Source: Callorhinchus milii
Lineage: Eukaryota
Direction of reading: 5' to 3'
Length of the DNA stretch: 64,000 nt
NCBI RefSeq assembly: GCF_018977255.1
Contig: NW_024704742.1
Span: 39,310,001-39,374,000, forward strand
In this document: positions 1 to 64,000 of the stretch, piece after piece
How positions within the stretch are numbered: position 1 is the stretch's first letter
How the letters are laid out: each line of letters begins with the position of its first letter
Translations under genes and position numbers: made by a program
The notes under the pieces: generated by a model
What the model was told of the DNA's origin: nothing
What the model saw: only the letters and a program-made list of their open reading frames with translations
Database searches by the model: none

Positions 1-277
1 TAGACCACTTTTGATATGTTGCTTCCAAAGCGATTTATGTGCAAGTTTGTCAGTTGTGATTTGCAAGGGGTCACCTACCTGCAGAATATGCTGGAACTGC
101 AGGATGTAGCTGTGGTCTGGATCTGGTAAAGTACAAAATAATGTACAATTAGGATACAAGAATTAGAATCTACTGGACTAGAAAAGACCTCTAAAAAATT
201 CCAAATGTAAATAAACCGATTCTTGGTACGAAAGGAAAATGGTAATGTTTTAGTGTGGAGTTAAAATGGCTTACCCC

Positions 278-350
278 TGGGTCATCATCGATGTCATTTC
301 CTATTCTGCACAAGTGCAAGAAAGCAGGAAGTGGCATAGATGGTGACCCA
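278..350 (+). repeat. Imperfect palindrome / hairpin (~73 nt)
   Basis: GGGTCATCATCGATGTCATTTCCT pairs with AGGAAGTGGCATAGATGGTGACCC (three U-G pairs, one mismatch); the centre is TGCAC-AA-GTGCA. Confidence 0.8.
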
Positions 351-672
351 ATCACCCAGAAGCCAGCCATTTAGGCGCAAGGCAACCTGCATGTGGGAAG
401 ATTGTGCACATGTTCAGGGAATGAAGTCTACACTACAATAACACTGCACTGTGCTCGATTTCCTGTGTGCAAATTGGCTTTGTGTTCATCCCCCAAAATA
501 CCGTCACATCACTTAACAGTAAATCTTGTGAAGTACTTTGAGATGTTCTCCCGAAGTGAAAGGTGCAATACCAAATTTAACAATTATTATTATAACCATG
601 TTAGAACAAAATTCGCACTATAAAGAACCATGTTATTATGGGGTTGCACTTTAGATATGTTTACTCTAGACT

Positions 673-989
673 GTGGAGTCCTGTAGCTCAGTGGTTAGAA
701 AACTCGCTTTGCAAGCGAGACACCTGGGTTCAATTCCAGGCAGGTCAGGGCGAAACCTTGAGCAAGTTTCCTTATTCCACACACCTAATAATAATCCCTC
801 CAAAACAATAATAAATTGGTCATTTTCAATCCACAACTGTTTGTGGGACACTGCTGTGCGCAATTGGCTGCCGCGTTTCGCCCACAAATATACGATCAAT
901 TCACTTTACAGTCTATTCTGTGAAGCGCTTTGAGACGTCGAGAATACGTGAAAAAACGTTATATCAAATGCAAGAATTATTATTATTAT
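673..989 (+). mobile_element. Young tRNA-Ala-derived SINE, full length, short form
   Basis: Head GTGGAGTCCTGTAGCTCAGTGGTTAG (A box), anticodon arm CTCGC-TTTGCAA-GCGAG, B box GGTTCAATTCC, Deu-like TGTTTGTGGGACACTGCTGTGCGCAATTGGCTGCC, (TTA)n tail. Confidence 0.95.
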
Positions 990-1929
990 TTATTAAAGAT
1001 ATCTATTTTTCTGTTAAATTTACTGATACAATCTGCCTCCAGCACTTCCTGGATATTTCATTCTACTCATTCACCACTCTCCATATAACGTAATTAAATC
1101 TAAACTGTCCTCTTTGCCTTCTTTCTTCAGAGGCTGTGTGCAAGTCCCCTTGCTGTATATTTATTTGACTACGTAAGATGTATTATAAAGCATTAATCGA
1201 GTAAAGTTGCTCTCTGTCAACAGCTATTATTCAAACATAACAGTAGATGTTAAATTTAGCTGGAATAATCCAATATCCCATTCTGGTTCCTGCTTCCAAT
1301 CCCATGGAATTCACAAATATTGATTCATTGGCTTGTCACATTAATAAGAGTATACAATGTGTCTTCTGCACATTCTCCAGCCTTTAATGTGCTATTTTCA
1401 AAGGTGACAGCTCTTTGAAGAGTTCCCAGGTTTGGACTGGAATGTGCACTTCAAGCCTTCAGCTTTCCGTGTCACTTCAGGAATGTGAAGTCATTTTTCA
1501 ACTACATTGTTTTTAAATGCTTAATTTTATACAATCCCATTATTTATGGTGAATGTTTTACTTCCTGGTTCGCCGTCAGTCTATTCTTGGTGACTCCTCA
1601 CCTCCCACTCCCCACTGCTCTCGCTGTTACTCCTCACCTCTCGTGTCTCTCTATTTAACCATTGCACCAAAACATGAGGGCTTCTATATTCCTTTTTTCA
1701 AGTATTTTATAGCATTGCTTGCATTTCATATTTTGCCTTTTACGTAAGGAGGATGTCTCAAAGCACTTCACACGATCCGCTCTAATCTGGTGTTACTGTG
1801 TATTTTGGATTGTGTGAACTCGACAGCCAAGCGAAATTTAGTCTCTGGATGGTCCAAAATCTGATGGCTAATCTGAAACCATTTTCAGAATGGAGCTCTA
1901 AAGCTACTTCAATGAACACAGCAAGATAA

Positions 1930-2275
1930 TAATTATGTGCGGGATGTGTGCGAGATGAGAGTGGGGACGGGGACAATTGACAAGAAGGGTGTGAGTGTGT
2001 GTGTGAGGAGAGATTTGCCCCTGGGGTCTGGGGCTGGTAGGTCTTGTGGTAATAGTGGGCAATAGGGCAGTCAGTGTGGCTGCTGCTGGACAGCCAACAG
2101 CAATTGCCATGGTGAGCCTGAAGGAGGATTCCCAGGCTGGAGCAGAGAGAGGCTGTGGGATGGTTAATGGAGATAGGAGGCGAGCAGGACGATGGGAGAG
2201 GAGGACCGAGTGGGAGTGATGAAGGGTTAAGGACAGCAATGGGGGCATTTTGGAGTAAAGCAGCTGAGGTTGGAG
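1930..2275 (-). mobile_element. Possible internal/5' fragment of an L2-like LINE
   Basis: Same C/T-rich minus-strand composition as the other L2 pieces; no diagnostic motif. Confidence 0.35.
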
Positions 2276-3234
2276 CATCTATTGTATGCACACATTTCAA
2301 TGGGAAATAGAACCAGGAAAATGTCATCTGTTTCCGCAAGGTTGTGGAGAGGGAAGAGACTGAGCTCCCTGTGCATAATTTCAACATCTAAGTGCTTGCG
2401 AATGTTGATGATTTACTTTGAGAGTTAACCACCTGCAACAATCTGAAATAAAATCATATCTCCGTAGCTCAGATCAAGGTTGTTGAAGGTGTGTTGTGCG
2501 AGAAATATGAATGTGCAGAACCAGGAAAAGACTAAGAACAATAGTCAGCTCTATATCATATTTAAACATAAGCTTCATTAAGATCTGTCCAAGTATTATA
2601 ATCATCGTGTTTAACAAAAGTGTTTGTGTAGAATCTACACTATAGATCATGAATTTGTTCAATTTTCTACTGAAACAAGATATTTAATTATGTTATAAAC
2701 TTTGATTGGTTCACTTACTGGAAATAAAGGAAAAGTGTTTAAACAGCCGAATCATATCCCATATTTATATTAACATGAATATTATTTGTATAGGTAGTTA
2801 AACATATTGAATGGAGATGATTAGTTTTATACATTTAATATTGACCCTAGGTTCCAGTGCTTAAATCTACTAATTCACACTACAGTAAATGTATAGTAAA
2901 TTCATGATGTGCATTCATTTTAAGAGAAACGTCATTATAAAGTGATACAATTCATTTTCTTCTGATTTTTTTTCAGGTCTAATCGAATAATTTCTTTACT
3001 ATCACATTTGATCAATTTATTTTGCCACATTATAGATGCGTTTCCACATGGTCAAGCTAACAGGCAATTTGTTGTTGTTATTTCTAACAAGCATTTGATT
3101 TGTTGAAAGTCACGGAAATAATGTTTTTTTTCTTGTCATGTCACCAAAACACAGAAAGAAAAACAAGCAAAAAAAACTATTTCCGATCAAAGTGTTTTCA
3201 AAATATATCCATATGGAACTTTAAATAATAAATA

Positions 3235-3500
3235 ATAATAATACTTATAGTTGAATAGCACCATTCACATCAGGAGTACGTCCCAAAGCACTTCACAGGA
3301 TATACTGTAAAGTGGATTTTTGTTTTGTGGGTGAATGCAAGCAGCCAATTTTGCACACAGCAATGTCCCACAAACAGTCATGAAGTGAATAGACAATTTT
3401 ATATGGGGGAACTTTGGCCAGGACACTGGGAGAAATTTCCTTCTCATTAATATCTACCTGAACAGGCAGATAGGGCCTTGGTTTAACATCTCATCCATCT
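3235..3500 (-). mobile_element. Old SacSINE1/DeuSINE-like fragment
   Basis: Reverse complement contains the Deu block (CCTGTTCAGGTAGAT...TGTTTGTGGGACATTGCTGTG) and an L2-type tail. Confidence 0.8.
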
Positions 3501-3977
3501 TGGTCAATGTCTCATTGCAGCGGATAAAATGTCAGCTCAGTATGAGGCAGTCTTTGGCTGTGGAGATCAATCGTGCATTCTTTGCAAGACTAGGGCATGG
3601 CCTTCTGCCTTGTAGGTTCCTGTGTGCAGCAGTAAAAAGGCCATATCATATTTGAGGTGACCATTGATTCTACAACCAACCATAAATTTGCCTAACCTAA
3701 CATCTGAGCTCTGCAAAATTAAGCCTGTCAGCCAACAAACCTGGTTACAGCAATTCTTCAAAGAGAAAGTGACATTTTAAGTAAGATTTGTTACAGTAAG
3801 TATACTTTGATGTGGTACATTTCAGTACATTCACTGTGAGGAAATGCATTGAGGAAAGCACAGAAAAATAGTGGTGCCTGCAGCACTCAGGTTAGTTTTT
3901 TCAGCATTACAGCCTCAAGGTTTTCATTTCCATCGTTCTTTCAATCTAATTCAGTAACACCAGCCTCAGGACCAATA

Positions 3978-5170
3978 ATTACAACAACAGCTTGCATATA
4001 TAGCACTCTCCACTCAGGGTAACGTCTTAGAGTGCTTAACAGTGGGGGAGCCTGACTCCGAGCTGGGGGTGGTGGCCGTAAGCACGGTCAAAGAGGAAAG
4101 TTTTCAGGCAGGACTTGAAAGAGGGCAGAGAGGGGGCAAGGCAGAGGGATTGAGGGAGAGTGTTCCAGAGTTCTGAAGCATAATTGCTGAAAGCACGACC
4201 TCCGATGGTGGGGCGGAGGTTGTGAAGGACGAGCAGGAGATTGGTGCAAGTCGAGCAGAGGTGCCGGGTAGTGGATTGAGGAGTGAGGAGGCCGGAGAGG
4301 TAGGGAGGTGCCAGGGAGTGAATGGATTTGAACACGAAAGTGAGGATCTTGAAGTCGATCCGTTTGGTGATGGGGAGCCAGTGGAGCCTGGCCAGAACTG
4401 GTGAGATGTGGGTACAGAGCACATAGATAAGGAAAAGAATAGCGCCAAGGATGGAGCCCTGGGATATCCCGCAGGTGACTGGGTGGGGGGCAGGAGGAGA
4501 AACCATTTTCTGAGATGAAATGGAGGCGGTAGATTAAGTAGGACTCAAATCATGCGAGTACCGTCCCGCTAAGGTAGATGAGAGAGGAGAGACGGTGGAG
4601 GAGGATGGCGTGGTCGACTGTGTCGCACGTGGCAGAGAGATCCAGGAGGACAAGGAGGCAGAGGGAGCCCTGGTCACAGATAGAGAGAATGTCAATTGTG
4701 ACTTTAACAAGTGCTGTCTCTGTGTTGTGGGCAGAGCGATAACCAGACTGCAGGGCCTCGAGGAGGGAGAGGTGTGACTGAAGTTGACCTGCAACAATGC
4801 ATTCCAGGACTTTAGCAAGGAAGGGCAGGTTGGAGATGGGATAGTAGTGTGAGAGATTAGAGGGATCAAGGGTGTTTTTTTTTTGAGAAGGGATGTGATG
4901 ACAGCGGTTTTCAGGAGGAGTGGAAGAAGAGCCTGAGGAGAGAGATTGGTTGATCGTGTCGACCAGGAGGGGATAAAGAAGGGGGAGTTGAGTGACCAGC
5001 AGCTGGGTGGGGAAGGGGGTCAAGATAGCAGGTGGTGAATTTCATCCGGGTGATTGTGGTTGAGAGGGAGGAGGGAGAAATGCGGGCAAAGGAGTGTAAG
5101 GAGGGGAAAGGCAGTGTGGATGGTCTGGGTGGGGTGGAAGGGGACATGTGGGGGGAGGACAATGCAGCCA
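3978..5170 (-). mobile_element. L2-clade LINE fragment, RT region and 3' end, internally deleted
   Basis: Broken frames give PISNLPFLAKVLE, QSGYRSAHNTETALVKV, LLDLSATCDTVDH, GISQGSILG, LHWLPITKRIDFKIL; (TTG)n-like tail. Confidence 0.93.
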
Positions 5171-5929
5171 AGTAGATGTTTTCAATTTTTGAGGCAAAGA
5201 AGTCTAGGACCTCTTCACACTTGGAGTTTGATCTTAATTACCTTAAATTCCTGCCAGGGAAATGCCCTCCAGGGGACTATGGATTCAACAGTGAAGTGGA
5301 AATGTGGTAAATATCAGGATTATGCTTTATTATTTGCCCAGTATTCCCTAGGAAAAAATGGCTCTTTCACTGTAAAATTGGATGATTCTTTGATTTGTGC
5401 AGCAATTTTAGGGCTTTATCAGCCAGAAAGAACAATAGAATAATGTCATTATTTGTCGATAAACAGCAGCACAGGGTAATAAATCAAAACAAGTGATTAA
5501 TGCTTGTACAAGATGCAGTAAGAAAATATTTGTGACTCAGAGTCTATGTACAGTGATATAAACTGCTCATTTATCTTCAGTGGATGCGATTCAATCGCAA
5601 AAGTAAACGGAACAGTTTCTAACTTTAGGTCTGATGCTGTGTTTACACTAGTCTTTCAAGTTGACTTATATATAAGAATGGCCCTAAAGCATTGTTATAA
5701 ATTGGGTTGGTGGTTGTGATCTGCAAGAAACGCACTCAGCAGATAGCCGGATGAAGGTGGTTTCTCCAGCCAAGGGACTATTTGTTGCAGCCTTACTCTC
5801 GGTGTATGGAGACAGTGGGGCAAAACTAGTCAGTCTCTGCTTCAATAAGACCATGTTTAAGTTCTCCAAAAGACCTGAACTTTGTTGAAGCTTTTAATAT
5901 TATTAAAGAAAATATTGTAGCTGTGTTTT

Positions 5930-6605
5930 TTTCACCTCTGTGTTAGAAGGGTGTGGGTTTAAACCCCTTGTTCAGACTTTGAATTGATATCGTCTAGATT
6001 GCCATTCCAATGTATTAATGGGGGTGTGCTTCTTAACCGGACGTGCTGTTGAGATGATATGTTAAACTCAAGCATTATTTGAAAAGAGAAGTGAGTATCT
6101 CTTAGTTTCCAGGCCAACAATCGCCCAAATAAAATTGCTCATTCACCTCATGGCTGTTTATAGAACAATGTGGTATGAAAACTAGCTGCCCTGCTCACCC
6201 ACAAAATAGACAGTTGCTAGATTTTACAGTGTAAGCGTGTCAGTCTGGTGAGTGATAGCATTCTCACCTCTGAGCCAGAAGGTTGTGCATTTGAGCCCCG
6301 TATCGGGACTTGGAATTACATAGTCTAAACTGACACTTTAATGCAGCTTCAATGGGTGTGTTCATTGTCTGAGTTGTTCTTCAGATGAGACGTTAAACCA
6401 ACGTCCTGTCTGCCTGTTCAGGTGGATGTTAAAGATCCTGTGGTACTATTTGAAATGAGAAGGGAGGTTCTTCCTGTGTCCTGGCAAGCAATCCCCCAAA
6501 TAAAATTGGTCATTCAGTCCATGGCTGTTTGTGGGACACTGCTGTGTACGTCTGGCTGCCGTATATTGTTCACAAAATTTACAGTCAATCCACTTTACAG
6601 TAAAT
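5930..6605 (+). mobile_element. Two tandem old SacSINE1/DeuSINE-like copies
   Basis: Head CTCACCTCTGAGCCAGAAGGTTGTG and Deu domain GATGAGACGTTAAACC...CCTGTTCAGGTGGATGTTAAAGATCC...GTGTCCTGG; a more decayed copy lies at ~5930-6235. Confidence 0.8.
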
Positions 6606-6608
6606 CAG

Positions 6609-6782
6609 AGTCCCACAAACAGTCATGGAATGAAGTGACCAATTTATTATTTTTTTTCTTGAGGGATTATTATTAGGCATGTGGAGTAAGGAAACTTGCC
6701 CAAGGTTTCACCCTGTCTGGGAATCAAATCCAGGTCTCTCGCTTGCAAAGTGAGTGCTCTAACCACTGAGCTACAGGACCCC
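6609..6782 (-). mobile_element. Young tRNA-Ala SINE, 5' half
   Basis: Reverse complement of the head, CCTTGGGCAAGTTTCCTTAC and the start of the Deu-like block. Confidence 0.9.
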
Positions 6783-7311
6783 AGATACATTATATCTGAT
6801 GTAATGATTATTATCATTATACACTGTGAAGTTCTATGAGATGACCACCTGAATGAAAGGCACTATATCAAATGCCTGTATTTTTTATTATTATAAAAGC
6901 TTTTAGAAGGGAATTTCTGGACAAGGACACTTTTCTTTCAAAATCCTTTATCTCTTTTGAGAGCTGTTTTGGAGCTCTATTACATTTTGCTCCAAATAGC
7001 ATGATTTCAGGTACTTTCATGTTCTTTTGGTAGGGAAGGATTCCTTGTGTTGTACTTGGGAAGCAAAAAAATCTATCAAAGTTCCTGGATGGTATAGTTT
7101 GTACAGGCGAGAGGAGGCCAGTTCCTTGGTTGCCAGGTAAGGCTGTAACTGATTTAGAGATACCCAATTCTAGATTAACTTTAAAACTAACCAAGTGAGT
7201 CACAAACTGAAGCCTGAATTAATTAGAAATTTGAGCATGATCTAACTGCCAGAGAAATGAGAAAGGACCTGGAAGCATTAAAGAGAGAAGGGAATATTGC
7301 CCTGGAAAATA

Positions 7312-7621
7312 AAATAATAATTGTAATCCTTGTATTTGTTACAGTGCCTTATCACGTTGTTGAGATGTCTCAAAGCGCTTCACAGGATTTTCTATAAAGT
7401 ATATACTGTGTATTTTGTGGGTGAAACATGGCAGCGACTTATGCACAGCAATGTCCCACAAATAGCCATGTACTGAGTGACAATTTTTTTTAATTTGGGG
7501 ATTGTTGGGCAGGACACCAGGAGATACTCCCTTTTTTGATCAGCACCTTCGATTTCTAACATCCACCTGAACAGGCAGAAGGGTCCTTGGCTTAATGTTT
7601 CACCCAAAGGACTGAGACGCT
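7312..7621 (-). mobile_element. Old SacSINE1/DeuSINE-like fragment
   Basis: Deu block and tail on the minus strand, abutting the tail of a young SINE. Confidence 0.8.
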
Positions 7622-7936
7622 TAATAATAATAAGAATCTTTACATTTGATATAGCGCTTTTCACGTCGGGAGGACGTCCCGAAACGCTTCACAGAACACA
7701 CTGTAAAGTGAATTGACTGTATATTTGTGGGCGAACGCGGCAGCCAATTGCGCACAGCAATGTCCCACAAATAGTCATAGATTGAATATGACCAATTTAT
7801 TATTGTTCTTGGAGGGATTATTATTAGGTGTGTGGAGTAAGAAAACTTGCCCAAGGTTTCGCCCTCTGCCTGGAACTGAACTCAGGTCTCTCGCTTGCAA
7901 AGCGAGTGCTCTAACCACTGAGCTACAGGACTCCAC
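7622..7936 (-). mobile_element. Young tRNA-Ala SINE, full length
   Basis: Close match to the reverse complement of 61635-61959. Confidence 0.95.
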
Positions 7937-8110
7937 GTAATCATTTGGATTTGGTTCCCTCTGCTTTATGTACTTGCTGGCCTATGGCTTTGTTTCACAA
8001 TTAATGCTGTTTCTCCATGAAACATTTAGAAATAAATCTTTAGTCGATGATTTTTTCAGGTAAGCGCCGTGTGTGTTTATACTCTATCCGAGGAGGAAAA
8101 CACTGCTTAC

Positions 8111-8182
8111 CTGCTGGGGGGCAGACTTGGTTTCATATTTTCTCCTCCAATAGATCTATGTTGCACTGTTTTCGTAAATTGC
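8111..8182 (-). other. Candidate spliced exon (72 nt)
   Basis: Minus strand tattattttctctatcag|GCAATT...CCAGCAG|gtaagc; one open frame, QFTKTVQHRSIGGENMKPSLPPS; no recognised homology. Confidence 0.35.
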
Positions 8183-8646
8183 CTGATAGAGAAATAATAA
8201 ACTTATTCTGAGCAAAATCAAAATTGTTTTCATTACTTTACTTAATACAGTTTACACATGATCAATACTAAGTGCACGATAAACTCTTTTGTTTCTATTA
8301 AACCCAGGTAAAACCCAAAGGTAGAAAATAAACACAAACATTCAAAATTAATAATTTACATTATTGACATTTGCATTGCATGTTTGAGGTAACTACACAG
8401 GAGTCACTGGAAATAAAATGTAAAGAATTATGCTGGGACTGATTGAAAAAATCATTGCATCAGTGTATTTTTTAAAAAATCATCCCTTCCCCAGAGCGCA
8501 ATGGTTATGTCCAATAAAATTTCCAAGCTAAATCTGCCCTGAATGCAGAGATTGGTGTTTGAGTGCAGCTAATATGATTAAGTTAGTGAAGAGGCACTTA
8601 AATGCTGCCTCCAGAAGCTCAAATGAAACTTGGGTTTGATTAGTAT

Positions 8647-8893
8647 TAATAATAATAATAATCCTTGCATTTGATATAGCGTTGTTCACATCTTCTAGAG
8701 GTCTCAAAGCACTTCACTCACAGAATATACTGTGAAGTAAATTGACTGTATATTTGTGGGCAAAATGCAGCAGCAAATTGTGCACAGCAGTGTCCCGCCC
8801 TGCCAGGAGTCGAACACAGGTCTCTCACTTGCAAGGCGAGCGCTTGAACCACTGAGCTACAGGACTCCACAACCACTGAACTACAGAACTTCC
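8647..8893 (-). mobile_element. Young tRNA-Ala SINE with internal deletion and duplicated 5' end
   Basis: Head joined directly to GGGACACTGCTG; ACCACTGAGCTACAGGACTCC is repeated imperfectly at ~8872-8893. Confidence 0.88.
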
Positions 8894-10129
8894 TCGTTCT
8901 AGCATTATAAATAATAATACTAGAACAAGTGTTCCATTTGATATAGCACTCTATCATATTGTTGAGACATTTCAAAGTGCTTCAAAGGATATACTGTAAA
9001 GTGATGCGTCAGTGTGTATTATTGTGGACAAAGTGAAACTCAGTGGAAGAAAAAGGAGTTAAATGGTTTGAGGGAGGAAAATAGAAGAGGAGAGAAAGAC
9101 TGACTGAATCTAGCTGCAACACCAGATTGCTTTGTCTCTTTCACTTGTTTGTTTAACATTCTGTGCAAAGCTGATGATGGAAAGATTCTCCTGACATTGG
9201 TAAAGAATAGCAAAGCACAGGAGCAATCACAAGCAATAATTAGATTGTTCTTCATGGCTGTTCCTTGCAGAATTTGACTAAGAAATGAACTGTGAAAAAG
9301 ATGGTAGATGGCCTTATCATGCTAATGAATAAGTGGCAGGTGGGCGGCAGGGTATTGCTGGCTTATGAACAGGCTGCTCTCCCGCAGTGGTTTCCATATA
9401 AATAGTCTTTTTTCTGAGCTGGGCTGTTTCCGGGAGATAGAGAAGTGGAGAGCAATCGCTTCTCCTGAGGGAAGTAAGGAAACATCAGAGGGCAGATCAC
9501 CCTTCACTAGATAAATACCTAAAAAAGAATCAGCTAAAGGGGTATGGGGAAAGGGCATGTAAATAGAACTGAAAGGAATGCCCTTAAAAGAGCCAGCACA
9601 GACACAGTGGCCTGAATGGTCTCTTGTACTGTATAATTCTATGGTTCTTTGGTTATACTTGCCTCACCCACTCACCCACATAGGCAGTGAAAAAANTGCG
9701 ATTAGCTGTGCCACTTGGCCATCCTTTTTGGAAGGAAAAGTTTGTGAGAAAGTGAAAGAAGAGAAATTGAGAAAGGGTCAAAATAACTTATAAATGTAAT
9801 GGTTCAACAAATGTTGTTTTCTTTCAAACCAAATCCGTGTTGAAGTACAACTAAAATTAAAAAGTACAATTGCAATAGATGAGTGCTAACATCATCAAAA
9901 AGATACACATATCACAAGGTCACAAGAGTAGTTTGGATGAAAAGCGCCCTTTGGCCCACCTGATCTCATCCCTCCCCACTATCGTCTCCCATTACAGCAC
10001 CAAGCTGCATTTTAAATGAGTTCTGTGTGCTGGGCTCAACCACTGTTCCCAGCAAACTGTTTCAGTCATTAATTTTGTATTTGGAGGTCTGCTTGCTCTA
10101 GTTTTACTCGGAAAATGTTTTCTCCTACC

Positions 10130-10990
10130 ACTGCTGCAATATCATATGTGGCAAACTCCAAGGCTCTATCGCTGGCCTCCTCCCTTTTCTCATTTCATGC
10201 TCCATCTCGGTGATGTCACCACAGACACTTTTCCACCTCTAGCCTCAACCCTAGGTTCACTGATGTTCTGTCCACTTCCTTGTCAGACATCAAGGCCTGG
10301 ATGAGCACCAATGTTCTGCAACTGAATGTTGACAAGACAGAAGCCATATTCCTTGGTTCCTGTCAATGTTTTCTAACTGACCTCCTTAACCTCACTGACC
10401 TATCCCTCAGACTCACAGAACCTGTGTGAAACCTTAGCAACCTGTTGCTCTTTGTACCCCGCATCCGGTCCCTGACTACTGTCCTCCACCTCTGCCACAT
10501 TGCCCACAAATATACAGTCAATTCACTTTACAGCATATTCTGTGAAGCGCTTTGAGACATCAAGAATACATGAAAAGCGCTATATCAAATGCAAGGATTA
10601 TTTTTTTTATTATATCTCTCACCCAATGCAGCAGAAACCCTTATCCACACTTTCATCACCTCCTGCCATGATTTCTCCAATGGCCCTCTCATTGGTCTCC
10701 CCAACTCCATCATTCATGAAATCTAATTGACTCGAAACTCTGCTAACCATATCCTCACCCATATCAAACTCTGCACACCCATCATTCCAGTTCTTAGCAG
10801 CCTCCACTGCCTCTCTATTGCAGAATGGATCCATTTCAAGATCCTTACACTCACTTACAAATCAATTCATGCCCTAGCACCTCCTTACCTCTTCGACCTG
10901 CTCAAACTCACTCATACCCACATCGCTCAACCCACTCTGGTCTTTTGCATGCTCCTTATACCCTGTACTCCACCATCAGCAAATGAGATT
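10130..10990 (+). mobile_element. Decayed L2 fragment with a SINE 3' piece inserted at ~10500-10612
   Basis: WM...LQLNVDKTEAI-like and IHFKILTLTYKSIHALAPPYL translations flank a SINE tail. Confidence 0.85.
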
Positions 10991-11069
10991 TTTTTCATGC
11001 ACAGAGCAGTTATGATATGGAATATAATAATCCTAATAATCCTTGCATTTGATATAGCGCCTTGTCACT

Positions 11070-11899
11070 TAGAATCATAGAATTATACAACACAGAAGGA
11101 GGTTATTCGACTAATCGTATCTGTGCCAGCTCTTTTAAAAGAACTATCCAAATCAATCCCACTCCTCCACTCTCTCCCCATAACCCTGCAAGTTGTCCTC
11201 CCCAAATAATTATCTACTTCTCTTTTAAAAGCTGTTTAAGCTTCCACCACCCTTTCAGGCAATGCATTCCAGATGTGAAGAACTCTGTGTGAAAAAATTC
11301 TTCACCTGTTTCTTTGAACAACTATTTTAAATCGATGTCCTCAGGTCACCGACCCACCTGCCAGTGGAAATAATTTCTCCTTGTTTACCTTATCGAATCG
11401 CTTCATAATTTTGAAAATTTCATTTAAATCTCCTCTTAACCTTCTCTCCTCCAAGGAGAATAATCCTAGCTTCTCTAGCCTCTCCTGATAACTGAAGTCC
11501 CTCATTCCTGGTACCATCCTGGTAAATATCCTTTGCATCCTCTCCAATGCCTTAATATCCTTTGTAATAATAATAATAATTCTTGCATTTGATATAGTAC
11601 TTTACACGTCTTCTAGACATCTCAAAGCGCTTCACAGAATATACTGTAAAGTGAATTGATTATATTTTCAGGTGAAATGCAGCAGTCAATTGAAGTGACC
11701 AATTTTATTTTTTTCTTCAGGGATGATTATCCGGCATGCGGAGTAAGGAAACTTGCCCAAGGTTTCGCCCCACCGGGAATCAAACCCACGTCCTCTCCCT
11801 TGCGAAGCGAGTGCTCTAACCACTGAGCTACAGGACTCCACATCCTTCCTGAAGTGTGGTGCCCAGAACTGGACACAGTACTCTAGATGAGGCCTAACT
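11070..11899 (-). mobile_element. CR1 LINE 3' end, interrupted by a SINE
   Basis: RPHLEYCVQFWAPHFRKDV and ERMQRIFTRMVPGMRDFSYQERLEKLGLFSLEERRLRGDL; 3' end ...ATTCTATGATTCTA. Confidence 0.92.
11565..11840 (-). mobile_element. Young tRNA-Ala SINE inserted in CR1
   Basis: Head and (TTA)n tail present; ATCCTT of the CR1 target appears on both sides. Confidence 0.9.
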
Positions 11900-12175
11900 T
11901 CTTCAAGATGTCTCAAAGCGCTTCAGAGAATATACTGTAAAGTGAGTTGACTGCATATTTTGTGGGCGAAACAAGGCAACCAACTATGCACAGCAGTATC
12001 CCACAAACAGTCGTGGATATAGTGACCAAATTATTATTATTATTTTTTGGGGGAGGAATTATTATTCCTGGAAAAGTGATCCACCAATCGACTAACAACC
12101 GGGTTCCTACTCACTGCTAGGTAAACAGAGGCATGTCGAGTAAGGAAACTTGCCCAACGTTTTGTCCTGTCAGGA
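11900..12175 (-). mobile_element. tRNA-Ala SINE family, long form, 5'-truncated
   Basis: Contains CCTCTGTTTACCTAGCAGTGAGTAGGAACCCGGTTGTTAGTCGATTGG on the minus strand. Confidence 0.85.
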
Positions 12176-13240
12176 GCAGTGGTTGAGGTTGAATCTATAC
12201 TAGTTTCAAAAGGTCACTAGATAAATATCAACCATGAACTCAAAGTCCCAATGTGGGACTTGAACCCACAACTCCAACAATGAGCTTCAAATAAGACCTC
12301 ATCAGCATATCCTCAGCTCCACCGTAATACCGACAAAAATGGAACCTATCGGAATCCCATTTTTATTTTCAGAGCTTGCTGCATAAATTCATGGAATAAC
12401 AACCTTACTCTTTCAATATCACTATGGAAACTAACAACCTAACCAAATCATTTCCATGTAAATGCACCTAAAAGACCTCTTCCACTTCTACAACTCTTCC
12501 CCCCTCTCCTCAACCTCAATATGGGATGGGCGCTTGAAGCATTTTAGGCCAAATCTGGATGCTACCTGTCTTCAGAAAATCTGAAATTCAGAGGGAGTAT
12601 TTCAAAGACATTTTAGCCTTGTTCTTTAAATAAGGAACAAAACGTCTTCGGTAATACACCACTGAAATTTTGAACCTCACTGTGTTCCCAGATAATTCCA
12701 GATAACGGTGAGAAGTGTGACGTGAACAGGTGATGAAAGGCTGCAAAATAATCTTTGAAATCTCAATAAATGTGAATCAAATGGTATTTATAATTATAAT
12801 AATAATCCTTGGATTTGATATAACGCCTTATCACGTTGATGAGACGCCTCAAAGCTCTTCATACGATATACTGTAAAGTGGATTGACTGTATATACTATG
12901 GCAAAACTGTGAATCCACATTGGAGACCGAGGGGTGAAAATGCAACATTTTGTAACAGATTTGAATTAATTGAGAGAGTTTCTCCCAGTGTCCTGGCCTA
13001 CAAACAAAAAATGATCATTCACTTCATGGCTGTTTGTGGGATATTGCTGTTGGCAAATTAGCTGCTACATTTGCCCTCACATATGTAATCGTTACACTTC
13101 ACAGTAAAATCCAATGAAACATTTTTGAGACATATCGATGACTTGATAAGACACTATACCAAATGCAAGAATTATTATTAATCAGCATATTATTCATTTC
13201 AGGTTAGATTAAAATAAGAAATTGAATCCAATTGAATCCA

Positions 13241-13669
13241 AGTCCTGTAGCTCAGTGGTTAGAGCACTCGCTTTGCAAGCGAGAGACCTGAGTTCAATTC
13301 CAGGCAGGGCGAAACCTCGGGCAAGTTTCCTTACTCCACACGCCTAATAATAATCCCTCCAAAACCAAAAACAATAATAAATTGGTCATTTTCAATCTAC
13401 GACTGTTTGTGGGACAAATATACAGTCAATTCACTTTACAGTGTGTTCTGTGAAGCGCTTTGGGACGTCCTCCCGACGTGGAAAGCGCTATATCAAATGC
13501 AAGGATTATTATTATTATTATTATTATTATTGCTGTGCGCAATTGGCTGCCGCGTTCGCCCACAAATATACAGTCAATTCACTTTACAGTGTGTTCTGTG
13601 AAGCGCTTTGGGACGTCCTCCCAACGTGAAAAGCGCTATATCAAATGCAAGGATTATTATTATTATTAT
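13241..13669 (+). mobile_element. Young tRNA-Ala SINE with rearranged, doubled 3' end
   Basis: Two near-identical 3' ends, each with a (TTA)n tail (ending ~13531 and ~13669). Confidence 0.95.
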
Positions 13670-14789
13670 AAACGCAACCTCAGCTGCCAGTCAGTTTAAT
13701 TGCACCAGTGAATATTTTTGTACTCTGCTTCAGCTGGCCTTGTGAAACCTCTGGTATATGTCCATCTTCTATTCACCTTTGCCTAAATATAGTTTGTACC
13801 ATTCTGCCGGACAATTACATGCCTGTGAATGAGCTTTGCTACAAATAGCTCCGACTGTGCACAATGGTTATCAGCATTGTTAAAAATAAAGAGGCGGCTG
13901 AGTTTCTCCCAGAGTTGCAGAAATAAATGCACTGTGTGAAACAGAAAGTGCTGCACTGGGCTGAGACCAGGCCCAAGGTCATTTTGTTCCATTGCGGTTA
14001 TTGAGCCAATGCACCTCATATTTTCTATTTGATAAGATCTTTTTCTTGCTTTCCTTGATAATGATCAGTTACATTTTCATCAGCGCTTCAGTCACTTAGG
14101 ACTGTCATTGTCACCCACCTCTATTAGCCAGTATAATAACAGTAGCTTCACCGGCTAGTCTGAACCCCTGATTGTTTCCAACACATACTTTAGTTCACTG
14201 CCAGTATTGTTCCCTTTTTCTACTGTCATTTTCATTACTGCATCAATTTTCTTTCAAGATTAGTACTCACAATTTAGATAAGTCCACCCTCATTCATGCT
14301 GCAGGCTGCCACCACAAAGCTCATGGTATAACAAACGTTCTCTCTGGGTTGCGAACAAGGTTTTAGAAAACCAAAGGAGATAGTCAACCATCTGCGATCC
14401 CTAATTTCGATTAATGCTCTCCATGAGTTTGCAATAAATGGGTTCAGCTAGCATATAAATAAATGAAAAGCACAACAGCTGACAACGGCAGGTTATTGAA
14501 GTACAATTCTTCCAGGATACTTCAAGTGCACTTCAAATTCAATTGCATGAATGCTGCACCATTTCAAAACATCCTCCTTGTGATAACTATTATTATATTT
14601 CCAAGTTGAATTCCATGTGCCACCAGTTTTACAAGCCATTTAACCGTGTCAGCAGGTATTACCAAACGTAAAAATAAAATAATGGTAATCCTTGCATTTG
14701 ATATAGTTGTGCCATACCACATTGTTATAATGCCTACAAAATATACAGTCACGATACTTTACAGTAAATCCTGTTAAGCGCTTTGAGAC

Positions 14790-15275
14790 TTGATTTCAAG
14801 ATCCTCATCCTCACCTACAAGGCCATTCACGGCCTTGCTCCCTCCTACCTCTCCAACCTACTATCCCCCTACCTACCTGCCCGTACCCTCCGTTCCTCTG
14901 GCTCTGATCTGCTCCACGTCCCCCGCCCCAACCGCCCTACCATCGGTGGTCGGGCCTTCAGCCTCTCAGCCCCCAGGCTCTGGAACTCCATCCCCCAGTG
15001 CCTTCGCCTTGCTTCCTCCCTTTCCTCCTTCAAGGCCGGTCTCAAAACCTTTCTCTTTGACCGTGCCTTCAGCTTCCCTCTCGACTCTCTTCCCCCTCCT
15101 CGCTCCCTCCCTTCCCTCCCCTCACCCTGACCATTTCCCCCCTCCTTGCTCCCTCCCTTCTCTCACCCTGACCATTTCCCCCCTGCTCGGGTCATGACCC
15201 AACTGTGCAGCGCCTTGGGACGTCCTCCTGACGTGAAAGGCGCTTTATAAATGGAATCTTGTTGTTGTTGTTGTT
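14790..15275 (+). mobile_element. L2 LINE 3' end, little decayed
   Basis: DFKILILTYKAIHGLAPSYLS...GGRAFS...LWNS...FKAGLKTFLF; tail GCGCCTTGGGACGTCCTCCTGACGTGAAAGGCGC then (TTG)n; ~45-bp tandem duplication at ~15090-15183. Confidence 0.95.
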
Positions 15276-15369
15276 GAGACATTCTCCTGATGTGAAAGGA
15301 TTATTATTATTATTACTAAACATCTCAAAGTACTTCACTGTATATGATTATAATTATTATTACTATTAT

Positions 15370-15605
15370 TCGTACACAGCAATGCCCCACAAACAACCAT
15401 GAAGCACATGTCCAATTAAATCTGTGGGATTGTTGGCCAGGAAACAGGGAGAATCTCTCTTCTCTTTTTGAATAATACCATGGGATCAACTTTCGTAATC
15501 TTAAACGTAAGTTAAAGATCCCATTGCATTATTCAAAAAGAGAAGAGTCTCTCCCAGTGTCCTGGACTGAACAGGTGGATGGGACTTTGGTTTAACATCT
15601 CATTC
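15370..15605 (-). mobile_element. Old DeuSINE-like fragment with internal inverted duplication
   Basis: 15437-15487 is an imperfect inverted copy of 15517-15565. Confidence 0.75.
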
Positions 15606-15626
15606 TATTTCATTCTCTAATGATAT

Positions 15627-16002
15627 CGTGGAATCCTTAGCATAGTGGTTAGAGCACTCACCTGGCAAGCGAGAGGACCTGGGTTCAATTTCCAGGTGGA
15701 GGGAACTGTTAGGGAAGTTTCCTTACACCACACGCACACTTCTGTTTACCTAGCAGTAAGTAGGAACCCGCTTGTTAGTCGATTGGCAAATTGCTTTCCG
15801 GGGGTAATAATCCCTTCAAAAAAATAATCTGGACACTCAATCCACGACTGTTTGTGTGGGACACTGCTCTGCGCAATTGGCTGCCGCATTTTGCCTACAA
15901 AATACACAGTCAATTAACTTTAGTGTATATTCTGTGAAGCGCTTTGAGACATCTCAAACACGTGATAAGGCGCTATACCAAATGCAAGGATGATTATTAT
16001 TA
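15627..16002 (+). mobile_element. tRNA-Ala SINE, long form, full length
   Basis: Head, extra ~65-bp block (TCTGTTTACCTAGCAGTAAGTAGGAACCC...TTTCCGGGGG), Deu-like block and tail. Confidence 0.9.
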
Positions 16003-16019
16003 ACCAGCAATATATTTTA

Positions 16020-16790
16020 GTATTAGCCTGATTATGTTGGTAGCACTCTCCCACATTGGGATATTAAACTCAAATCATTCTGACGGACACTCCAATGCCG
16101 CGGTGGATTAAGATGTGCTGCATTGTTGGAGGTACCATCCTTCAACTGACACTAAATTGAGATCCTATCTACCTGTTCGGTTAGATGTTACAGGTCTCAT
16201 GGTATTATTTGAAAAGAGAATGGAGTTTTTCACTTCATGGGAGATGGCCAGGAGCAAATTGTTTGCTGTGTTTCACCTGCAAAATACAGTCATTACGTTT
16301 TGCAGTATATCCCGTGCAGCTCTCCCGACATAAAGGCCACTATTTCAAATGCAAGGATTATTTTTTTCACTACATTATCCTGTTTTTGTTGTTCCTGGAA
16401 ACTAATATAAGTAATAATTTTTTTTATAGTGCCTATCATCTCAAAGGACTTCACAGTTAATTGCTGTCATGTTTGCAGGTAAATGCGGCGGCAGATTTGT
16501 GCACAACAAGATTGCATAAATAGCCATGAAGTGAATGTTCAATTTATCTTGAGGAATGTTGGCCAGGGCACCAAGAGAGTCTCCCTTGCTTTCTGAATAG
16601 TGCTTTGGGAACTTTAACATCGATCTAAACATACAGGTAGGGTGTCGATTTAATGTCTTTCCAAAATGTAACACTTCAAACAATGCACCTCTCTTCCAGC
16701 CTATGCTGTGTGTTCAAAAATTCTTAATATGGGGCTTGAACCCACAGTTTCTGACTGGGGGGGAGAGAGCTACCAACTTAACCAAACAAA
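16020..16790. mobile_element. Two old SacSINE1-like copies, tail to tail (+ ~16020-16365; - ~16420-16790)
   Basis: Decayed tRNA heads and Deu blocks on opposite strands. Confidence 0.7.
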
Positions 16791-18714
16791 AGTCTAACGT
16801 AGACAAATTATATTTTCAAAAGCTGAAAAACTCCAGTTATTAAAGGGTTACTCAGATACTACAAGAAATCTATATTGTGGAAACTCAGAGACACTTTCAA
16901 TTCAGTTTCATCTTGGGAAAAAAAGCAATGAAAGATGCAGAAAACATATTTGTTCATTTTCTCATTCGTTTTCTATTTTGATGATTTTTTAGGACAAAAA
17001 TTGTGCCAGGTCTCAGTGGAATTAACTTACAATGGTGACTTTTGTAGAAACGTCAATCCAAGTTTTCTAATCAGGTTAGCTTTCTACATAATAAAATACA
17101 GTATATTGCAGTAAACATGACAAATATTAACTTAGTACTGGCAGGACTATATTTTCTTTAAAGGTTTAGTTCTAGACCCTCTACATATATTATTTGAACT
17201 GTGGTAATGTTTTGCCAGCTGTATATACAACCCTTAACATAGAATGATAGAAAGTTTACAGTACAGAAGTAGAACATTCAGCCCAGTATTCTGTGCTGAT
17301 GCTAACTCACCCACTGGAACTATCTACTTTAATCTCATTCCTGTGATATTTCCCTGGAGAATATAATATTTTCAAAATATATTTATCCCCCATGTTTTTG
17401 CTGTTGTGAACTCACCTTCAGAAGCAATATATAATAAGACATTCAACATTCTGACAACCTTCTGTGCAAAAAGAATCTGACTTGTGAAAATATGCAATTA
17501 GTACCTTTACTGACAATCAGTGAAAATAGTCTTTCTCTATTTATATCTTTATAATTATTCACAATTTGGAAATACTCCATTATGCCTCCCTTAATGTCGT
17601 CTACAAAATGCACAGTCACTGCACTTTACAGTAAATCCTGTGAAGCACTTTAAGATGTCTTCCCGACATGAGAAGAACTATATCAAACGCAAGGATTTTT
17701 TTTAACCTTGTCTGTCTTAACCAATGAAAACAGTCCCAACATTTCCAATCTTTCTGCAAAACTACAATGTACTGTCTCAACTCTTTTATTACCTCCAATG
17801 CATTTTCACTGTACCCTCTCCATAACTGTGAGGTGCTTTCAATAATGAAGTGCCCCAAACTCGATGCAGTGGTCTAAATATGGCCTAACAATGTGTTGTA
17901 CAATTTAAACATTATCTTCTTGCAATCCCCCTATATTTAAAAACTTAGCATTCCACTGTGTTTTCTATGGTGTTGTATAGTTACACTCAACTTTAAGGAC
18001 CTGTTAATCTATACCTCTAGGTCTCTGTTCCTGTCCTCCATTATAAATGTTATCTTAATTATAAAAAAATTCAAAGAGAATTTGGAATGCTAAAACTTAC
18101 CTGAGACAGGTCCATCAAATTAGCTTTTACTCATTTTGATCTGTTAAGCAAAATATTTCCTTAAAACTATTTCTTATGATCGGTCAGGAGGAGTTAGGAG
18201 TAATTCATTCATGCTGTTTTAAGAATGATCTGCACACCCTGTAGTTTAAGCATCTTTGTCATTTCCTGTTTTCGTTTTGACCAACCTCCACTTACAAGCT
18301 GACTCAAACCACAGCAGTGTAACTCCCACATTATAGAACAAATGATTGCTACACAGGAAAGCCCAATTAAAAGACCCAATTACATTCCGCGAAACATTTT
18401 GCTACTGAAGACGCAAACTCAAGACAATAAAGCTTACACATAACCATCTAAGAACACCTCCAGTCAGTGAAAGTTACCAGTTTTTACAGCGCAAATACTC
18501 AGAAGGTTGTAAGTTCAAGCCCTACTTTGGGGAATTCGGCCCTTGAAGCCCACAACACCCAAAGCTATACCTACCAAATCATAGACTGTGGTGCACCCAT
18601 TCTATCTCATGGGGAAAGTATTATCCAGCTACTTTCTGCATCCCAAAGGCAATTAGTCCAAATTGTATTTGTTTACATTTCCAATGATATTTAATATTTA
18701 CATTTTAGAACTGA

Positions 18715-18915
18715 GGCATGGCTGATGTGATTAGCTTGTGGAGCCTGGTGTGGGAAAGGACGTGGGCTGCAGAGTTTTGGACAGCCTGCAGTTTGTGTAG
18801 ATAAGAGCTCGGGAGTCCGGCAAGCAGAGAGTTGTGGTCAAGTGTGTGATTAATGCATGGATGAGACCGGAGTGGAGAGAAGGTTGCGTAGCAGAGGTTG
18901 GCAATGTTTTGGAGA
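18715..18915 (-). mobile_element. Short L2 ORF2 fragment
   Basis: LDHNSLLAGLPSSYLHKLQAVQNSAAHVL. Confidence 0.8.
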
Positions 18916-19076
18916 TAGGGAGAAGATGAACCAGTTGAGCTGTGCACAGATGTGGTGTTTAGAGAACAAATTAAACAATATAACAAAACATGAAATGAGA
19001 AAAACGCATTTTGCCCATCACTTCCCCCATTGTCCCCACAAGAAATACACTATCAGGAATTTCACTTCACACAGCA

Positions 19077-19360
19077 GTCCTGTAGAGTATTAGTTAGAGC
19101 ATTCGCCTCGCAAGCAGGAGGACCTGGGTTCAATTCCCGGTCAGGGCGGAACCGCAGGAAAGTTTCCTTACTCCAAATGGCTCTGTTCACCTGGCAGTAA
19201 GTAGGAACCCGAGGGTAATAATCCTTTTAAAAATAAATAAAAATAATAATTTGGTCCCTCAAACCATGACTATTTGTGGGACACTGCTGTATGCAATTGG
19301 CTGTCGCTCTTCGCCCACAAAATATACAGTCAATTCACTTCACAGTATATTCTTTGAAGA
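19077..19360 (+). mobile_element. tRNA-Ala SINE, intermediate-length form
   Basis: Head with CTCGCAA loop, part of the long-form block, Deu-like block; 3' end missing. Confidence 0.85.
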
Positions 19361-19559
19361 TTATAAAAAACCCTCTCAAACTATCCATTTCCAATTATAC
19401 CAGCATTTTGACAAAAATGAAACATAGTGGATTATTTAAAAAATGCCCAAATCCTTCTTATAATTGCGATTGTTGTTGCGGTCATTTATTGAACCACAGG
19501 AGATTTCTGCTGTCACTCTGTGAGTGTTTGGAAGCTGGGTAAAGAGTCTCTCTGAAGAA

Positions 19560-20912
19560 AAGAATCATTGATTAAGGATGTGGTAGTGCGGTATTTAGAG
19601 GAGCACAATATAATTAGGCCAAGTCAACATGGCTTTACAAAAGGGAAGTCATGTTTGACAAATCTCATAGAGTTTTTTGAGGATATTTCCAGTAAACTAG
19701 ATAAGGGTGAATCAGTGGATGTGGTCTATTTGGACTTCTAGAAGGCATTCGATAAGGTGCCTCATAAAAGGTTAGTCCAAAAGATAAGGGCCCATGGAAT
19801 TGGGGGGAGCATATTAACGTGGATTGGGGAATGGTTAACGGGTAGGAAAAAAAGAGTAGGGATAAACGGGTCCTTTTCAGATTGGCGGGATGTGACTAGT
19901 GGAGTGCCACAAGGATCAGTCCTTGGGCCTCAGCTATTTACATCTACATCAACGATCATGATGAGGACATCAAAGTTAATATATCTAAATTCGCGGATGA
20001 CACAAAACTAGGAGGAAGTGTCAACACGGAGGACGACATTAAAAAAATGCAGCGAGACATAGGTAGGTTAGGTGATTGGGCAGGTAGGTGGCAGATTAAG
20101 TAAAACGTAGGGAAGTGCAAAGTCATCCACCTAGGTAGCAAAAACAGTAGATCGGGTTATTTTTTAGAAGGGGAGAGATTGAATGTGTTCGCGTCCAGAG
20201 GGACTTGGGTGTCCAATCACAGAAAGTTAGTCTGCAGGTGCAGCAGCAATTAGGAAGGCGAACGGTATGTTAGCATTCATTATGAAAGGATTAGAGTATA
20301 AGAGTAGGGAAGTCTTGCTGCAACTGTATAGGGCCCTGGTGAGACCACACCTGGAATACTGTGTCCAGTTTTGGTCTCCTCATTTAAGGAAGGATGTACT
20401 TGCCTTGGAGGGGCTGCAGCGTAGATTTACCAGGTTAGTACCAGGGATGAAGGGGTTGAGTTACAAGGATAGGCTGACCAATTTGGGCCTATATTCTCTA
20501 GAATACAGAAGAATTAGAGCGGTTCTTAAGAAACCTATAAGATCATCAAAGGGCATGATAGAGTAGATAGTGGCAGATTGTTTCCCCTGGTTGGAGAAAC
20601 TAAAACCAGGGGTCACAACCTTAAAATCAGAGGCCAGCCCTTTCGCACTGAGTTGAGGAAAAACTTCTTCACTCAAAGGGTGGTGAATGCATGGAACTCA
20701 CTATCCCAAAGGGCTGTTGACTGTCAGTCATTGAACATATTCAAGACTGAGATAGATAGATTTCTTATTGCAAAAGAGATTAAGGGATATGGGGATAAGG
20801 CAGGGTCAGGTTATTAGCTGGAGTTAGGTTAGAAGATCAGCCATGATTGAATGGCGGAGCAGGCTCGAAGGGCTGAATGGCCTACTCCTGCTCCTACATG
20901 TTATGTTATGTA
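19560..20912 (+). mobile_element. CR1 LINE, 5'-truncated, RT domain and intact 3' end; disrupted
   Basis: AFDKVPHKRL, SGVPQGSVLGPQLF, SKFADDTKLGG, RPHLEYCVQFWSP, TRGHNLKI; stops and frameshifts; ends GGCCTACTCCTGCTCCTAC followed by (ATGTT)n. Confidence 0.96.
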
Positions 20913-21285
20913 ATGAAATGGTACATGTTCTCTTTTCACTGAGAACTTAAAATTCCCTTCTCTGCTTTTAAACTGAAAATACCCTTTCTGTTTTCAAGCT
21001 TCTTTCATTTCATAATTCATGTTCTGCAATTTTAACCTCAAATATTAAGGCAAAAAAGAAATACAAAAAATTCTTAGTATTGGGGAATAAATTACAATCA
21101 GGGATTGCTCAGGGTGAGATAGGTTTGACATATCTTTCACTCTGTTACCCCCAGATTTGTTTTGATCAGCTGGGTGTCTGAAACATATAGAAATCCATCA
21201 CAAAGACTATTGAAATGTGTATTGCCACGTACAACATGGAAATTTACGCATGTCTGGATTGCACATTCTCTTCCCAGGGGGATCC

Positions 21286-21960
21286 TTAATCAAGGAGCTT
21301 GGTCCTTGTCTTATCTATCTCCTTTTCTGTAATCATTTTGAATCTTATTTTATTATTATTACTAGCCCTGAGGTTCTCCCCCACAGTTAAATTCATAACC
21401 TGATCCGACTCATTATCTATAACAATGTAGAGTAGCGCTTCTCCTTTTGTTGAAGTTTCTATATATTTGAACAGAGTCCTGCGCACATTGCAAGAACTAT
21501 CTCCTCTGTGCCTCCTACTCCCTCCTCCCTTTCTCTGCCAGTCTATCTGGGGATAATTCAAATCCCCTATTATTATTACTTTTTTTTGCTCATCTCCCTT
21601 ACCTGCTGCATATTTCTTCTTCTACTTCTTTTCCCCTGTTGTGCACTCTCAATAGTGTGGCTAGTCCTATTTTATCCTTTATCTGTAACCAGATGGATTC
21701 TGTCTCCAATCCTCATTATTTATCTCTCTCCTTTTCCAGTGTGATTATAGAGTCTTGTGACTAATACCCCCACCCATTTTCTCCTCTCTGTCCTTTCTAA
21801 ATATAATGTATCATGCAATATTCAATTGGCAAGCACGTCTAGGTTGTAACCATGTTACTGTTAATGCAATTACACCCAATTTCTCACTTTTGATACCATC
21901 TCCAGTTCTCCCATTTTGTTCCCCATCCTCTGTGTGTTGTAGTACAGGCAATGTAATGGA
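21286..21960 (-). mobile_element. Old CR1 endonuclease-region fragment
   Basis: NYPQIDW...TKGEALL...VGENLRASNNNKIRF resembles the CR1 GDFNYP...SDHN region. Confidence 0.75.
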
Positions 21961-22292
21961 CTCCTCCTACCTTTCCCTGTCTTTTTTGTTATTTTTCACT
22001 AATATCTCTTCTTTTGATTTTTATGTACATCTCTTCCTTGCATATTTAAATTCTGCTCTCCTCCTCTCTCCTCAACTCTGCCAATTACATGAAGCTTATT
22101 TGATTTTCTGCATGTCCATGATCAGCAGGCCTGAGTTCCTTTTTATTTATCACAACAAATGGGTCACTAACTTCATGGCTGTTTGTGGGACATTGCTGTG
22201 CGCAAATTGGCTGCTGTGTTTTGCCTACAAAATACAGTCACTCATCTTTACAGTATACCCTGTGAAGCACTTTGAGACATTTCAATGACATG

Positions 22293-25200
22293 CCTCTCCT
22301 GATAACTGAAGTCCCTCATTCCTGGTACCATCCTGGTAAATCTCCTTTGCACCCTCTCCAATGCCTTGACATCCTTCCTAAAGTGTGGTGCCCAGAACTG
22401 AACACAATACTCTCGCTGAGGCCTAACCAGTGTTTTATAAAGGTTCATCATAACTTCCTGACTTTTGTATTCTATGTCCCTATTTATAAAGCTTAGTATC
22501 CCGTATGCTTTTTTAACAGCTTTATCTACCTGTCCTGCCACCTTCAAATATTTACTTATATGAACCCCCAAGTCTCTCTGTTCCTTCAACGCCTTTAAGA
22601 TTGTACCATCAGCTTATATTGCCTCTCCTCATTCTTCCTCCCAAAATGCATCACTTACATTTCTCCACATTAAACTTCATCTGCCACATGTCTGCCCATT
22701 TTACCAGTCTGTCTATGTTCCCTTGCAGTCTACTACTATCCTCCTCACTGTTTACTCCTTTTTCTAGCTTAGTATCATCTGCAAACTTGGAAATTATACT
22801 CCCTATACCCAAGTCCAGGACATCTATATAAATCAAAAACAGTAGTGGTCCCAATACTGATCCCTGGGGGACACCACTGCACACATCCCTCCAGTCAACA
22901 ACAGTTCACCACCACGCTCTGCTTTCTGTCTCCCAGCCAGTTCTGTATCCATGCTGCCACTGTCCCTTTAATACCATGGGCTTCTATTTTGCTTACAAAT
23001 CTCTTATGTGGCACTTTATCAAACGTCTTTTGAAAATCCATATAAACTACATCAACTGCACTACCTTCATCCACCCTTTCCATTACTTCATCAAAAACTC
23101 TATCAGGTTTGCTAGACATGATTTGCCTTTAACAAGTCAGTGTTGACTGTCTTTTATTAATCCATATTTTTCTAAGTGAAAATTTATTTTGTCCCGGATT
23201 ATAGTTTCCCCACTACTGTCATTACCCTGACTGGTCTGTAGTTCTGGATTTATCCTTCTGCCCCTTTTTGTACAGGGCTGTAACATTTGCAACCCTCCAG
23301 TCCTCTGGCACCACCCTGGTATCCAAGGAGGATTGAAAGATTGTGGCCAGAGCCTCTGTTACTTCCACCCATACTTCCCTCTGTAACCTAGGATGCATCC
23401 CGTCCGGACCAGGTGACTTACCTACTTTGAGCACCGACAATCTTTTTAGTTACCTCCTCTCGGTTTATTCTTATCCTATCCAATTTCTCTACCCTCTCCT
23501 CCATACTGTGCCATTGGCTGCATCCTTTTATTTTGTGAAGACAGATGCAAACTACTCATTCAGTACATCAGCCATGCCCTCTACCTCCCTAATTAGACCC
23601 ACCCTACCTTTGACTAACCATTAATTCTTTATATGCTTATAAAATAACTTAGGGTTCCCTTTTATGTTACCCATTAATCTTTTCTCATACAATCTCTTTG
23701 CTCCTCTTATTTCCTTTTTCAGGTCCCTTCTGTACTTTCTGTATTCTATTTGATTAACTTCTGTATTTTGGACCTCACATTTATCATGAGCCTCCTTTTT
23801 CTGTTTTATTTTAATCCTAATTTCCTTATTCATCCAGGGAGGTTTGAATGCCCTACCTTTCCCCTTTGTGGGAATGTATTTGTTCTGTCCCCAAACTATC
23901 TCCTCCTTGAAAGCTTCCCATTGCTCATTAGCTGTTTTACTTGCCAATCTTTCTTTCCAGTCCCTTTTTAACTCACTGAAATTCTTCCAGTTGAGTATCT
24001 TCACCTTTGATTGCTCCTTATCCCTTTCCATAAGTACTCCAGACCTAACGATGTTGTGATCACTGTTGTCCAGATGTTCTCCTCCTGAAACCTGCTCTAT
24101 TTGCCCCACTTCATTCCCCAGAACTAGATCCAGCACTACTTCCTTCTTTGTTGGGCTGGAAACATACTGATCCAGAAAGTTATCCTACACACATTTCAGG
24201 AATCCTTCACCCCTCCTTGCCCTTTACACTGTTATTTTGCCAGTCTATGTTAGGATAATTGAAGTCCCCCATTATTACTACTCTATTCATTTTGCATCTT
24301 TCTGAAATATGCTTGCAGATTTTCTCATCTATCTCCTTCCCACTATTTGGTGGTCTATAGTATACACCTAACAGAGTAACAGTTCATTTTCTGATCCTGA
24401 ACAAATAGATTGTGTTTTTGGACCCTCCAGCACATCGTCCCTTTCCAGGGCCCTAACCGTGTCTTTAATCAATATTGCCACCCACCTTCCTTTTTTTCCT
24501 TCTCTATCCCTCCTGAATACATTGTAGCCAGGAATATTCAGTTCCTATTCCTACCTTTGTTTGAGTCTCCGTTATTGCCACTACATCATAACCCTATGTG
24601 GTAACTTGAGCCTGCAACTCACCAATCTTATTTGTCACACTCCATGCATTTACGCACATGCACTCCAAGACCGACTCAGTCTGTTCTGCATTTCTGTCCC
24701 TTCTAATCCCTCCTTTTTCTGGATTACTCCTTATTACGTTGCTATTCGTCTCTCCCAGCCCTCTATGTAACTTGTTTGTCCTCAGAACTCTGCTGCCCGC
24801 CTTCTCACCCGCACAAAACTCTGCTCCCCGATCAGTCCTTGCCAGACTGCACTGGCTGCCTATCCCAGAGAGAATCAATTTCAAGATCCTCACCCTCGTA
24901 TTCAAATCCCTCCAATCCTCTGCACCCCCCTACCTCTCTGACCTCCTCTCTCCTCAGCACAGTACCCGTTGCTTTTGTTCCTCCAGTTCTGGCCTCCTCC
25001 TTGTCGCCTGAGTTCTCCGCTCCACCCTCGGCGGCCGTGCCTTCAGCCACTATGCCCCAAGGCTCTGGAACTGCATTCCTTTGCCTCACTTCCTCCCTTT
25101 CCATTTTCCGGTCTCTGTTGAAGACCTTTCTTTTCGACCGCGTCTTTGGTCACCTTCCCCCCCTCCCCCTGGCTCAGTCCCGGGATCCGTTACTGTAAAG

Positions 25201-25570
25201 CGCTCTGAGACACCGTCCAGTGTGGAGGCCACTATATAAATCCAAGTTGTTGTTGTTTGTGAGTGCCATACTCTCAGGGGATTTCTGCACTGCCTGTGCC
25301 CTCTTCCTATCATGCTGGGAACTCACCCGCTCACTCTCCTTCTGAACCCTCTGTGGCTGAGCAGTGATCACCTCGTGAAACGTTCAATCCATGAAGTTTT
25401 CAGCCGTCTGTATGCTATGTAGTGACACCAGCCTCTCCTTGAGCTCAGAAACTCTGAACAGCCGGAGGCACTTCCTACACACGTGTCTGTCCAGGACACA
25501 CAAAATCTCCTGGAGTTCCCACTTGGCACACATTGTGCATGCAACTGGTTTCAGCTGCCCTGCCATATTC
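22293..25570 (-). mobile_element. CR1 LINE remnant spanning ORF1 N-terminus, endonuclease and RT; interrupted by L2
   Basis: ORF1-like CTMC...CRKC (25384-25566); CVNAWSVTNK, LDLVLGNE...SDHNIV, KSPGPDGMHPR, DFQKTFDKVPH, GVPQGSVLGP, KFADDTK, EYCVQFWAP; many frameshifts; 3' end missing. Confidence 0.93.
24783..25258 (+). mobile_element. L2 3' fragment nested in CR1
   Basis: LARLHWLPIPERINFKILTLVFKSL; L2 tail ending GTTGTTGTTGTTT. Confidence 0.92.
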
Positions 25571-27599
25571 CCAGATGTGTTTTATATTATTTGAATATAA
25601 CTTATATATTTTATAATTATGTGCCTCCTTCCCCCTCTGCACCAAATTCCCACTGTCACCAAATTCCTTAATTGAATTCTCACTCTGTTCCACCTCACTC
25701 AGCTCCTTCCTCATGCTGCCAGGGCTCTCTGCTCAATTAGTTTAGGCCCCATGTACATTGTTGGAAAATAATCTTGTTGGAATATTTGTATTTATGCTTT
25801 ACAATTGGCTCCACTACACCCCTTTAAAATTTCTGAATTCTTGGCATGAAATAATTTACAGATTCAATGTACCATGAATTTCGTACTCCTTTAATCTTGG
25901 TGATTTTTTTGTTGTCAACTTTATAAAAGTTTTTTCTCCAAAAAGAGGAAGATGTTGTTATCAAAATGATATTTTTTCTTTGAACTAGCATGAGTCAGTA
26001 CTTAAAAATAAACACATGGTAGAACAGACTCAGTAGTTCCTTTGTTGTCAGGATCACAAGAGACATTGCAAAGAAGCTATGTATGAAGGAAGATCTTTGG
26101 ATCATTTGATTTCATTCCTCGAGAATAAGGGATTAATGCTGAGATCTTTAGTGGTGGAGATGGAAAGATAGGCACAATGGGCTTAATGGCTTCCCTACAG
26201 ACATTTATGTGGCTCTGATACCAAATGTATCATCTTCCCGTTGCAACTTTTAACTCTTTTTAAATGAGTCTGGTGTCCTGGCCTCAATCACTCTTTCCTG
26301 TTAATCCATTCCAGCTGTTGCTTACCACTTGTGTAAAGATTGTAATCAACATCTCGACCTGTTGTCTATCCCACACATTCCCCGAACCATGAACCTATGC
26401 CCTCTTGTTCTGCAGCTTGGCATAGCTAAAAATAGGGCAGATGTGAAGAAAGAAACTAAGACATTGAGGAATTAGAATCTCTGTCAGTCATTAACTAATG
26501 GTACATAAGAAGGAAAAGGAAACCACCCAAATATCACACGTCCTATTTTCATCATAGGAGTTTCATTGAGAGCTCCATCTTTGCCACTTTGGAGGCAGAC
26601 AAGTAGGAATTAAGGTATAAAGGAACATTGAGAAAAGGTGGGGAAATTAAATTTAAAAGATCTGCTATGATCCAATAAATAGTGTGCAAGCTTAATCGGC
26701 AGAATCATCTACTCTGGATCCTGTGTTGCAATATAAATTTAATCTCATATATGAGGGTATTTTCGGAAGCACATGCTGCGATACAACACAGAAAATGTTC
26801 AATTCCCAAGGACAATGTTGGAGTGAGGGTGAAGAGCAAGCAAACATGGTAGCATGCTTTATTGTTTCTGTTATTTTCAGCTATCTAAGTATAATTTTCA
26901 AACAATACCATTTTAAACTCTTCTGCCAGAAATGTTTAAAATCCATTGCATGAATAAGAAGTAATAAGTACATAAATCTTCAGGATTCCACCATGTTAGT
27001 TTTAGCCATTGTTTTATAATTGATGAATTTTACTTGGTGTTAGTTTTTTGCTTCAATTTCAATCACAATTTATGTTCTTTTGCTTTTTATAACTATGCAC
27101 AATATCATTGTATTCGGAGAGCACGTAAATGCCATTGAAGTCATAATCAGGTCACATTTGAAACTTAAGAAGAGGTATCAGTCACTGTTCAGTGCTACAG
27201 GAAGATCTAATCTTATCTGATCACTCAGTGTTGCTGACGGGCAGAGTAAATTTGATAGGAATGTCAGCAGTCCCCAGGCATATCTTCACAGCCTTGCACA
27301 TTCAGTGATATGGTGAGACTTTACAGCGGAACCTAATTATAACAAACTCTTGTTTTTACAATAATCTCATTATCACAAACGGTCTTCCTGATCTTTGGAG
27401 ATGCTCAGAGCAGAGCAACTCAGATTTCAGTAGGGAGGCAAAGTCCTGATTAGAATTAATGATAACAATATTTTCATTTGATATAACCCTTTATCATAAT
27501 GAAACATATCAAAGGGCTTCTCAGTAATCACTGTTAAGTGTAGTGACTGTATAATTGTAGAAAGAGGCAGCAGACAACTTTCATCCACTAGTATCCAAC

Positions 27600-27866
27600 T
27601 GACGTTTAGGATGTAAATGATCAATTTAATTGGAAGACTGTTGGTCAGAACACTATGAGAAAGTTATTAGTTCTTTAACATGTGACTGAATAGACAGGTG
27701 GAACCTCATTTGAATGCCTTATCGAAATAATGCTGCAGTCTCCCAACACTGTACTGTAGTATCAGCCTAGACCATGAACTTATATTCTCAATACTGGACC
27801 TGAACCTTTTGAACCAGAGGCAAGAGTGCCACTAGCTGAGCTGAACTACCAACTGAGCTAAGCTAC
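27600..27866 (-). mobile_element. Old SacSINE1-like fragment
   Basis: Reverse complement of head (GCTCAGCTAGTGGCACTCTTGCCTCTG) and Deu block. Confidence 0.65.
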
Positions 27867-28254
27867 ATTTTATTCAACAGATATTAATCCAGTTTATAAA
27901 CTGTAACATGACTTAATAAGGTATTGCCAAACTGCAGATTTCTCAGGATGGTTTTGAATGCAGCCGACTTGATAACTCCTACTTCCTCATGAGTAAATAA
28001 TTGCTGCTTGAAACAGATGAAAGCACCATCCAAATTAAAAATAACCATATCAGTCACTTCCCGATGCAGATCCACTTCTACATAACAAATGACTAAAAGG
28101 TACACAACCCGCCTCTGGAGTCATTGTATTTTTTCTTAACACAGCTGTGAGTGGGTGTGCCTCATGGTAGAAGAGAAGGGGAAATTAGAAGACAGATTTA
28201 TTCTTCCCCATAAGTGAACCTCTTGTTACAACTGGTGACAACTGGTGACAGCCA

Positions 28255-29530
28255 TGAAGACACTTGTGACCTAGACTCGACCCCATCCCTACCCCTCTCC
28301 TTACCTCCTAGCTCTACCTCCTTGCCTCTCTACTCACAGGCATCATAAACCACTCGCTGTCCACTGGTACCATTCCCACCCCTTTAAAAACGTCCGTCAT
28401 CACATCTGTCCTTAAAAAACCCTCCCTGGACCCATTCCTGCTCTCAAACTCATCTCCAACCTCCCTTTCCTCTCCAAGATCCTGAAATGAGTCACTTCCC
28501 AGCTTCGTTCTTTCCTCTCACGGCACACCCTTCACAAACTCCTTCAATTGGGTTTCCGTACCACTCACATCACAGAAACAGCCCTGATCTAAGTGACAGA
28601 TGATATTTTGTCCATCTGCGACCAGGGCTCCCTCTGCCTCCTCGTCTTCCTTGACCTCTCTGCTGCCTTTGACACTGTTGACCACTCTATCCTCATCCAC
28701 CGCTCTCCTCTCACCTCTAACTTCGCGATTCTGTCCTTGAATGATTCAGATCACACCTCTCACGCTGCCTCCACTTCATCTCCACAAGCATTTTTTCCTC
28801 TAGCCCCCCCCCAACCATCTTGTGTGGTGTTTCTCAGGGCCCTCTCCTTCAACATCTATACTCTCACTCTTGGTGACATCATCCGCAGACATGGGTAAAC
28901 ATCTACATGTATGCGGATGACACCCCAACTGTACCTCTCTACCTCCACCCTTGACTCCATAACCACTGCTGTCCTGACAGAATGTCTGTCAGACCTCAAG
29001 TCCTGGATGAGAGCTAACTTTCTTTAGTTGAACGTCAACAAGACCGAGGCTCTCCTGAGGCAATGACAGCATCACCATACATGGTTACACACTCCACATT
29101 GCTAAGCCAATCCAGAACCTTGGCATTTTGTTTGACCCTCAAAGCCCTCCATGGCCTTGATCCCCTACCTCTGTGACCTCCTAACTGTCTCCATCCTACC
29201 CACTCCCTCTGCTCAATGGTCTCCGGCCTGCTTCACATCCCCTGCCTCGACCGGCCCACCATTGGTGGGTGGGCCTTCTGCCACTCTGCCCCACCCTTTG
29301 GAATGCCATCCCGCAGTCCCTCTGCTTTGCCCACTCCCTTGCCTCCTTCAAGACCCAACTCAAAACCCTCCTCTTCGACCGTCCTTTCAATCACCCTGCT
29401 TCCCCCCATGCCCTCCATCCACCCAATCCCAAACCCCAGCTTGGGTCCAAAACACTGACTGTCCAGCACCTTGGGACGCCTTGTCCTCCCAATGTGAAAG
29501 GCGCTATACAAATGTAATTTTGTTGTTGTT
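28255..29530 (+). mobile_element. L2 LINE fragment (RT and 3' end)
   Basis: LDLSAAFDTVDH, ATGTATGCGGATGACAC (YADD motif), WMRANFL.LNVNKTE, L2 tail and (TTG)n. Confidence 0.93.
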
Positions 29531-30529
29531 CATGAACAGAACTTTGTTCTCATAACTACTTGTGGGAACTGAATGAGGAGGGGTTCTTTTGGAATGCAAG
29601 GAAAATCAATGCTTGCATCCAGAGGAAGGTGCTATGAGTGAAGAATAACAGCTACAAGCGTAAATAATGGTACAAAACATTGTCAACTGTTGAAAAAGAA
29701 TCAATAATGTGAATACAATTTATTAGCACCTTTCACATCGAGAGGATGTTGAATGGGCATCTGTGCTGGTGGTGGAAGTCGATAGGGCATGGGAGGGGAA
29801 AGATGACCAAAAGTGTAACCAAAAAGGTACATTTTGACATGTGGGAGGTAAAAAATGATGATTCACTCTCAGAGGTCGAAGAGACATCATTGCAGTGTAG
29901 AGCCAATAAAATCAAAATTGAAATCCAGGGCATCTTGGAAGACAGGATAAAACAAATCTTCAAATGATACCCGAAGGTGAAATTTCTACATAAGACTATA
30001 AATATCTATAAGGTTGGATTTCATTTTCCCCTTTCAGACCTACATAGAGAAAGTAATTTGAAAAGTACTGTGCATAATTTATAACTTAAGCAGCGTGTTA
30101 CTAAATGTCTTTTAAAGTGCAAGTTTTCATGTAAAAATCTTTTCAACGTAAGTCCATCGCTACACTTCCCTTGCCTATGAAATCTCTACCAAAATAGCCC
30201 TGCAGCTGTTTATCTCAGGTCATGTATGTACAAAATTAGCAATACTGTACTTTGTAAATTCTCCATACTGGCTTTACCAACGAAATATTGTCTTTTTCCA
30301 GCTCCATTCCATCCACTGAAGAGAGATCACTCTTTCTGTAGCACTGACAAGCCACTGAGGGCAAAATAAAGAAGGAGTCATCAGCAGTCACCAAACTTTA
30401 TCCTTCCAGGGGAAGAGTTGAGAAGGTAATATTATTTTTCTTGTTATTGATGCAAAGAGCATTTATTCTTCCAGAGTGCCATGCTTTTGTCATTGTTTTC
30501 TTCATTAACCTGATTCACATCTATCTATT

Positions 30530-30703
30530 TAGAAGGTAAGCAAGTTGTGTCCCTCTGAGGAGAGAGTGCACATTCCACTTTGGACAAGGTAATTCCTACA
30601 CATAGATGACATACTTGGACTTCTCAGTTTAGTTTGGATTCTCTTAAGCATGGTGATGGGTTTCTGCATGTGTCAAGCACTCAGCTGACCAAAAGTAAAA
30701 AAA
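30530..30703 (+). repeat. Unassigned dispersed repeat (family X), 3' part
   Basis: TTCTCAGTTTAGTTTGGATTCTCTTAAGCATGGTGATGGGTTTCTGCATGTGTC...GCTGACCAAAA is shared with six other sites in the window. Confidence 0.85.
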
Positions 30704-30834
30704 ATGGATGCATGCATGTTTGTGCATGGTTATAATGCGATAGCTGGAGAGTTTATCATCCCCCCAAAAAGTTCTACAGTACATTCTACAAACCAAATTT
30801 CAAACTATTAATGAGAGGATCAGTGAGATTTGTG

Positions 30835-31078
30835 TCTCCGTTGGTAACACCCTCACCTCTGCATCAGAAGGTTCTGGGTTCAAGCCCCACATCAGGACTT
30901 GGAACACACATTGTCTAAGCCCACCTTGAGTCATTCATTTTATAGCTGTTTGTGGAATGTTGTTGTGCACACTGCACAAAATACAGTTACTCTTGGAAGT
31001 ATATATTGTGAAGTGCTTTGAGACATCCTCCTGACATGAACGGCGTTGTATAAAAAGGAAAGCTTATTATTATTATAT
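30835..31078 (+). mobile_element. Old SacSINE1-like copy, internally deleted
   Basis: Head CTCACCTCTGCATCAGAAGGTTCTGGGTTCAAGCCCCAC and tail with (TTA)n. Confidence 0.75.
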
Positions 31079-31252
31079 TGCTTATTTGTATGAGAAAATT
31101 ACAAGAGATAAATGGATAAATGAAGCCCTGTGGCATGTGGACTTGCTGAGTAGTTCCTATGAGGAGCTCTCTGCTTGTACTGAGAAACAGGAGCCAATGT
31201 CTTTGATGTTCTCACATCTTTCATCTTAGTCCTTGGTTCCTATTCTGAGTTC

Positions 31253-31815
31253 AACAGCCAACAACAGCAAAATTACATTTGTAAAGCACATTTCACCTCG
31301 GGAGGATGTCTCAAGGCACTGAACAGTCGGGGATCGGACCCAAGCATTGTGGGGTAGGGTTCGGATGAGGGAGAGCAGAGAGATAGGAGGGCAGCTGAAG
31401 ACAGAGTCAATAAGGAGGTTCTTGAGTCATGCCTTGAAGGAGGCAAGCAAGGTGAAAGGATTATGTGATGGAGTTCTAAAGGGTTGGGGCAGAGAGGCTC
31501 AAAGCTCAGCCGCTGATGATAGAGCAGATTTGGCGGGAGACATGGAACAGGCTGAATGGAGGGAGGGGACAGGTTGATAGAGGGTGACCGGGTCAGAGAG
31601 GTTGGAGGGGCAAGGCCGTGGAGTGCCTTGAAAGTGAGGACAAGAGTTTTGAATTCTAGGATGCTGAGCGAGGGTGTGGGTGATGGGGTCACGGAGCCTG
31701 GGCAGCAGAGGACACAAGCTGCAGAGTTCTGAATGATCTGCAGCTTGTGGAGGGAAGAGTTGGGGAGGCTGACAAGGAGGGAGCCTTGACATAGTCAGGC
31801 CTTGAGATGATGAAT
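31253..31815 (-). mobile_element. L2 3' fragment
   Basis: EFKTLVLTFKALHGLAP; (TTG)-like tail. Confidence 0.9.
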
Positions 31816-33449
31816 GTCATTCAAGCAGTGTATCTTGGTTGGTGGGCTCCTCATAGATACTCAATGCCAAGTCTACACTGGCACAGGCCTTTGGCCTATT
31901 TTACATCATCCTCTCAGAAAACAATCCTACTTTCTTCATGTTAAAGCACAAAGCTGCTTCCTAATTTAATCCACTCTCCTGGCCTCAACTACCCCTCTTG
32001 GTAACCTGTTGCACTAATGAATAACTTATTTGTAAAGGTATATTTCTCGGTGTCTCCCCTATTGCCCTTCTCAATGAGCAGTTAACACTAGGACCTCTTC
32101 AGGACTGGAATGTCAAAAAATGGGATAGATAAATATTGCTGGTGGTAATCATCAAATCCCTGACTGTCAAGCACCTTGGAATGTCCTCCCGATGTGAAAG
32201 GCGCTATACAAATTTTGAATTGTATAGTATCGCATCACCTACCACATTTTTCACCCCAACATGTCACGTGGCTTCCCACTATCAATTTAGAATTTCACCA
32301 CCTGAAAACTTCTATGAAGTTGGTCAGGTATGTTGTGTGCCATTTATTAGGTTTCACTGAGCACAGTCAGTCTTCATTTAGTAGTCATTTTTTATTAAGT
32401 TCCTTTAAGGACCATAGTGAACCAACTTCAAAACTTAATTCAACAATTTGAAAAATTCTGAAAATGGAGCCAATTTACATTCAGGTGGAAATTCTTTTCA
32501 CTTGTCTCTCTAAATAACCTTGATAAAATAATGTTCCTTGCATTTGATATAACACTCTATCACATTGTCAAAAGGCCTTCAGGTGCTTCACAAGGATTTT
32601 ACTGTAAAATGTATTAATTCTGTATTTATAGGTGATTTAATGCAAGTCTGAGGTCACACTCCAGGCTGACACTCCAAAGCGGTGTTGGGAGAGTGCTCAG
32701 TTGATGATGTTTTTCGGATGAGATGTTAAACAAAAGTCCCATTGACCTGTCCGGGGGACATTAAATAATAATAAGTCACTACTTGAAAATAGAAGGTGAT
32801 TTATCCAGATGCCCTGGCCAATAATCAATGAGATAAAAAAAAATTTTTATGGTTGTTTGTAGGACACTGTATATGAATTGGCTATCAAGTACAAATACAC
32901 AGTCACTGTACTTTAATGTAACAACTTGTGAAGCTCTTTGTGATGCCCTAACAACTTGATAAGGAGCAATATCAAACACAATAATTATTATTAGATTATT
33001 AAGATGACTCCACTTGTGTCAGTTAATCAAGGTAACTAATTTTCAATGCTACTTCTGTGAGATAGTAAAAGTTGCTTTTCACTGGACTCTTAAGCTTATT
33101 GCAGTATAACTCCTACATACTGCATAAATAATCAGATAACACAACACAGCTCAACTTCCAGGTTTGAAACCCAACAATAATTGGCTTAATAGTTGTTTCT
33201 AACCACCTGTGTAAAATCTGGAAAATACAAATTGGCATAAACATATTCAAGTGACCCTTTGCCTGGGCATCTGTTTTCTGTGTGGCAGAAAGTCAATGTA
33301 AACATTTCTAGCAAGTGGAAATCTCTTCTCTTTTCTTCTGCTGCCAATGTTTCTGCTGCTGCATTAACACTTGCCCTTCTTCCTATATGATGCTCATAAC
33401 AGCCCAGCATTGCCACTCATGGAGGTAGAATGGGTAATCCTTGGAGATA

Positions 33450-33640
33450 AAGAGAAACACTGGGAATCTGGAAATCTGAAATAAAATCAGAAAATGCTGG
33501 AAATATCCCAGTCATTTATCATCTGAACAAGAAAGATAGGTGAATGATTTCAGTGTGTTCTTTCATTGAAACTGTTAACCTATGAGTCTCTTTTACTTGT
33601 TGATCAACCTTCTGTCTAACTCCAACATTTGTTATTTTCT
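33450..33640. repeat. Decayed Penelope-type terminal repeat, inverted pair
   Basis: CTGGAAATCTGAAATAAAATCAGAAAATGCTGGAAATA resembles 42090-42150; a degenerate inverted copy follows. Confidence 0.55.
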
Positions 33641-33721
33641 TTTATAACCTGACAACACTTTATGCATCACTAAGTAGCATTGCAGATACATATTGAATAT
33701 ATATACCATTTGCCTCTGGAG

Positions 33722-34232
33722 TTAATAATAATCCTTTCATTTGATATACTGCCTTTCAAGTAACAAAAAGAGCTTCACATCACGCACTGCAAAGTGGAGT
33801 GCATGTCGTGGATGAATATGGCAGCCAATGTGCGCATAGCAGTCTCCCACAAAAAGAATGACCAATTTTATTTGGAGGATTGTTGGATAGGACACAGGGA
33901 GGAACTCTCATCTCTTTATAATAGTGCCATGGATCTTTAACGTCCACCTGAACTGACAGACAGGACCTCATCTGAATGACAGAACCTCCAACAATACAGC
34001 GCACCCCCAGCACTGCATTGGAGGGTCAGCTTGTACTACAAGTCATGACATGTGGCTTGAATGGCGACCTTCTGATTCAGGTTTGCCTTCAAAAATACAC
34101 TGTCACTACACTTTACAGTATATCCTGTGAAGCACTTTGAGACATCTTGACAACTTGAAATGGCACTATATCAAATACAAGAATTATTAATATTATTTAG
34201 GAGTGTGAATGCTACCAGCTGAGCCAGGCTAA
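33722..34232 (-). mobile_element. Old SacSINE1-like copy with a + strand SINE tail inserted (~34083-34197)
   Basis: Deu block on the minus strand; the head resumes at GAGTGTGAATGCTACCAGCTGAGCCAGGCT. Confidence 0.75.
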
Positions 34233-35377
34233 GAACTAACACATTACTTGAGTAATATTAGACCATTAGAATTCAACTTTCCCCTTTGTTCTGTGCAAAT
34301 GTACAAAGCGCTCCAAGGCATTATCCTATGTGAAGGTGCTAAATAAATGCAAGTTGTTGTACTTGCATAAATCTCCCCTTTGTCTCTCTCCCCAGCTTCC
34401 ACCCAAGTGTGTGATGCTCAGTTTGTTCTTTGGATTCAAGAGGTGTTTGAAGAAAAGCTGGAGAAATGCATATCATTTTGTCATGCTGATGAGAAACATG
34501 AGCATCAAGAAAGATATGTTTTGCCACAATTTGCTTCATTGTGTGCTTGTAAACAATAAAAATATTTGCTAGACACATCCCCCATGAAGACAGAGCCTAC
34601 TTAAACATACTGAAGCGAGTACAGTTTAATAATGATCATTAGAACTGGCTTCATATCCACTCCATTGCTGTCACTTGGGATCAATGCCCACAGGGACAAC
34701 ACATTTTACTTTAATTTAAAAAATGTGTTTAATTTAAAAAACACAAATTAAATCAATTTATCAAATTATGTGCAACATGCTAATATGCAGTAAAATGTAT
34801 TAATCTTCTCAGTTGTACATTTACCCGAGCATGTGCCGAGCTGCTTCAGATTAATTTGTACAATACCCAGAATAAGGGAGGGGAACAGGAACTACTGTGT
34901 TCACATGTATTGTTATGGATAAGTAGAGCGTACATTTAATAAGCCTGACCAATTACTTCAAGAATCTTGCAAGATAGGAGCAAAGCTAAACAGGGTTCAA
35001 CAACAAGATTAATAAATTACATTTATTTTGTGCCCTTCAATTGGAATATAATGTTTCAGAGTGCTTCACAATGATGAGACCTTATGTCGAGGCAAGAAAG
35101 ATTGGAGAGGCAGGAGGAAGGGTGTGGTGACCATAGATGTGGCGGAAGAGGTGGATTATAATAATAATTCTCTCATTGAAATAATGTTTTTCATGTCAAC
35201 CTGTTCCAAGAAACTGAAGTTAGACACTATTTATCTTTCTCTTAAAGTAACACAATTTCAGGTGTCTAGCAAAAGCTCTAAAACAGTGTATATTTCAGTC
35301 GTTTTGATGGGTTTTTACTCAGCTATTCCAGAGAAACCCACAGCAACAACTGAATTTGGCAAAACCTTGGGCAAGTT

Positions 35378-35925
35378 TCCTTACTCTGCACGCCTGATAA
35401 TAATCCTTCAAGAAAAAAATACAATAATAAATTTGGTACTTCAATCCATGGCTGTTTGTGGGACACTGCTGTGCGCAATTAGCTGCTACGTTTCACCCAC
35501 AAATATACAGTCAATTCACTTTACAGTATATTCTGTGAAGCGCTTTGAGATGTCTAGAAGACGAGAAATGCTCTATATCAAATTCAAAGGTTGTTATTAT
35601 TAATTGACTAAAGTGGGTCCTTTAGATGAGATGTTAAATTGAGATCCCTTGTACCGTTCATATGGATGTTAAAGATCCTTTGGTACTACTCCAAAAGAGA
35701 AGGCAGTTTCTCCTGATGTCTTTGCCAACAATCCTTTAAATAAATTGGTTACTTGTTTCATGGCTGTTTGTGGGACATTCTGTGTGCAATTGGGCGGCTG
35801 CATTCGCCTATAAAATAAACAGTCACTCCACTTCACAGTGAATCTTGTGAAGTGCTTTGGCATTCCTCCTGATGTGAAAGGCACTATACCGAAGGTGAAC
35901 ATTATGAGGATAATTATTATTATTA
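35378..35925 (+). mobile_element. 5'-truncated young SINE (35378-35602) followed by an old DeuSINE-like fragment
   Basis: CCTTGGGCAAGTTTCCTTAC...tail, then GATGAGATGTTAAA...GATGTTAAAGATCC...tail. Confidence 0.85.
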
Positions 35926-38907
35926 TTTCTTAAATGCTCTAATGCATTGTAGCTGGAAATTTTAGTTTTCAGCTACCCCAAAAAATAAAAATAACAGGAT
36001 ATGCTTCCAAAATGACGTTGCTTTCTTTGGAAAAGGTGAACCATTTCAAATGGTATTTTTGAGTGATTGTGACTATAATTTGTGGGGATTTTCATTACAC
36101 TGTCACCTGGGAAGCAGCTAGAAGCCATTCATCCGATCGGTGTGACAAGAAAATTGGCATATATATGTGCATGAAAATGAGATGTAGCGTGGCAAAATGA
36201 CAATCGATGGGAACTGACAGCAAGAAGTGACCTTTAAAGTGTACACTTAATAATACATGACAAAAAGAAGTCATTCACTATTCCACTGAAATTAGTCAAA
36301 TGCACCCAGCACTTTTAGAACATGCATTCTGAATTCAATCATGTTGGAATGTAACAATCTTGGAAATGATATAGGGAAATGCAGGAGAATGATCTCAAGA
36401 TTTCAAGAAAGGTTTGGGTGAAGAAGGACCTTTGGTCCACATGATCTCATCATTCCAGATTACCCACCCTACCATCCTTCCGTAAACCATAAAGCTGTTT
36501 CTTAAATATGTTCAACTTTCTGTCTTCAGAAAGGCAGGGCAGGTACAATGGGCCAAATGGCTTCCTATCTTCTGTAAATTTATATGGTTCTAATATCCAC
36601 AAACTAGTGATAAATGGTGACCTTGCCATCTCCCACATGCAAGGAGCAAATAACAAATACTCACATACGCCACCATTGTTCATAACTTGGAGCAGTGACA
36701 GATGAGCAAATTATTACATTTTTCACACTCCATTTTACATTGAAAAATAAACCAGAATTTTAGGTGCACACTATAATTGTCAGTCTCGGAGGCAAACTAT
36801 GTATACTAATGGCAGTGCAGAATGTTTTGTTTACCTGGGATGTGGTTGTAAAGAGTCAGCGCAGACGTAATGGGCTGAATCATCTACTTTCTACTGCTGA
36901 AAATTTCTAACATTCTATGAACGGCATCATTATCTAGCACCTCGCCCAAGTGGTTGATATTTACATATTTAATTGGTTGTTGCTTTTGTCCATATAAACA
37001 GTCACTACAATTGCTGGTAATTTCTTCTGTAGTACATTGAGATATTAAGACTTGATAAGGCACTATAGCAATGTGTGGTCTTTCTTTAAAATTATCCTGG
37101 GGAAAATGAAGGATGAGAAATTTGCCCACTGTCATGTTTCTCCCAGAGAATCCCAAAGATGAGGAAATGTATGGTTTTGCTAAAGAATTGACATGTGGCT
37201 TCATAATATTGTACTTTCGTGAGGAAGTAATGCAAAAAGTGTTTGTTTTAAAAGTTCCAGTGTGGGTGGATTTAGGAAGTGCAAGTTTATACCTAGAGCA
37301 GACAATGATTCTTCCTACTTGTCTGACCGGAGAGAACCAAATAAGGTAACAAAATCAATCACCCAGTTCAATATCTTATAGCTCAAGGAGTCAAGATTGC
37401 AGTCAGCATTACATATATCAAATAACAATCATATTGGGAAAATACCACTGAAAACCATTTTAGTGAGGAACTTTAGCCTTCAAAGATCCAAAATTCCATC
37501 TTATCTTAGCCTGTTATACTATTTTATTTTTTCATTAAGATCACTCTGCATTGTGAAAAATTTCTAAATTGACATCTAAATTTGGAATCCAGTTTTCACA
37601 GTTCTTAAAAAGGATGAGCTTCAAGTTCATCCTAAATTTACATACTATGTCCCAAGGGTATATACTCAATCCTCTGGAGAAATCTTAACCAAATTTGTAA
37701 TCAAATGCAAGGATTATTATTATTAGATGTTTATGGGAGAAAGATAACCAAAATGGTGTATAGTGCTTATATATATAATTAAGAGATATGTTACTTTGGT
37801 TACAAGATAGACCAAAATTAATGCTGTTCACAAGATCACAACCTTGGTTTGGATGAAAAGGCCCTTTGGCCAATTTGATCTCATCTTTCCAGAATATTCA
37901 ACCTATCCCACCAGTTGAGTTATTGCTGTTATATTACTTTTTATTTCCAATTTCTCTTTCAATTTCCCTCCCTCTTCTTACGAAGACCTTGACTCCTTTT
38001 GCTGCCTATTAAATATATGTACAAAATACAGTCACTATACTTTAACAGTATATCCTATGAAGTGTTTTGAGATGTCCTCCTGACATGAAAGGTGCTACGT
38101 GAAATATAACAATTATTATATTATTATTATATCCATAAGTAACTGTCACTTTGCTGTGGTCTGACCACAGTGTGCTTTTGCTGTGGTCTAATTTTTGATA
38201 TTTCTTTAAGGGATTCCTGAGCAACAAATTGATGATGCGCAATTGAAAACCTTCCAATAACCAAAAGTGAACACGTTGATCTGAGAAGTTCTCTCTAATC
38301 TGATCTACTTCCATTCAAAATTGCTTTATTGCTGTAGGACTAGGGTTTAATTAGTGCTACGGTGAAAGCTGGAAACATTTATATTTTAAAAAGCCAGTCC
38401 GGGGTACCTAAAATTTTTTGAACATGGCAGTGGTCTAAGGATTAACACTTAAAATGCAGACTTCCTGCTGAAGAAGACAACCCCCATCTCCAAAAATGAG
38501 GCTGGATAAACCTTTCAATTGGTACCATTAGGATAAATGCCTTACATCACTCATCAAGTGTAAAATCCACCCTTTAAGTGAACATATAGCATGCGAACAA
38601 AGCATTTGTGAATTCACGTTATTGCGTAAGGTATGAAATTGCTGATTTAAACACAATACTTAATCTGGAGGTAATCTAAAAAAAATTAATAAAGGTGTAT
38701 GACAAAAAAGTATTAAAATGAACCATGATAACCTTTATTATACATTATAGTCAAATAAAATGCCTTTGGTTTGGATTTTTCCTCTTCAACCATGCCTATG
38801 GTCACCTCCCCTTCCCGCTGGCTCGGTGTCGTGCTCTGCCATTGTTAAGGCTCAGGGAGCTGAGACATCATAGCCGTGTCCAATCCTGCTCTCACTTGAC
38901 ATCCAGT

Positions 38908-39287
38908 AGTGGGCAGGGATTCTTACTATTCAGCTCCCATTAATGCTGCAAGCCCAACCCGCACTGGTAAGGGTTATCCTATCAGGATAAGCAGTGGAAA
39001 ATTTTGCCAATGGCAAGCTCTGTGATTTTAGCTTTTTAGATTCTAACACTACCCCAAATGCATACTCTGGAGTCCCCAAGCTTCGGCTGTTGTGTGCCTA
39101 ATACTTTCCAGAATTAGGTAAGCAGGATGCATCCTCCAGGGTAAGGATGCACATTCCATCAGAATAAATATCTCAAGAATTTCCACGTATAGGTGGGATG
39201 CACAGAATTCTCAGTTTGGTTTGGATACTCTTAAGCATGATGATGGGTTCTAATATGTGCCAGACACCCAGCCCACCCCAAAAAAAT
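38908..39287 (+). repeat. Family X repeat, long copy
   Basis: Colinear similarity to 57534-57942. Confidence 0.85.
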
Positions 39288-39784
39288 GAGGAAGAATAGA
39301 GGGTTTTCAGAGATAGATTAGGAGATGTGGAGGTTCATGTGGTGTAACAACACCAGCACAGCCTAGTTGGGTTAAGTAGCCTGTTCCATTTTTTCAGTGT
39401 TCTACCACATTTTATGTAACTGTAGCACTGTACCAGTACGGCCACACAGTCATGCGAGAATCACAAAGTGTACTCACCTCCTGTATCTATGCATTGTAAA
39501 AAATGTTTTGGGCTTTCCAGAAGTGAGTTTCTTGGTAATTCTGCGAAAGAACAACATTTTATTCAATTTTGAATTGACAGTAACCCAGTAAAGATTTCAG
39601 ACAGGATAAGACTATCCATTCCACCCAACAATTTTCATCTCTAAATCTAATAACTTGGAGACTCTTCAGTCGACAGTAACTTGTCTGTTCCTTTATGAAT
39701 TCCTTTTTAGTTGCTTGGTTTAACCACTTTTATTGCTGGTCTGTTCTACACACCACTCAGGATTTTACTAAAAATATGATTTCT

Positions 39785-40090
39785 GGGCAGGGCAAACCTT
39801 AGGTATGTTTTCTTGCTCCGCACGCCTTTGTTTACCTAGCATTAAGTAGAAACCTGGTTATCAACCGATTGGAGGATCACTTTCTGGAGGTAATAATTTC
39901 TTCAAATAAATAAATAAATTGGTCATTCAGTCCATGATTGCTTGTGGGACACTACTGTGGGCAATTGGTTGCTGGGTTTCATCCCCAAAATATAGTCAAT
40001 TCACTTTACAATATATTCTGTGAAGTGTTTTGACATATCTCAACAAAGTGGTAAGGTACAATATCAAATGCAAGGATTGTTATAATTATG
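39785..40090 (+). mobile_element. tRNA-Ala SINE, long form, 5'-truncated
   Basis: GCCTTTGTTTACCTAGCATTAAGTAGAAACC block, Deu-like block and tail. Confidence 0.85.
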
Positions 40091-41759
40091 TTTCCTTCAT
40101 TTCCAATTTATTTGTTCTCTTTGGACATTTTTGACATGATGCCAGGCTCCTAATAATTTATAAAATGATACACAATTGTGATCCCCAACCCAATTCCTGT
40201 GGCACCTCATTAAAAAAGACATCATGCTGCATACCTCACACTATAGCATAGGATGACTCGTTCCCCGAATGCCAGCCATTTCCCACACCTTTTAGCCTTT
40301 TATTGGTTATTAATAACATAATTAAGGCCACTTCTAATTCCCTATGCACACACATATTTACACATGATTTAAATTAATTGAATACTTAAATGCCCCTTTA
40401 GGAAAATAATGATTAAAATGTATTCATTACACTATGTTCTTTTGGAATACTGTATAAATATCAATTAGTGCAATTAGACTTTCCATTGTGCACCGTGAAA
40501 ATTATACTTGACTTAAATTATTACCTCAATTAGTCTATATTTGTTAAAGTTGAAGAAGGTAGACATGAATGGAGTGAATGGGATAAAGATTTCAATATTT
40601 AATACTGAATGAACATTATTGCTGGGAACATAGAGTGCTAAAAGAAATATACTGGATCAAAAACGTATTTGAATGTGTTTTGCAGAAACGCTTACAGTTC
40701 TGTTCTGTTCATTTTCCCTTTACCACAATCTAAATGAAATTCTTCCAATGTCAAGAATTATACAGTAAATCGTCTTTGAGTTAAATCTTGTTAAACGAGC
40801 CCGGCTTCTATTTACACTCCAAACTCAATCAAACACAAACACACGTCATACAAATATACTTTTTCTTAATATGATTTGGAATTCACATAATACAATGTTT
40901 CAAATATATCTAAAATGTTACTGCATTCACAGCCTATCTTGGCTTTTAACTGTAATTATTGTAGCTATAAAAACATGACTTGGATACACTACTTTGTTAA
41001 TAGAGTCAATATTTTTATACTGGATATGGTGGATTTGTGAAACATGAATAGATTCTCTCTAATAGCTGCAACACTGTGAACATTGATGTGGGTAGTTTAT
41101 GTAACTAGAGATGGAGTTGATGCCTTTAGCTGAAGGTGTTGGTTTATTTAGGAACAAGAATAGTTCAATAATTACTGTACATATATTTGTGAGCATTGGT
41201 AAATACAAAAATGCTTTTTAATTGTCAAGAACAAAAATAATCTATTGACATTTTAAAGTTAGCAAATTATTAATTCATTAAGATATGAATGAAGACAGCA
41301 GTGACATTGAGTTTATGCTAAAAGTGGAAGCATTACCAAACTGTCAGTCCATTGGCCTTTAATGTAAGAGGATAAGGGTCATATCCTGCTGACAATAAAT
41401 CATGACCACCTTGAACTGTAAATGGAGAAAACACAATGGAACTTCAGAATTAAAAGGTAAGTTTTTATTCATGTGTAAATTACTTTGTATTTTTGTATTG
41501 TATTGCTTAGGTTGCCAGTCGCAAATACAGTTGTGCGAATTATCCTTGTGGAAAGAGTTAATTGTCTTAAAATTAATTTATAAAGTAAAAATATTGAGCA
41601 GAGGACGTGCAAAATGATTCAAATTATGATACTGTGTCCATGACAGATTATACAGTGGCTAGGTTCAGGCCTCAAATGGTCTTATCACTCAATGTTTCAC
41701 AATAGCCTTTAAAATGTATTTGCTGGCAGCCCTGATGTTACAGTGGATAGAGTTCCATT

Positions 41760-42050
41760 TTACGGACCAGGAGCTTGCTGCTCTACGGTGAGTTTCCTGG
41801 TCTAAGCCATAGCTGCATGGAATTTCCTAACTGTCCCCCGCTTTCCCAGGGATAGAGAGGGAAAAAAACAACCAGGGTTTGCTTTTTTGCTCATGATCCC
41901 TATTCAGCACCCTCTACTAAATTGTGCATTTGTGGGGCATCCGAATGGAAGATATGAGGTTCAGCTGTGATGCTCTCGAAGGTCGAATGACCCGCTGACA
42001 CTCACAGTCAGTGTTCACACATGAACAATGGCTACTTGAGTGGGGTATTA
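41760..42050 (+). repeat. Possible ancient SINE-like repeat fragment
   Basis: GCTGTGATG...GGTCGAATGACCCGCTGACACTCAC...CACACATGAACAATGGC resembles a repeat I recall from shark DNA; a short related piece may lie on the minus strand at ~38865-38903. Recall only. Confidence 0.4.
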
Positions 42051-42082
42051 GAAGACAGTCAGCACCAAAATAGATAATTAGA

Positions 42083-42220
42083 TACAAAACACAAAATCCT
42101 GCAGATGCTGGAATTCTGAAACAAAAATAGAGAGAGCTGAGAAAACTCAGCAAGTCAGGCAGCACCTATGGAGAAAGGAAAGTGAGTCAACATTTCGGGT
42201 CCACGACCCTTCGTTAGACC
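42083..42220 (-). mobile_element. Penelope-type terminal repeat with decayed minimal hammerhead core
   Basis: Minus strand CTAACGA-A-GGGTC-GTG-GACCC-GAAA-TGTT followed by CTCCATAGGTGCTGCCTGACTTGCTGAG...CCAGCATCTGCAG. Confidence 0.75.
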
Positions 42221-42859
42221 TTCCCCAAATAATTAGATAATTATTTGAGGACGACAAGTTTGCAGGACTATTGGGGAAAGAGCGGGGTAAAGGGATTGAT
42301 TTGGATAGCTCTTTTCAAAGAGCCTGCACAGACATAATGGGCCAAATGGTCTCCTTCTGCGCTGTATAATTCTATTACTCTATGAAATAGAGGAGATCTG
42401 ACCAAAAGAGGTATATGCCAGTGGGCAGAAAATTACAACAAGAAAGAGACACACTAAATTTAAAAATAAATAAACTATACAGTATTTACTTCTTTGCTAT
42501 TTATGCTGCAGGAAATTAGCTTTTTTCCTCCCTTACTTATGAAAGTATCATCTCTTTCATACTATGATAAGACCAATAACAACAAATAATAGAGTGAAAG
42601 AGTTCTCTGACATGGAGTTGTAATTTTCCACTGAGCAGCAATAATTTGATTTAAATTCACCAAATCAAAAACGCAAAGCAAAAATATTTCCATTGTAACC
42701 TTATCCCAACACAAGAAGTGGAATTAAATGGAGAAACATTTTGCTCTATTACTTCTTATTTTGCTATCTTGATATTGCAAAGAAAATCTTTGCTAACTTG
42801 CTAATACAGCATAAGCACAGAGAGTGTGACTCCTAGGTAGACTAACCATTATTCAAGCA

Positions 42860-43035
42860 GGCGGGATCTTGATTTAATGTCTCATCCTAAGGATGGCATC
42901 TCCAGCAATGCAGCCCTCCTGCAGCACTGCACTGGAGTGTTAGCTGGACTGTGAATTCAAAGTACTAACAAGGGGCTTGAACCTGCAACCTTCTAACTCA
43001 AAGGCAAGAGTGCTACCAACTGAGGCAGGCTGACA
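42860..43035 (-). mobile_element. Old SacSINE1-like 5' part
   Basis: Minus strand GTCAGCCTGCCTCAGTTGGTAGCACTCTTGCCTTTGAGTTAGAAGGTTGCAGGTTCAAGCCCC. Confidence 0.85.
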
Positions 43036-44411
43036 CAATTGAGCCCGACTGACAATATACAAAACTTATTAAGTGACAGTAAATAGCAATTGGTTAACAT
43101 CAACAAGTTTGCCCGCTTGAGCGTACAGAGCAGAATAACTACCACAGCTTTATCATGGCATCTATGTTTCTAATTGAGTAAGATAAAACAAAATGACAAT
43201 AGTGGATAAAGAGCACAATAAAAATAATGGCAACGAGGGTCAGATCATTTGCAGCAATTGGTTTTGCACTGAACCAAAACCAGTTTTGTCTTTGTGCCTA
43301 CATATTTAAATGTGTTTTTAACCTTTAACATTAGAGAGTGTGAAAGATGAAGCTATGAAGATTACATTGTTGCCTTTTAATGTACAGTTCTAATTTGCAA
43401 GTATCTCCCTAGAAATTAACTACAAGCTGAAGTCCAATGCTTTGTAAATGCGAAGTTATTTCAGTTTGCTCGAGAAGGGCCTTTAATAATCGCCACAACT
43501 ATAAATAACATTAACAAATTGCACGTACCTGTTGCAGTTTTAATAGTATTGTGTGTCTATTTGCTTTGTTCTGTTTTTAAACGAACAAATGTGGTCAGCA
43601 AGCAAAGACCACTGGTATACTGTTTCCTGAAAGTAAAGCTTGATTGTCAATCTATGACTGTTCAGTAGGTGGGGAGCTGTGGCCTGAACTACCAAAGAAC
43701 TAGATGGTAATTTTTTTAAAGTTGGTTGTCAAATCTTCCTGTCAGTGAAATGGACATTTGATTAATAGCATTGTAGACAAAACAGAAAGTGAGGTTCAAC
43801 AACATACAAATATGCATCGTTGTTCACAAGCTACATTGAACAAAATCCATTTCATGATGTCTTTACATTAGGAAGGCAAATGATAAAAGTCAAAATGTAT
43901 TTATAGACTAGCACTATGTGTTACAAGGATCAGATAGGAATAGCAATTTAAGATTAATGGCTCAGTTTGGTTAGATATAAACTTAGTCTTGTGGAACAGG
44001 CGTGAATTTCACTCAGCTCAATAAGGATCTTATTTCTCCAGTGGTTCAAAGTAATTTATAATTTTGGTTCAGTGCCAATTTGACCTTTGTTTCCCCTTTT
44101 CAATGTTGAAGAATATCTTTTTGTGGGAAATCAAAATCTTTTATAAATGTTTGAATGGAAACATTTTTTTTATCATTTGAACAATCTGATTGAACACATG
44201 CAGTAGAAGGAGTGTGACTGAGAAGAGGGCTGTCAGACCTAACCTTGGTTGAAGAAGCTGTTCCACTTAAGAACTTGTGGGGAATGCAATTAACCTAAAC
44301 TTATTCATCTAATACTATAGAAAGTAATTGAAAGCTAAAGCTTATTTAAACTAGGAACTGGCTCAGTGCATCTGGTGCAAGGAAATGTACTACAGACATG
44401 TCTCCATAGTG

Positions 44412-44791
44412 ATCTGTCTGCTCCCTCTGCTCAGTGGACTCTGGCCTGCTACATGTCCCCTGCCCGCCCATGGTAGGGCCTTCAGCCTTTCTGCCCACAC
44501 CCTTTGGAACTCCATCCCACAATGCCTTAGGCTCGCCCCCTCCATTGCCTTATTCTAGAACAAGAACATACATTTATATTGCGCCCTCCTCGCAGAACAG
44601 CGTATTAAAATGCTTAATCTTAAGACCCTCCTCTTTGACCATGCCTTCTGTCCATCCTCCTATCCTTATTTTCCATGGCCTTCACTCCTCCTGCTCCCAA
44701 TCCCCAGCTTGGGTGCAAATCCTTGACTATCCAGCGCCTTGAGACATCTCCTGATGTGAAAAATGCAATACAAGTGCAAATTGTTGTTGTT
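44412..44791 (+). mobile_element. L2 3' fragment
   Basis: L2 ORF2 C-terminal and 3' UTR sequence, (TTG)n tail. Confidence 0.85.
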
Positions 44792-44792
44792 T

Positions 44793-45372
44793 TAGGACAC
44801 TGGACAGTCAGGGTTTTTTGGAACCAAGCTGGGAGTTGGGATCAGGAGTGATGGAGGGGATGGGAGAGTGGCCAAAGGCACGGACAAGGAGGAAGGTCTG
44901 GACAGGACTTAAAGGAGGAAAAAGAGGGGGTGAGGTGGAGGGATTGCATAATAGAGTTCCAGAATGTGGGGGCAGCGATGCTGAAGGCACAACCAATGGT
45001 GGGACGGGAAGTGCGGGGGACCAAATGCAGGTTGGTGTCCACCGAGCAGAGGGAGCGGACAGGCTGATATGAAGTTAGGAGGTCGGAGAGGTAGGGGGGA
45101 GAAAGACCATGAAGGGCTTCGAAAATGAGAAGGAGGGTTTTGTACTCAATCCTCTGAGGGATGGGGAGCCACTGAAGCCGGGCCAGAATGGGGGTGATTG
45201 GTTCCCGGAGCCTGGTGTGGGAGAGGACACGAGCTGCAGAGTTCTGAATAATCTGCAGTTTGTGGAGCGATGAGTTGGGATGTTCAGTGAGCAGGCAGTT
45301 GGTGTACTCAAGCCAGGACGTGATGAAAGCGTGGATCAGTTTCTTGGTGGCCTGTGGTGAGAGGCAGTGGCA
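44793..45372 (-). mobile_element. L2 3' fragment, tail to tail with the previous one
   Basis: LIHAFITSWLEYTNCLL...LQIIQNSAARVL...LQWLPIPQRIEYK. Confidence 0.92.
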
Positions 45373-45581
45373 GAAAAACAACCATTCACCACTACCATTT
45401 TCTGTCTCCAGTCAACGTGTGCTAAATAATTTGCTGCAATATTCTAATTTCCAGTTCAGAAGATTTAGATGAAAAATTAGATTACTTGCGTAATTAACAA
45501 ATCAGTTATGACCATATTTTCAATTAACCATACTGCACAGGCTTGTTCAGAATAAAAATACTCAGGTTTATATATGGGAAT

Positions 45582-45815
45582 GTTTTGGGGGAGTCAGCTG
45601 AGTGTCTAACACATGCAGAAACCCATCACCATGTTTAAGAGTATCCAACCCAAGCTGAGATTTCCATGTATCCCACCTATACATGAAAATTCAAGAGACA
45701 AATTGCTGGAATGGAAATCACACTCTTTCCCTGAAGGGATGCATCCTGCTTACCTAATTCCAGAAGATATTAGTCGCAAGTTGGCAGAAGTCAAGCCTAA
45801 TGGACCCCACAGTGT
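45582..45815 (-). repeat. Family X repeat
   Basis: Reverse complement of GAATTAGGTAAGCAGGATGCATCCC...GGATACTCTTAAACATGGTGATGGGTTTCTGCATGTG...CAGCTGAC. Confidence 0.85.
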
Positions 45816-45816
45816 T

Positions 45817-46930
45817 TATCTCCTCCACCACCTCTCTCACCTCAACCTTTATGGTTCTGTCATTAATAGTTCAGATTCCTAACTCTCACACCATGTCCAC
45901 TTCATCTCCACAAATGGTTTCTCTTCTAGCCCCTGCACCGTTTTGTGCGGAGTTCCTCATGGATCTGTCCTTGATCCCTCCTTTTCAATATCTTGTATGC
46001 TCCCTCTTGGTGACATCCGAAGACATAGGGTCAATTTCCACATGTATGGAGATGACACCCAACTCTCTCTCTCTGCCTCCACCCTCAACTCCAAACCACT
46101 GCTGTCTTGACAGGCTGTCTATCAGACATCAAGTCCTGGATGAGAGCTAACTTTCTACAGTTGAACGTCAACAAGACTGATGCCCTCCTGATTTGCTCCC
46201 ATCAGCAACTCCACATCTCACACTTCAGACACTGACATCATCACCATCCATGGTTGCACACTCCACCTTACTAAGGCAGCCTAGAATCTTGGGATCTTGC
46301 TTGATCCTCAACTATCCTTCCTACCCCACATCCGCGCCATGTTCCACTCTGCCTTCCCTCATCTCTGAAACAATCACACAGCTCCACCACTGTCTCACAC
46401 CACAGGCCAACGAGACCCTCATACACACATTCATAACATTCAGGCTCAACTAAGCAAGCTCCCTGATTATCGGCTTCCCCAACTCTTCCCTCAATAGACT
46501 GAAGATCATCCAGAACTCTGCAGCCCATGTCCTCTCCCGCACCAGGCTCCATGACCCTATCACCCCCATCCCCCATCCAGCCTATCTCCACTGGCTTCTA
46601 ATCACACAGAGGATACAGTTCAAGATCCTGGTCCTCACCTTCAAAGTCCTCCATGGTCTTTCTCACCCCTACCTCTGCAAAGTTTTAAGCCCCTACCAAC
46701 CTACCCACTCCCTCTGCTCAGTGGACTCTGGCTTGCTTCAATTCCCCCGCCTTGCCCGCCCCACCATTGGTGGGTGGGCCTTCTGTCATCTGCTCCCACC
46801 CTCTGGAACTCCATCCCGCAGTCCCTGCACCTCGCCCCCTACCTTGCCTCCTTCAAGACCCATCTCAAGACCCTCCTCTTTAACTGTGTCTTTAGTCATC
46901 CTCTTTCCCCCCCTGCCCTCCACCCATCTC
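45817..46930 (+). mobile_element. L2 LINE fragment
   Basis: ATGTATGGAGATGACACC (decayed YADD), WMRANFLQLNVNKT, ETLIHTFITFRL, PTIGGWAF. Confidence 0.92.
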
Positions 46931-46937
46931 AATAACA

Positions 46938-47249
46938 ATATAATAATCCTTGCATTTGATATAGAGCTGTTCACGCCTTCTAGACATCTCAAAGCGCTTC
47001 ACAGAATATGCTGTAAAGTAAATTGACCATATATTTGTGGGCGAAACGTGGCAGCCAATTGTGCACAACAGTGTCCCACAAACAGTCGTGGATTGAAAAT
47101 GAACAATTTATTATTGTTTTGTTTTGGAATGATTATTATTAGGCGTGTGGAGTAAGGAAACTTGCCCAAGGTTTCGCCCTGCCTGGAATTGAACCCAAGT
47201 GTCTCGCTTGCAAGGCAAGTGGTCTAACCATTGAGCTACAGGACTTCAC
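46938..47249 (-). mobile_element. Young tRNA-Ala SINE, full length
   Basis: Complete head-to-tail match on the minus strand. Confidence 0.93.
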
Positions 47250-48129
47250 ATTTGCAGTACTGCACATTTACAAATTTGCAGTAAATGCTGTGAAGCACTT
47301 TCAAATGTCCTCCTGACACGTAAGGTGCTATAGCAATTTTATTATAATCCTATGTCAAAAACTACAAATTTTCTAATGATTTTCAAAAGATTTAATTTCA
47401 AAACTAGTATTAACAAAGAAAAATTTATAATATCTTGTGAATATATAAAGCAATTTCTTTCAAAGGACCCTCCTTCTCATCACTCTCATTACAAAAAGGT
47501 TAAACATTTCATTTTATGTCAGGACCTGTTCAGTTTCCAAGAAAACAGTTGTGCTATCATACAAGTAGGTGATGTGAATCCTCATATATCACATTGCTTC
47601 TGCTTTGAGGTTTTGACAGCCTGGGAGAGATATGAATCTTCAGAATGAATCACATGGGGGAATGCAATAAGAACAGGGACATAAGATTCTCTTCCATAGT
47701 GAGTGTGATAAAATCTGCCAGATTTCAAAACATCAGAACAGAACAATAAGGCACTAATTAGAACAAAGTCAGTGATTGAGGTTCTTGTTCACTTATCTAC
47801 TTTAGATGTCATCCATGCAGTACAAATGTGAAGTTGTTCTATGTTTATATTGTGGTTTTCATGGCAAGTCAAAATAGAATATGGAGTCCAAACTGGGGTT
47901 GAATGACTTGCAGGGGACCCCAAGAGTGCCAAGAGCACTTTGATCAAGTGCTTTCAGCACCACTTCAAACTGCAGTATAGAAATATGGGCCCCGCTACAA
48001 AATGCTGACCTAAATGTTCTTGGGTGGTCTATTGGAAGTCCAAAAGCTTTCAAAGGGACTATTTTTGAAATATTATTAAAGAGTTATGCAATCAGTTGTT
48101 TTATAACATTAAAAGATTAACGTGTGAAA

Positions 48130-49470
48130 TCAGAGTCCAGCAGAACATCCCAAAGTGCATTCAGAGTGTTGGATGGGCAGCCGAGCTGGAGATGGGAGTT
48201 GAGGGATGGAGAGGTGAAACATGTTCAAAAGCAGGGGTAAAGGGGTACATTTTGAGACATGCCTTGGAGAGAGGAAGCGAATCAAAGAGATTTCGACATG
48301 GAGTTCCAGAGCATGAGGGCTGAATCGCTGAAAGCAAGCCTTCTGATGGGGTAGATGGCGGGGGACATAAAGCAGGCCTGTGCTTGCTGAGGGAAGGGAG
48401 CAGCTGGTCAATAGGGTTGAAGAAGCTTGTAGAAGTGAGGAGAGGTGAGCATGTGGAGAGATTGAGGATCTTGAACTTGATCCACTGAGGGATGGGGAGC
48501 CAATGGAGGTGAGTGAAGATGGCCCTGATAGATTCACAGAGCCTGGTGCAGGAGAGGACACAAACTATGGAGTTCTAGATAGTTTGCAGCTAGTGTAGGG
48601 AAAAGCTCAGGTGTCTAATTAGCAGAGCATTGGCATAGTCAAGCCTGTACATGATAAAGATATGATCAGGGTTGTGGCATTGTGACAGGTAGAGGTAGAA
48701 GCGGGCAGTGTTTTGGAGGAAGGGAAAGCTGAGCTAGTCAGAGCATGGACGTGGGGTTTGAAAGACAGTTGGGAATCAACCAAGATTCCGCACCAGCTCC
48801 ATGAGATGGAGTGTGCATTCATGCAGGTTGATGTTTCAGCCCTGAGGTGAGAAGGCGCTGACAGGAGACCTCTGTCTTCTCAAAATTCAACTGGACGAAG
48901 TTAGCTCTCATTCAGGACTTGATAACCAACAGGCTATCAAGCCTGTTGATCGGTCAGTGGTCCTGGAATCGAGGGCAACGGCAGAGAAATAAAGTTTGGT
49001 CTCATCTGCATACATGTGGAAGGTAACCCCATGTCTGCGGATGATGTTGCTGAGTGAGAGTATATAGATAGTGAAGAGGAGAGGACCGAGACAGAGCCCT
49101 GAGGAATGCCACACGTAATTGTGTGGGGGTGGGAGGAGAAGCTGTTTGAAGAGACAAAGTGGAGATGGTCGGATAGGTAAGAGTGAAACCAGGAAAACAC
49201 AGAACCATGAAGATTGAGCAGATGAGTAGTAGTAGAGAAAGACAAGAGTGGTCAACAGTGTCGAAGGTAGCAGAGAAATCGAGGAGAGTGAGGAGGCAGA
49301 GAGATTCCCGGTTGCAGATGAAGAGAATGTCATTGGTGACTTTGACAAGGGGAGGTCTCAGTGCTGTGGATTGGGTGAAAACCGGATTGTAGGGCATCAT
49401 GCTGGGAGTGCTGGGAAAGGAAAGAGAGAAGCTGGGAAGCAATGACTTGTTCCAGCATCTTGGAAAGCAA
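48130..49470 (-). mobile_element. Older L2 LINE fragment
   Basis: LVKVTNDIL...LLDFSATFDTVDH, GIPQGS, FHMYADETKLY. Confidence 0.9.
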
Positions 49471-49966
49471 AGCCTTAAATATGTAAGTAGGTTATCTGAA
49501 AATTAATTTAATAATGTGAGGCATTTTGTGAACTTAATAGTGTCAATAGAATTGTAGAAACGTGTAAGCATCTAGGAGGTTATTACAGTTCTAAGCAGGT
49601 GAGCTGTTGTGGTCATAGCACGAGACACTGAGAAGGCCAAAGTGAGAGTCACTTACAACTGTTTAGTGAAATACAGACAGAATTTCCCTTTCTAGAAATT
49701 ATAGGGTGACACTCCACGTAATGTAATGTAATAACGTAATATGTCTTTCACATAAGAAATTAAATCAATGTCCTGTTTGTCTATTCAGGTGCATGTAAAA
49801 GATGCCATGATGATGTCTGAAACAAGAAGGGAGTTTCTTTTGGTGTTCTGGTAAACAATTCTCCAGATTAGTCAATCATTTACCCCATGATATTTTTGCT
49901 TATTTTTTTTTTGTCAGTCAAATGTTTGGCACATGTGGAAACCCATCACAATACTTAAGAGTCCTT

Positions 49967-50286
49967 TGTGGAGTCCTGCAGCTCAATGGTTAGAGCACTC
50001 GCCTCGCAAGCGAGACACCTGGGCGCGATTCCTGGCAGGGCGAAACCTTGGGCAAGTTTCCTTACTCCACACTAATAATAATCTCTCAAGAAAAAAATAA
50101 TAATTTGGGCACTCAATCAATGACTGCTTGTGGGACACTGCTGTGCGCAATTGGCTGCTGCGTTTCGCCCACAAATATACAGTCAATTCACTTTACAGTA
50201 TATTCTGTGAAGCGCTTTGAGACGTCTAGAAGACGTGAAAAGCGCTATCTCAAATGCAAGGATTATTATTATTATTATTATTATTA
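49967..50286 (+). mobile_element. Young tRNA-Ala SINE inserted into a family X fragment (minus, ~49905-49962)
   Basis: Anticodon arm CTCGC-CTCGCAA-GCGAG; TAAGAGT on both sides; family X resumes as AAGAGTATCCAAA. Confidence 0.93.
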
Positions 50287-50804
50287 ATAAGAGTATCCAA
50301 ATCAAGGGGCACAAGTCCCTTCCCTTTGATCGATGATTGCACCAGTTGAAAATGCAAAGTTTATGCAGCAGCTGTTTGCCTCCCTGGAGGCCAATCGAGG
50401 TAGATTCCAGGGCTGGATGTATGAACGTGTGTTCACAAACTCGAACTCCAGGTAACGCCTTCCAGCAGCTGTTTCTCCAAGCTTCAGAGTTTCCTCATCA
50501 GCTACCTGGTGAGCATCTGCCTTCATGGCTGTTTGTGGGACTTCACTGTGAGCAACACTGGTTGCAGCAATTCCCTAAAATAACACCCTTCTCACTTGAT
50601 AGTAATCATCTGTGAAGTGCACTGCGATTTTTTCTACTTGATCAGGCACGATAGAAATGCAAATTCTTTTTAACACTAATTGTGATGTTAAGGCCATTGA
50701 AAATGCTTTGTATTCGTGCCACATTGCAAAGTAGCTATTGTCTTTTTTGTCTGTGTAGGAGTTTTTGCTGGAAGGCTGTGCAGAACTCAGTTGCTGAATG
50801 CACA

Positions 50805-50932
50805 AGAAGAAAGTGCCCACTCCATATCAGACAAATGGAAACTATGCATATGTGGAACTCTCAGCAGTTTAGAAAGTCTTAAGCATGGTGACAGGTTATG
50901 TATCTGTCAGCCTCATGGCTCATCAAAATAAA
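50805..50932 (+). repeat. Family X repeat, decayed 3' part
   Basis: GAACTCTCAG...TCTTAAGCATGGTGACAGGTT...TGTCAG...AAAATAAA. Confidence 0.65.
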
Positions 50933-50996
50933 TAGTTCTATAAATAAATAGAAATCTCTTAGATGGGCAAGAGGGAGCAAGAGTGTGAATAAAAGT

Positions 50997-51310
50997 GTGG
51001 AGTTCTGTAGATTAATGGTTAGAGCACTTGCCTTGCAAGTGAGAGAACCTGGGTTTGATTCCCGGGCAGGGAGAAACATTGGGCAAGTTTCCTTACTTCG
51101 CACGCCTTTGTTCACCTAGCGGTAATTAGTCGATTGACGGATTGCTCAATCCACAATTGTTTGTGGGAAACTGCTGTGCACAATTGGTTGTTGCGTTTCA
51201 CCCACAAAAATATCCAGTCAATTCATTTTACAGTGTATTCTGTGAAGCGCTTTGAGACGCCACAAAGACTTGATAAGGCACTATATCAAATGCAACGATT
51301 ATGTTATTAT
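50997..51310 (+). mobile_element. tRNA-Ala SINE, partially deleted long form
   Basis: Head, GCCTTTGTTCACCTAGCGGTAA, Deu-like block and tail. Confidence 0.88.
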
Positions 51311-54300
51311 AAAGGAGACTGAATTGTTAGTTGAGGTAAACTGATATGGGATGGGGAAGCTGATGGCAGGAAAACAAGCTGAGGGGCTAGTTCTGGAAGA
51401 CAATGAACATAACATGACTGACATACAACATCAACAACTTGTATTTATATAGTACCTTTCATGTGGGTAGCTTCTCGAGACAAAGACCCATAGAAATTTA
51501 CAGAACTAAAGAAGGCCATTTTGACTGGTCTTTTTACGAACACTCTTTTTTTGTCCTCCGACTTGCCCTTTCCCCATAACCCTGTAGTAGAGGAGGAAAT
51601 GGGAGATGGTAAGTACTGTTTAACATTAAGATTTTACATTTGTGACATGCACATTTATAATGTTAATTACCATCAAACAATCATAACATTACTGCCTTTA
51701 CCTTGATATAGGATGGAGAGCCTGCTTTACATTTAGCCCCCCACCAACTGTAACCAAACACCTGATATGAGTGTTCTGCTAATGTACGTGTTGGCACATG
51801 CTCAGAGTATATAAATTGGATAGCTTTTTGGGGTATTTTTAGTACTAGTTTAAATTGCTCTTTTATTAAACGTTCAAAATCATTCTGTTTAAAACTGCAG
51901 TCATGTACAGAGAGCTTTGACCATGGTAGAATGATTCCTTGTGTAATTCACACCAGTGATGTTTATACTGCCTGGGTGTGAGTTCCAGTGATCCTGAAAC
52001 AACCTCCTCCCATTGGTGCCAGGAGTAAAGCTCCAGCACATTTCACACTACCTCAGCCCCCATTCACACTGCATGTTTAACAATGAATCTTTACCTGTCC
52101 CACAGTGAAGCTACACCAAACGTGCAGAAAACTGCAGCATAAAAGCATCAGTGAAAGAAGACTCCAACTCTTTGGGTTCAAGACTCCTGGGAGATCTATT
52201 CATGAGAACTGCATGAAGGATGCTACGTGCAAGGTGTTGTTATATCCTGAAGAACTGCAAGTGACAAATTGTAAATGCACTCTCACTTAAGTGGTAAAGT
52301 AAAATGCCATTTTTATATATAATAGTTTTACTACGAGATTATGTTTTTATTTAGTAATTACGATATATTTCCATTAATAACTGGGGATGATTATGAATTA
52401 CAAAATGCGGCGGGCAATGTGATAATTATTGAGGATGATAATTTTGCATCACGTATTGTGATTTTCAACCCTGTGATTCTTTTGCAGGTGAAGATCTTGA
52501 TACGTGACTTATTCCCTTCGTCCTTATTCTAAATCAAAGAACAATCCCAGTAAGTAATTCCAAAGCTTCAAGAAATCTAGAATGGATGTAAAAGAGAAGA
52601 GTCTGGTTGATGCACTATGAGTGGGAACCCCGTCACTTAGATTTGTATTTCTTTTTCATGCCACCCAGTTCTGCCCTTTTTTTAATCTTATTTTATTTTA
52701 TTTCCAACATCATAGCATAGAAACCACTTCACTGAAACAAGACCATTAAACAGTCTCAGACCATCCAGCAGACAAGATTATTATCACAATCTTCAGAGAG
52801 AACATTGCAATTTCTTTTAATAATTCCCTTATCTGAAATTTAAAGCCTCTATGGATAACTAAATCAATTCATTTTTTCAGATGCAATCATGGTGCAGCCC
52901 CTCAAATGTCTGAGTGTTTGCCTTTTAACCAAAAGGTTGGAAGTGTGAGTAACGGGGCTGTCTGTCATTTATATTAACATATCTCAGTTTTCTGTCCGCA
53001 GTTTATGGCATAGGAAATTATAGAGAAGCAATCTATTGTAAAAAGGGGGAGGGGGTGAGAACAATTTATTGCCTAGTTTACTATATTGTATTATGCCCCC
53101 ATACTGTTAACTACAGAGAAATGTTTAGAGATGTCATTATAAACAGTAACCTGTGTGTAAGGTAAATACCGGACAGCTTAAGTGGCTTACACTGTCAAAT
53201 GTAATGGAAAAATATGCAGAAATGTTGCGAATGCTGTAAAACCATACTTAAAATAAATATTATTTGCTATATATTCAAAACATGAATGTTCAGTTTAGGG
53301 TGCTTTACTGCATCGTTTAATGCAGAACAATAAAGAGAGAAACGTGTTTTGAAATGAAATATTAAAAACAGATCAGAGCTTAAAGTTGTCAATGGAATTC
53401 CACTTAGGTCGAATCTCTCGTTAGTAGAAACTGTAAATCAAAATCACAAGACCGCAGGAGAAGTTCAGATGAGAACACCCCTTAGTACATTTGATCTTGT
53501 CTTGCAGAAGTCCCACCTCGCTAACTTTCTACTATATGGTAGTATCAAGCAGTTCCTTAAATGAGTCCAATACCATTTGTCTTCATTCCAGCAATTGCTT
53601 ACACACTGTGTAAGGATATACATCCTACTGTCTATCTAAACCTGTAACTTCTGCCTTGGCAGCTAAATATATTGTCCTTTTCTCTATCCACCAAAACATC
53701 TTGTTTATCTTTATAACATCTTTTCTGAGACAGCTTGAAGTGCCTCTGACCACAGTAAAGCCTGGGGAAAAAAGGAAATTACGTCATCCTTTAGGCTCAG
53801 CCTTATTTATCAAGCTGCACTTTCTTAAAGGAAACAGTCTACAATATTATGAATTCTGTGAAACCACGTTTACGTTAAAATCAGGTTTATTCAAGTTCAA
53901 TTGGGTGCAGTTTTCTTTCCTTCACTACACCATTCGATATAGTTCTGACCCAACATTTACACAATTGACACTGACTGCGTCGTTGTAGGGATTTTGATGT
54001 GCCTGTTTTGGAGTTATCCTTTCTATGAAAGCTCATTCCTTGTTCATTTACTGTATGTGTCTTCCCTGCTGTGTGAGGTGCAGTATACACAGAACACAAA
54101 AATTCAAACTGTGACTGCTTATTGCTAAATACATTTGACAATTTTTCTATGGAATTTAGAATTTGATATCTTGTCCTGATTGGTCAAATCAACATCTATA
54201 TTTGTCAGGTATTATTCTAGTAAAACAAGAAGATACAATTCAGATTTATTGTTTGAAGTTATGTCTTATTGCATTGCTTTTAGTTTTGACATTTACCCTG

Positions 54301-54484
54301 CCAAATCTAAGATTACTCATTATTGGCCAGTAGCACAATGCTGCATTATTATTTTGAGCACATAAAGTACCCATTATTCTCTCATCACTGTTATTACTGC
54401 CATCGGCGTGCAAACCCTCTGACTCCTATGTTTGCAATATCATTTGCAATTCACAAACGTCAGTCTCAAACAAGTGAACTAATG

Positions 54485-55395
54485 ATCAGCAACTTACATT
54501 TATACAGTACCATTTATGTTGCAAAAAATCTGAAAATGCTGAACAAAGACACTTTGAGAAACTCCTTTCTCTTTTCGAGTAGTGCCAATGAGATCTTTAA
54601 AGTCCACCTGTACAGGCAGATGAGACCTTGGTTTAATGTTTCATCTAAAAGACACTACCTCCGACAATACAACACTTCCCCACACTGCAACAACAACAAA
54701 AAATGTAATTTGTACAGTGCCTTTGACGTTGGGAGGACGTCCCAAGGTGCTGGACAGGCAGAGTTACGGACCCGAGCTGGAGGTCAGGGTGGGGGTGTGT
54801 GGAGGGCAGGGGTGGAAGCAGGGAGATCAAAAGCACGGTCGAAGAGGAGGGTCTTGAGGTGGGTGTTTAAGGTAGCGAGTGAGAGGGCTAGATGGAGGGA
54901 CTTGGGGATGGAGTTCCAGAGGGTGGGTGCAGAGTGGCGGAAGGCCCACCCGCCAATAGTGGGGTGAGCAAGGTGGGGGACGTGACGCAGGCTGGAGTGG
55001 AGGGAGCGAACAAGATGGTAGGGGTTTAGGAGGTCAGAGAGGTAGGTGGGAATAAGACCGTGGAGGGCTTTGAAGGTGAGGACCAGGATCTTGAACTGTA
55101 TTCTCTGTGTGATGGGAAGCCAGGGGAGTTGGGCAAGGATGGGGGTGATAAGGTTGTGGAGTCTAGTGTGGGAGAGAACACAGGCTGCAGAGTTCTGGAT
55201 GATCTGCAGCCTGTGGAGGGAGGAGTTGGGGAGGCCAACAAGCAATGAGTTTGATGTAATGAAAGCATGTATGAGAGTTTCGGCGGCCTCCACTGCAGTG
55301 GAGTGTCAGCCTGCACTATGAGTACAAAGTCCCGACATGGGGATATCAACTTCTCTGACTCAGAAGAGAGAATCTTACCAACTGAGCCAGGCTAC
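54485..55395 (-). mobile_element. Old SacSINE1-like copy split by an L2 insertion (54690-55290)
   Basis: L2 frame ETLIHAFITS...LQIIQNSAA...FKILVLTFKALHGL; CACTGCA is duplicated at 54683-54689 and 55291-55297. Confidence 0.9.
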
Positions 55396-56638
55396 GCCAC
55401 AATAAAGGCAGGCACAGATGGTGGAGAAAACAGAATTGATGCAGTGGAAGTAGTTTGTGACAGGATTGGAAAACAAGGATGAGGATCTTGAAGTTGATCC
55501 GCGGAGATACAGACAACTATTGGAGCTTGGCAAAGTCAGGCAATACAACCAGATTACATGCCCAAAATGGGTCAATCTGAACCAGCTTCCAACCCCACCA
55601 ATGCTCTGAGACGTGACCCTGCATGAGAGGTGCTATATAAATACAAGTTGTTGTTGTCCAAATGAAGGAGACCTATCTTCAAATTGCTGCACTGAATGCC
55701 TGTTGTTCTCTGATTAAAGAAATAGCCGGCATTTATTATAACGCTGCTTTCCGATTGTTATCATTGACAGGCTATGCCTGTCGGGCTCCGCCACTGCTAA
55801 GTGCTCTGAGACTCTACCCTACGTGAAGGGTGCTATATAAGTGCAAGCTGTTATTGTTGACAAGACATGGGAGGTCAGTTTTATTTATGAAAAAGGATGC
55901 TTTGCTGGCAGAAAATGTTCTGTTAATCTTCTTGAATTAACTTCACAGAATTGTACTAGAACAAAAATGTACCAGATGATTCATTTACTGTGCTGATAGC
56001 TGCCTGTTGAACAATTGTTTGGCTTCCTCTGTCTTCTCCACTGCTGCCAACCCAAATCTAATCTCTGAACCATTATTTTAAACTATTGCTTTTAAATCAA
56101 ATTTTCTGCTTTATTTGTTTTCACAGGAATGCTGGATGGGTACCTCAGGGAGGTTTTATCAGTAGCAGAAAAAATCTTGTGTCTGTAATAGCTGAACTAT
56201 TCAATAGGTTTGGAATTTTTATAAGGCAGTGTTACAATTTCTATATCTGTGCAGTGTGAAACTGGATAATTGCAATTTAATGCTCCTGGTTCATTGGGCT
56301 TTAGAATTTTAGTTGCACGCAAATAACATATAAATATTTCTATTTAGAGTGCCCAGCAAATTAAGTTAAACAATGTTATGAAATGTTGTCCATTGTTAAA
56401 GATCAGCTGTGGAAGTGAACACTCTCTCCTCTGACTTCCGCACAATGCTTGTTGTTAAGACTGTTTGAAAAAAATCCAGCCACCATCTTGGAGTTGGCAA
56501 AGTTCATTGTTTCTTTTTGTTGCTGGAGTCAGCATTTAAGGACTGCTTCCCACTCACTGTCTGATTCAAAGTTGTTCTGTCGGTATCCTCCATGATCCAG
56601 GAGCAGCAAAGCATCAGGCATTGTGAGGTTTCACAATT

Positions 56639-56949
56639 AATAATAAATCCTTGCATTTTGATATAGCGCTTTTCACGTCGGGAGGATGTCCCAAAGCGCT
56701 TCACAGGACATACTGTAAAGTGAATTGACTGTATATTTGTGGGTGAACGCGGCAGCCAATTGCGCAAGGCAATGTCCCACAAACAGTCGTAGATTGAAAA
56801 TGACCAATTATTATTGTTTTTGGTTTGGGAGGGATTATTATTAGGTGTGTGGAGTAAGGAAACTTGCCCAAGGTTTCGCCCTGCCTGGAATTGAACTCAG
56901 GTCTCTCGCTTGCAAAACGAGTGCTCTAACCACTGAGCTACAGGACTCC
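56639..56949 (-). mobile_element. Young tRNA-Ala SINE, full length
   Basis: Close match to 7622-7936. Confidence 0.95.
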
Positions 56950-57533
56950 AATTAATTTTACATTAAACAGAGAAAAGCTCAAATGCAACCATTATGCAAA
57001 GCAGGATGGGGGAAAGGAAACTACTACCCTCCCCACCAAACCTCTCCATCAGCCTCGGCACAATGGTTGCTCCTGAGGTTTTCTCTGCTCAAAGGAAATT
57101 TAATTGTGAAATCTTGTGAGGCTTGACATTTCTTTTTAATATACTGCTGCAAGAGTAAAACATTTGAGAGGGCTGTGCGTGCATACATCAGGTGCAGGAA
57201 TCAGTACACATGGGGAGCTTAAACCCAGGCTTCTGTTTACCAGTGTGCACTCTGCATTTCATGTCTGCAGTAAAGGCAAAGATTTACATTTTTTTTAGAA
57301 AATCTGCTGAGCTATTTGAGGCAGAAATGGGAAGCAGTGTAGTCAGTCTTATTGTACAGCTATGAAAGTCAGAGGGTTTGCAACTAAGTGTTTTATTATC
57401 AGCATTACTCTTGAATTATTGGTAAAACCAGAGCAAAATTTGGATGTAATCTTGTGTTGGTGAGAATTTGTTGCTGATCTATCTACATTTGAAGAACCAT
57501 TTAAAAAAAAATATCTATTTTTACCCCGAGTCA

Positions 57534-57942
57534 CTGGGGACAGGATTCTTCTCACTCAGCACTTGTTAACCCTACAAGCCAAAGCCCTAACTGGTAGGAG
57601 GGATCCTACCTGGAGAAGAGGCATGAAAGCTTGCCAAAAGTACTTTGAATAGTAAGCTTTGCGGTTTTAACTGGTTAAACTCCAGCAGTACCTCAAATCA
57701 GCAGCACACTCTGGGGTCCCCAAGCCTTGGCTCTTGCCAGCCTGTGCCTAATACTCTCCAGAATTAAGTAAACAGGATGCGTTTCTCAAGGGAAAGAGCG
57801 CACTTTCCATTCCAATGCATTTCATGGAAAATTCATGAAATTTGAGAAGTGTGAGATGCATGAAATTCTCAGTTTGGTTTGGAAACTCATAAGCATGGTG
57901 ATGAGTTCCTGAATGTGTCAGATTCCTGTCTGACCAAAATAA
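57534..57942 (+). repeat. Family X repeat, long copy
   Basis: Colinear with 38908-39287; ends GTCTGACCAAAATAAA. Confidence 0.85.
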
Positions 57943-60051
57943 AGTGTGGAATTTGGTTTAAAATTGCACTGTATTTTCTTTGGGCTTTGAGCCTATGTAG
58001 GCTTCTTGGGGTCAGGGAATTGTTTCCACATATTGTGCCTCTCCCCATTGCTTATTTTTCAGTATAAAATGTTTGAAGGAGTTTCAATGAGCTCATAATA
58101 TTCAAAGTTGGTAATCGTTTTCCAGAGTAAGCTGACTGCAGGCAGTAATTTCTTTTTTTAAGGGATATTTAATTTTTCCATTAGAATAATTTAATTCTTT
58201 AACTGCAGGAGGTACAGTTCAGCCACTTGCAGAAATGTTGGTTGGAAAAGGCCTGTGGCATTTGTGTTAATATACTGGATTTTTAGTGAACACTAGTGGT
58301 GATTATTAACTATCAATATCTTTAATGGAGCCATACAATGTAAGCAAAGAATGGTTGGAGAATGTTATCATTCATTTCAGAAGGAGGAAATGAGCCACAG
58401 AATAACATTCAGTGATTGCTGTAAGGCTTGAAAGGGAGGAATGAAAGAAAGATGATAGATCAGTGTGCTGAAAATGTATAACCCTTTCTAAAGCAGCTCA
58501 GTCAGTCATAAAATCTGTGTATATGAGTTAGACTAATAATTGATTTATGGACTCATCCTGTCACGTTGATAGAGGACCAGTTAAAAATGTCCAGTTTAAC
58601 AAATGGAAGTGTGAATTACTTTGATTACAACTAAACTCAAATCAAAGGCACGATTGCTGGTGAAGAAGGATAATGATGATGTTTGATGTAAAAAAGGAAA
58701 TTTCAAACCGAAAATAGATTGTGGTTTCTCAGCATGATGCAAAGTTCCTGCATCCACAACTTGTCTTTTGTTCTGGGCCATTAATACAATGCAATCCACA
58801 GAGGGCGCTGTTGTTTATTGTACAACACAGCGATGGAAGGTAGATCAAACAAGACTTCTTTGAAAATTTCAAATAATATCACATATGTTTCCGCATGTGT
58901 CAGACCCTTGGCTAACTAAAATAAAATCATGTATTGATGTTGATAATGATGCTTCCGGTTTTAAACTAGATCCAGTTTGGGAGAGTGCTTGGGTAACTTC
59001 TCCATCAATGGACCTATTTTAGCTTTTGACTCTCAGTCAGCTGCGTGAAACTCTTTGAAACATTCTCCGGATGGGAAAAACACTATATAAATATAGATTG
59101 TTGTTGTTCTTTGCCATTCTGGCATCTTGCCATTAATTACAGTGATCTTTCGCCCACAAAATATATCGTCATATTTTGTTTTCACTTTACACTATATTCT
59201 GTGAAGCGCTTTGGGATGTTACCCTGCGTGGAGGGTGCTATATAAGTGCAAATTGTTGTTGTTGTCTCAAAGATGTGATAAGGCACTATATCAAATGCAA
59301 GGATTATTATTATTGTCCTTATTCTCAACTCCCTCCAAGGTACCAGATTGTGACACAGAAAAACGTTCTAGCACCAGTGCAGAATGAAGGAACATATGAA
59401 ATAGATTTAGCAGTAATGGTGAGCAACCACAATACAATCCAATTTACAATTATACAGGAACTTTAATATTGGGAGTACATCTCAAAGCACTGACAATGCT
59501 GGCTGAGTGCCCGATCTGGGGGTGGGAGCCGAGCATGGGTGGGGAGGAAGGGAGGGGAAAGATGACTGAAAACACGGTCAAAGTATCATCTCACTTGGAG
59601 TATTCTAGCCCTCAGTTTTACGTTACTTTATGAGAAAGGGCATCTTCTACTCGTCACATTTTTTTAAAAAAACAGGTTATCAATGCATTCCAAATCTTTT
59701 ATTATAATATGGATGCTTTAATGGTGCAAAAAATGTGACACTACTCTTGTAATTGCCATGGTGACCTGCAGCTGAGTTGAGCTTGTATCTCAACATAGAT
59801 ATGTATATAACACCTGAGTGGAATTTGCTCTTGCGTAAGAGTCTCAGATTTTCCTTGAACTTCAGCGGTAGTAGACTTCTGGTGTAAACTGCAACTAAAT
59901 GAATAGAGTGTAGCCTCAAAGTCCAAACAAAATAACTAAATTCATAACTGAAGAACTGAAGAATTAATAACTGAATAGCTTTCTTCCTATAAATTAATAA
60001 ATTGCTTATTTCCTGATGAATTTCTGTGTTCTGTTAAAAGTGAGGGGGTAC

Positions 60052-60382
60052 AGTCCTGTAGCTTAGTGGTTACAGCAATCACCTCACAAGTGAAAGGACC
60101 TAGTTTTGATTCTCAGGCAGGGTGAACCGTTAGGCAAGTTTTCTTACTCCACACACCTCTGTTTACCTCGCAGGAAGTAGGAACCCGGTTGTTAGTCAAT
60201 TGGCCAATCGCTTTCCGGGGGTAACAATCCGTTCAAAAAAATTATAATTAAGGTATTTGGTCACTCAATCCACAACTGCTTGTGGGACACCACTGCGCGC
60301 AATTGGCTACCGGGTTTTGCCCACAAAATATACAGTCAATTCACTGTACAGTATATTCTATGAAGCACTTTGAGACGTCTCA
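60052..60382 (+). mobile_element. tRNA-Ala SINE, long form
   Basis: Head, CCTCTGTTTACCTCGCAGGAAGTAGGAACCCGGTTGTTAGTC block and Deu-like block; extreme 3' end lost. Confidence 0.9.
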
Positions 60383-60454
60383 TCGAAAAGATTCCATCTT
60401 AACTCAGTGCAGAATTTCTAATAAGTGAGAACTTCACTTCAACACTATGTACCT

Positions 60455-60865
60455 TCAGACAGGCAGGTGGGACTTGGTTTAACGTCTCATCCAAAGGATG
60501 CCAGCCCTCCCCCAGCACTATGTTGGGAATGTCAGCCTTGACTATATAATTGTAGTTTCCTTAGACCACACGCCTAATAATAATCCCTCCAAAACAAAAC
60601 AATAATAAATTGATCATTTTCAATCCACGACCGTTTGTGGGACACTGCTGTGCGCAATTGGTTGCCGCGTTTCGCCCACAAATATACAATCAATTCATTT
60701 TACAGTCTATTCTGTGAAGCACTTTGAGACGTTGAGAAGATGTGAAAAGCACTATATCAAATGCAAGGATTATTATTATTATTATAAGCTTAAAGTCCCA
60801 TCATGGGGCTTGAACGCAACTTCTGACTCAGAGTCGAGAATGCTACCAAATGAGCCAAGTCGACA
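60455..60865. mobile_element. Old SacSINE1-like copy (-) with a 5'-truncated young SINE (+, ~60555-60784) inserted
   Basis: Minus-strand Deu block and head flank a plus-strand SINE body with (TTA)n. Confidence 0.85.
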
Positions 60866-61013
60866 TACAGAAGTCGATATTTAATGAACCCATTTCATAA
60901 GAAACTGGGATGTACGAGCAAAGTTTGCTGTATCTTTTAACAGATTCCTCATCTTAATAAGCACATGAAATGCTTTAATGAGTGCAGAATATTAAGGAAT
61001 ATAGAGGCAAAGT

Positions 61014-61634
61014 TGATGATATTCCATGACACATTCCTTGTGTTAATTAGCATAAGAAACTCTTTAAGGAATATGCTCAATCTTGCTCATGATTAGTACC
61101 CCCATTGCTAGCCAAAGTTAAAAAAAACACATTTTATATATTAATTCTCATGATGTACATCAGGTTCCTGGTGAAGATCAATATCGTGGCATAGACAGGA
61201 TCCCAGTTAAGGCCATAAGAGTTTAATTAAGGGATTCCCTTCTCTTTTAAACCGACAGGCAAGTGGATGGGAAGGCGTGATTACATGGAAGTCCATACTT
61301 AGTTCAAGAATGAGTAAGACATTTGCCAGTATTGCCTAAAACATTCCACATGCTAATAAAGATAAGGAATGTACTAAACGATACTCCAAATTTTGCCCAT
61401 ACATCCTATGTTCTTATGAAGTGGGCTCTGCTGCTGTGTTTACTCTATGCTAACTCCCTGCTCGCTGGACTTCCCAACTCTTCCCTCAACAGACTGCATC
61501 CTTATAATATATAAAATGTGTTTTTTTTAACTTTGGCTAGCAATGGGGGTACTAATCATGAGCAAGATTGAGCATATTCCTTAAAGAGTTTCTTATGCTA
61601 ATTAACACAAGGAATGTGTCATGGAATATCATCA
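61014..61634. repeat. Perfect 130-bp inverted repeat (61014-61143 / 61505-61634)
   Basis: Base-by-base reverse complement, including the A8/T8 run; 361-bp spacer. Confidence 0.97.
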
Positions 61635-62300
61635 GTGGAGTCCTGTAGCTCAGTGGTTAGAGCACTCGCTTTGCAAGTGAGAGACCTGAGTTCAATTCCA
61701 GGCAGGGCGAAACCTTGGGCAAGTTTCCTTACTCCACACGCCTAATAATAATCCCTCCAAAACAAAAACAATAATAAATTGGTCATTTTCAATCTACGAC
61801 TGTTTGTGGGACATTGCTGTGCGCAATTGGCTGCCGCGTTCGCCCACAAATATACAGTCAATTCACTTTACAGTCTATTCTGTGAAGCGCTTTGGGACGT
61901 CCTCCCGACGTGAAAAGCGCTATATCAAATGCAAGGATTATTATTATTATTATTATTATCCAGAACTCTACAGCTTGTCTCCTCTGCCATACCAAGCTCT
62001 GTGAACCAATCACCCCAATCCTCATCCGGCTCCACTGGCTCCTCCTCCCTCAGAGGATTGAGTTTAAAATCCTCTTCCTCATTTCCGCTTCACAGTAAAG
62101 CCCTCCCTCGCTTTACGATTTCTTAACACCACACCAACCTGTCAGGTCCCTCCATTCAGCAGGCACTAGCCTGCTCAGTGTCCCTCGACCTGTCTGCCCC
62201 ACCATTGATGGACGGGCCTTCTGCTTTTCTGTCCAGCGCCTTGGGACGTCCTTCTGATGTGAAAGGTGCTATATAAATGGAATTTGTTATTGTTGTTGTG
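61440..62300 (+). mobile_element. Decayed L2 3' fragment split by the inverted copy plus SINE
   Basis: YANSLLAGLPNSSLNRLH before 61505 continues as IQNSTACLL...LHWLLLPQRIEFKIL after 61959; (TTG)n tail. Confidence 0.9.
61635..61959 (+). mobile_element. Young tRNA-Ala SINE, full length
   Basis: Complete head, body and (TTA)n tail. Confidence 0.96.
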
Positions 62301-63302
62301 CTTGAACTCCATTGAGTAATTTATACAGAGGAGCAATAGTTTTCCTTCATTCACAAACAGGGAAAACAACACACGAAAATTGTAAAACTACCACACAGCA
62401 TTCATAGTACTCACAAGAGATGTCCTATACTGTTGAGTAAAGCTACTAGCATTAACGATAATTATCTGATTTTCATCAAGACTTCATTTTTACATTTAAC
62501 ATTGGAAAGTCAAAACTTTGGAATTTGCAAATTAGAATCCATTGATCTGATCCTGCTACCTAATGTAAGAATATCCTTTTACTGCAGGAAACATATCATT
62601 CTGATCAGCATACTTCAGGTAGATAATTTGTTCATGTGCTTTAAATGGGTTTCTGCTCCATTTGGTGCGTTTCACCAATTTGCCCCGTGTGCCTAAAAAT
62701 ATATCTAAAACAATTTAAAATGAATAATTTATTTTTACACCTTCAATATCTGTTTTAAGATTGCATTGGAGGTATTTCTAATTTCACAAACCTACCGAGC
62801 GTAACAGAAAGATGTTACTCCACATGAATACATTGATCGCCCAAGATGTGTCTCTCTACTGCTGGAAGAAATGGATACACATATCTAACTTTGTCTTCTC
62901 TGGAACCATTGTTGAAGGAGTTAATCAGCATAGCAATACCAATTTGCGTTTGAAATTTACTTTCCATATTCATTACTCTTTGGGAAAATGTTTCTCTTTC
63001 TCCTGAACCGACTTGGAGTCTCTAGTTTTGCTCTCATGATCAATAAATACATTTTCATCATAATAATCCTTGTAGTTGATATAGCACCTTATCATGTCAT
63101 TGAGACTCAAAGCACTTCACAGAAAATACTGTAAAGTGAATTCACTCTATATTTTGTGGGCAAAATGCCCACATCTCTAAACGTTATAAACTTTTCTTCA
63201 CTCAATCTATTTTATGTTAATGAAAACAAACTCAACACTGTGAGCCTCTTCACATACATTTGCCCATGTCACTCTTCTCTGAAAGCCTCTCCATTAGTTT
63301 AA

Positions 63303-64000
63303 TGTCAGCCTGGCTCAGTTGGTCGCACTCTTCCTTCCGAATCAGAAGGTTGTAGGTTCAAGCCCCATGTCAATATTTGAGCTCACATAATCTAGGCTGA
63401 CATTCTGCAATGTTGGGTGCGTATTGTACTGGATGAGAATTTAAACTGGAGTTCTATTTGCCTGTTCAGGTGGATGTTAAAGATCCAATGGCAATATTTG
63501 AAAAGAAAAGGGAGGTTCTCCTGGTGTCCTGGCCAACTAAAATTGGTCATTTGTTTCATAGCTGTGTGTGAGACAATGCTATGCATAAATGAACATTTTC
63601 TTACAAATACTCCTCATCCCACCTCATAACAAACCTGTTAAATACTTTAAGGCATTCTCCTGATGTGAAAGACACGATCCCAAATGTAAGAATTGTTGTT
63701 AATAATGTTTCTGACGATCCAACTGAAGTCAGAAAGTATGAGTTCTATCCCCATATCGTGGGTTTGAGTTCCTTTTGTCTCGGCTGGTTCTCCAGTGCAT
63801 CCTGGGGGTGTGTTCCATTTTTGGAGGTGCTGTCCTTCGATTGAGACATAAAATAACAGTCCTGTCTGCAGCTTCAGGTGAATGTTGAATGTTAAAGATA
63901 CCATGGCATTATTTAAAAAGAGAATGGTGTCCTGGCTAATAACTTTCCCAAAGGAAAAAAATAGTTATTCACTTCATGGATGTGTGTAGGACATTGCTTT
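63303..64000 (+). mobile_element. Two old SacSINE1/DeuSINE-like copies (~63303-63700; ~63740 to window end)
   Basis: Head GTCAGCCTGGCTCAGTTGGTCGCACTC...GGTTCAAGCCCC; Deu block CCTGTTCAGGTGGATGTTAAAGATCC. Confidence 0.85.

Follow-up and report, generated by a model that had tools for sequence, protein, structure and literature searches.

How does a perfect inverted copy of local DNA come to lie against the first base of a retroposon? The question is raised by a locus in the 64-kb stretch of DNA analysed here (the window), in which a host segment of 130 nt recurs in opposite orientation and leads directly into a young SINE. We examined the anatomy of this structure, its support in sequencing runs, its likeness to known systems and the routes by which the copy could have been made, and set the results beside a sequence-only reading of the same DNA.

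An exact inverted copy of host DNA abuts a full-length SINE

The sequence-only reading had described an exact 130-bp inverted copy, and our comparison confirmed it: the inserted segment (61505-61634, minus strand) is the reverse complement of the template arm (61014-61143, plus strand) at 130 of 130 positions. Complementarity stops at each edge, the arms have unrelated flanks, and the 361 nt that separate them (61144-61504) would form the loop of the foldback proposed below; the last ~60 nt of this spacer are the left part of a host LINE fragment. Measured from the insertion site, the template lies 361-490 nt away. The arms are the longest exact repeat pair at most 6 kb apart within the window (the runner-up, of 77 nt, lies in SINEs), and BLAST of 60800-62400 against the window found no third copy of the 130-mer. 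The inverted part bears no likeness to the SINE, its source being host DNA.

The template is original host DNA within an older element (60886-61428) that is absent from the sequence-only reading. The 92-nt inverted ends of this element (60886-60977 and 61337-61428, 77% alike) enclose the template, and repeated subterminal units lie at 60931-60973 and 61020-61062 and, inverted, at 61330-61372; we infer that the element is MITE-like. When the left host end was folded as single-stranded DNA, the old inverted repeat gave a long rod (z -2.5, 20 shuffles). Folding was considered as a guide of the end points of the copy and rejected, as no fold boundary falls at 61014 or 61143. In the same region, the final seven bases of host DNA ahead of the inverted copy are exactly complementary to 61362-61368. 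A short initial patch of 7 nt templated at these positions could account for the odd host letters there, but a match of this kind turned up in 5-9% of resamples, and we do not claim it.

The SINE (61635-61959, plus strand) is full-length and young, with a tRNA-Ala(TGC)-like head at 61639-61710, a LINE-like 3' end and an (ATT)n tail at 61937-61959. Its head was matched by Rfam RF00005 and by ARAGORN as tRNA-Ala(tgc) at 61640-61709. The first six bases are common to 6 of the 13 other copies and the first three to 8 of them, with unrelated DNA preceding, and immediately before 61635 the four sequencing runs described below have 27, 20, 22 and 24 loose contig ends. From these shared starts and loose ends it follows that the inverted copy, whose last base (61634) abuts the SINE at 61635 as had been claimed, touches the true first base of the family. 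Compared with its three closest copies in the window the SINE has 95.3-96.6% identity, and 3 of 303 sites are private, differing from all three. The family is abundant and young, with 13,000-15,000 contig pieces per run at 99% or more.

Over 77 nt, the 3' end of the SINE is 77.9% identical to the tail in which the host LINE fragment ends, and the element was apparently mobilised by L2 machinery. The SINE fits the published description of the CmiSINEs (PMC5499810), which served for the comparison in place of a consensus. CmiSINEs (SINE2-1_CM / SINE2B-1_CM) are described as having a tRNA-Ala head, which the SINE here matches, a tail 78.6% like L2-2_CM and recent activity; the likeness of that tail to L2, at ~78%, would correspond to the 77.9% found here if the host LINE were L2-2_CM.

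Two other SINE loci in the window have structures of their own. At 13237-13669, a SINE with a ~38-nt internal deletion and an (ATT)n tail is followed directly by a second, 5'-truncated copy, which is 97.9% identical to 61813-61953 and starts about where the deletion of the first copy starts; this double SINE may be a re-priming or template-switch product. At 8641-8892 (minus strand), a SINE without ~100 nt of its body is preceded by an imperfect direct ~22-nt copy of its own head.

Target site and junctions

The copy and the SINE together interrupt an old LINE 3' fragment, which we label L2-like from a protein motif and from the sequence-only reading. Its left piece (61445-61505, plus strand) is 77-83% identical to four other copies in the window, and its right piece (61956-62297, plus strand) includes the fragment's own tail (62224-62297). 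The two pieces align consecutively to other window copies, so that the LINE alignment resumes across the insert just as the sequence-only reading had it. In a related LINE copy at 48465-49218, RVT_1 was matched only weakly (E 0.0015), short of the Pfam cut-off.

TTAT is found on both sides of the insert (61502-61505 and 61956-61959, plus strand), as a candidate 4-bp target-site duplication. The last T of the left copy, at 61505, is shared with the inverted copy and can be assigned to it or to the host; when it is counted as host, five other LINE copies have one base fewer at this site. Because of this extra base, and because the right copy is inseparable from the SINE tail, the duplication is a candidate only. 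At the host/copy junction, at most 1 nt of microhomology is in register (T 61505); pairing of 2-3 nt is found only in slipped registers, which fail to yield the observed letters. At the copy/SINE junction 0 nt are shared.

Support from sequencing runs

To assess the structure in sequencing data we aligned contigs to 60800-62700 from four runs (X1-X4) of one organism and one study, which contained 74-78% of the sampled words. These are 4 of the 24 runs listed; runs of other organisms (shares of at most 0.10) were left out. The template arm is covered by contigs of all four runs without listed differences. In run X3, a 65-nt contig (61470-61534, depth 4.8) spans the host/copy junction with 0 differences; its 35 nt of host are followed by 30 nt of copy, where the bridging rule asks for 31. 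This junction was spanned in one of the four runs. X3 contigs moreover end at 61143 and resume at 61114, a pattern that we read as the branch expected of an inverted repeat in a 31-mer graph, and the run may come from the assembly's own animal. In X1, X2 and X4 single contigs are continuous across 61143; contigs cannot show absence. No contig spanning the copy/SINE junction was among the 32 pieces listed of ~205,000. An empty allele did not appear in the contig alignment either, which passed over 61930-61967, dropping 5 joints in that segment, and gave 15 of 260 joints.

The depth of the contigs over 61056-61119 was 17, 11.4, 9.1 and 8.5 in the four runs, against 14.4, 7.8, 6.8-10.3 and 7.2 on single-locus contigs, and it reached millions on the SINE bins. 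An arm depth so near that of a single locus, beside millions on the SINE, shows that the 130-mer, at 95% likeness, is no high-copy terminal repeat. The depth is slightly raised near 60982-61055 and 61120-61183, as if a few related pieces existed elsewhere.

The right-hand contigs (300, 300, 295 and 301 nt, 288 aligned in each) have projected ends at 61956, 61956, 61961 and 61955. An end at 61956 would matter since filled and empty alleles would part there; the four ends disagree and the records may be truncated at this point, and we did not use them as allele evidence. At 61204 the window base differs from all four covering runs and at 62361 from all three; these differences are private variants or assembly errors.

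Likeness to known systems

By its anatomy, the structure most likely falls into the class of foldback inverted duplications found at non-LTR insertions, a rare kind already known from human L1. Foldback inverted duplications of 52-220 bp have been described 5' of somatic L1 target sites, in 3 cases (0.3%) plus 1 case (0.1%), and attributed to extra DNA synthesis at resolution (PMC10191854). There, as here, the inverted host duplicate comes from the 5' side of the target, is joined to the 5' end of the element and leaves the original in place. The L1 insertions were found in somatic clones, whereas the present insertion, of a SINE that L2 apparently mobilised, lies in an assembled genome of fish type and has a candidate duplication of 4 bp and an (ATT)n tail instead of poly(A). 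Given these published duplications, the earlier statement that a long local inversion is unusual was overstated.

A second account of L1 (bioRxiv 10.1101/2024.12.14.628481; 2024 version PMC11702581) derives inverted duplications from a self-annealing reciprocal end, with the target-site duplication kept. In both of its duplication cases the homology is 2 bp and the hairpins are small; its homology-free (0-bp) cDNA join comes from an inversion example. The copy is on the reciprocal (5') side there and at our locus, but here the homology is at most 1 nt and the loop 361 nt. Among the templated insertions of tumour L1 (22 cases, with 3,598 insertions in the classification; bioRxiv 10.1101/2024.08.27.596794), a host template of less than 250 bp is likewise copied into the insertion, but these templates typically lie at most 15 bp from the site, compared with 361-490 nt here.

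In zebrafish, ~40-50% of ZfL2-1 and ZfL2-2 inserts have extra 5' bases templated from the flanks (PMC4245944, PMC4760211, PMC2666801), and jumps have been proposed as the source of these nucleotides (PMC2666801 and PMC4760211). Our locus, apparently the work of L2 and with a candidate 4-bp duplication, resembles these L2-clade inserts and their duplications of 3-5 bp, a range in which L2-clade target-site duplications peak (PMC4245944). The zebrafish extras, by contrast, amount to several nucleotides and occur in LINEs rather than in a SINE, and the accessible text of these papers describes no 130-nt inverted copy. Double-strand breaks in yeast undergo local foldback synthesis followed by end joining with 0-5 bp (lengths of 10 to >150 bp; PMC11724301). 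The product is the same, but no retroelement takes part, and the priming inverted repeat, of 10 bp, is imperfect and encloses a loop of 41 nt. No such structure appears in the accessible parts of PMC13174262, PMC2912911 or PMC3415434, and a screen of the open-licence literature by title and start of abstract gave no case of a foldback duplication at an L2-driven SINE. The features of note at the present locus are only the long spacer and the missing microhomology.

A proposed route through foldback of the host end

We lean slightly towards one retrotransposition event in which the free 3' end of the host folded back and served as primer. An L2-type protein would have nicked the bottom strand at TTAT, and the (ATT)n tail of the SINE would have primed full-length cDNA from the right-hand end. 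The top strand would then have been cut, and resection of the left-hand end over 490 nt or more would have left a single-stranded 3' tail with its terminus at ~61505. Resection of a left-hand end exposes the top strand. This host end may have folded onto its own strand at 61143, with a loop of 361 nt, where a DNA polymerase would have copied 130 nt leftwards as far as 61014. Release of the new strand and its blunt joining to the cDNA end at the first base of the SINE, followed by gap filling with the template left intact, would give the order host, inverted copy, SINE, host. The product of this last step is what we observe; the order of the steps and the priming end are our reconstruction. The "fill-in" of the sequence-only reading covers such a foldback of the host end, which is the published model, only loosely.

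Several features favour the foldback. The copy is inverted, lies 5' of the insert and measures 130 nt, so that side, orientation and size are as in the human L1 class (52-220 bp). The join to the cDNA has 0 nt, like the homology-free joins described for remodelling of the reciprocal end, and the candidate 4-bp duplication lies in the range of 3-5 bp where duplications of the L2 clade peak. Other features speak against it. The priming homology in register is at most 1 nt, against 2 bp in the human cases and an imperfect 10 bp in yeast, and twelve sites in 60500-61489 that pair with the host end over 4-7 nt, including a 7-nt one at 61362, were left uncopied. The 361-nt loop compares with small hairpins in human and with a typical template distance of at most 15 bp in tumours, and the host site is one base longer than the other LINE copies, which makes the duplication uncertain. 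No listed contig spans the copy/SINE junction or shows an empty allele. The long spacer and the near-absent microhomology do not fit neatly with a small-hairpin model.

Alternative explanations

The strongest competitor is also a single event, with the cDNA as the primer. At the 5' end of the SINE RNA the reverse transcriptase would jump, without homology, onto a local bottom-strand piece of 130 nt (61143 to 61014, with its 3' end at 61014), either a DNA fragment from resection or a local minus-strand RNA, and copy it to its end, and the product would be attached to the host. The identical sequence would result if such a DNA fragment were ligated directly. We regard this route as possible but doubtful. 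The junctions, with 1 and 0 nt, have no real microhomology, which is expected if both are the physical ends of a fragment. Template jumping has been proposed for the 5' extra nucleotides of zebrafish ZfL2-2 (PMC2666801, as unpublished data), and co-insertion at L1 has been described for a local pre-mRNA in one case (PMC10191854) and for cleaved flap DNA (PMC11702581). Yet a free bottom-strand fragment would be required 360-490 nt from the nick, whereas the foldback uses a strand that is exposed anyway, and the frame and exon scans of the window recovered no transcript or gene over the locus. Moreover, the preprint that reports the 0-bp cDNA join interprets it as end joining, not as template switching (bioRxiv 10.1101/2024.12.14.628481). 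The sequence-only reading had the SINE cDNA copy the opposite strand; a single event at the 5' join has held up, but the cDNA is not established as the copier, since a foldback of the host 3' end results in the same sequence. In a broader form of the same idea, L2-driven SINE insertions in this lineage would often be completed with 100-200 nt of local DNA or RNA of the opposite strand, captured at a distance of hundreds of bases, with the reverse transcriptase jumping without homology rather than a small hairpin folding back; this we consider unlikely.

Three further explanations deny that the copy and the SINE share an origin, or that the copy exists. Two events would mean a plain SINE insertion and a separate break repair or replication template switch at its edge, in this or the reverse order. 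The SINE has 3 private sites while the arms are identical, which does permit a later date for the copy, but the breakpoint would have to fall by chance on the exact first base of the SINE (p ~0.0007 to 0.001), and the SINE has lost no base, which makes two events distinctly improbable. That the inverted copy is absent from the animal's DNA and arose in assembly is more improbable still: the perfect identity of the arms, the unbroken contigs of X1, X2 and X4 across 61143 and the listed pieces, none of which spans the copy/SINE junction, would agree with an artefact, but the X3 contig at 61470-61534, with 0 differences, and the branching of X3 at 61143/61114 speak against it. Misassembly, which the sequence-only reading had named as something that would overturn it, is unlikely at the host/copy junction given that contig. 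It is hardly credible at all that the 130-mer belongs to a multi-copy transposon, as its terminal repeat or another piece of it, or that gene conversion homogenised a pair of old arms. Such a reading could point to the template's place within an old element with inverted ends and to the slight extra depth near 60982-61055 and 61120-61183, but the window holds no third copy, the depth is near that of a single locus and the arm flanks are unrelated, and at 95% likeness it is largely refuted; the multi-copy terminal repeat that had also been named as a threat to the earlier claims fails on the same depth and copy number. A terminal inverted repeat of a DNA transposon or MITE was rejected on the near single-locus depth and on the position of one arm, which splits the LINE and touches the SINE. 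A 5' inversion by twin priming was rejected as well, the inverted part being host DNA and not the element's own RNA.

The copy and the SINE as probable products of one event

The copy and the SINE very probably arose in one event. Of the 14 SINE 5' ends in the window, the one at 61635 is the only one preceded by a local copy, and the chance that a random breakpoint in 64 kb comes within 1 nt of any of these 14 ends is p ~0.0007. Around the 26 SINE matches of at least 80%, only two other flank matches exceeded 12 nt, both of them direct; one lies at a tandem SINE and one at a tandem repeat. From the identity of the arms, their divergence is less than 2.3% at 95% confidence. If the 1% private change of the SINE were all due to age, identical arms would be expected with p ~0.07, a value that is low yet not exclusive because the true source copy may be closer; the age of the SINE and that of the arms are compatible. 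A recent single event tied to the 5' join of the SINE, as the sequence-only reading had proposed, is supported by the position of the copy on the exact 5' base, by the identical arms and by the single case among 14 SINE 5' ends.

Meaning of the locus

The locus is a scar, a real but rare by-product of retrotransposition without known function. It suggests that the foldback duplication of human L1 occurs also with a SINE apparently using L2 machinery, in a cartilaginous fish. The SINE family being abundant and young, its junctions across the genome could discriminate a foldback from a template jump. Should homology-free capture of local DNA or RNA prove frequent, the tens of thousands of young SINEs would keep supplying the germline with long perfect hairpins, and they would form a large natural data set on which end primes the 5' extra DNA at non-LTR insertions.

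If transcribed, the locus would yield a perfect double-stranded stem of 130 bp. The stem that the sequence-only reading had foreseen does fold in silico: RNA folding predicted it at -312.8 kcal/mol (z -21.8, 20 shuffles), a result that is trivial from the sequence.

Gene context in the window

With a possible pre-mRNA template in mind, we performed a Pfam scan on 123 of the 124 unique-sequence frames of at least 60 aa; the frame with the single N of the window (at 9696), 152 frames of 45-59 aa and 161 shorter minus-strand frames were left out. In these 123 frames, only remnants of reverse transcriptase or endonuclease and three weak matches below the cut-off were found. A rough exon scan gave a candidate 72-nt minus-strand exon at 8111-8182, with strong splice sites and a proline-rich end, and a protein search with this candidate returned two unrelated repeat proteins only. 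The LINE remnants comprise RVT_1 at 19742-20008 (plus strand) and 22654-22905 (minus strand) and a weak endonuclease match at 21289-21621 (minus strand).
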